From positions 52,925 through 84,924 of the forward strand of contig JALVPN010000165.1 of NCBI GenBank assembly GCA_027031765.1: DNA of 32,000 bases. The letters are read 5' to 3'. Both the position numbers and the translations under genes were made by a program. The DNA comes from Promethearchaeota archaeon (GTDB taxonomy: Archaea; Asgardarchaeota; Thorarchaeia; Thorarchaeales; Thorarchaeaceae). How positions within the stretch are numbered: the stretch's first letter is position 1; every line of letters begins with the position of its first letter. Shown piece by piece: positions 1 to 32,000 of the stretch. Under the pieces are notes generated by a model, which ran no database searches, was not told the DNA's origin, and saw only the letters and a program-made list of their open reading frames with translations.

Positions 1-2
1 TG

Positions 3-62
3 GATGATGAAATCAGGGAACTGATACTACAAATTGATGATGTACTTGGCCAGTCATCGTAA
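3..62 (+). CDS. Possible 3' end of a gene entering from the left (…DDEIRELILQIDDVLGQSS*)
   Basis: Frame 3 is open from the window edge to TAA at 60-62 and reads like an amphipathic helix. Too short to identify. Confidence 0.35.
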   Translation, partial: DDEIRELILQIDDVLGQSS

Positions 63-571
63 CCACTGGGTTTCCTACAATCTATGCCAAGAGTCGAACC
101 GGATTCCAACGGCCTCCACTCGGTTCAAATGTTAGGGCACGCGCGTATCAACTTGGGAGAGCACCGACCACCAAGTTCGGTGTTGAGTGTTGCAAAGAGA
201 ACACAGTTTGGGACGGTACAAGCCTACTCAAACCTACTCGTACCGGGTTCCTAAATGTCCAGGCCTAGGCGTGGAGTCCGTCCGAACCAGTGAACAGCTG
301 TTTCCACTTGTTGTGTTCTGTCGTTGTCCGGCTCATTATGCGATTGCCAATGCAGCCTAGCGGCGGCCCTGAGATTCCCCGACGCACGGCCCCATTGCCT
401 TAGGTGGATTGGTTCTGTTGGGCACATGCATGTGCCCTTGCCCTCTTGGTCATTCTACGGAGAAACATGCATCAACACTTGCTACCCGGTCGCACTTCTG
501 GTTTTGTTCATTGTTCCCAGCTGAACGGAACAAGACCATTCATGGTGGAGTTTCAGAGCCATAGCAGTGAA

Positions 572-2329
572 TCACTTCCAGCGCTTCCTTGCGTACTCAA
601 CAATCTTCCTTAGGTCATCGATGCCAGTCGTTCTAGCCCCTTCTCTGATATACAGAATCTTCTTCTGTTTCTTCAGCATCAAGACCGGTTCATCTGCCGG
701 TCTTACGTCAACACGACAGATTTCTTTGTCGTCAACTTGTGGAAACGTGGTGCGGAAAAACTGTCGGAACATACCTTGGACTTGGCTGTTGAACTTCTGA
801 GTCAAGGATCTGTCAAAGGTATCGGAGCTTGGTTCGTGATGAAAGCAGGAGTAGTCTCGCTCTAGGCCAAGTATCTCCCCGTCATTCCCGACTCCGATAA
901 GGAGTACACCGCCATCCGAGTTCATGAATGCGCAGATTGTCTTTATCACGGGGTCGTATAATTCACTATTCTTCCCTTGGAGATTGTAGTCCCACAACAT
1001 CGATGACTTGAACTCGATGAACTGGGACTCCCCCATCTCTATCAACTCCTCGACAGTGGCCCGTTGGACTCTCTCAAGTGATGGTGCCCTTGGCCTTGTG
1101 TAGAGGTACAGTGCCGCGCATAGCACGGCAAGTGCCACGCTCCACTCGATGACGCGGTAGACAACCATTTGCAGCCTGGTTGTGGGCAAGAATGACTTGG
1201 GCACTCTGATAATGTATCCGTTCGTCGTTCCAAGATATAGATGGCCACGATCGTATCCCGGAATGAGGATTGACTCAAGAACTTCAGGATACCGGCCCAT
1301 TGTGAGCTCTTCCCTGCTAATCATTGGAGTGACTGACTGGGCATTGTCATCCAAGTCGATGTATGCAAGTCCCAATGCTGTGACCACATACAACCGCTTG
1401 AGGTCTACATCGATGTCAATAGCGTTCACAACTCTCGATGGCAATCCGTCATCACTCGTCAGGCGAGAACGAACTAACGTTGCGCTAGTTCCGTTCTCGT
1501 CGAAGATGAATAGTCCCTCATTTGTCCCTATGTAGATTCTATGGGTGAGTTGGTAGTAGTCTATGCAACTGACACTTAGAGGGTTCCCTACATCGTCTTG
1601 GATATGGCTGAAGTTCACGCCGGTTCTCAGATTGAAGAACGCAAAACCCCTGCCTGTGCCAGCAAGAAGGCAGTCACCACGCACTTTGAGCGACCGTACA
1701 TTGTTTGAGGGCAGACCATTCTCAGTTGTGATGTTTCGGGTTTGATACGTGGATGGAGCGTACTCAACAACCCCGATCTGCTCGCTTCCAAGGTACAATA
1801 CGGTGTCTGATCCATTACGGAATGTTTCAATGTCCCGAAACTCTACGTCCTCTCCTATGTTTGGGATTCGGATGGGATCGAATACTACTCGCTGGTTCTC
1901 ATAGGACCAGTGCATCCAATAGGCTCCTCCATCTGGTCCATCCGTGACCACGTAGCTTAGCCATCTATCCCATGTTGTTCCCATATCGTATACTCTGCTG
2001 CCACCTGTTGCACTGTCAACTGAATGAGGCCCAGATACAGAGTTGTTAGAGAGGTTGACATAGTAGAGACCGCCTATTCCGTTGAAGGCTATCATAGACT
2101 CGGCAGCATCGAGGAATATCATTGGCCTGATGCTGTACCCCGGGAAACCATTATCTACATGTGTCCACTGCAGGTCCTCAGAGGCTGGCTGAACAAGCCA
2201 TCGGTCAACACTGGCCGTAGCAGGGAATACCACCATGAATACTATCACAAGCCTGAGGAATCGCTTGTCAGACCTTAGTTCTCCGAGTTTCGCAAACACT
2301 CCTCCTTGTGCTTTTGTTCTGCCCATCAT
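572..2329 (-). CDS. Receptor-like membrane protein: N-terminal export signal/anchor, beta-propeller ectodomain, TM helix, C-terminal Schlafen/AlbA_2 domain
   Basis: Hydrophobic RFLRLVIVFMVVFPATAS; two-component-regulator-propeller-like repeats ITTENGLPSNNVRSL and LTSDDGLPSRVVNAI; TM VIEWSVALAVLCAALYLY; AlbA_2 motifs LIEMGESQFIEFKSS and IKTICAFMNSDGGVLLIGVGNDGEILGLE. Start placed at ATG 2329, which overlaps the upstream TGA (ATGA). The track ORF starts at 2389. Confidence 0.85.
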   Translation of the reverse strand: MMGRTKAQGGVFAKLGELRSDKRFLRLVIVFMVVFPATASVDRWLVQPASEDLQWTHVDNGFPGYSIRPMIFLDAAESMIAFNGIGGLYYVNLSNNSVSGPHSVDSATGGSRVYDMGTTWDRWLSYVVTDGPDGGAYWMHWSYENQRVVFDPIRIPNIGEDVEFRDIETFRNGSDTVLYLGSEQIGVVEYAPSTYQTRNITTENGLPSNNVRSLKVRGDCLLAGTGRGFAFFNLRTGVNFSHIQDDVGNPLSVSCIDYYQLTHRIYIGTNEGLFIFDENGTSATLVRSRLTSDDGLPSRVVNAIDIDVDLKRLYVVTALGLAYIDLDDNAQSVTPMISREELTMGRYPEVLESILIPGYDRGHLYLGTTNGYIIRVPKSFLPTTRLQMVVYRVIEWSVALAVLCAALYLYTRPRAPSLERVQRATVEELIEMGESQFIEFKSSMLWDYNLQGKNSELYDPVIKTICAFMNSDGGVLLIGVGNDGEILGLERDYSCFHHEPSSDTFDRSLTQKFNSQVQGMFRQFFRTTFPQVDDKEICRVDVRPADEPVLMLKKQKKILYIREGARTTGIDDLRKIVEYARKRWK

Positions 2330-3228
2330 ACAGCCCCCAGAAACCATAGAACAGCATAGGTTGCATTTATCGTGGCATGTAGAGCCCATGGTTGTGTCAG
2401 GTTCTCAGACAAAAGCCACACCATACCCAGCAGAATCCCTAGCCCAAACCTCGTTATGAACGCCGCAAGAACCGAACCTACCGGATCGAAGATATTACCA
2501 ACGTACTGGGCGTTAGTGAACAGATGACAAACCGCAAAGAGAGAAGAAGCTAGCAACAGCCCTATGGGCTTGCTCCGGAATCTCTCGGACAGGCGCTGTT
2601 GGACTATAGCCCTGTTGACCAGCTCCTCGACAAATCCAATAATGACCCCTCCGTAGACCACTAGTCCCATGAGCCCGACTAATCGCTCAGGGCTGGCAAG
2701 GGTTGGGAATTGGTCAATGACCGGCAACAATCGAATTCCAAAGGATATCATGATTACTACCAGCAGGAAGATAGGCAGGCTACTGGTCCTCCAAGGTTCT
2801 CCACCTCGGATTCCCAGTGATTCCAATGAGTAGCCAAAACCACGCCAGAAGATCACGGCAATCGCCAGACCTGTAAGGAGAATGGCAATGCTGGCAGAAA
2901 GGATGTCAAGGCTTGGAAAGAAACTGAAGAACCACCATCCAACATCGAGATAGATCACTAAAGCGAGTACTGCCTCTTCAATAGGGTTTCTAGACAGCTT
3001 CTCAGGTCGCTTCAGGTGCTGGCTGTGACTCCACAGAAGTGCGCTGCATCCAATGACATTCAATGCCCCAAGCACGACAATGTATGATTCAGAATACATG
3101 ATTGCATATGCCAAACTCGAGGATGTCACCAGAGCCGCCAAGAGAATGATCGCCTTGATATCGCGAGGGTTCAGTTGAGTTTGTTGCTCCTCTGCCACCT
3201 TCGTCACCCCTGCTGGGTGACCCCCCAT
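2326..3228 (-). CDS. CPBP (CAAX protease/Abi) family intramembrane glutamic endopeptidase
   Basis: Multiple TM helices and all three family motifs: FVEELVNR (EExxxR), FAVCH (FxxxH), HATIN (HxxxN). Start uncertain: ATG 3228, GTG 3198 behind GGGGTGA, or 3318. Confidence 0.9.
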   Translation of the reverse strand: MGGHPAGVTKVAEEQQTQLNPRDIKAIILLAALVTSSSLAYAIMYSESYIVVLGALNVIGCSALLWSHSQHLKRPEKLSRNPIEEAVLALVIYLDVGWWFFSFFPSLDILSASIAILLTGLAIAVIFWRGFGYSLESLGIRGGEPWRTSSLPIFLLVVIMISFGIRLLPVIDQFPTLASPERLVGLMGLVVYGGVIIGFVEELVNRAIVQQRLSERFRSKPIGLLLASSLFAVCHLFTNAQYVGNIFDPVGSVLAAFITRFGLGILLGMVWLLSENLTQPWALHATINATYAVLWFLGAV

Positions 3229-3343
3229 CTCCCCAAAGAAAAAGCTTGTGCGTCTGAAGCAGCACCATACAGCTCTCGAGTTGGTGGTCTGGCGAGTCTT
3301 CCCGTGCAAAGGACTCAAATACTAAGGCAGCTTAGTACTAATC

Positions 3344-4705
3344 ATGATTAGTAAATTCATCGACCGTGACGCCGAGCTCTCTCTGCTTGAAAAGGAGTGG
3401 AGGGGGCATGGTGGGAAGCTCTTGGTCCTGTACGGTCGAAGGCGGGTTGGCAAGACCAGACTCCTAGCTGAGTTCGTCCAAGGAAAGGATGGCGTGTTCT
3501 ATATTGCGAGCGACTCATCACCGCAAGTCCAGATTGAAGAGCTCAAGACGAGAGTTGCGGACTTCCTCAACGATGCGTTGCTGAGAGACCTTGAACTCAA
3601 GAACTGGGAGCAGTTCTTTGAGTATCTTACGAGGAATCTGCCGTCCAAGAGGTTCTATCTCATACTGGATGAGTTCTCCTATCTTGTCAAGAGCGATCGG
3701 ACGATTATCAGTGTTTTGCAAAGGGTATGGGACAGAGTCTTGTCAAATTCCAAGGTCTTCTTGGTACTGTGTGGATCGGTAATGGGCCTAATGAGGGATG
3801 AGGTGCTCTCCTCGGCATCTCCTCTGTATGGTCGGCGAACAAGGGACATCCTACTGAGGGACTTGCCATTCAAGCACGCAAGAGAGTTTGTTTCCTTCCC
3901 GTTTGCGGAGGCAATGCAGCTGTACTTTGCAGTTGGCGGCGTACCGGAGTATCTGCAGAAGGCATCAGAGTACCACAGCATGAATGAGTTTCTCAGCCGG
4001 GAGTTCTTCAGCACCACGGGATACTTCTATCGCGAGCCGTATTTCATAGTGTCACAGGAGTTCAGGGAGCTGAGAATCTACTTCTCGATTCTCAATGCTA
4101 TTGCCACCGGGAGAACACGCCCGACCGACATAGCCAACTTTGTGGGGATTAACGCCCGAAGCGTATATCCGTACCTGGAGGGGCTCATTCGGATGGACTT
4201 TGTCAAGCGGGAGATACCCGTTCTTGGGAGCCCCAAGCGAGGCGTCTACCGGATCAAGGACTCCCTCCTTGACTTTTGGTTCGGCTTTGTCTTTGGCCAT
4301 CGGGATGAGATTGAGCGGGGCTCACTGAACCTAGACAACCTGGATCTGTCAGCCTACTATGGGAGGCGATTCGAGGAGTTCGTGAGGAGTGAGGTCGTCC
4401 ACCTGCTGTTCAACTACACCAAGATGGGACGATGGTGGCATCGTGGTGAGGAGATCGACATTGTTGCGGTGAACGACTCTGCCAATGAGATACTCTTCTG
4501 TGAGTGCAAGTGGAGCGACCTCAAGAAGAGGGAGGCCGAGCAACTCATTCAGGGCTTGCAGCAAAAGGCGAGGCTCGTGAGCTGGGGCACGGAATCAAGG
4601 GTGGAGAGATTTGGCGTGGTCGCACGTAGAGTGCGGGGAAAGGAGGGCCTCCGAAGTCAGGGCTATGTCGTGTACGATCTGCAGGACATCAAGAGTGTGC
4701 TGTAA
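3344..4705 (+). CDS. Archaeal AAA ATPase with winged-helix and C-terminal DUF234 PD-(D/E)XK domain
   Basis: KFIDRDAEL, Walker A YGRRRVGKT, Walker B LILDEF, C-terminal WWHRGEEIDIVAV…FCECKW. Confidence 0.92.
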   Translation: MISKFIDRDAELSLLEKEWRGHGGKLLVLYGRRRVGKTRLLAEFVQGKDGVFYIASDSSPQVQIEELKTRVADFLNDALLRDLELKNWEQFFEYLTRNLPSKRFYLILDEFSYLVKSDRTIISVLQRVWDRVLSNSKVFLVLCGSVMGLMRDEVLSSASPLYGRRTRDILLRDLPFKHAREFVSFPFAEAMQLYFAVGGVPEYLQKASEYHSMNEFLSREFFSTTGYFYREPYFIVSQEFRELRIYFSILNAIATGRTRPTDIANFVGINARSVYPYLEGLIRMDFVKREIPVLGSPKRGVYRIKDSLLDFWFGFVFGHRDEIERGSLNLDNLDLSAYYGRRFEEFVRSEVVHLLFNYTKMGRWWHRGEEIDIVAVNDSANEILFCECKWSDLKKREAEQLIQGLQQKARLVSWGTESRVERFGVVARRVRGKEGLRSQGYVVYDLQDIKSVL

Positions 4706-5700
4706 CCATTGACCCATCACGTTTCGGGAGGATGCGTTTCACGCATGGCCTATGCTCCCCGCTATCCGCAAGAACATACAGTATCACCCCCTATCCTCAC
4801 TGTTGAGCTGCACAACACGCATTGGGGCAAGTGACCTCAGTCCACATGGCGGTGAGATTGAGAATCGGGAGCTACGCCTCCAGAATTGTTTCTGAGAGTC
4901 GTGGCAAGTCCTTCAACTTTGACAAGCGTTGAATTGCCGAGTCCGACCTCCACACAGTTGAAGTGGAACACAATGGTCAGTCTTGGTATCTGCAGGTATG
5001 TCTTCCGGTGGGCTCGTCGCTTGATGGATATGTTCGTCTTCTCAAGCCACCTATCACTACTGGTCCAATCCAACAGATTCTGACGAAGTCTATGAAGGTC
5101 AATCCAGTGAGTGGTTCACGAACACTCTACATTTGCGAGATTCGAGTCTGCAGCACAGATGCTCAAGGCAGAGTCCACTGTCACCAAGTGAAGTTCAGTG
5201 AGCCGTATCCCCCCACTTTGAGCCTCCTGTTGCCGGCTATGGTACAACATGGGGATGGTTCACCCTGCCGCTACTGACGTGTGGTCTTCCCGCGTGTCCA
5301 GAAAACCAGTATGCGGCCACACAGTACACACTAGGTGGGGTCACCGCCTGCGACGCGCGACACGGGCCATAGGCCCCAGATATACCCGCTCACTCCACCC
5401 GGCCACCGGTGTGACCGTCCTCCGTGCCTCCAACAAACATATCCAACACCACTACCATGGTCACACCTCCTGCAAGACCGTTGTCCATAATACGCTCCAC
5501 TACCATGTTAAGACTCTCGTACGGGGGCTCGTGGGCGTCCACTGGGGCTGGTAGGCCAGAACCGACACGGATGCGCAACAGGGGGCGAAGCACAGACAGA
5601 AGAGCACTCAGACCAAGTGCCACGTGGGCGCTCTGCCTCGCCCTTGCTACTGTGTGACCACACAGGCGGGTAGATGGTGGATTGGTGTCAAGTGGCTGTT

Positions 5701-5940
5701 TCACCTCGGATCCCGGACTGGATTGTCGAGTGGAGCGCCCCCAGTGGGCCCCTCCCTGTGCGCCCATCCGCTCGCCCAGGCCGAGGCCGGGCTCTCGCCC
5801 TCACAGACACGCAAGCCAGTCATGTATGTCGCCCAGATGAGCAGCAGCGCACCATACTCCTCCGCACCGATAACCCGCAACCGGTCGCCCGCACTCCGCA
5901 GCACCCGAACCGCCCCCTCCAGCACCGCTACCGCACCGGC
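5701..5940 (-). pseudogene. Tyrosine recombinase/integrase remnant (first catalytic Arg box only)
   Basis: GALLLIWATYMTGLRVCE resembles the (L)LLY.TGLR.SE box. No HxxR or Tyr motif found downstream, and no upstream part of the gene. Confidence 0.4.
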
Positions 5941-6240
5941 ATGGTCACCACTCTCCCACTGACCGGGTCGTGTGCCAGCCTCCCAAGCCTCACCTCGAAC
6001 CGCTTCAGTTTTCTCAGAGTCTCCATGAAACGCTCGTGATTGCAGAATCTTCTACGCTCCTGTTCTGTTGGCGTTTCACCCTGGTATGGCATGCAATCGT
6101 AAACGTATGTCCTCAGACGTTCAAAGCCTTCACACACCGCTTCAGAGAACTTCACGAAATCGATACGCGGCTCATTGAAACAGTGCTTGAGAACCTTCGC
6201 AAAAAAACCCCAAATCTATCATGACTGCTGCCCGGTCCAA
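5928..6240 (-). pseudogene. NYN (LabA/DUF88-like PIN-fold RNase) gene, frameshifted and 3'-truncated
   Basis: DRAAVMIDLGFF continues as AKVLKHCFNEPRIDFVKFSEAVCEGFERLRTYVYDCMPYQ…FEVRLGRL after a shift at a T7 run (A7 on the + strand, 6201-6207). The expected QKxVD/SGDxD half is absent. Confidence 0.8.
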
Positions 6241-6452
6241 CCGCTGTTGTCCTCTAATGATATCTGACCGCCGCCCTCTCGAACGACAGCACGAATTTTC
6301 TGTGGCGCGTTGTTGGCGCCCTGACTTAAAGGTCATTGCTGCTGAGTATCTGACGAATTCATTGCTGACACACATGGCTCCGGACTGTGCTGCTGACGGT
6401 TGTCCATCATGTCAGTCACAGGGGCAGTCTGCATCATGTCTGGCTGTGGGAA

Positions 6453-6686
6453 CTATGCATCTGTGGTCTCAAACCTGAGATGCACCGTTCCCCCACAGTA
6501 CGGACACTCAGCGCTTGTTGGCCCCGTCCACCGAACAGTCTTGGTACTGATCTTGGCGCAACAACTTGTGCAGTATGCCGGGATGTGTGGTATCACAATC
6601 ATTGGCTCTCTGCCCTTGGCAGGGGTCACGGTCCTACTCCTCACGCCCCTCGCTCTCGACTCTCTTCTTCGTCCGCCGCAGCCCAT
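6453..6686 (-). CDS. Small Zn-ribbon protein (77 aa)
   Basis: MGCGGRRR…IPAYCTSCCAKISTKTVRWTGPTSAECPYCGGTVHLRFE has two CxxC pairs. ATG lies 4 nt after the stop of the upstream gene. Confidence 0.65.
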   Translation of the reverse strand: MGCGGRRRESRARGVRSRTVTPAKGREPMIVIPHIPAYCTSCCAKISTKTVRWTGPTSAECPYCGGTVHLRFETTDA

Positions 6687-6690
6687 TGTC

Positions 6691-7674
6691 CTATCGGTCT
6701 GACGCGAGCCGCCGCTTCGCGATGACCGCCACAAAGACGATGGCACCCGCTGCTACGACAGTTCCTGCAGTGACGGGACCAAGCATTGGGTTGGTGATCT
6801 CACTAGTGTTGTTTGCTGTCGTTGTGTCTGTTGTTTCGGTCGATGTTGTGGTGCTGTTCGTGGTCACAGTGTCCCATATGGACTGCTGGAGAATGAAGAG
6901 CAGCGTCCCATTTGACGTATAGTGAAAGTATGTCGGCCAAGCCTGTATGCTCTCATGATCCTGTGCTGTGAGGTTGAATGCTGCAACGGACCATGTTGGC
7001 CTCAAGAGCATCTCCTTTGTGTAGAAAGGTGCCTTGTATATGCAGAACATGGTCGCCGACTCCGTCGGGTCAGTGAGATACTCTGGGTCCGCACCCGGAT
7101 AGTACATCGGATAGCCCGGAAGTGGTCTGTGAGTGGTCGGACTGATGAGCACCAGTGAACGAATCCTTGCCTCGGCCAATGTAGTCCTGAGAACCTCTAC
7201 GTGAGAGCACTCCAGATCATCCAGTGTGACTGTCTGGGTCCTGACCACTCTCCTAGTCAGGGTCCCATTGTCTTGAGAACAGCGGTACGTCACGATCAGT
7301 TCGATGAAGTACGTCTGATTGAAGCCCCATACAAACAAGGGATGTTCTCCAGGCAGAGAGTAGCCTGCAATCTCAAAACCCGAGCTCAAGTGGGAGAGTG
7401 GCCGAACTGCATCAACAAGTGACTGGTTGGTCATCAGGTCTGGTACTCTCTCTTCCATCATTTCCGTCACATTAACTACTTCGTACTCATACGACGCTCC
7501 GTCTATGGTGATATTGAGCGAGGCTGAAGGCCCCACTTCTGCTGTGTCACAGTATGTGCCATCAACTGTATGCATTGACTCCGAAGCGACGGGATACGGC
7601 AGAATGGTGGTTAAGGTCAACACCAGAGCAAACATGAGTGCAATAGCCCATTGTCTGTACACGTACACTCGCAT
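6691..7674 (-). CDS. Secreted, C-terminally membrane-anchored hypothetical surface protein (paralog A)
   Basis: Signal peptide, many NxS/T sequons, Thr-rich linker, C-terminal TM plus basic tail (VAVIAKRR). Clearly paralogous to 8178-9173. Confidence 0.9.
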   Translation of the reverse strand: MRVYVYRQWAIALMFALVLTLTTILPYPVASESMHTVDGTYCDTAEVGPSASLNITIDGASYEYEVVNVTEMMEERVPDLMTNQSLVDAVRPLSHLSSGFEIAGYSLPGEHPLFVWGFNQTYFIELIVTYRCSQDNGTLTRRVVRTQTVTLDDLECSHVEVLRTTLAEARIRSLVLISPTTHRPLPGYPMYYPGADPEYLTDPTESATMFCIYKAPFYTKEMLLRPTWSVAAFNLTAQDHESIQAWPTYFHYTSNGTLLFILQQSIWDTVTTNSTTTSTETTDTTTANNTSEITNPMLGPVTAGTVVAAGAIVFVAVIAKRRLASDR

Positions 7675-7680
7675 ATCCTC

Positions 7681-8085
7681 CTAGTACCGGTTTGGCCCTA
7701 CGTAGGCCACCATGTGCCTGACATCGCCGCCGTACCTGGGGTGGACGGGGTTGTACTGAGATGGGAGAAGAAGCCCGTCTGTGGGATCCTTGTCGTATGG
7801 GGAGTTGGATTGACCGTCGAGGCCATCGTCAAGGCAAGACCATATCTGGAAGAACCTGTAGCCAAAGTTCACACGGTAGTATGCTGTCTGGTTCCAGAGG
7901 TGAAGCGTGGGATCCGCGTGGATCCATGTCCACTCTGAGCCATCATGCTGTTCCCACGTATTCCAGAACCAATCAAACTCCTGCGGGTCGTATGAGTCCC
8001 AGCCCCACAAGGTGAGAGAACTCAACCAGTTGCTGTCCAGCACTGTCTTCGTCTTTCTCTCCACGTTTATCTGAATGGCGGTCAC
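7681..8085 (-). pseudogene. C-terminal fragment of a second transglutaminase-like gene copy
   Basis: From WGWDSYDPQEFDWFWN onward it aligns with the C-terminus of 9180-10758 (offset 1499 nt). It keeps WIHADPT but lacks the Cys and His motifs. The first ~25 codons are unrelated. Confidence 0.75.
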
Positions 8086-8177
8086 TTCACACCGCTCCTA
8101 TACCACAATGCACAGTTGTGTTCGCCAGTGGACTCACCTGACATTGCGTGGCCTATGAGTGCAATGGTACTGCAGCG

Positions 8178-9173
8178 TCATGAGTTTCCTCGCCTCGACC
8201 TTGCCAGTATTGCGACTGCCATGAAGGTGACGGCCACTGAAACAGTTCCTACAATGACGGGATTAGGCAATGGGTTGACAATCTCACTAGTGTTGTTTGC
8301 TGTTGTTCTGTCTGTTGTTTCGGTTGATGTTGTGGTATCACTTGTTGTTGTGGTACAATTCGTGACTGGTGGGCAGAGTGGAATCTGTTCAAGGATAAGG
8401 AGTAACGTTCCGTTTGATGTATAGATGAAGAGTACTGGCCAAGCTCTTGTGTTGTTGTCTAGTGGTGCCGTGAGGTTGTAAGCCATGACAAACCATGTCG
8501 GTTCAAGAAACATCTCCTTTGTGAAGAAGGACGCCCTGTACATGCAGGCCCAACCCCACTCACTCGGGTCGGTGAGGTTCCCTGGGTCACGGCCGAGCTC
8601 GTAGAGTGGGTAGCCTGGAAGAGGTCTGTGAGTGATTGGACTGACGAGCTCTAGCGAACGATTCCTTGCCTCGACCAATGTAGTCCTGAGAATCTCTATG
8701 TGAGAGCACTCTAAATCATCCAGCGTGATTGTCTGGATTCCAACCACTCTCCGTACAAAGCTCCCGTTGTCTTCGGAACAGCGGTACGTTACTACCAGCT
8801 CGATGAAGTCTGTCTGATTGAACCCCCATACGGAGATGGTGTGTTCACCTGGCCAGTAGTAGCCCGTACCTGCAAAGCCAGAACTCATGCCTGAGAGTGG
8901 CCGAACTGCATCAACAAGTGACTGGTTGGTCATCAGGTCTGGTACTCTCTCTTCCATCATTTCCGTCACATTAACTACTTCGTACTCATACACTGTTCCG
9001 TTTATGGTGATGTTGAGCGAGGGCGAAATGCCCGTGTCTGCCTCGCCACTCTCCTTGCCACCGCTTGTTGGGGGTGAATCTGGGGCAACGGGATATGGTG
9101 AAACGGCAGCCAATGCCAATAGTAGAGTAACCATGAGCACCGCAACCGGGTATCTGAGTATGTACATTAACAC
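8178..9173 (-). CDS. Secreted, C-terminally membrane-anchored hypothetical surface protein (paralog B)
   Basis: Same architecture as 6691-7674, with shared blocks such as YEYEVVNVTEMMEERVPDLMTNQSLVDAVRPLS. Confidence 0.9.
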   Translation of the reverse strand: MLMYILRYPVAVLMVTLLLALAAVSPYPVAPDSPPTSGGKESGEADTGISPSLNITINGTVYEYEVVNVTEMMEERVPDLMTNQSLVDAVRPLSGMSSGFAGTGYYWPGEHTISVWGFNQTDFIELVVTYRCSEDNGSFVRRVVGIQTITLDDLECSHIEILRTTLVEARNRSLELVSPITHRPLPGYPLYELGRDPGNLTDPSEWGWACMYRASFFTKEMFLEPTWFVMAYNLTAPLDNNTRAWPVLFIYTSNGTLLLILEQIPLCPPVTNCTTTTSDTTTSTETTDRTTANNTSEIVNPLPNPVIVGTVSVAVTFMAVAILARSRRGNS

Positions 9174-9179
9174 ATCCTC

Positions 9180-10758
9180 CTAGTACTGGTTTGGTCCTGC
9201 GTAGTCTATTGTGTACTTGACATCCCCTCCATACTTGGGGTAGAGCGAGTTGTAGTGATATGGGAGGAGAAGCCCATCTGTGGGATCCTTGTCGTAGGCG
9301 GAAACAGATGGGTCGTTGAGTTTGTCGTCGAGGCAAGACCATATCTGGAAGAACCTGTAGCCAAAGTTCACACGGTAGTATGCTGTCTGGTTCCAGAGGT
9401 GAAGCGTAGGATCCGCGTGGATCCATGTCAACTCTGAGCCATCATGCTGTTCCCACATATTCCAGAACCAATCAAACTTCTGCGGGTCATCTGGATCCCA
9501 GTCCCACGAGGTGTACGGGTTCTGGTATTCGAGTTCCCAGACTCTCCATGCGTCAACACGGGAGTACTGTTGCGCATTCTCATGCCACAACAGGCAGTTC
9601 TCCCACCATTGGTTCACAACGCTCCATATCTCACACCACGCGTGGGAGCTGGCTCTCACGTCTGTACCAAACATCTGTCGAGCCGGTATCCCCATTGACC
9701 TCAGCAATGAGATCTCCATATTCGATATTTCATCGCACATTCCCTCCCATCCTTCAGATATGATTCTCAAGTCCGACATTGAACACTCTGTCCGGTAAGC
9801 TGGCGTACCACTGCGAATCATCTTGTGATCTACGCAATACGTCATAATGACTGCTGCCCCACTGACATAAGGCACACGATAGTCGTCAAGAAGATTTGCT
9901 GCGGCCCACCTAATGTTCCAGTCATCGCTGTGGAACAGGGCATACTGGTCTGGAATACCGAATCCATCGATGCTCCTGAGGCCCTCCCAGTAGTAGTCTG
10001 AATTGTTCGAGGCCTGCGACATGACATCCGCTGGTGGGGGAGTTGGCAGGTCGCTCGAACCAAAGGTCTGCACGAAATTGTATCCAAAGTCCTTGTAGAA
10101 CACTGCAGCACCAACGCGCGCCACACCTCTCTTCACACCCACCGATGTCAGTGGAACCGTCACCTTCAGGTCCTTGGAACCGTAACCGTGTATGACACGC
10201 ATTGAACCTGACACCGAGAACTCCTCTCTGTAGACCTCACGGGTTTCAAGGTCATACCCCTCGAACGTTACTGGGTAGGTTCCGGGTCTGTCACTGTCGG
10301 TCACACACTGGAACCTTATTGTCAGAGTCTTGCCTCTAGTCCAGACACTCGGCACTGTTACCCAGAAGTAGACCTCATGAAATCCCCTCGTGTTCGCATT
10401 ATCGATGAGTCCGGCGCTTCTCAAGCGGGTGATAATCTCCTTGAAGCCCGGCATGGGGGCGGTCTTAGTATGCACGCGACGCAGGTCGACTCCCATGGAC
10501 GCAAGGATGTCCTCGGGGACATTTGTCGCGACAAGGCATGGTCCAAGATCCTCATCAAGGAACACGGATGGCGCCTCTCTCAGTGGTCTTGTTGTCCCTC
10601 TCGGGACCGGACAATCAGACGAACCGGCAAGAGGCACTACCTCTTGGGGGGGGGAGTGCATGAGCATCAGGACTGCTCAGTGCAGGCATCCCGGCAAAGC
10701 TAGAAACCACGAAGACACAGGTCACCACACAGGTGACCAGATACCGTTTGACAAGCAT
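9180..10758 (-). CDS. Secreted transglutaminase-like (papain-fold Cys-His-Asp) protein, frameshifted at a C9 tract after the signal peptide
   Basis: GMCDEISNMEISLLRSMGIPAR (Cys), SHAWCEIW (His), WIHADPT (Asp). Signal peptide MLVKRYLVTCVVTCVFVVSSFAGMPALS from ATG 10758 is in a different frame, and C8 instead of C9 would join it to the 495-aa ORF. Confidence 0.85.
10646..10654 (-). repeat. C9 homopolymer (G9 on + strand) at the frameshift site
   Basis: Read directly: ctctt-GGGGGGGGG-agtgca. Confidence 0.95.
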
Positions 10759-11009
10759 CCTACTCACGATCTCACCGACAGAGTATTGCTGACAGAGCAT
10801 ATAAGAGTTCTGTGGCCAGAGCAGGAGATGGGGCCGACTGGTTCTCTCTGTTGGCACTCTCGGGACTCAACGCTTATCATATCTAGGCGTCTGGTGGTTC
10901 ATTTTCCCTCACTGGCCTCTTCGGTCCGGACACTCTCTCCGTGGGCGGACTGACTGCGCCACCACAAGTCTTAATGATATGCCAGAGGATCGTGGTGACG
11001 GTGTCCAGC

Positions 11010-11474
11010 ATGAGAACCAAGTCGAGATACCCTGAGGTCATCGAATATCATGCCACATCAGACTGGGATGGCAAGACTGGTGGCACAGCCACTGTGGGCG
11101 AGGGACGCACGATTGTCTACGACACACCGACGACCTACGGTGGGAACGGTCAGGGAATCTGTCCTGACGAGATGTTTGTGGCTGCCATGCTCGGGTGTCT
11201 CAACAACACGTTCTTGGACTTCCAGCGCCGCTTTGAACTCGAACTAATCTCCATGAGGCTTGAGGGAAAGGCAGTGGCGCGGTTTGACAGTGAGGGTTAT
11301 ACAGTCACCGGGTTGCAGGTGCGCGACGAGGTTGTTGTGGAATAGGGTGGACTTGAAGTCGCCGAGCGGTGCGTTCAGCTGATGAAGAAGTACTGCCACC
11401 TGTCGCGCACGATCAAGGGCTGCCTCCCGTTTGAGTTCGATGTCAAGGTGCGCGAGGTCAAGCAGGAGTCTTGA
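11010..11474 (+). pseudogene. OsmC/Ohr family protein interrupted by an in-frame TAG (11343-11345)
   Basis: PDEMFVAAMLGCLNNTF (first Cys) precedes the TAG. The same frame continues 42 codons, GGLEVAERCVQLMKKYCHLSRTIKGCLPFEFDVKV (second Cys motif), to TGA at 11472-11474. Confidence 0.8.
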
Positions 11475-11826
11475 TCCTCAGTTCGTCCATCAGTTCAAGT
11501 ATCTTCTCCATGTACCGTGTCATGTTCGTCCAGTAGGCCCCCTGAAAGTATACTGCATTGCATCTCTCGCAGAGCCAGAACACATCATAGTGTTTGTAGG
11601 TCTGTTCGAACACGAGATCCTTGACCCTTCTCCGTTCGTCACCCCGGAGTTCCACAAGCTCGCCATTGCACTTGGAACATCTCGCCCTTGACTCGTCTAT
11701 CACCGGTTCTATCCCGAACTCCATGAACACCTTCGCCACGCCCTCATCTACACTTCCCCTCACAAGCATGGCTGGAACACCGCTGATCGTGCTCTCTATC
11801 TCCAGCTGACTCACGAATGCTTGCAA
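11458..11826 (-). pseudogene. Mut7-C RNase (PIN-like with Zn ribbon), C-terminal part only
   Basis: RARCSKCNGEL…FWLCERCNAVYFQGAYW matches the Mut7-C Zn ribbon. The N-terminal PIN half (D.MLG.LA.WLR..G.D) is missing and is replaced by HerA sequence. Confidence 0.75.
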
Positions 11827-12655
11827 CTAGGTCCTCCCGCCCCCATGTCCTGCCCCTAAGCTCTCCAAGCGCTCGTCGCAACAAGCTTCTCTGTTTTACT
11901 GCATTCATGGGAATCTTGAGTATCGAGAAGTAGTCTCTGGTTGCAAAGCTGTTGCATCTGAGCCTGAGTGGCCAAATGCCATCGTTGCCACCCCGATTCA
12001 CAGAGAACACGACAGCACGGTCTCCGAGATCCTCCTGCATCGCCACGTATTCGTCATGGGGATCCACAATCACAATGGCAGCGCCGAGTTCCAACATCCG
12101 AGACGTAATGACTGCCACCGTGTTGCCCTTCCCACCACCTGTAAGCGACAATACTGCAAGATGCCTTGTAACAAGCTTTCCCACATCAAGTTTCACTCTT
12201 ACGCCCTCATGTCCCATCAAACTTCCAATCTCGATATGACCCACCGAAAAGATCCTGCTCAGCAGTCCTGATGATGCTCTTGTAACCCTTGCTCTAGGCC
12301 GTGGCGAGAACCTAGGTGACACAATCTTGCCGTCTTCATCGATGTAGCCCACAACCTGTGCCTTGGCTGTAAGGACTTCGCCATCATGCAGGTCGCTGAT
12401 ACTAAGAAGAGTGGCGAACTCCTCTGGCCCCGTCAGGATTGACTCCGGCATGTTGAGGTTGACAAGTCCTATGTCTGTGACACGGGCCAACACTGGGTCG
12501 GTGACGTTTCGATTTGCGTATGTAATTGCCAAGTAGTCCCCCAGTCTGAGGGGATTACTCTCAGCAGTGGCTGCATCAAGTCTGACAACTACCTCCCTAG
12601 GTGTTGTGGTTCCCAAGAGGTTTCCTATCACGTGCTCCTTCGTCACTATATACAA
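11744..12655 (-). pseudogene. herA: HerA-family helicase/translocase, N-terminal ~290 aa only
   Basis: HAS-barrel-like N-terminus, RHLAVLSLTGGGKGNT (Walker A) and IVIVDPHDEY. No Walker B (DEAH) or arginine-finger region. Runs into the Mut7-C sequence in another frame. Confidence 0.8.
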
Positions 12656-12658
12656 CTC

Positions 12659-12967
12659 CTATCCGAATCTCTCTCCCCTTTGCGTCCGCAGAATCACTCT
12701 TGCCGCCCTCATATCCATTCCAGCTACCTTTGCACGTATCTGGTCTATTCGTCGCTTTGCCTCTGCCTTGCTAATCGTGGCGCGTTTGTGCACTACATGA
12801 GAGTATGTGAAGTATCCATTCATGTCATGTGCTAGCACGAGGAATCTCTCAATCTTCTCGAGCTGGTCTGCTTGCAGCCTGGGAAAGTCAACGGCAAATG
12901 GCTGACCATGTGGTTTCAAGATTCCAAAGACCCTGCAGGCCTCACCAATCAGGCGTTGTACTGTCAT
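12659..12967 (-). pseudogene. nurA: Probable NurA nuclease C-terminal fragment
   Basis: NGYFTYSHVVHKRATIS resembles the NurA GYPYPL..AH….I motif and lies 3 nt upstream of herA. The catalytic N-terminal part is absent. Confidence 0.5.
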
Positions 12968-13108
12968 CGACGCATCATGTGTTGCATAACGACGTTTTCC
13001 TTCGTGTCAATACGGCACTTGTGACGCTTCTTGATTACCACAATCACGACAAAGCACAATGACGATTGCCGCTCCTATGTAGAGCCACGGAATGGCCTGC
13101 TCTGTTGT
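12964..13108 (-). pseudogene. Remnant of a C-terminal membrane-anchor coding segment
   Basis: TTEQAIPWLYIGAAIVIVL shifts frame at CTTT into VVIVVIKKRH, the TM-plus-basic-tail pattern of the intact surface proteins nearby. No ectodomain. Confidence 0.35.
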
Positions 13109-13281
13109 TCATCCCCTTGTGAGACTACACGGATCTGTGTTTCGTTCCACCTATGGAGGACTATTCCTGCTGATGCGGACAACCAGCCATCTGTCTGTCC
13201 TGCTAGCCAAGGAGTACCCTCGACCCCGGTCTGGTGTGCAACTGCAGGACAGGACAGGACATGACTGGCTGTTCATCAGGA

Positions 13282-14223
13282 TTAGACAATCTCATGAATG
13301 GACCTGAACTCGTCATTGCTTTTCCAGCCGAGGTTCAGTGGGACTTCTAGGTCTCTTCGCAGCCGCTCCACGTATCTCAAGTCTTGCTTTTCCGGTCTTC
13401 TGTCGAGGACAATCAACCACCGGTCGTATGGTTCGCGTCCGGGGTAGAAGTTGTACTCAAAGACCTGCCCCATCGCCTCACGGATTGAACGTGTGACGCT
13501 CAAGCCGTACACGACTTTGAGTTCTGCCATGTGTGTTGTGCTGTCAGTCCTGAAAGCAACATCAATGCGGTTGTGTTCTAACCGGATGTCCTCTGCTCCC
13601 CGCTCCACCAGCCAGTCATAGAGACTGTTTGCGAGTCTACGGTGCCTCGGCTCGATTATCTTCATCAGTGCTGGAGTCACTCTCGTATAGTCCGACTCTG
13701 AGAGGTACTCATGAGTTCTAGGTCTCAGTGAGAACAGGCGGTCAATGTCTGGAATCCTGTCTGCCTTCCTGAGCTTGAACCTGAACACGCGTTGCCTCTC
13801 GCCATTCGGCATTCTGCGGGATGACTCGAAGTCCCTCTCGATACCTGTGATCCGCCAGATACCTTCGAACCTCCATGGGTCGCCCTTCCTCTCACCTTTG
13901 AACTTCACAAACAGGTACACTGGGAACTCTTGGTAGTCCACCATGATCCTGTTGCCATAGCTCAGTCTCTGGTGCCCTTTTTCCGGGAGCCCGTCGCCTA
14001 TGTAGTAGAACTGGTCGCTTCCTGGCTCGTACTCGTCGTCGTACAGTGCCTTAGCAAGGTTCATCTTGATGAGGATGGCCTCCGGACTGTCCCTTGGTGC
14101 CAGCACTATCCCCCGCTGGAAGTTGCCCCCTGGCCTAGGCTCATACCCTGCAGCCAGTGCCATCTCGCTGTAATCGTAGCGTTCGCCCTCAATGAAGCCT
14201 CTCAGTTCCAACTTGGCCATCAC
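13282..14223 (-). CDS. SRA/YDG-like domain fused to a PD-(D/E)XK nuclease (putative modification-dependent restriction endonuclease)
   Basis: YDDEYEPGSDQFYYIGDGLPEKGHQRLSYGN…PVYLF…WRFEG fits the SRA pattern. EHNRIDV…HMAELK…SIREAMGQVFEY fits PD-(D/E)XK. GGGGTG abuts the ATG. Confidence 0.75.
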   Translation of the reverse strand: MMAKLELRGFIEGERYDYSEMALAAGYEPRPGGNFQRGIVLAPRDSPEAILIKMNLAKALYDDEYEPGSDQFYYIGDGLPEKGHQRLSYGNRIMVDYQEFPVYLFVKFKGERKGDPWRFEGIWRITGIERDFESSRRMPNGERQRVFRFKLRKADRIPDIDRLFSLRPRTHEYLSESDYTRVTPALMKIIEPRHRRLANSLYDWLVERGAEDIRLEHNRIDVAFRTDSTTHMAELKVVYGLSVTRSIREAMGQVFEYNFYPGREPYDRWLIVLDRRPEKQDLRYVERLRRDLEVPLNLGWKSNDEFRSIHEIV

Positions 14224-14460
14224 CCCTTCTATAACTACTAGTAATGTGCTGCTGTGATATGAATCAATCCTTGATATCGTCCCCAGTGCGTTTCGATGAA
14301 CACTGCATTAGTTTCGGTCTTGGTCGCAGTACAGTTCCCACAAGATGACCGACCATGCCGGCTGGGTCAGTCCGGCAAGTGCAGGGAGGTTTCACCGGGG
14401 CCCAGCACTGTCCTGTCGAGTGTGCTGACCCGTTAGGACGGTACCAACTGCAAGAGTGAA

Positions 14461-15489
14461 ATGCAGGTGGACTCCTCTTACACCCGGACAAAGCCCAATA
14501 CTTGCAAAAGATGTGTGGATGAAATGGTTCCGGAGCCGCAGGAGAGGTCGAGACGACGGTACATCCCGCACCTTGCGGCGTCCCGTTTCCGGCCTACAGA
14601 GGACTGGACGCACAGTGAGGCGCGAGACGCATTCTTAGCTGCCCGGTTCGACATTGATGTGGACACCGTGCACTATGAGGACTGCATCGAGGGCATGGAG
14701 CGCCTGCCGGACGGGTGTATTGATGTTGTGATTGCTGACCCGCCGTTTGGGATTTCATTCAGCGGGAAAGAGTCCCTGTACAACCGGGACTCAGGGCTGG
14801 TCGTCGATGGCTACCATGAGGTCGAACGGGACTATGCCGAGTTCACGGTCGAGTGGGTCAGCAAGCTACCCCGGCTCCTCAAGGAAACGGGTTCGGCATG
14901 GATATTCAGCGGATGGACGAACCTGCGTGATGTGCTCAATGCTGTTGCGTTGAGTGGCCTCACTACGGTCAACCACATCATCTGGAAGTATCAGTTCGGG
15001 GTGTTCACACGCCGGAAGTTCGTGACGAGCCACTATCACCTGCTCTTCCTTGTCAAGGATCCGAAGCGCTACTACTTCAACAAGATACAGCACTATCCCC
15101 TCGATGTCTGGGAGATAAAGCGGACATACATGCGCGGCCAGGTCAAGAACGGGACGAAACTGCCCGAGCAACTCGTGATGCGCTGCATAGACTTCACATC
15201 ACGCCCGGGAGACCTGGTACTTGACCCGTTCATGGGCAATGGTACCACTGCTGTGGCATGCAAGGGCTCCTTCAGACATTTCATCGGGTTTGAGATTAAC
15301 CCGAACATGAGGGGGATTATAGAGTCGAACCTCTCCCTGATTGGGCCTGGCGACCTGTACGTCCCATACTCGGCACGGAGTGACCCCCTTGTTGACAGTG
15401 CTAAGAAGAAGTTCTTTGAACCGGAGGGCCCGCACCGGGACCGCAAGGGCGACCAGTCATCCATAGAACACTGGACAGGCCCTGATTGA
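14461..15489 (+). CDS. Site-specific DNA methyltransferase, N4-C/N6-A, beta class
   Basis: Motif IV IADPPF precedes motif I VLDPFMGNGTT. Start uncertain (14461 or 14524). Confidence 0.92.
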   Translation: MQVDSSYTRTKPNTCKRCVDEMVPEPQERSRRRYIPHLAASRFRPTEDWTHSEARDAFLAARFDIDVDTVHYEDCIEGMERLPDGCIDVVIADPPFGISFSGKESLYNRDSGLVVDGYHEVERDYAEFTVEWVSKLPRLLKETGSAWIFSGWTNLRDVLNAVALSGLTTVNHIIWKYQFGVFTRRKFVTSHYHLLFLVKDPKRYYFNKIQHYPLDVWEIKRTYMRGQVKNGTKLPEQLVMRCIDFTSRPGDLVLDPFMGNGTTAVACKGSFRHFIGFEINPNMRGIIESNLSLIGPGDLYVPYSARSDPLVDSAKKKFFEPEGPHRDRKGDQSSIEHWTGPD

Positions 15490-15817
15490 CACGGGCCCGG
15501 CACCACGGCCACACTACGGTACCACGTTGTTGTCTCTCAGTCCATGGTCGTCCGCCCGGATTGACAGGACATGGCACTCGGGGTGACCTCTCACTCCCGA
15601 CCCCACACAAGGCCTATTGCGTCACTGTGTGACGCCGCATAGTGGTCGCTGGGCATGGTCTCTTCTAAGGGTTGCACTGTCGAGTCCCTGACATCGCTGT
15701 AACCATCAGTGGCCCGCTCTCGGGTCGCCCCCCTGGATACCCGTGATTCTGGTACGGGGGAACAGGGCCCATCAATGGTTCTGCTCCCGAGTACCAACTG
15801 TGCTCTTGGTGTCTTTC

Positions 15818-16069
15818 CTACTCCCTGCGGCTCTTGGTCTGTTCGTAGGCCTCCCAGCTCTCGGCGGCGGTGGAGTGCCCACGTGACCTGAGCTCTGTAA
15901 GGACATGCTCGCGTATTGCTGGGCTCTCGATGACATCTTCCTTTCTGGCCTCGAGGGATGCAGCAATCTCGCGGGCAATCTCATATGGTGCACCAGCCCT
16001 TACGGCACTGACGACTATCTTCTCTGGCATGAAGGGCTCCATTGAGCCATTTCTTTTCTTTACCCGCAT
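15818..16069 (-). CDS. Stand-alone ATP-cone domain protein
   Basis: MRVKKRNGSMEPFMPEKIVVSAVRAGA…IREHVLTEL is the ATP-cone signature. Confidence 0.85.
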   Translation of the reverse strand: MRVKKRNGSMEPFMPEKIVVSAVRAGAPYEIAREIAASLEARKEDVIESPAIREHVLTELRSRGHSTAAESWEAYEQTKSRRE

Positions 16070-16225
16070 GTCTGTTCACCTGTGAAATGAACGTGTTGTA
16101 TTGGCCCAGAACCACTTAAGGGTTGGCCTTCCATGGTACGGTGAGGTCTCACTCCTACCAGGGTGTCCCTTGGCCCGCCTCCCGCAGTGTGGATTACTCC
16201 CAGCAGACCGGATGACGATGTGGGA

Positions 16226-16690
16226 CTAAATGGGCAGTGTGCGTACCTCTTTCATGCACTTGAACACTGCAATCGTCTTGGTTCTCCTGACGCCCTCCAC
16301 ATTCCTCAGCTTTCCAATCACGAAGGTCCCCACATCCTCTATGCTCTTGGTCTTCACCTTCAACAGCAGATCCCAGTCGCCAGCAATTATATAGACCTCG
16401 GTGACCTCGGGGAATGCTGCTATCCTCTCGGCAATCGCCTCTTGTGAGAACTCCACACCGCTGAGGTACTCCACCGCGACCAGTATTATGGCAGTCGTTG
16501 GTAAGCCCAGCTTGTCGTGGTCGAGCGTAGCAATGTAGCCTGTTATCACACCGTCCCTCCTCATTCTCTTTATCTTGTCATACACCGTCGTTATTGGCAT
16601 CCCCAGCCTCTTTGCAATGTGCTTGATTGGCTGTCTGCAGTCCTCCTGCAGGATTCTCAACAATGCTAGGTCGGCCTCGCTGAGCTTCAT
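16226..16690 (-). CDS. Lrp/AsnC family transcriptional regulator
   Basis: HTH LSEADLALLRILQEDCRQPIKHIAKRLG plus RAM domain FPEVTEVYIIAGDWDLLLKV. Confidence 0.95.
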   Translation of the reverse strand: MKLSEADLALLRILQEDCRQPIKHIAKRLGMPITTVYDKIKRMRRDGVITGYIATLDHDKLGLPTTAIILVAVEYLSGVEFSQEAIAERIAAFPEVTEVYIIAGDWDLLLKVKTKSIEDVGTFVIGKLRNVEGVRRTKTIAVFKCMKEVRTLPI

Positions 16691-16703
16691 GTGTCCGGAA
16701 GAA

Positions 16704-16760
16704 TTACGGAATCGATATGAATCTTAGCATCTGTTATGGAACAATTACATATTATCCGTA
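16704..16760. promoter_or_regulatory. AT-rich divergent intergenic region with possible Lrp sites
   Basis: TTACGGAA (16704) and TTATGGAA (16734) are 30 nt apart. TCCGTA (16755) is the inverse of TACGGA (16705). Confidence 0.3.
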
Positions 16761-16782
16761 GAATATTACATGTGCGACCTGA

Positions 16783-17787
16783 GTGCCTGTGCTCTCGGTG
16801 TCTGAAATGTCACACGAGACAAGTGAGTTGGACTCCACAGTGCCCCCATTCCTGTCGGTCCGGACCGAGCGGTCGAGGGCAGTGCTCAGGGTCCAGGACA
16901 GGGTCATGGGCGCGGTCAGGAAGTTCTTTGAAGGTGTGAAGTTTTATGAGGTGCGGCCAGCAGTCATCGGGCCTGTGACAGACCCCGGGATCCGCGGGGC
17001 CGGGATTGCTTCGTTCGACTACTATGGTCATCGCTACGTGATCACGAGCAGTATGATCCTCTACAAACAGATGCTCATTGCGGCTCTGGTCAGGGTGTTC
17101 ATCTTCTCACCGTGTGTCCGTCTGGAGAAGGAACGGACAGACCGCCACCTGACAGAGTTCGTGCAGGTGGACGTTGAGGCAGCGCACCACTCCCGTGATG
17201 AGATAATGGACATAGCAGAGGCCCTCCTTGTGCATGTCATCAAGGATGTCCGGAGCAGCTGTCAGGACGAGCTCCGCCTTCTCGGTCGTCGTCTCTCAGT
17301 ACCAAGGACTCCTTTCAGGAAACTGACGTTCGATGATACGGCCGCCTTGGCCGAGGAGCTGGGCTACAGGGTCGAAGAGGGGACTGAACTACCGTTTGAG
17401 GCGGAGGTGGAGCTGTCGTCCCGCTTTGACGGCCCGTTCTGGGTCGTGGGCTATCCGACCAGTGCCCGGGGCTTCTACTACCGGCTCGACCCCAACAGTC
17501 CTGAGAGGCTGCTGGACTTTGACCTGATGTACCCCGAGGGCTTTGGTGAGGCGGCCTCCGGTGGTGAGCGTGAGTTCGAATATGACCGGGTCGTCAGGAG
17601 GTTGGCCGGTCAAGGCCTTGACAGCAGCCGGTTCAAGTGGTATCTCGACATGCTCAGGGTGGGGGTGCCACCATCTGCAGGGTTTGGTATTGGACTGGAG
17701 CGTCTGACAAGGTACATCTGTGGGCTCGACGACATTCGTGAGGCAACGCCGTTCCCCGCCGTACCCGGCACCACCCTGTACCCGTAG
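16783..17787 (+). CDS. asnA: Archaeal-type asparagine synthetase A (AspRS catalytic-core paralog lacking the anticodon-binding domain)
   Basis: Class II aaRS motifs SPCVRLEK…RHLTEFVQVDVE and PPSAGFGIGLERL; TDPG…SSMILYKQ. Only 334 aa with no OB fold. Start uncertain. Confidence 0.88.
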   Translation: MPVLSVSEMSHETSELDSTVPPFLSVRTERSRAVLRVQDRVMGAVRKFFEGVKFYEVRPAVIGPVTDPGIRGAGIASFDYYGHRYVITSSMILYKQMLIAALVRVFIFSPCVRLEKERTDRHLTEFVQVDVEAAHHSRDEIMDIAEALLVHVIKDVRSSCQDELRLLGRRLSVPRTPFRKLTFDDTAALAEELGYRVEEGTELPFEAEVELSSRFDGPFWVVGYPTSARGFYYRLDPNSPERLLDFDLMYPEGFGEAASGGEREFEYDRVVRRLAGQGLDSSRFKWYLDMLRVGVPPSAGFGIGLERLTRYICGLDDIREATPFPAVPGTTLYP

Positions 17788-17874
17788 TCGCCAGCCCTTC
17801 AGTCCCCGGTGCAGACTGCACCCTCGGCTGAGCACGGTACCCTTGACAGAGGGTATCTGGTACCGGGGCCCTTA

Positions 17875-18840
17875 TCATGACGCAGATGCTACCCCCCTAG
17901 GGGCTCCCAATGTCCCCTGTACGATCTGGTTGGCCATCTGCATTGCTGCCTGTTTCTCCATCGGATATGCGAGGAAGTCCCTGAGATGTTCCTCGTCAAA
18001 CGTTTCCGGCAGGGAGCCGAAGAATATGTGGTTGAGAAGCGGCGACAGTTCACCGCAGTCCTCTCCCCTCATATACATCACCGGTACCAGCGTCCGGAGT
18101 TCCCTGTGCATGCTCTCCACCCACCTCTTGATGGGCTGCGCTGCATCTACAAAGTGCTCCAGTATCATGGTTGGGGAGCCGTACTTCTTGGCCTTCAGCT
18201 CGAACACGAAGAGGTCACTCCCGACTATTGATATTGCGTCCAGTTCGTAGAGCCTGGTGTAGCCGGTCTTCGTTTCTTGGAGCAGACAGAAGTTGTTCAG
18301 GATCTGGCCGGCTGTCCAGCACCTGCGCAGCCTGTTTATCATTGGTGCCTCGTAGATACACCTGGTATTGGCAGCTACGTTGCTGGAGAGCACGTATCTC
18401 CTGTTGCCGTCCACATACGTGAAGTGCACGACCCCGGGCTCATCCCCGCGGAACTCGCATCTCCTGTTGCCGTCCACATACGTGAAGTGCACGACCCCGG
18501 GCTCATCCTCACGGGACTTGCCACGTTTCCGACGGCGACCCCTCTTACGAGCTGCCTTCTCGATGGCCTCGTGAAAATCCGTCAGCTCGGGGACTGGGTG
18601 CTGGTCGATTGCGGCCACAAGCATGTCTCTGAGTTCCCTTATGGGTGTTGGTTTCTGTGGCGAGTACAGCCGACTGTGGACTCTTCCAATGAACTCTGGA
18701 GTGAACTTGCTAGCTGGAACGCAGATACGCATATCCCCTTCTTCATATACTACCACATTGCCTGCTAGGAGCAGGTGCCCAAACCCGTGCTCTGCAAGCA
18801 GTGATATGACTCTTGCAGCCACGAACTGTAGGTTTGCCAT
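17875..18840 (-). CDS. Hypothetical protein with a C-terminal PD-(D/E)XK-like nuclease motif and an internal 21-aa duplication
   Basis: YELDAISIVGSDLFVFELK; GGAGGTGG ribosome-binding site at 18846-18853; DEPGVVHFTYVDGNRR occurs twice. Confidence 0.7.
   Translation of the reverse strand: MANLQFVAARVISLLAEHGFGHLLLAGNVVVYEEGDMRICVPASKFTPEFIGRVHSRLYSPQKPTPIRELRDMLVAAIDQHPVPELTDFHEAIEKAARKRGRRRKRGKSREDEPGVVHFTYVDGNRRCEFRGDEPGVVHFTYVDGNRRYVLSSNVAANTRCIYEAPMINRLRRCWTAGQILNNFCLLQETKTGYTRLYELDAISIVGSDLFVFELKAKKYGSPTMILEHFVDAAQPIKRWVESMHRELRTLVPVMYMRGEDCGELSPLLNHIFFGSLPETFDEEHLRDFLAYPMEKQAAMQMANQIVQGTLGAPRGVASAS
18396..18521. repeat. 63-bp tandem duplication (50-bp perfect core)
   Basis: 18396-18445 is identical to 18459-18508. 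The remaining 13 nt match at 9 of 13 positions. The duplication is in frame. Confidence 0.95.
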
Positions 18841-19219
18841 TTACTCCACCTCCAGTTCCACATCTCTATGTCCTGCATCTGGACAAATAAGCGTTTCCTG
18901 AACGTCCTAGCAGAGCGTTGCAGGGCCGACCGACTGGTCTCTCTGTGCCCCGCCATGTGCGTCCAGAATTGCCACTCCCGAGTCTACAGCAGCGTGACCT
19001 CTGGGTGGTTATTGCCCACGACACATTGGACCTACAGCTGCAACTACAGAGTGATGCCAGTTGTCGGAGGGGCAGGTCCTGCCCATGTGGCAGCCAACAC
19101 CACTGTCCGGGGCCAGTGGGTCCTGCACTGTACGGCCTGTAGTGCGATGTGTCCCCCTGGTCTTGTCCCAGGGCCTGCTCTCCGGCAGTACGAGTACCTT
19201 GCTGCCTGTCAGTCGCCAC

Positions 19220-20266
19220 TCAGCGGGGGCTGTAGTGCCTGTTGGCCAACCACACCACTGCGAACAGTACGACTACGGCTCCGACAGTGAACTCTACCAC
19301 AGACATATCCACGGGTTGGGCCGTGCTGGTGGGTTCAGTGGTGGTTGTAGTGGTCGTGGTGGTCGTGGCGGTTGTACTTGGCTCCCCTGATGGCTGCCAC
19401 CCAGCAAGCCGTGCGACCAGCCACCAGAATGCCCGTGCCTTCTGCTCGCAGCTCGTATACGTCGTATGTCCCGCCTCGTTGCCGTGAAAGTCTGGGTGTT
19501 CAATGGGGATTTCCATTGTGGAGCCGTTCACTGTATGGTCATGTGTTGCTTGGACGCCGTTGCTCCAGCTGTCGAGGTCTGCAAAGTCGAACAGCACCTT
19601 CCCGTGCGTCCGACAGTAGTTTCTGATCTGTTCATTCCTGAGCCACCTGTTATAGCCCTTCTCTCCAGCAGCCTGTGCGTTGCCTGTCATGTAGACAAAT
19701 ATCACTCCCGGGTTCGCCGCCTCGAAGGCGCTCATTGCGCTGAGATACTCCTCCACTTGGGCCTCATCATACCAGTTGAGCTGCGTACACCATGACCACA
19801 TTGACACATTGATGGTGGGGTTGCTGTCGAGGGTGTTCTGTGTGAGTCCCCTCCCGTACTCGCTCTGCCAGTAGAGGTCTGGTGTTATGTAGGACTCCGG
19901 CGGGTTGCCGTCCAGCATGCACAGCTCCCCCTCTTCTGTCGGGAGATTGCCGATACCACGTTGGAAGCCGTAGGTCGTGTTGGCACTCTCTATTCGCTCG
20001 AGTCCTGTGACTATCTGTCCACCGTGACTGGTGTGAGCATAGTGCACCCTTATGTTGGCCTTTGCAGCCTCAATCCATTCGATTGGGACTTGAGATAGGT
20101 CTGTGCAGTTGTGGTCTATTATCAGTCCATCTGGCCAGTAGTACGCAGTCCTGAAGCCCCTGGATCCGGTCGTTGCCCCGCCTGGTGATGGTCCCGCTGT
20201 CGGTGCCACCACTGAGATGACCAGGAGTCCTAGGGCTATGGTGACAGGGAGTGCTCTCCGTTTCAT
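19220..20266 (-). CDS. Secreted, membrane-anchored hypothetical protein, possibly SGNH-like hydrolase fold
   Basis: Signal peptide; [13 protein letters not shown]…[11 protein letters not shown]; MWSWC; LFDFADLDS; AGHTT; poly-Thr linker; C-terminal TM. Confidence 0.8.
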
Positions 20267-20527
20267 CTCTCTCGCTCCATGCGCCTAGATGGTACCCGTC
20301 CCTGAATAGGTTATTGGTGCCAATGCCCAGTCCCGACATGCTGCATGACCCCCAATCACTAGGAGTCCCCATCAGCTCGACAATCGTACTGATACCTCCA
20401 CACCTTGGTGGGGCGACCGGTGAAGAGTAGTCACATGACGGGTATTCGCGCCTCTGAGTGACTGTGTGTACCGGCCATGCATGTGGGCTGTACGTGTTGC
20501 TGTCCTGTCGCCCTGTCGACGCTTACA

Positions 20528-21106
20528 CTATGTCCCCTCGCGCATCGTTGCCGGGGCCTCTTCAATGGCGTCCTCCTCGGCCTGAATGCGCTCGCTCATG
20601 GCCCGTGCTGCCTTGGCATATTCTGCGTTTATGTCGCCCAGAACAAAGATTGCGCCGACGAGGAAGACTATCAGCCCGGCATTCAGGGCCCCGGGGTGCG
20701 GGTACAGGGTCTCGACACATACGACCGGCTCTGTCATGTCTGAGCCAGCTGCTGTGACTACGACCGCGTACTTCCCGGGCGGGTAGTCATCTACGACAAT
20801 CTCACAGTAACTGGTGTCCTCGACCATTCTGAGGGGCTTGATTCCCGTCATGTTCTCTGTCCTCAGGAGCCTGCACGTACCATTCATGTCAAGGATGTAC
20901 AGTGAGAACCTCGTGCTCACATTGTCGTGTGTTTCAGCAACTACCCTGAACGCTCCCATTGAACCGAACACGTATCCAAAGTATGTACCTGCTGTCAGGG
21001 GCTCCGGTGGCCCGTAACCAACTGCTATTCCCCCGACATACGCGGATGCAATCAGTGCACCGCCGAGTAGGACCAGCATGACACCGGTCCGTCTGAGTGG
21101 CGTCAC
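20528..21106 (-). CDS. Hypothetical membrane protein (N- and C-terminal TM helices) in the ABC operon
   Basis: GTG at 21106 overlaps the permease TGA (GTGA). Sequence MTPLRRTGVMLVLLGGALIA…AGLIVFLVGAIFVLG. The upstream part of the track ORF (to 21436) is a shadow of the permease. Confidence 0.75.
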   Translation of the reverse strand: MTPLRRTGVMLVLLGGALIASAYVGGIAVGYGPPEPLTAGTYFGYVFGSMGAFRVVAETHDNVSTRFSLYILDMNGTCRLLRTENMTGIKPLRMVEDTSYCEIVVDDYPPGKYAVVVTAAGSDMTEPVVCVETLYPHPGALNAGLIVFLVGAIFVLGDINAEYAKAARAMSERIQAEEDAIEEAPATMREGT

Positions 21107-21939
21107 GCAGTGACCCCCCTTTTCATCAGCAGCCTGTATGTGAGTCCAAGGAGCACAGCCCCCATGATGAGCGACATGATGGACACGCTGGCGGCAGCAG
21201 TCACGACCCCAATATTCTCCCCGACCCCGCCGGAGGACGCAGCGTACGTGATGGCCCTGTAGAGTGCAACGACCGGGTTCATCACTCCGATGGCAGTGGT
21301 CGGGATTGCCCATGACTCCCCGAGCACCGAGACCGTAAACCATAGCATGATGCCACCAAGTGCGGTGGGCAGTGCACGGCGCAACACGACCGCCATGAGT
21401 GCGGTAAGCCCCACTGCCATGACAACATATGCACATAGCGTCGCCAGTGCAAGTGGTATGACTCCCAGCGGGATCGGTGTCGTAGGCATTATGAGGGCTG
21501 CTGTCAGTGCTACCGCCACAAATGCTGGCACCACGGTGAGCAGGAGTGGGATGGTCGTCTTGAACATGAGGACCCTCCGCATCGGGACGGGGTATGTCAA
21601 CATGGTCTGGAGCGTGCCGTCCTCAATGCTCTTGGCAAGGCCTGATGCAACAAGTACCGGTATCAGGAATGCCAGTACCTGCGTGACCCTAAGTGTGGAC
21701 ATGGCCAGCACAGTACTGGTGTGGTCTGCATTCCGCCTAAGTATCTCCTGCGCCATCCATGTCCCGTACTCCGTGTCGTTGTATGTCTGGAACACATAGA
21801 CGTACCGTAGTGCCCCCGTGAAGGCACTGGCCACTGCGGCGAAGATGATAATGGTCACCACACACTCAACGATTGGGAACGGGAAGTCCGTTTCGAGTTC
21901 GTAGCGTAGTGATGCAAGGTAGTTAGACTTCCTGCTCAT
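21103..21939 (-). CDS. ABC-2 type transporter permease
   Basis: About six TM helices; LAKSIEDGTLQTMLTYPV. ATG 21939 overlaps the end of the ATPase gene. Confidence 0.88.
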   Translation of the reverse strand: MSRKSNYLASLRYELETDFPFPIVECVVTIIIFAAVASAFTGALRYVYVFQTYNDTEYGTWMAQEILRRNADHTSTVLAMSTLRVTQVLAFLIPVLVASGLAKSIEDGTLQTMLTYPVPMRRVLMFKTTIPLLLTVVPAFVAVALTAALIMPTTPIPLGVIPLALATLCAYVVMAVGLTALMAVVLRRALPTALGGIMLWFTVSVLGESWAIPTTAIGVMNPVVALYRAITYAASSGGVGENIGVVTAAASVSIMSLIMGAVLLGLTYRLLMKRGVTA

Positions 21940-22885
21940 CAGACATGACCTCCCGGTAGATGTCCTCAAGAGACCCGGCACGCTCCAGCGCAGTGACACG
22001 CAGGCCGTTCTCCACTGCTGTCTTCAAGATACTGTCGAGGGCGTCCTCGACGTCGTCAGCGTCCGTGGTGACCAACAGGGTTTCATGGTCAACGACTTGG
22101 AGTACTGCCACATTGTCGAGCCCGACAACAAGGTCTGCAAGCGCCCTCGCGTCCGAGGTTATCACACGTTTCACTTCTCCCCCGCTGCGCCCACGCAACT
22201 CGCTGATTGTCCCGCTCCTGAGCACCCTGCCCTTCCTCAGGAATGCAACAGTGTCACATACCCTCTCCAGCTCTGTCAGGATGTGGGACGATATGACGAA
22301 TGATACACCCTCTGACCTGTGGATTCGTCTTATCAGCTCTATGACCTCTGCACGACCATCCACATCCAGGTTTGATGTGGGTTCGTCAAGTATCACGAGT
22401 CTGGGACAGCCCACCAGCGCGTGTGCTATCCCGAGCCTCTGGTACATCCCTGCAGAGAACCCGCCCACCTTCCTGTCGGCCGCCTCCGACAGCCCCACCA
22501 GTCCGAGCAGCTCGTCAGGTGGTCTGTGCTGTTCATAGAGCTCACCCGCCATCTCCAGCAGTCGGCGGGCGGTCATGTTCGTGGGCAGTGCGGGTCTCTC
22601 GTGTAGCACTCCAGTCCGCTGTCTGATTTCCACGGACTGGGTGCGGATGTCCAGTCCGAAAACGGTGGCACTCCCCGAGTCCGGCGGTACCAGCCCGAGG
22701 AGCACTCTGATTAGCGTGGTCTTGCCCGCGCCGTTAGGCCCAACAAGGCCAAAGACACCCCCCTTCACTTCAAGGTCGACACCCTGAAGAGCTCTGACAT
22801 CACCGAACGTCTTGTGTAGGCCGCGGGTCACAATGATGGTCTCGTCGTGGTGCGTGCCCGAGGCGTAGTCCTGTCCTGTCGTCAA
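21923..22885 (-). CDS. ABC transporter ATP-binding protein
   Basis: GPNGAGKTT, FSAGMYQRL, VILDEPTSNLD, ISSH. Confidence 0.95.
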   Translation of the reverse strand: MTTGQDYASGTHHDETIIVTRGLHKTFGDVRALQGVDLEVKGGVFGLVGPNGAGKTTLIRVLLGLVPPDSGSATVFGLDIRTQSVEIRQRTGVLHERPALPTNMTARRLLEMAGELYEQHRPPDELLGLVGLSEAADRKVGGFSAGMYQRLGIAHALVGCPRLVILDEPTSNLDVDGRAEVIELIRRIHRSEGVSFVISSHILTELERVCDTVAFLRKGRVLRSGTISELRGRSGGEVKRVITSDARALADLVVGLDNVAVLQVVDHETLLVTTDADDVEDALDSILKTAVENGLRVTALERAGSLEDIYREVMSDEQEV

Positions 22886-23067
22886 CTTGACTCTCTTCTG
22901 TCGACGTGCTTATGCGACAGCCCTTGGTGCGCTATTAAAGAGTTGTGGGGCAGAAATGTGGCTGCACCAATCATCCGCTGTGTACCGTTGTCGTGCGCAC
23001 GCCTTCATGTACCGTCCGACGGGTCAGTGCTATACAATTGGCTGACAGACTGTATCATGCTTAGTGG

Positions 23068-24201
23068 CTATGATGATGTCTCGTGCGTGACCAGTGGCGG
23101 TGCAAACCTCCTCAGTCTCCGCAGTGCTATCAGTTTCTCTCTGCGCCCAATCTTTGCATCGCTGATAGCCTGCTCCATGAACGATATCGCCTCATCATAT
23201 GCTCTCCGGTCGACCGGGAATGGCACCCCGTCCTTACCGCCAAACGCGAACGTCATCCTCACCGGGTCGGACCACGACGGTGGCTCTCCATAGATGACCT
23301 CTGCAATGAGCGCCAGCCCGCGGACTGTCGCTGCTCCCATTCCTTCTGCGAACAGCACGTCCTCGTACCCATCAGGTGACACTTCATACAGGTGTCGTAC
23401 GGCCCGCCAGTTCATGCGCCCTGGCATGACCCTGTACGCGACTATTCGGGAGCGGCCGTTCTTGGCCGTGTCGTCTGTCCAGTCGAGGAGGGTTGTCCGA
23501 CCATAGGCACATATGTCCTCGTACATCCTCTTGACCCTGCGTGGCCCCTCCTTGACAAGGTCCACGGTCGCCCGACGGCAGCCCTCGGACGTACCTGCAG
23601 TCATGTCAAGGGCCTGCTCCTTCCTCTCCCCAGAGATAATCCCTGCATGCGGTTCGTCTATGAGGCTCTCGATACCGTCGCTCAGCCAGTGGTAGCGGCG
23701 TGCATCCCCGGACTCTGTGTCCATGCCCTGCTGGACGACCGCCCAGTTCTCGTCGCAGTCAACAAAGAACACGTGGTGGTACAGCTGGTACCCGTCCTGC
23801 ACAGCCGCACTGTCAACCTTCGCGACCGACCTGCTGAGCCCAGCGAGCCGCGCCCCGTCCATACCATAGTCCTCAAGGGCCCTGAGCTGGGCCGGTGCAT
23901 CCCTTGAGGCGCGACCCTTCCCACCTACTGCCATGATGCCATGTGTTTCAAGCGAGAGGACTGACTTGAGCACACCACAGGTCACTGTGGTAGAGCCAGA
24001 GCTGTCCCAGTCGTAACCGAGTACGTTGGACAGTGCTTGGAAGTACACCGGGTCTGCAATCCTGCGGAGCAGCTCTTCGGTACCGAACTCGTCCACTATG
24101 AACTGGCAGACGGCGTCGGCCATTGGGAGCATGCGTCTGACCAGCCACGACGGCGCACGTCCGGGGTGTAGTCTGAGGTCGGCGATACCGCTCCTAGGCA
24201 T
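23068..24201 (-). CDS. DUF763 domain protein
   Basis: SGIADLRLHPGRAPSWL, LGYDWDSSGSTT, QDGYQLYHH, WAVVQQGM, FAFGGKDGVPFPVD. Start set at MPRSG (24201); TTTTTATA lies upstream. Confidence 0.92.
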   Translation of the reverse strand: MPRSGIADLRLHPGRAPSWLVRRMLPMADAVCQFIVDEFGTEELLRRIADPVYFQALSNVLGYDWDSSGSTTVTCGVLKSVLSLETHGIMAVGGKGRASRDAPAQLRALEDYGMDGARLAGLSRSVAKVDSAAVQDGYQLYHHVFFVDCDENWAVVQQGMDTESGDARRYHWLSDGIESLIDEPHAGIISGERKEQALDMTAGTSEGCRRATVDLVKEGPRRVKRMYEDICAYGRTTLLDWTDDTAKNGRSRIVAYRVMPGRMNWRAVRHLYEVSPDGYEDVLFAEGMGAATVRGLALIAEVIYGEPPSWSDPVRMTFAFGGKDGVPFPVDRRAYDEAISFMEQAISDAKIGRREKLIALRRLRRFAPPLVTHETSS

Positions 24202-24322
24202 GATGTCCAGCCTCATTGTCCAGGCCCAACTGTCATGCATGTGCAGCATCCAGTATGGTACGTCATACTGTTGGCAGCAGATGTATAAAAACAAGAGAGC
24301 TGGCCGAAAGTATTCCCCTGCC

Positions 24323-24661
24323 CTATCCCCGTCTCATATCCAATAGCGCCTGTCTTGCGTCGTCCCCCACTACCTCAAGATGGGCCTCAATGGTGGGACA
24401 TGGGAACTCACTGCACAGCCCACATGATTCGACACCATGACGGATGGCGCACTGTCTAACAGGACAGTCGGCACAGTGTTTGAAGTGTACTCCACTGCTC
24501 TTACAGCCGTCGCAGTTGATGTCCTCCGGCCTGACCTGCCAGTCTGGAGATGACCACTCCCTTGCGGTCTTACGCCTGAACCTGTCGTCATCAGTCCGTC
24601 TTGCTATGTATGCCCGACACTCCTCACATTGGAGTCCGCAATATGCTCTCAGGCTGTGCAT
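24323..24661 (-). CDS. DUF3795 family Cys-rich protein
   Basis: AYCGLQCEEC…CDGC…CPVRQCA…CGLCSEFPC. Confidence 0.85.
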   Translation of the reverse strand: MHSLRAYCGLQCEECRAYIARRTDDDRFRRKTAREWSSPDWQVRPEDINCDGCKSSGVHFKHCADCPVRQCAIRHGVESCGLCSEFPCPTIEAHLEVVGDDARQALLDMRRG

Positions 24662-24734
24662 CTATTGACCATTGTTCGGGCCTTCTTAAAAAATGGCTGC
24701 CCCTACTGCCGCGACTGCACAGACCACGCAGAGG

Positions 24735-25026
24735 TCATAGGGTGCCACTCTCTTGGAGCGGCCGCGTCGGACAGAAGTCCTCGTCCGAACGCCAGATCCT
24801 CCTCTCAGGGTCGGACGTTTCCGCCCACAGGCCGTAACACTGTGAGTGCCTGTAGTCCATCATCAGGAGCCTGAAGCCGCTGCTCAGACGCCATACGAGC
24901 GACACCAGTCCCGCCAAGTGTGCCGAGGGGAGTCGTCCCGCCCACTTACACGTCGGGCAACGTGGGTCGATGCTGTACCCTCTTGGTGCCCGCCATGCGA
25001 ACGAGATGTATGCCGTGGCCTCCACC
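24735..25026 (-). CDS. Possible short hypothetical protein
   Basis: GTG 25026 follows the upstream stop by 3 nt. Contains CPTC. No family recognised. Confidence 0.3.
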
Positions 25027-25029
25027 TGA

Positions 25030-25233
25030 CTATGTCCTGAAGGTTGGCCTGTAGTCGTCGACCTCCCTCTCATAGAACTTCTTGTTGCATGCTGCACAGT
25101 AGTATATCTGGACACCGTGGGCCAGTGCCCACCTGTCAAACACCCGCACTATACGGTTGCTCCCACAGTGTGGACAGACGAGCTCAGAAGTGTCATCAAA
25201 CGCCCACGGTGACCGCTGTCGTTTGGACCTCAA
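25030..25233 (-). CDS. Small Zn-ribbon protein
   Basis: CPHCGSNRI…YYCAACNKKF; co-oriented within the run of minus-strand genes. Confidence 0.65.
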   Translation of the reverse strand: MRSKRQRSPWAFDDTSELVCPHCGSNRIVRVFDRWALAHGVQIYYCAACNKKFYEREVDDYRPTFRT

Positions 25234-25271
25234 GAGTGATGCGCTCCACTACATGGGGTGCGCCGGGTCAC

Positions 25272-25925
25272 TTACGTCTTTCGACCGGCCACCAGGGCGC
25301 GGGTGTGCCCGACCATGATGGCAGTGACATGGTCGTATCCCGCACTGTGGTACATGCCCTCTAGGTCTTCCAGCGAGTGCCTGCACATCCGTGGATGCCT
25401 CTGGAGTGCCTTCTTCGGGCTCACCCCAAGGGCTGCCATGTCTGAAACAAATGCCTCTGGACTGCAAGACACATAGTCATAGGTGACACATGTACCTCCC
25501 GTGGACAGCAGTGGCAATACGGCTCTCAGGAGGCCTGTCGGATCCCGCAGCTCGTGGAAGACAAGACCTGAGAAGGCAAGGCCCACGGTCTTTGGTGGGA
25601 GTGGTGGGGGCCCGGTGTTCAGGTCTACGAGGTGGAGGTGGACACATTCAGGGGGCAGGGCTCTGTGGAGCCGCTCACGTGCCCACCGTAGCCTCTCAGC
25701 GTCCACATCCACACCATGGACGGTCCTGACACCGTGTCTTCGCACAGCCGCCTCCAAGAAAAGCCCGTGGCCGCAGCCGAGGTCAAGTACCACCTGCGGC
25801 CTGTGGTCACCAATGAGGTGTGTCAGCCCGTGCCAGAACGTACTTCCATATCTCTTCTTGAAGGAAGCGACTACACGCCCCATGTCGACAGTGACGTCAT
25901 GACGCCTGTCATTGGCGTTGTCCAT
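25272..25925 (-). CDS. Class I SAM-dependent methyltransferase
   Basis: VVLDLGCGHG, VHGVDVD, LLSTGGTCVTYD. ATG 25925 lies 1 nt after the upstream TGA. Confidence 0.88.
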   Translation of the reverse strand: MDNANDRRHDVTVDMGRVVASFKKRYGSTFWHGLTHLIGDHRPQVVLDLGCGHGLFLEAAVRRHGVRTVHGVDVDAERLRWARERLHRALPPECVHLHLVDLNTGPPPLPPKTVGLAFSGLVFHELRDPTGLLRAVLPLLSTGGTCVTYDYVSCSPEAFVSDMAALGVSPKKALQRHPRMCRHSLEDLEGMYHSAGYDHVTAIMVGHTRALVAGRKT

Positions 25926-25926
25926 C

Positions 25927-26475
25927 TCAGTGGCGTCCAAGGATGTAGTCTGCACGGAGCAGCAGCTCCAGGAACTCGCCAAACGTCTGTCTCTGGATTT
26001 CGGGGTCTGAGTACAGCCTCTTGAGGGCTGCCCGGCGGTCTTCCAGGGCCGGGTTCGTCTTCTCGTTGATTATCTTGTATGCAGCATTGGGACGTTCGAC
26101 CCACCTGACCAGTTCCTCACTGTCCTTGTTGAGGAAAAGTACCACCGGTGTCTTTCTCTTGCCGTTGACCCTGAACCGCTCGTGATACCTTGCGTGCCTA
26201 TCACTGTCCAGCACACGGAGCTCGACGTTCGGGGCCAGCGATGCGATGCGCGCCAGTACAGGTAGGACACCTGCTGTGTCGTTGCACCTGTCCGTTCCGA
26301 GCACCAGTATTCTTATGGGGTTCTGAATGCTCGCGAGCATCTCCTGCTCCTGTTCGTTGAGCATCAGGTCATTGAACCGTGCACGCATGAGTTCTACGTT
26401 CTCACGTGCGTTGTCAAGGAACTCCTCGTAGCTCATGGCCTCGGCCCACTGTGCATCCTCAGACATACATACCAC
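25927..26475 (-). CDS. Thioredoxin-fold protein (Thioredoxin_9-like) with CxxT
   Basis: IRILVLGTDRCNDTAGVLPVLARIA…NGKRKTPVVLFL…WVERP. Confidence 0.85.
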   Translation of the reverse strand: MVCMSEDAQWAEAMSYEEFLDNARENVELMRARFNDLMLNEQEQEMLASIQNPIRILVLGTDRCNDTAGVLPVLARIASLAPNVELRVLDSDRHARYHERFRVNGKRKTPVVLFLNKDSEELVRWVERPNAAYKIINEKTNPALEDRRAALKRLYSDPEIQRQTFGEFLELLLRADYILGRH

Positions 26476-26752
26476 TTCGGGTCGCTAACTGCATGGAGAA
26501 ATCTGCACCTACTGCAGCATGTGTGTTTTTGCGGCCTATCAATAAAAGGATTGCTTGACCGGCACTGGGCTGCACATCCGCCATATGTCCACTCGGTCTT
26601 CCAGTCCCAGGTGAAATGGCTTAATAGGCGTATAGAGGAAGTCCTCGCCAGCATAGGGCAGGGCCACCTGCTGTCAGTGTACGTGGACACGGGGGCCGTG
26701 CCTGTCGGTCGGCGAATACCGCCGCGGAGCATGTGCTGACCCACTGACTGGA

Positions 26753-27883
26753 GTGACGCGTTTGGCAAGCCTGAGTAAGTACCTCATGTACCCGTTCTCC
26801 CTTGAGGCCCGGCAAACAGCGCGCAGGTTGGCCCGTGACATCCACGCACTTGTGGAGTTGCTGGACGAACCGTCGAACCACTACGTGGTCGGAGCTGCCG
26901 AAGAGCGGGTGTACGAGGCGCTCACAAGACACGACGTGACCACCACTGTGACCGGCAACGAACTGGACTTCCTCGTATACCCCACTGCCCGCCTAATTGT
27001 GGAAGCGATTGGCCACCCACGGCTCCGTGAGTACCAGGCAGAGGCCGAGTCAAAGGCTGTGAACCGTCACCTGAACCGTGAGCGTGAGGACTTTGTCACA
27101 GCCCTTGCCCGCACCTCCTTTGACTGGGCGGTGGAGTCGTTGGGCGACATAACCAAGCGCGTCCGGCTGCCCCTCTTGATGCGGGGCTTCGAACTCAAGA
27201 TGCGTGTTGAACACTTCCTTGAGGTCGCACCCTCGTTCCACAGGGACGAGTGGAAACTTGTCAACCGACTGGTCGACCACGGCTGGGTGCTGGTGCGCCT
27301 GTCAGAGCTTTGCCGACTCATGTCAGGGAAGTTCAGTCAGCTCATTCTTTCCAGCCGGACTGTTGTGCCTGCCCTACCGGCAAGACTTGCGGAGGCCGTA
27401 CAGAGGATTGAGAGCGAGCTCCGGGGCAAGATCCGGACGACGGAACCCATAAAGATTACCGGTCAGGTGATGTCTGCATTCCCGCCATGCATTGCGCAGA
27501 TATACGCTGACACGACCTCCGGCAAGAACCCGTCCCACGAGGCCCGGTTCACACTCGCCTCGTTCCTCCTGAAGATTGGGATGTCCGAGGAGGAGATTCT
27601 TGGCGTGTTCAGGCCAACGCGTGACTTTGTGGCCAGCACAGCAGAGTACCAGGTCAGACACATCGCCTCAAAGGCGGGTGGTGAGGGCTACACCCCTCCC
27701 GGCTGTAAGAAACTCCAGAGCAACGGTTTCTGCCCGGTGTACCTGGGCGATGCATGGGACCCCCTCTGTGAATATGTCCTCCACCCCCTTGCGTTCTACC
27801 AGACCCGTGCGTGGGAGGTCTCTACCGGCGTCACTGACCACTCGTGGTATGCGAAGAAGAAGCGGAAGAAACAGAGCTTCTAG
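26753..27883 (+). CDS. priL: DNA primase large subunit
   Basis: FPPCI…SHEARFTLASFL…YQVRHI…YTPPGCKKL…FCP…CEYVLHPL: Fe-S cysteines are intact. Confidence 0.95.
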   Translation: MTRLASLSKYLMYPFSLEARQTARRLARDIHALVELLDEPSNHYVVGAAEERVYEALTRHDVTTTVTGNELDFLVYPTARLIVEAIGHPRLREYQAEAESKAVNRHLNREREDFVTALARTSFDWAVESLGDITKRVRLPLLMRGFELKMRVEHFLEVAPSFHRDEWKLVNRLVDHGWVLVRLSELCRLMSGKFSQLILSSRTVVPALPARLAEAVQRIESELRGKIRTTEPIKITGQVMSAFPPCIAQIYADTTSGKNPSHEARFTLASFLLKIGMSEEEILGVFRPTRDFVASTAEYQVRHIASKAGGEGYTPPGCKKLQSNGFCPVYLGDAWDPLCEYVLHPLAFYQTRAWEVSTGVTDHSWYAKKKRKKQSF

Positions 27884-27953
27884 TCCGGTCGTGACCATGT
27901 GCTCCTGACGGCAACATGGGCCCGTCGTGTCGCAGTGTGCGGTCTGGGCGTTT

Positions 27954-28823
27954 CTAGCGTGACCGTGCCCTGGAACGGGTATAGTAGTAGAGGTACTCCT
28001 GCGCGTAGCCCGCATAGCGGCCGAAGTATTCACGGGCCATCCTTGTCTTCGCCGCGTACCCCCGTCCCCGACCTGTGAACAGTGCGTAGTGCTCTTGGAC
28101 TACCCGTTCAATCCACACATCGATGGGGAATGCCTCAAGGAACCCCAGTGAGAAGAGGCACACACAGTCCGCGACCTTGTCCCCAACCCCATGGAACATC
28201 TTGAGTGCCCGGTGTGCCCCCTCGTACCCAAGTGCTCTGAGGGCCTGGGCATCAGTCCCGCTCTCCTGCAGGGCCCTGCTGGTCTTCAGGATGAAGTCCG
28301 CGCGCCAGCCCAGGCCCAGTGCCCTGAGCTCGGCCGGCGGGATCCGGAGCACTGACTCTATGTCTGGCATCCCATGGTATGTCCTGCCATCGAGCTCGTA
28401 GGTGGGGCCGTACTTCTCGCGGAGCCTCTGGGTGGTCCTGTAGATGTTCGGTATGTTGTTCCTGATGGAGCACAGGAACGACACGAGACATGGGTAGAAC
28501 GGGTCCGAGACTATCCGCAGTCCTGGTGCAAAGGCGATGCACTCTCGCATGAAGTCGTCCTTGGAGATTTCCCTCTGGATTTCGGTGAGGGGGTCGTCAA
28601 GCCTGAACATCCTCTTGAGGGACACGTCAGACTCCGATGTGATGTAGTGCAGCCGGTCACCCCGTTGCTCGACGTACACGGCCTGTCCCACATCGGTGTT
28701 AATGTACCCGTGCTCCTCTGGTCGCCAGCAGAAGGTCTGGCCACACTCAAGGGTGTCGTGCAGGTCGAACATGCTGACACGGAGGCTGCGCATGGACTGG
28801 GCACTCTCGTACAGGTCTTGCAT
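27954..28823 (-). CDS. ogg1: 8-oxoguanine DNA glycosylase/AP lyase (OGG_N plus HhH-GPD)
   Basis: TLECGQTFCW, LGLGWRA, HhH GVGDKVADCVCLFSLG, FPIDVWI, GRYAGYAQEYLY. Confidence 0.9.
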   Translation of the reverse strand: MQDLYESAQSMRSLRVSMFDLHDTLECGQTFCWRPEEHGYINTDVGQAVYVEQRGDRLHYITSESDVSLKRMFRLDDPLTEIQREISKDDFMRECIAFAPGLRIVSDPFYPCLVSFLCSIRNNIPNIYRTTQRLREKYGPTYELDGRTYHGMPDIESVLRIPPAELRALGLGWRADFILKTSRALQESGTDAQALRALGYEGAHRALKMFHGVGDKVADCVCLFSLGFLEAFPIDVWIERVVQEHYALFTGRGRGYAAKTRMAREYFGRYAGYAQEYLYYYTRSRARSR

Positions 28824-28832
28824 CCGCTGTGC

Positions 28833-30833
28833 TCAGGACTCCCTGCTCTGTTCAAGCCGTCTATAGTGTCGGTATTTCAACAGGCTGAAGATGCCCATCA
28901 GCGATGCCAGTGTGAGGACTGTGACTGGTGCCAGCATGGCCAGCCAGTGTACCCGTGGGTCCCAGTCGATGCCGTCTGGTATCCAGTCACCATCGGTATC
29001 GGCACTGTCTGGTCGCATGCATGATTCGACCTCGTATGCGTCTCCCCATCCATCATGGTCCGTATCATTGCTGGTCGGGTCAAGTCCGTTCAGGAGCTCG
29101 AACAGGTCGGTCAGTGAGTCGCCGTCCGAGTCTGAGGAGCGCGGGTCCATGCCCATTGACACCTCAAGGGAGTCTGATACCCCGTCGTAGTCGGTGTCTG
29201 CCAGCCGGGGGTCTGTATGGTACACCATCACTTCGTCATAGTCGTCCAGCGAGTCGCCGTCTGTGTCAGACGACTTCGGGTTGGTTCCTAGGGCCGCTTC
29301 GAGTCCATCGAGCAGGCCGTCACCATCCGTGTCGTTGCACACTGGATTCGACCCACTGACATACTCCTCATAGTCTGTCGCACCATCGTCGTCAGTGTCG
29401 TTGTTCTTCGGGTCAGAGCCCAGTGCCAGTTCTAGGTCGTCGCTCAACTGGTCATCGTCGGTGTCGGTATTGAAGGTGTCAAGTCCGAGTCGTTTCTCCT
29501 GGGTGTCTGATAGCGTGTCACCGTCACAGTCCGAAAGATATGTGTCCACTATCTGGACTGTAATGTTAGTGGTACCGGTGTTCTGGATATGCACCACGAA
29601 GACGCCCGGGCTCTGTACTAGGTACTTCATCACCAGCACTCCACTGCTTGATGTCCTGTAGTAGACGGTCTCGGAGTCTGATGCCCTGACAATCTCCCCG
29701 CCAACAGTGCCCGGTCCCGTCCATGTTGCTGTCACATTGAAGTACCAGCGGTACGATACCACGGTCGGCAGCAGCGTTTCAGAGCCGGCGGTCAGCCGGG
29801 CAGTCCTGTAGTGGTGTGCGGTACTGCCACTGCCAACAGCTCCAAGGTACACCGTCAGGCACACCGCAGAAGCAACAGCCTCAAGGGCCTTGTTGAAGTT
29901 GTAGTCCGCATTGTCCCATGTGTCCTGCCCGGTGCCACTGTACTGGTCCGGGAAGTACCCCTGTGCGATATGTACTGCTGGGAGTCCTCTCCGCCACATC
30001 TCTCTGGCCAGAGAGACGTCTGCGACCCCAAGGTCTGGGACACGATAGAGCCTCCCTTTCCCCATGGTTTCTGCAGCCACCACCATCAGGTCTGCCGCCC
30101 ACTCGCCCCTCTGGTAGTCTGACGAGGTCTGTGTACGCAATGCGACCTGTGTCCCACCGGGATACCCGCTCCTGTGGAATAGGAGCCTGTCAAAGGATAC
30201 GGTCATGAACACATTGACACCTCCTGTGATCAGCCAGTCTACAAATGCCTGGGCGGCCGGATCGTCCTCGGGGCTGGTGCGTCCGGCGGTGCTGAGGACA
30301 TAGTACACATCGAACGGCAGTGCATGTGCGTTGAGGGCCGCTGCTGCCTCAAGGACTGCCGCTGCGCTCACGGCAACATCGTTGGCCCCTGGCGAGTCGT
30401 CAGAGTCCAGTACCCCACTGATTATGAATGCTGGCCTGGGTTCTTCGAGAGTGCCCTGTTTGACCGCGTACAACACCCCGAAGTCGGTTGCCTGGTGGAA
30501 CACGACCTCACCCCCGGTAGCCGCACTCAGTGTGCTATTCGCCCAGGTGTACGCAGCGGCGAGCTGCTCACTAGGAGTCATGTTGAATGTGTTCCACAGG
30601 CGTCCCGGGTACCCTTCGGACAACTCCCTGGTCTTCTGGACCAGCCCATCTACGGACATGCCCTCCCACACCTCCTCCCACAGTGCGGTGATGTTGATAC
30701 CCCCATCACTGCTCAGGGTCATGTCCAGCACCGGTATGGTTGTGGTATATGGGGTCCGGGCAGGATGCGTTACCGGGAGTGCCACCGCAAAGACCAACAG
30801 CCCGACCAGCAGGACCCGACAGTGTGGCCTCAC
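28833..30833 (-). CDS. Surface protein: signal peptide, degenerate M28-peptidase-like domain, beta-sandwich, 9 DxDxDG Ca-binding (TSP3-like) repeats, C-terminal TM
   Basis: IISGVLDS…PGANDVAVSAAAVLEAA; DTDGDGLLD-type units with ~22-aa period; TM LASLMGIFSLLKYR. Confidence 0.85.
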   Translation of the reverse strand: MRPHCRVLLVGLLVFAVALPVTHPARTPYTTTIPVLDMTLSSDGGINITALWEEVWEGMSVDGLVQKTRELSEGYPGRLWNTFNMTPSEQLAAAYTWANSTLSAATGGEVVFHQATDFGVLYAVKQGTLEEPRPAFIISGVLDSDDSPGANDVAVSAAAVLEAAAALNAHALPFDVYYVLSTAGRTSPEDDPAAQAFVDWLITGGVNVFMTVSFDRLLFHRSGYPGGTQVALRTQTSSDYQRGEWAADLMVVAAETMGKGRLYRVPDLGVADVSLAREMWRRGLPAVHIAQGYFPDQYSGTGQDTWDNADYNFNKALEAVASAVCLTVYLGAVGSGSTAHHYRTARLTAGSETLLPTVVSYRWYFNVTATWTGPGTVGGEIVRASDSETVYYRTSSSGVLVMKYLVQSPGVFVVHIQNTGTTNITVQIVDTYLSDCDGDTLSDTQEKRLGLDTFNTDTDDDQLSDDLELALGSDPKNNDTDDDGATDYEEYVSGSNPVCNDTDGDGLLDGLEAALGTNPKSSDTDGDSLDDYDEVMVYHTDPRLADTDYDGVSDSLEVSMGMDPRSSDSDGDSLTDLFELLNGLDPTSNDTDHDGWGDAYEVESCMRPDSADTDGDWIPDGIDWDPRVHWLAMLAPVTVLTLASLMGIFSLLKYRHYRRLEQSRES

Positions 30834-32000
30834 TGGTCTGTCACCTCCATTCGCAGGTACTTGTGCCTCTTGTAGAGCAGCACTGCTATCACCACCACTG
30901 CCACGACTGCCAGTGTCAGCCGTGGTACTAGCACCATCCAGTGCTCTGTTGGTGCCCAGTCCGAGGCATCGGGCAACCCGTCGGTGTCAGTGTCATTTGA
31001 GAAGGGGTTCATGCCGTTCTCAATCTCGTACGAGTCGGTAAGCCCGTCGTCGTCAGTGTCCACATCCCACGGGTCAAGACCGTTGACATACTCGAAGAGG
31101 TCGTCCAAATGGTCGCCATCAGAGTCCCTTGCCGTGGGTGATGTCTGGGTCTCCGACACCTCTTGGAGGTCGCTCAGGCCATCACCGTCAGTGTCCCAGT
31201 CTGTGGGCGATGTGTTGAGGTCCAGCTCCTCTGCGTCTGCTATCCCATCGTTGTCGGTGTCGTTCGTCAGTGGTGACGTCCCGAGCTGTACCTCAAAATA
31301 ATCACTCAGTGTATCATTGTCCGTATCGACCACAAGTGGTGACGTCCCGAGCTGCACTTCCTCATAGTCCGAGAGGTTGTCGTGGTCGGTGTCGACAAGG
31401 TTGGGTGATGTCCCGATGCTCTGTTCGAACGGGTCTGTGAGGTTATCGAAGTCCGTGTCGCGGGCCAGCGAGTCTGAGCCGAACTGGTACTCCTCGTAGT
31501 CGTCAAGACCGTCCTGGTCAATGTCGTACCAGTGCGTAATGGTGAACTGGACTGATGCTTCCGACAGCTCCTCGTTGACCAGCCGGGCCTTGTAGACCCC
31601 TTCCAGTCCTTGGGTGAGTGTGATGTTGATTGACCCGTGCGTGCTTGACTGAGTCGTTATTTCGTGCCCGCTCGGTGAGTCCACTGAGACTGTAAGGCGA
31701 GTGACCCCGTTCCATGTTATCCTGACATCGGTCTGAGACTTGCCGATTATCCCAAAGTACAGGTATGAGGTGGTGTTCTCGGGGATTACGAACTCGTACC
31801 GGATTTCGGGGGCCTGACCATATCCGACACGCCCCATCATCACGACCATGGAGCATGCAACACCGATGGCCTCCCTGAGCACTGCGTAGTGGAACCGACT
31901 GGCATCCCAGACGTCCTGGTCGGTTCCAGAATAGTAGTAGTCGAGGTACGACTGGGCGAGTACGAGTGCCAGCACTCCCCTGTTCTCAGCCTCGTATGCA
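30830..32000 (-). CDS. Paralog of 28833-30833 (5' end outside the window)
   Basis: Frame is open to the window edge. QSYLDYYYSGTDQDVWD matches QGYFPDQYSGTGQDTWD. Nine DxDxD repeats and a C-terminal TM. Its stop overlaps the next start. Confidence 0.88.
   Translation of the reverse strand, partial: AYEAENRGVLALVLAQSYLDYYYSGTDQDVWDASRFHYAVLREAIGVACSMVVMMGRVGYGQAPEIRYEFVIPENTTSYLYFGIIGKSQTDVRITWNGVTRLTVSVDSPSGHEITTQSSTHGSINITLTQGLEGVYKARLVNEELSEASVQFTITHWYDIDQDGLDDYEEYQFGSDSLARDTDFDNLTDPFEQSIGTSPNLVDTDHDNLSDYEEVQLGTSPLVVDTDNDTLSDYFEVQLGTSPLTNDTDNDGIADAEELDLNTSPTDWDTDGDGLSDLQEVSETQTSPTARDSDGDHLDDLFEYVNGLDPWDVDTDDDGLTDSYEIENGMNPFSNDTDTDGLPDASDWAPTEHWMVLVPRLTLAVVAVVVIAVLLYKRHKYLRMEVTDQ

Follow-up and report, generated by a model that had tools for sequence, protein, structure and literature searches.

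What does a gene pair do that joins a cell-surface propeller and a Schlafen-type domain in one membrane protein and sets an intramembrane protease gene against it? The question arises from a locus in a 32,000-nt stretch of DNA, hereafter the window, from a Promethearchaeota archaeon of the Thorarchaeaceae (assembly GCA_027031765.1, contig JALVPN010000165.1, positions 52,925-84,924 of the forward strand). The ORF map contained both reading frames named in the original prediction, namely the sensor-effector gene (572-2329) and the gene for a CPBP/Rce1-like glutamic intramembrane protease (2326-3228), both on the minus strand, as are all features described below within them. The stop codon of the CPBP gene (TGA, 2328-2326) overlaps the first ATG of the sensor gene (2329-2327), and the ATGA overlap at 2326-2329 is thus present in the sequence as claimed. 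Translation from this ATG yields a sensor of 585 aa; the database gene call (P0001) uses the ATG at 2326-2324 and yields 584 aa. The CPBP gene starts at the ATG at 3228 and is separated from a divergent ATPase gene by an intergenic region (3229-3343, ORF map and sequence) that is a promoter region by position only. The locus is a rare Asgard two-gene unit consisting of a propeller/TM/Schlafen membrane protein and a CPBP protease, and no description of this combined architecture was found in the literature.

The domain order of the sensor-effector was established from the ORF, Pfam, an AF2 model and homologs, among them three full-length proteins with 33-46% identity (P0002-P0004). Hydropathy and the AF2 model revealed a genuine N-terminal hydrophobic helix (residues 22-45; 2195-2266) behind a K/R-rich N-terminus, which accounts for the export signal proposed earlier. 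This helix may be either a signal peptide that is cleaved or a signal anchor that is kept; it is followed by a Pro and a small-x-small stretch, and its P36 is invariant across the four closest homologs. The same methods placed a TM helix at residues 384-411 (1097-1180), with a V-P motif directly before it that is invariant in the family and an Arg-rich juxtamembrane stretch behind it, predicted to be cytoplasmic. No invariant Cys was identified before the TM helix in the homolog alignments. Hydropathy and charge indicate that both helices are flanked cytoplasmically by K/R-rich segments, and N-glycosylation sequons are about 4-fold denser in the ectodomain (1.8 per 100 aa) than in the cytoplasmic part (0.4 per 100 aa). 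The positive-inside rule on both flanks and the sequon-dense ectodomain together support a cytoplasmic rather than an outside location of the AlbA_2 domain.

Between the two helices lies a predicted extracytoplasmic, seven-bladed beta-propeller of the Reg_prop type (residues 54-377; 1199-2170), assigned by profile search, Foldseek and sequons. The propeller ectodomain of the original prediction was borne out by an indirect route: Pfam Reg_prop gave no match to the sensor protein at E < 0.1 and sub-threshold matches to its relatives, and a profile built from the ectodomain matched 9,435 proteins, including proteins of 1,000-1,450 aa that Pfam scored as Reg_prop (E 6e-37 and 6e-26). The AF2 model displayed about seven four-stranded blades (mean pLDDT 75, with blades 4-7 at 82-92). 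Its best PDB match in a Foldseek search was 4a2l, the periplasmic sensor of the hybrid two-component system BT4663 (E 4e-12), and the propeller class is the one used in hybrid two-component sensors, as had been supposed. Both proteins have a TM helix after an extracytoplasmic propeller. However, the window sensor has a single propeller with the TM helix right after it, whereas the BT4663 chains are 745-750 aa, about twice as long, and Pfam found none of the Y_Y_Y, histidine-kinase, receiver or AraC modules of hybrid two-component systems in the window sensor, where AlbA_2 is the sole cytoplasmic domain.

The cytoplasmic part is a single-lobe AlbA_2/Schlafen-core domain (residues 418-583; 581-1078), as judged by Pfam, a domain model, Foldseek and a profile search against the PDB. 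Pfam SLFN_AlbA_2 (PF04326) matched residues 434-568 (E 2.2e-18; 67.3 bits, cut-off 25.3), and the domain ends the protein with no ATPase appended, as originally described. The domain model reached a pLDDT of 97, and its best 36 Foldseek matches in the PDB all had the AlbA_2/Schlafen fold, with SLFN5, SLFN11, SLFN12, SLFN13, SLFN14, SAMD9, DIP2311 and a RecG-related AlbA_2 domain among the fold matches. In the search against the PDB, the profile matched SLFN11 (E 3.7e-12) and aligned with both lobes of SLFN11, SLFN12 and SLFN14; the closest relatives of the domain include DUF262-AlbA_2 fusions. An Ex4ExK catalytic motif (E434, E439 and K441; 1007-1030) was identified by translation and alignment; it is invariant among 35 subfamily members and aligns with ESxxxEFK of SLFN11, SLFN13 and SLFN14. 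The third catalytic Asp column, which corresponds to D248 of SLFN13 and D252 of SLFN11 in the motif GVxD, is occupied by Asp in at least 90% of the 35 relatives, including the three closest orthologs. Alignment to the SLFN chains showed that the window protein reads GVGND here, with Asn in the column and Asp one position on (N482-D483; 881-886); P0044 and P0016 also carry Asn. The domain is a putative nuclease, and because of Asn482 at the third site the window copy may be weakened or regulated differently.

The partner gene encodes a protein of 300 aa with about nine TM helices (Pfam, hydropathy and loop charges). Pfam assigned it to the Rce1-like family (PF02517; E 7.4e-14, 52.2 bits against a cut-off of 22.4); no match to the PrsW family was found in the Pfam scan. 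The three motifs reported earlier are intact in the translation and the partner alignment, namely motif 1 EExxxR (EELVNR; E201, E202 and R206; 2611-2628), motif 2 FxxxH (FAVCH; F231 and H235; 2524-2538) and motif 4 HxxxN (HATIN; H284 and N288; 2365-2379). E201, E202, R206, H235, H284 and N288 are invariant in all eight partner CPBPs, down to 25% identity. K/R residues in the loops number 12 on the side predicted to face inward and 1 on the outer side, which by the positive-inside rule gives an N-in topology and predicts that the catalytic Glu/His/Asn set sits at the cytoplasmic leaflet.

Linkage of the two genes was then counted across homologs, and the proposed pairing held. A same-strand CPBP neighbour was present in 9 of 10 testable cases (the window gene, P0002, P0003/G073, P0004, G038, G012, P0034, P0044 and G077), at identities of 25-46% and in differing wider neighbourhoods; in G077 the order is flipped, with the CPBP gene downstream of the sensor. 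The one case with no CPBP neighbour, P0037, is likewise missing the N-terminal helix and is perhaps a decayed copy. No CPBP gene was found within 3 kb of propeller-only relatives with short tails. The host genome holds 6 CPBP genes in 2.95 Mb. Strong matches to a partner-CPBP profile (at least 235 bits) occurred in exactly the five genomes with a full-length sensor among the 87 genomes of the order, the next best match reaching 92 bits. Among 400 genomes of the phylum the sensor was restricted to one family, where it was found in 5 of 86 genomes belonging to 5 genera, one genome each and never twice in one genus. Pairwise distances of sensor and CPBP were correlated (Mantel r 0.50; 85 of 5,000 permutations reached this r).

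Complex prediction for the sensor and CPBP gave a score of 0.66, compared with 0.00 for the best of 3 controls. Among 80 solved complexes 58 attained this mark, compared with 2 among 110 mismatched pairs, counts that serve only as a rough calibration because custom alignments were used for the sensor-CPBP prediction. The runs shared at least 79% of contacts, with a partner pLDDT of at least 82. In the predicted interface, TM1 of the CPBP protein (residues 21-44; 3097-3168), which lies in a subfamily-specific N-terminal extension, runs parallel to the N-terminal helix of the sensor, for which it is the predicted docking site, and the outer CPBP loop 243-251 contacts the sensor TM helix along its outer half, and also a conserved R-E-E loop of the propeller. 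In this prediction the extra first TM helix of the CPBP protein is docked on the two helices of the sensor, and no sensor segment lies in the active site; such helix-bundle docking outside the active site is as compatible with a stable partner as with a substrate. Taken together, conserved adjacency, identical phyletic distribution and a complex prediction that passes its controls support the sensor and CPBP protein as a functional unit.

The surroundings of the pair were examined with Pfam and PADLOC-DB 2.0. The 3' end of an OLD-family nuclease gene (ABC ATPase and TOPRIM; 1-62, plus strand) lies tail-to-tail with the sensor gene; the upstream DNA shows that it starts before the window and encodes Pfam AAA_15 and OLD-like_TOPRIM domains, with PADLOC matches to GajA (E 8e-32) and Old (E 6e-30). 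On the other side, the divergent gene (3344-4705, plus strand) encodes an ATPase_2 and DUF234 protein (Pfam E 6e-25 and 1.7e-22) that matches the PADLOC candidate defence family PDC-S27 (E 5.6e-43). Both the OLD/GajA-like nuclease and the PDC-S27-like ATPase lie at most 3 kb from the pair. GC content was 0.48-0.51 from the OLD gene to about window position 4000 and 0.54 at 4001-5000, where the ATPase gene ends, compared with 0.56-0.60 in the flanks. Homolog loci contained an LmuA-like nuclease domain (E 2.6e-10) and a PNP-type effector (E 4.7e-33) by PADLOC; of the homolog loci examined, only about half had defence-like neighbours. No PADLOC-DB 2.0 family matched the sensor or the CPBP protein at E ≤ 0.01. 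Two relatives, P0034 and P0036, have in place of the cytoplasmic AlbA_2 domain one that appears to be PLD-like, judged only from language-model features and predicted-structure similarity; the cytoplasmic domain of P0036 also matches the PADLOC candidate PDC-S05. This apparent exchange is of the effector-swapping kind typical of defence systems. A role in defence is consistent with the genomic island, with the patchy occurrence of the pair and with the exchange of nuclease-type domains in the cytoplasm.

We consider the two-gene locus to be a surface-sensing, membrane-embedded conflict module, most likely antiviral, in which the protease gates the nuclease, and assign this reading a probability of about 0.5. 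We infer its defence role, trigger, cleavage and cleavage site, activation by pairing and substrate as follows. The sensor-effector would sit in the membrane with its propeller outside and its single-lobe Schlafen-type nuclease domain in the cytoplasm, docked through its N-terminal helix and TM helix onto the additional helices at the N-terminus of its own CPBP protein. At rest, the nuclease domain would be kept at the membrane as an inactive monomer. A surface cue such as virion contact, envelope damage or a glycan would alter the propeller, upon which the CPBP protease would cleave the juxtamembrane segment behind the TM helix. The released domain of about 170 aa would then pair and cut tRNA, rRNA or other nucleic acid, halting growth or virus replication. 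A narrower version, in which the pair is a Thorarchaeota transmembrane immune receptor whose propeller detects a virion or envelope insult and whose CPBP proteolysis frees a Schlafen tRNase (a PLD-type nuclease in sister systems), is tentative and in our view rather doubtful. PrsW/RsiW-type proteolysis and IRE1-type receptor RNases likewise relay an outside or lumenal signal over a single TM helix to an effector in the cytoplasm, through cleavage or pairing. The window sensor would have this logic in common with them, but it has no sequence relationship to anti-sigma factors or IRE1. Of the interpretation first put forward, the functional gene pair, topology, propeller type and fit with defence stood, and the likeness to eukaryotic receptors was reduced to an analogy of logic, not homology.

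To our knowledge, nearly all characterised prokaryotic defence systems detect infection from inside the cell. If the preferred reading is true, the combination of an extracellular sensor, a dedicated intramembrane protease and a nuclease effector would be a different way of detecting attack; in the narrower version, it would be a prokaryotic defence system with its sensing outside the cell and would join Notch-like or IRE1-like receptor logic to an effector family of animal antiviral immunity. The CPBP family is, as far as we know, very widespread with few targets known, and the pair would offer, for one prokaryotic member, a concrete candidate substrate in a 1:1 relation. With a Schlafen-core effector in an Asgard host, the module bears on the extent to which components and logic of eukaryotic innate immunity already existed in archaeal relatives of eukaryotes, and because AlbA_2 and PLD-like domains apparently alternate on an unchanged sensor-protease scaffold, the idea can be tested directly by domain exchange.

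The nearest described effectors are the prokaryotic Schlafens (pSlfn). According to the main text of the study describing them, Schlafen domains bearing Ex4(E/D)xK serve as phage-activated tRNase effectors joined to a range of sensors, 69.6% of prokaryotic Schlafens have a known defence gene no more than 10 kb away, and a DUF262-AlbA_2 architecture was shown to defend (PMC13056530). The window sensor resembles RorSlfn5 (Ig-like sensor and Slfn) and EcoSlfn7 (DUF262 and Slfn), as presented there, in its AlbA_2 effector, variable fused sensor and defence-island setting (PMC13056530). In contrast, the pSlfn proteins described in that text sense phage proteins intracellularly, while the window sensor is predicted to be extracellular with a TM helix between sensor and effector, and the main text makes no mention of a membrane, a propeller or a protease (PMC13056530). 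The window module further differs in its dedicated CPBP gene, its archaeal (Asgard) host and the Asn in place of the third acidic residue.

The best surviving alternative, which we regard as possible but considerably less probable than protease gating, keeps the same conflict module and makes the CPBP protein a stable accessory subunit (an assembly factor, an allosteric regulator or a trimmer of the N-terminal helix), with activation by ligand-driven pairing of receptors that joins two single-lobe AlbA_2 domains at the membrane in the manner of IRE1 or receptor kinases. The predicted docking of CPBP TM1 on the sensor helices, away from the catalytic residues, agrees with this, as does the match of the AlbA_2 profile to both lobes of eukaryotic Schlafens: their nuclease domains are built from two AlbA_2-like lobes, so a domain with just one plausibly depends on a partner for the other. 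There is also precedent in the CPBP proteins Abx1 and CflP, which form a complex with the membrane sensor CovS through TM contacts and tune it, with their catalytic residues dispensable (PMC13692083). However, Abx1 and CflP act independently of these residues and are not encoded beside a fused effector (PMC13692083), whereas in the window pair the genes are translationally coupled and the catalytic set is invariant in the eight partner CPBPs, which is hard to square with a purely structural role.

Ordinary signalling rather than defence is an unlikely explanation; here a membrane-tethered nucleic-acid-binding regulator would sense a glycan or polymer, and proteolysis would free it to alter expression. 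The best structural match of the propeller is indeed a glycan-sensing HTCS domain, AlbA_2 has long been annotated as DNA-binding, the homologous domain of SAMD9 binds DNA (7ksp), and the Asn at the third catalytic site of the window copy might leave a domain that binds but does not cut. The Ex4ExK motif is nevertheless invariant, relatives exchange AlbA_2 for PLD-like domains of nuclease or phosphodiesterase type, and no carbohydrate-utilisation genes lie near the pair, which instead shares a low-GC island with genes for an OLD nuclease and a PDC-S27-like ATPase. The scatter of the sensor over 5 of 86 genomes, never twice per genus, also argues against this explanation.

Still less probable is maturation of a surface protein, in which the CPBP protein, sortase-like in the manner of a myxosortase, would cut by the membrane helix to shed or re-anchor the propeller and leave the cytoplasmic domain as a by-product or quality-control handle. 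The model for such a reaction is MrtX, a CPBP protein of the MrtX/MYXO-CTERM system whose substrate is a surface receptor that it cleaves by a membrane helix, at a motif, TM helix and Arg-rich tail (PMC11980579), and the invariant V-P motif before the sensor TM helix is in keeping with it. The window CPBP protein also matched NCBIfam myxosortase families, but weakly and far below the cut-offs (MrtS 21.5 against 130, MrtJ 18.3 against 75 and Mrt_core 17.4 against 100 bits). Unlike MrtX substrates, the sensor has no Cys signature, with no invariant Cys ahead of its TM helix, and its tail is a conserved enzyme-like domain of 170 aa rather than a short Arg-rich stub. Sortase systems use one enzyme for many substrates, whereas protease and candidate substrate are paired 1:1 here, and the short-tailed propeller-only relatives have no CPBP gene within 3 kb.

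That the two genes are functionally unconnected neighbours by descent alone is very improbable: all genome-derived full-length homologs come from one archaeal family, so that shared ancestry contributes to the adjacency, but the adjacency persists to 25% identity in differing neighbourhoods and with flipped order, the phyletic patterns of sensor and CPBP protein are identical, their start and stop codons overlap, and the complex prediction passes its controls.

Two co-directional genes on the minus strand of the window were revealed by ORF listing, with the sensor gene downstream of the gene for a CPBP/Rce1-like glutamic intramembrane protease (CPBP). The CPBP gene (window 2326-3228, minus strand) encodes 300 aa from the ATG at 3228, and the sensor gene (window 572-2329, minus strand) encodes 585 aa from the ATG at 2329; the public gene call of the sensor starts one codon later and yields a 584-aa product (P0001). 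The ATGA overlap of the original prediction was read at 2329-2326, where the CPBP stop codon overlaps the sensor start codon. Translation confirmed all three CPBP motifs that had been described as intact (EELVNR, FAVCH and HATIN) and revealed the sequence ESQFIEFK in the AlbA_2 domain of the sensor, which ends with this domain and, as claimed, carries no appended ATPase. Pfam assigned SLFN_AlbA_2 to sensor residues 434-568 (E 2.2e-18) and an Rce1-like domain to residues 217-319 of the product of the upstream gene (E 7.4e-14); the two matches lie well above the curated cut-offs.

The linkage of the two genes was examined in homologs of the sensor. Full-length relatives were very rare: a word-index search of 5.8 billion proteins identified three, and an exhaustive search of representatives gave about ten clusters. 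A CPBP gene lay directly upstream on the same strand for P0002, P0004, P0003 (genome G073), P0034, P0044 and the relatives in genomes G038 and G012, and directly downstream on the same strand, after a 34-nt gap, for P0036 (genome G077). At the P0037 locus no CPBP neighbour was detected by Pfam, tblastn or the partner HMM; P0037 is without the N-terminal helix, possibly a remnant, and may be a decayed or rewired copy of the family. When the window was included and P0046 was left out because its contig ends at the gene, CPBP adjacency held in 9 of 10 testable cases, and the neighbours were otherwise different. The genome of the window carries six CPBP genes in 2.95 Mb, and the estimated chance that a CPBP gene immediately adjoins any given gene is well under 1%.

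The distribution of the two genes was then compared. The full-length sensor was present in five of the 87 genomes of the order and, among 400 genomes of the phylum, was limited to one family, with one genome in each of five genera. A profile of the partner CPBP scored 235-404 bits in exactly the five sensor genomes and 92 bits at best in the remainder of the 87; the five match by construction, and the informative part is that there was no strong match elsewhere. Sensor and CPBP distances were moderately congruent (Mantel r 0.50, a value reached by 85 of 5,000 permutations). Three controls were analyzed. Propeller-only relatives with short cytoplasmic tails had no CPBP gene within about 3 kb. 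The one bPH_2-AlbA_2 locus examined (P0005) had no CPBP neighbour and lay among housekeeping genes. The next-closest CPBPs of the order (52-64 bits to a partner HMM built from five full-length partners) had no comparable bitopic neighbour, and the sensor-CPBP pairing is thus specific to this clade.

Hydropathy analysis placed hydrophobic segments at residues 23-45 and 386-411 of the sensor. Modelling with AlphaFold2 (AF2) from four homologs (mean pLDDT 75) yielded a helix at 22-45, about 28 strands forming seven four-stranded blades at 54-377, a second helix at 384-411 and an alpha/beta domain at 418-583. The closest PDB match of the whole model was 4a2l (E 4e-12), the periplasmic sensor of the hybrid two-component protein BT4663, followed by generic WD40 propellers. 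Pfam Reg_prop gave no match on the sensor at E below 0.1, so the propeller was demonstrated by profile and fold. An ectodomain profile was searched against 1.84 billion representatives and, at E up to 0.001, matched 9,435 proteins, including multi-repeat proteins of 1,000-1,450 aa; the two of these that were scanned by Pfam contained Reg_prop at E 6e-37 and 6e-26. Indirectly, these matches bear out both the existence of the propeller repeats originally proposed for the sensor and the type to which they were assigned.

The predicted topology also agreed with the proposed placement of AlbA_2 on the inner side, with a K/R-rich N-terminus before helix 1 and a K/R-rich stretch after helix 2. Across 13 family members, the density of N-glycosylation sequons per 100 aa was 1.8 for the ectodomain and 0.4 for the cytoplasmic part; together with the flanking charges, this points to a cytoplasmic AlbA_2 domain. 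Residue P36, shared without exception by the four closest homologs, and the small-x-small stretch after it would fit signal-peptide cleavage of helix 1; in the model of the complex described below, helix 1 is predicted to serve as an anchor.

A model of the AlbA_2 domain alone, built from 35 relatives, reached a pLDDT of 97, and its 36 best PDB matches were all AlbA_2-fold proteins, among them DIP2311, the SAMD9 tRNase/DNA-binding domain, SLFN5/11/12/13/14 and a RecG-related AlbA_2 domain. The subfamily profile matched SLFN11 in the PDB at E 3.7e-12, as well as the CRISPR-associated Schlafen CbCash. Outside the sensor family, the nearest AlbA_2 relatives were the bPH_2-AlbA_2 membrane proteins. 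The Ex4ExK residues E434, E439 and K441 were invariant in the 35 relatives and aligned with ESxxxEFK of SLFN11, SLFN13 and SLFN14. In the eukaryotic active site, the second D of GVDD (SLFN13 D248 by chain-offset reading) supplies the third acidic residue. This column was Asp in at least 90% of the 35 relatives, including the closest orthologs of the sensor, which are canonical here; it was Asn in P0044, in P0016 and in the sensor itself (Asn482, adjoined by Asp483), so the window copy of the domain may be weakened.

In two relatives, P0034 and P0036, propeller, TM helix and CPBP partner were all present, and the cytoplasmic domain was one other than AlbA_2 (residues 400-560 of P0034 and 415-589 of P0036, whose gene spans 5525-7348 of its locus, L021). 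Language-model features suggested that these domains are PLD-like (0.95 and 0.91 for P0034 and P0036, respectively), and the two have an H-x-R-x-L-I motif in common. The P0036 domain also appeared PLD-like by predicted-structure similarity (TM 0.72-0.77) and matched the PADLOC candidate PDC-S05 (E 6.4e-7).

The gene pair lies in a low-GC island of four genes, encoding an OLD-family nuclease, the sensor, CPBP and an ATPase_2 + DUF234 protein. Starting about 2 kb upstream of the window, GC content was 0.48-0.51 as far as roughly window position 4000 and 0.54 over 4001-5000, at the end of the ATPase gene; it was 0.53-0.60 upstream of the island and 0.50-0.60 (mean 0.564) downstream in the window. 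One edge of the island coincides with the start of the OLD-family gene, where GC drops from about 0.57 to about 0.48. This gene runs on the plus strand from the upstream DNA (L020 10455-11999) to window position 62, tail-to-tail with the sensor gene, and encodes an intact, stand-alone 535-aa nuclease (Pfam AAA_15 and OLD TOPRIM; PADLOC GajA, E 8e-32). The archaeal ATPase_2 + DUF234 gene (window 3344-4705, plus strand), which includes a winged-helix segment, is separated by 115 nt from the CPBP-sensor operon, from which it diverges, and matched the PADLOC candidate single-gene defence family PDC-S27 (E 5.6e-43). No PADLOC model matched the sensor or CPBP. Scans of window 1-12000 and 1-7000 for tRNA genes and Rfam families, respectively, detected neither an integration site nor an RNA element. 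The 509 nt between the convergent OLD-family and sensor genes (window 63-571) contain no long ORF, tRNA or Rfam match and presumably hold two terminators, though the segment is long for that.

Defence-like genes were also identified at other loci of the family. Downstream of P0044, at L018 3511-4966 on the minus strand, lie a metallo-beta-lactamase-fold gene and the gene for a 215-aa protein, one domain of which matched nuclease effectors of the LmuA/Avs1a type (PADLOC, E 2.6e-10). A PNP_UDP_1-type defence effector (PADLOC, E 4.7e-33) is located 1.5 kb from P0037 (L017 2043-3698). The P0002 locus gave a weak MazE match only. Taken together, the constant sensor chassis, the swapping of nuclease-type domains, the patchy distribution and the location in an island are the signature of a conflict system. 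In published work, prokaryotic Schlafen domains with Ex4(E/D)xK were shown to be phage-activated tRNases fused to diverse sensors, and the genes for these prokaryotic Schlafen defence proteins (pSlfn) to lie mostly within defence islands (PMC13056530).

We also analyzed the protease and its predicted contacts with the sensor. CPBP has about nine hydrophobic segments, and its loops carry 12 K/R on the predicted inside and one on the outside, which indicates that the N-terminus is inside and that EExxxR lies where its helix meets the cytoplasm. Eight partner CPBPs gathered from the homolog loci (25-39% identity) were aligned, and E201, E202, R206, F231, H235, H284 and N288 were invariant; the N-terminal 180 or so residues, with five predicted helices, fall outside the Pfam core and are specific to the clade. 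Prediction of the sensor-CPBP complex passed with a score of 0.66, compared with 0.00 for the best of three controls. Among solved complexes, 58 of 80 attained this mark, as did 2 of 110 mismatched pairs; these counts hold only roughly because our own alignments were used. At least 79% of contacts agreed between runs, and the partner pLDDT was at least 82. As no solved complex of this type is known to us, the prediction seems unlikely to have passed by reproducing an existing structure. In the model (P0001 numbering, one less than in the 585-aa product), CPBP TM1 (21-44) runs parallel to the N-terminal helix of the sensor (13-52), and an outer CPBP loop (243-251, VGNIFDPVG) contacts both residues 384-395, the outward-facing half of the sensor TM helix, and a propeller loop (339-342) bearing a conserved R-E motif. 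The predicted interface is a docking pose with no substrate in the active site, and it supports a dedicated sensor-CPBP complex, the role of catalysis apart.

We consider, with a probability of about 0.5, that the module serves in defence by sensing at the cell surface, with the protease gating a nuclease. Most likely, the sensor would rest docked to CPBP; a cue received by the propeller would be transmitted through the outer-face contact; the cytoplasm-facing CPBP active site would cut the sensor behind its TM helix; and the freed single-lobe AlbA_2 domain would pair and act as a nuclease. The architecture, linkage, co-distribution, context and domain swapping enter this sequence as observations and the complex as a prediction, and its other parts are inferred from the literature on CPBP proteases, Schlafen proteins and regulated proteolysis. 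The main rival is the same module with CPBP as a stable accessory subunit and activation by receptor pairing. It has a precedent in the complexes of Abx1 and CflP with CovS (PMC13692083), and we regard it as unlikely. The possibility that CPBP is, like CflP, a dead enzyme was set aside as the default reading in view of the invariant catalytic set. Less likely still is a regulator with no defence role that is freed from the membrane, and a myxosortase-like maturation system (PMC11980579) is less probable again, since the pair qualifies neither by the NCBIfam myxosortase-type models, which matched CPBP below threshold only, nor by the substrate signature.

Each part of the module comes from a known family, and Schlafen domains have already been published as defence effectors. 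What appears to be new is the receptor-like layout, in which a single TM helix joins an outer sensor to an inner nuclease, together with the obligatory CPBP partner and the exchange between AlbA_2 and PLD-like domains. A literature search found no paper joining Schlafen with a CAAX/CPBP protease, in so far as the texts were available and with the 55 pSlfn architectures (PMC13056530) outside the comparison.

Some further features were noted. In genome G012 (G012:C175), a short sensor relative (L023 3889-5172), which has an N-terminal anchor, a propeller and a C-terminal TM helix and ends in a tail of about 36 aa, is followed on the same strand by an overlapping OLD-family nuclease gene (L023 5105-6859; AAA_15 and OLD TOPRIM). 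This pair may represent the same idea with sensor and nuclease split between two proteins, or else a defence-island coincidence. Within the window, 8178-10667 (minus strand) contains a gene unrelated to the module, whose 495-aa product carries a transglutaminase-core domain (E 7.5e-9), followed by ORFs of no recognised family, of which 8178-9173 was scanned and gave no match. No RNA run was listed with the window sequence; its DNA was present in one sequencing run, a hydrothermal-vent metagenome that is probably the source sample.
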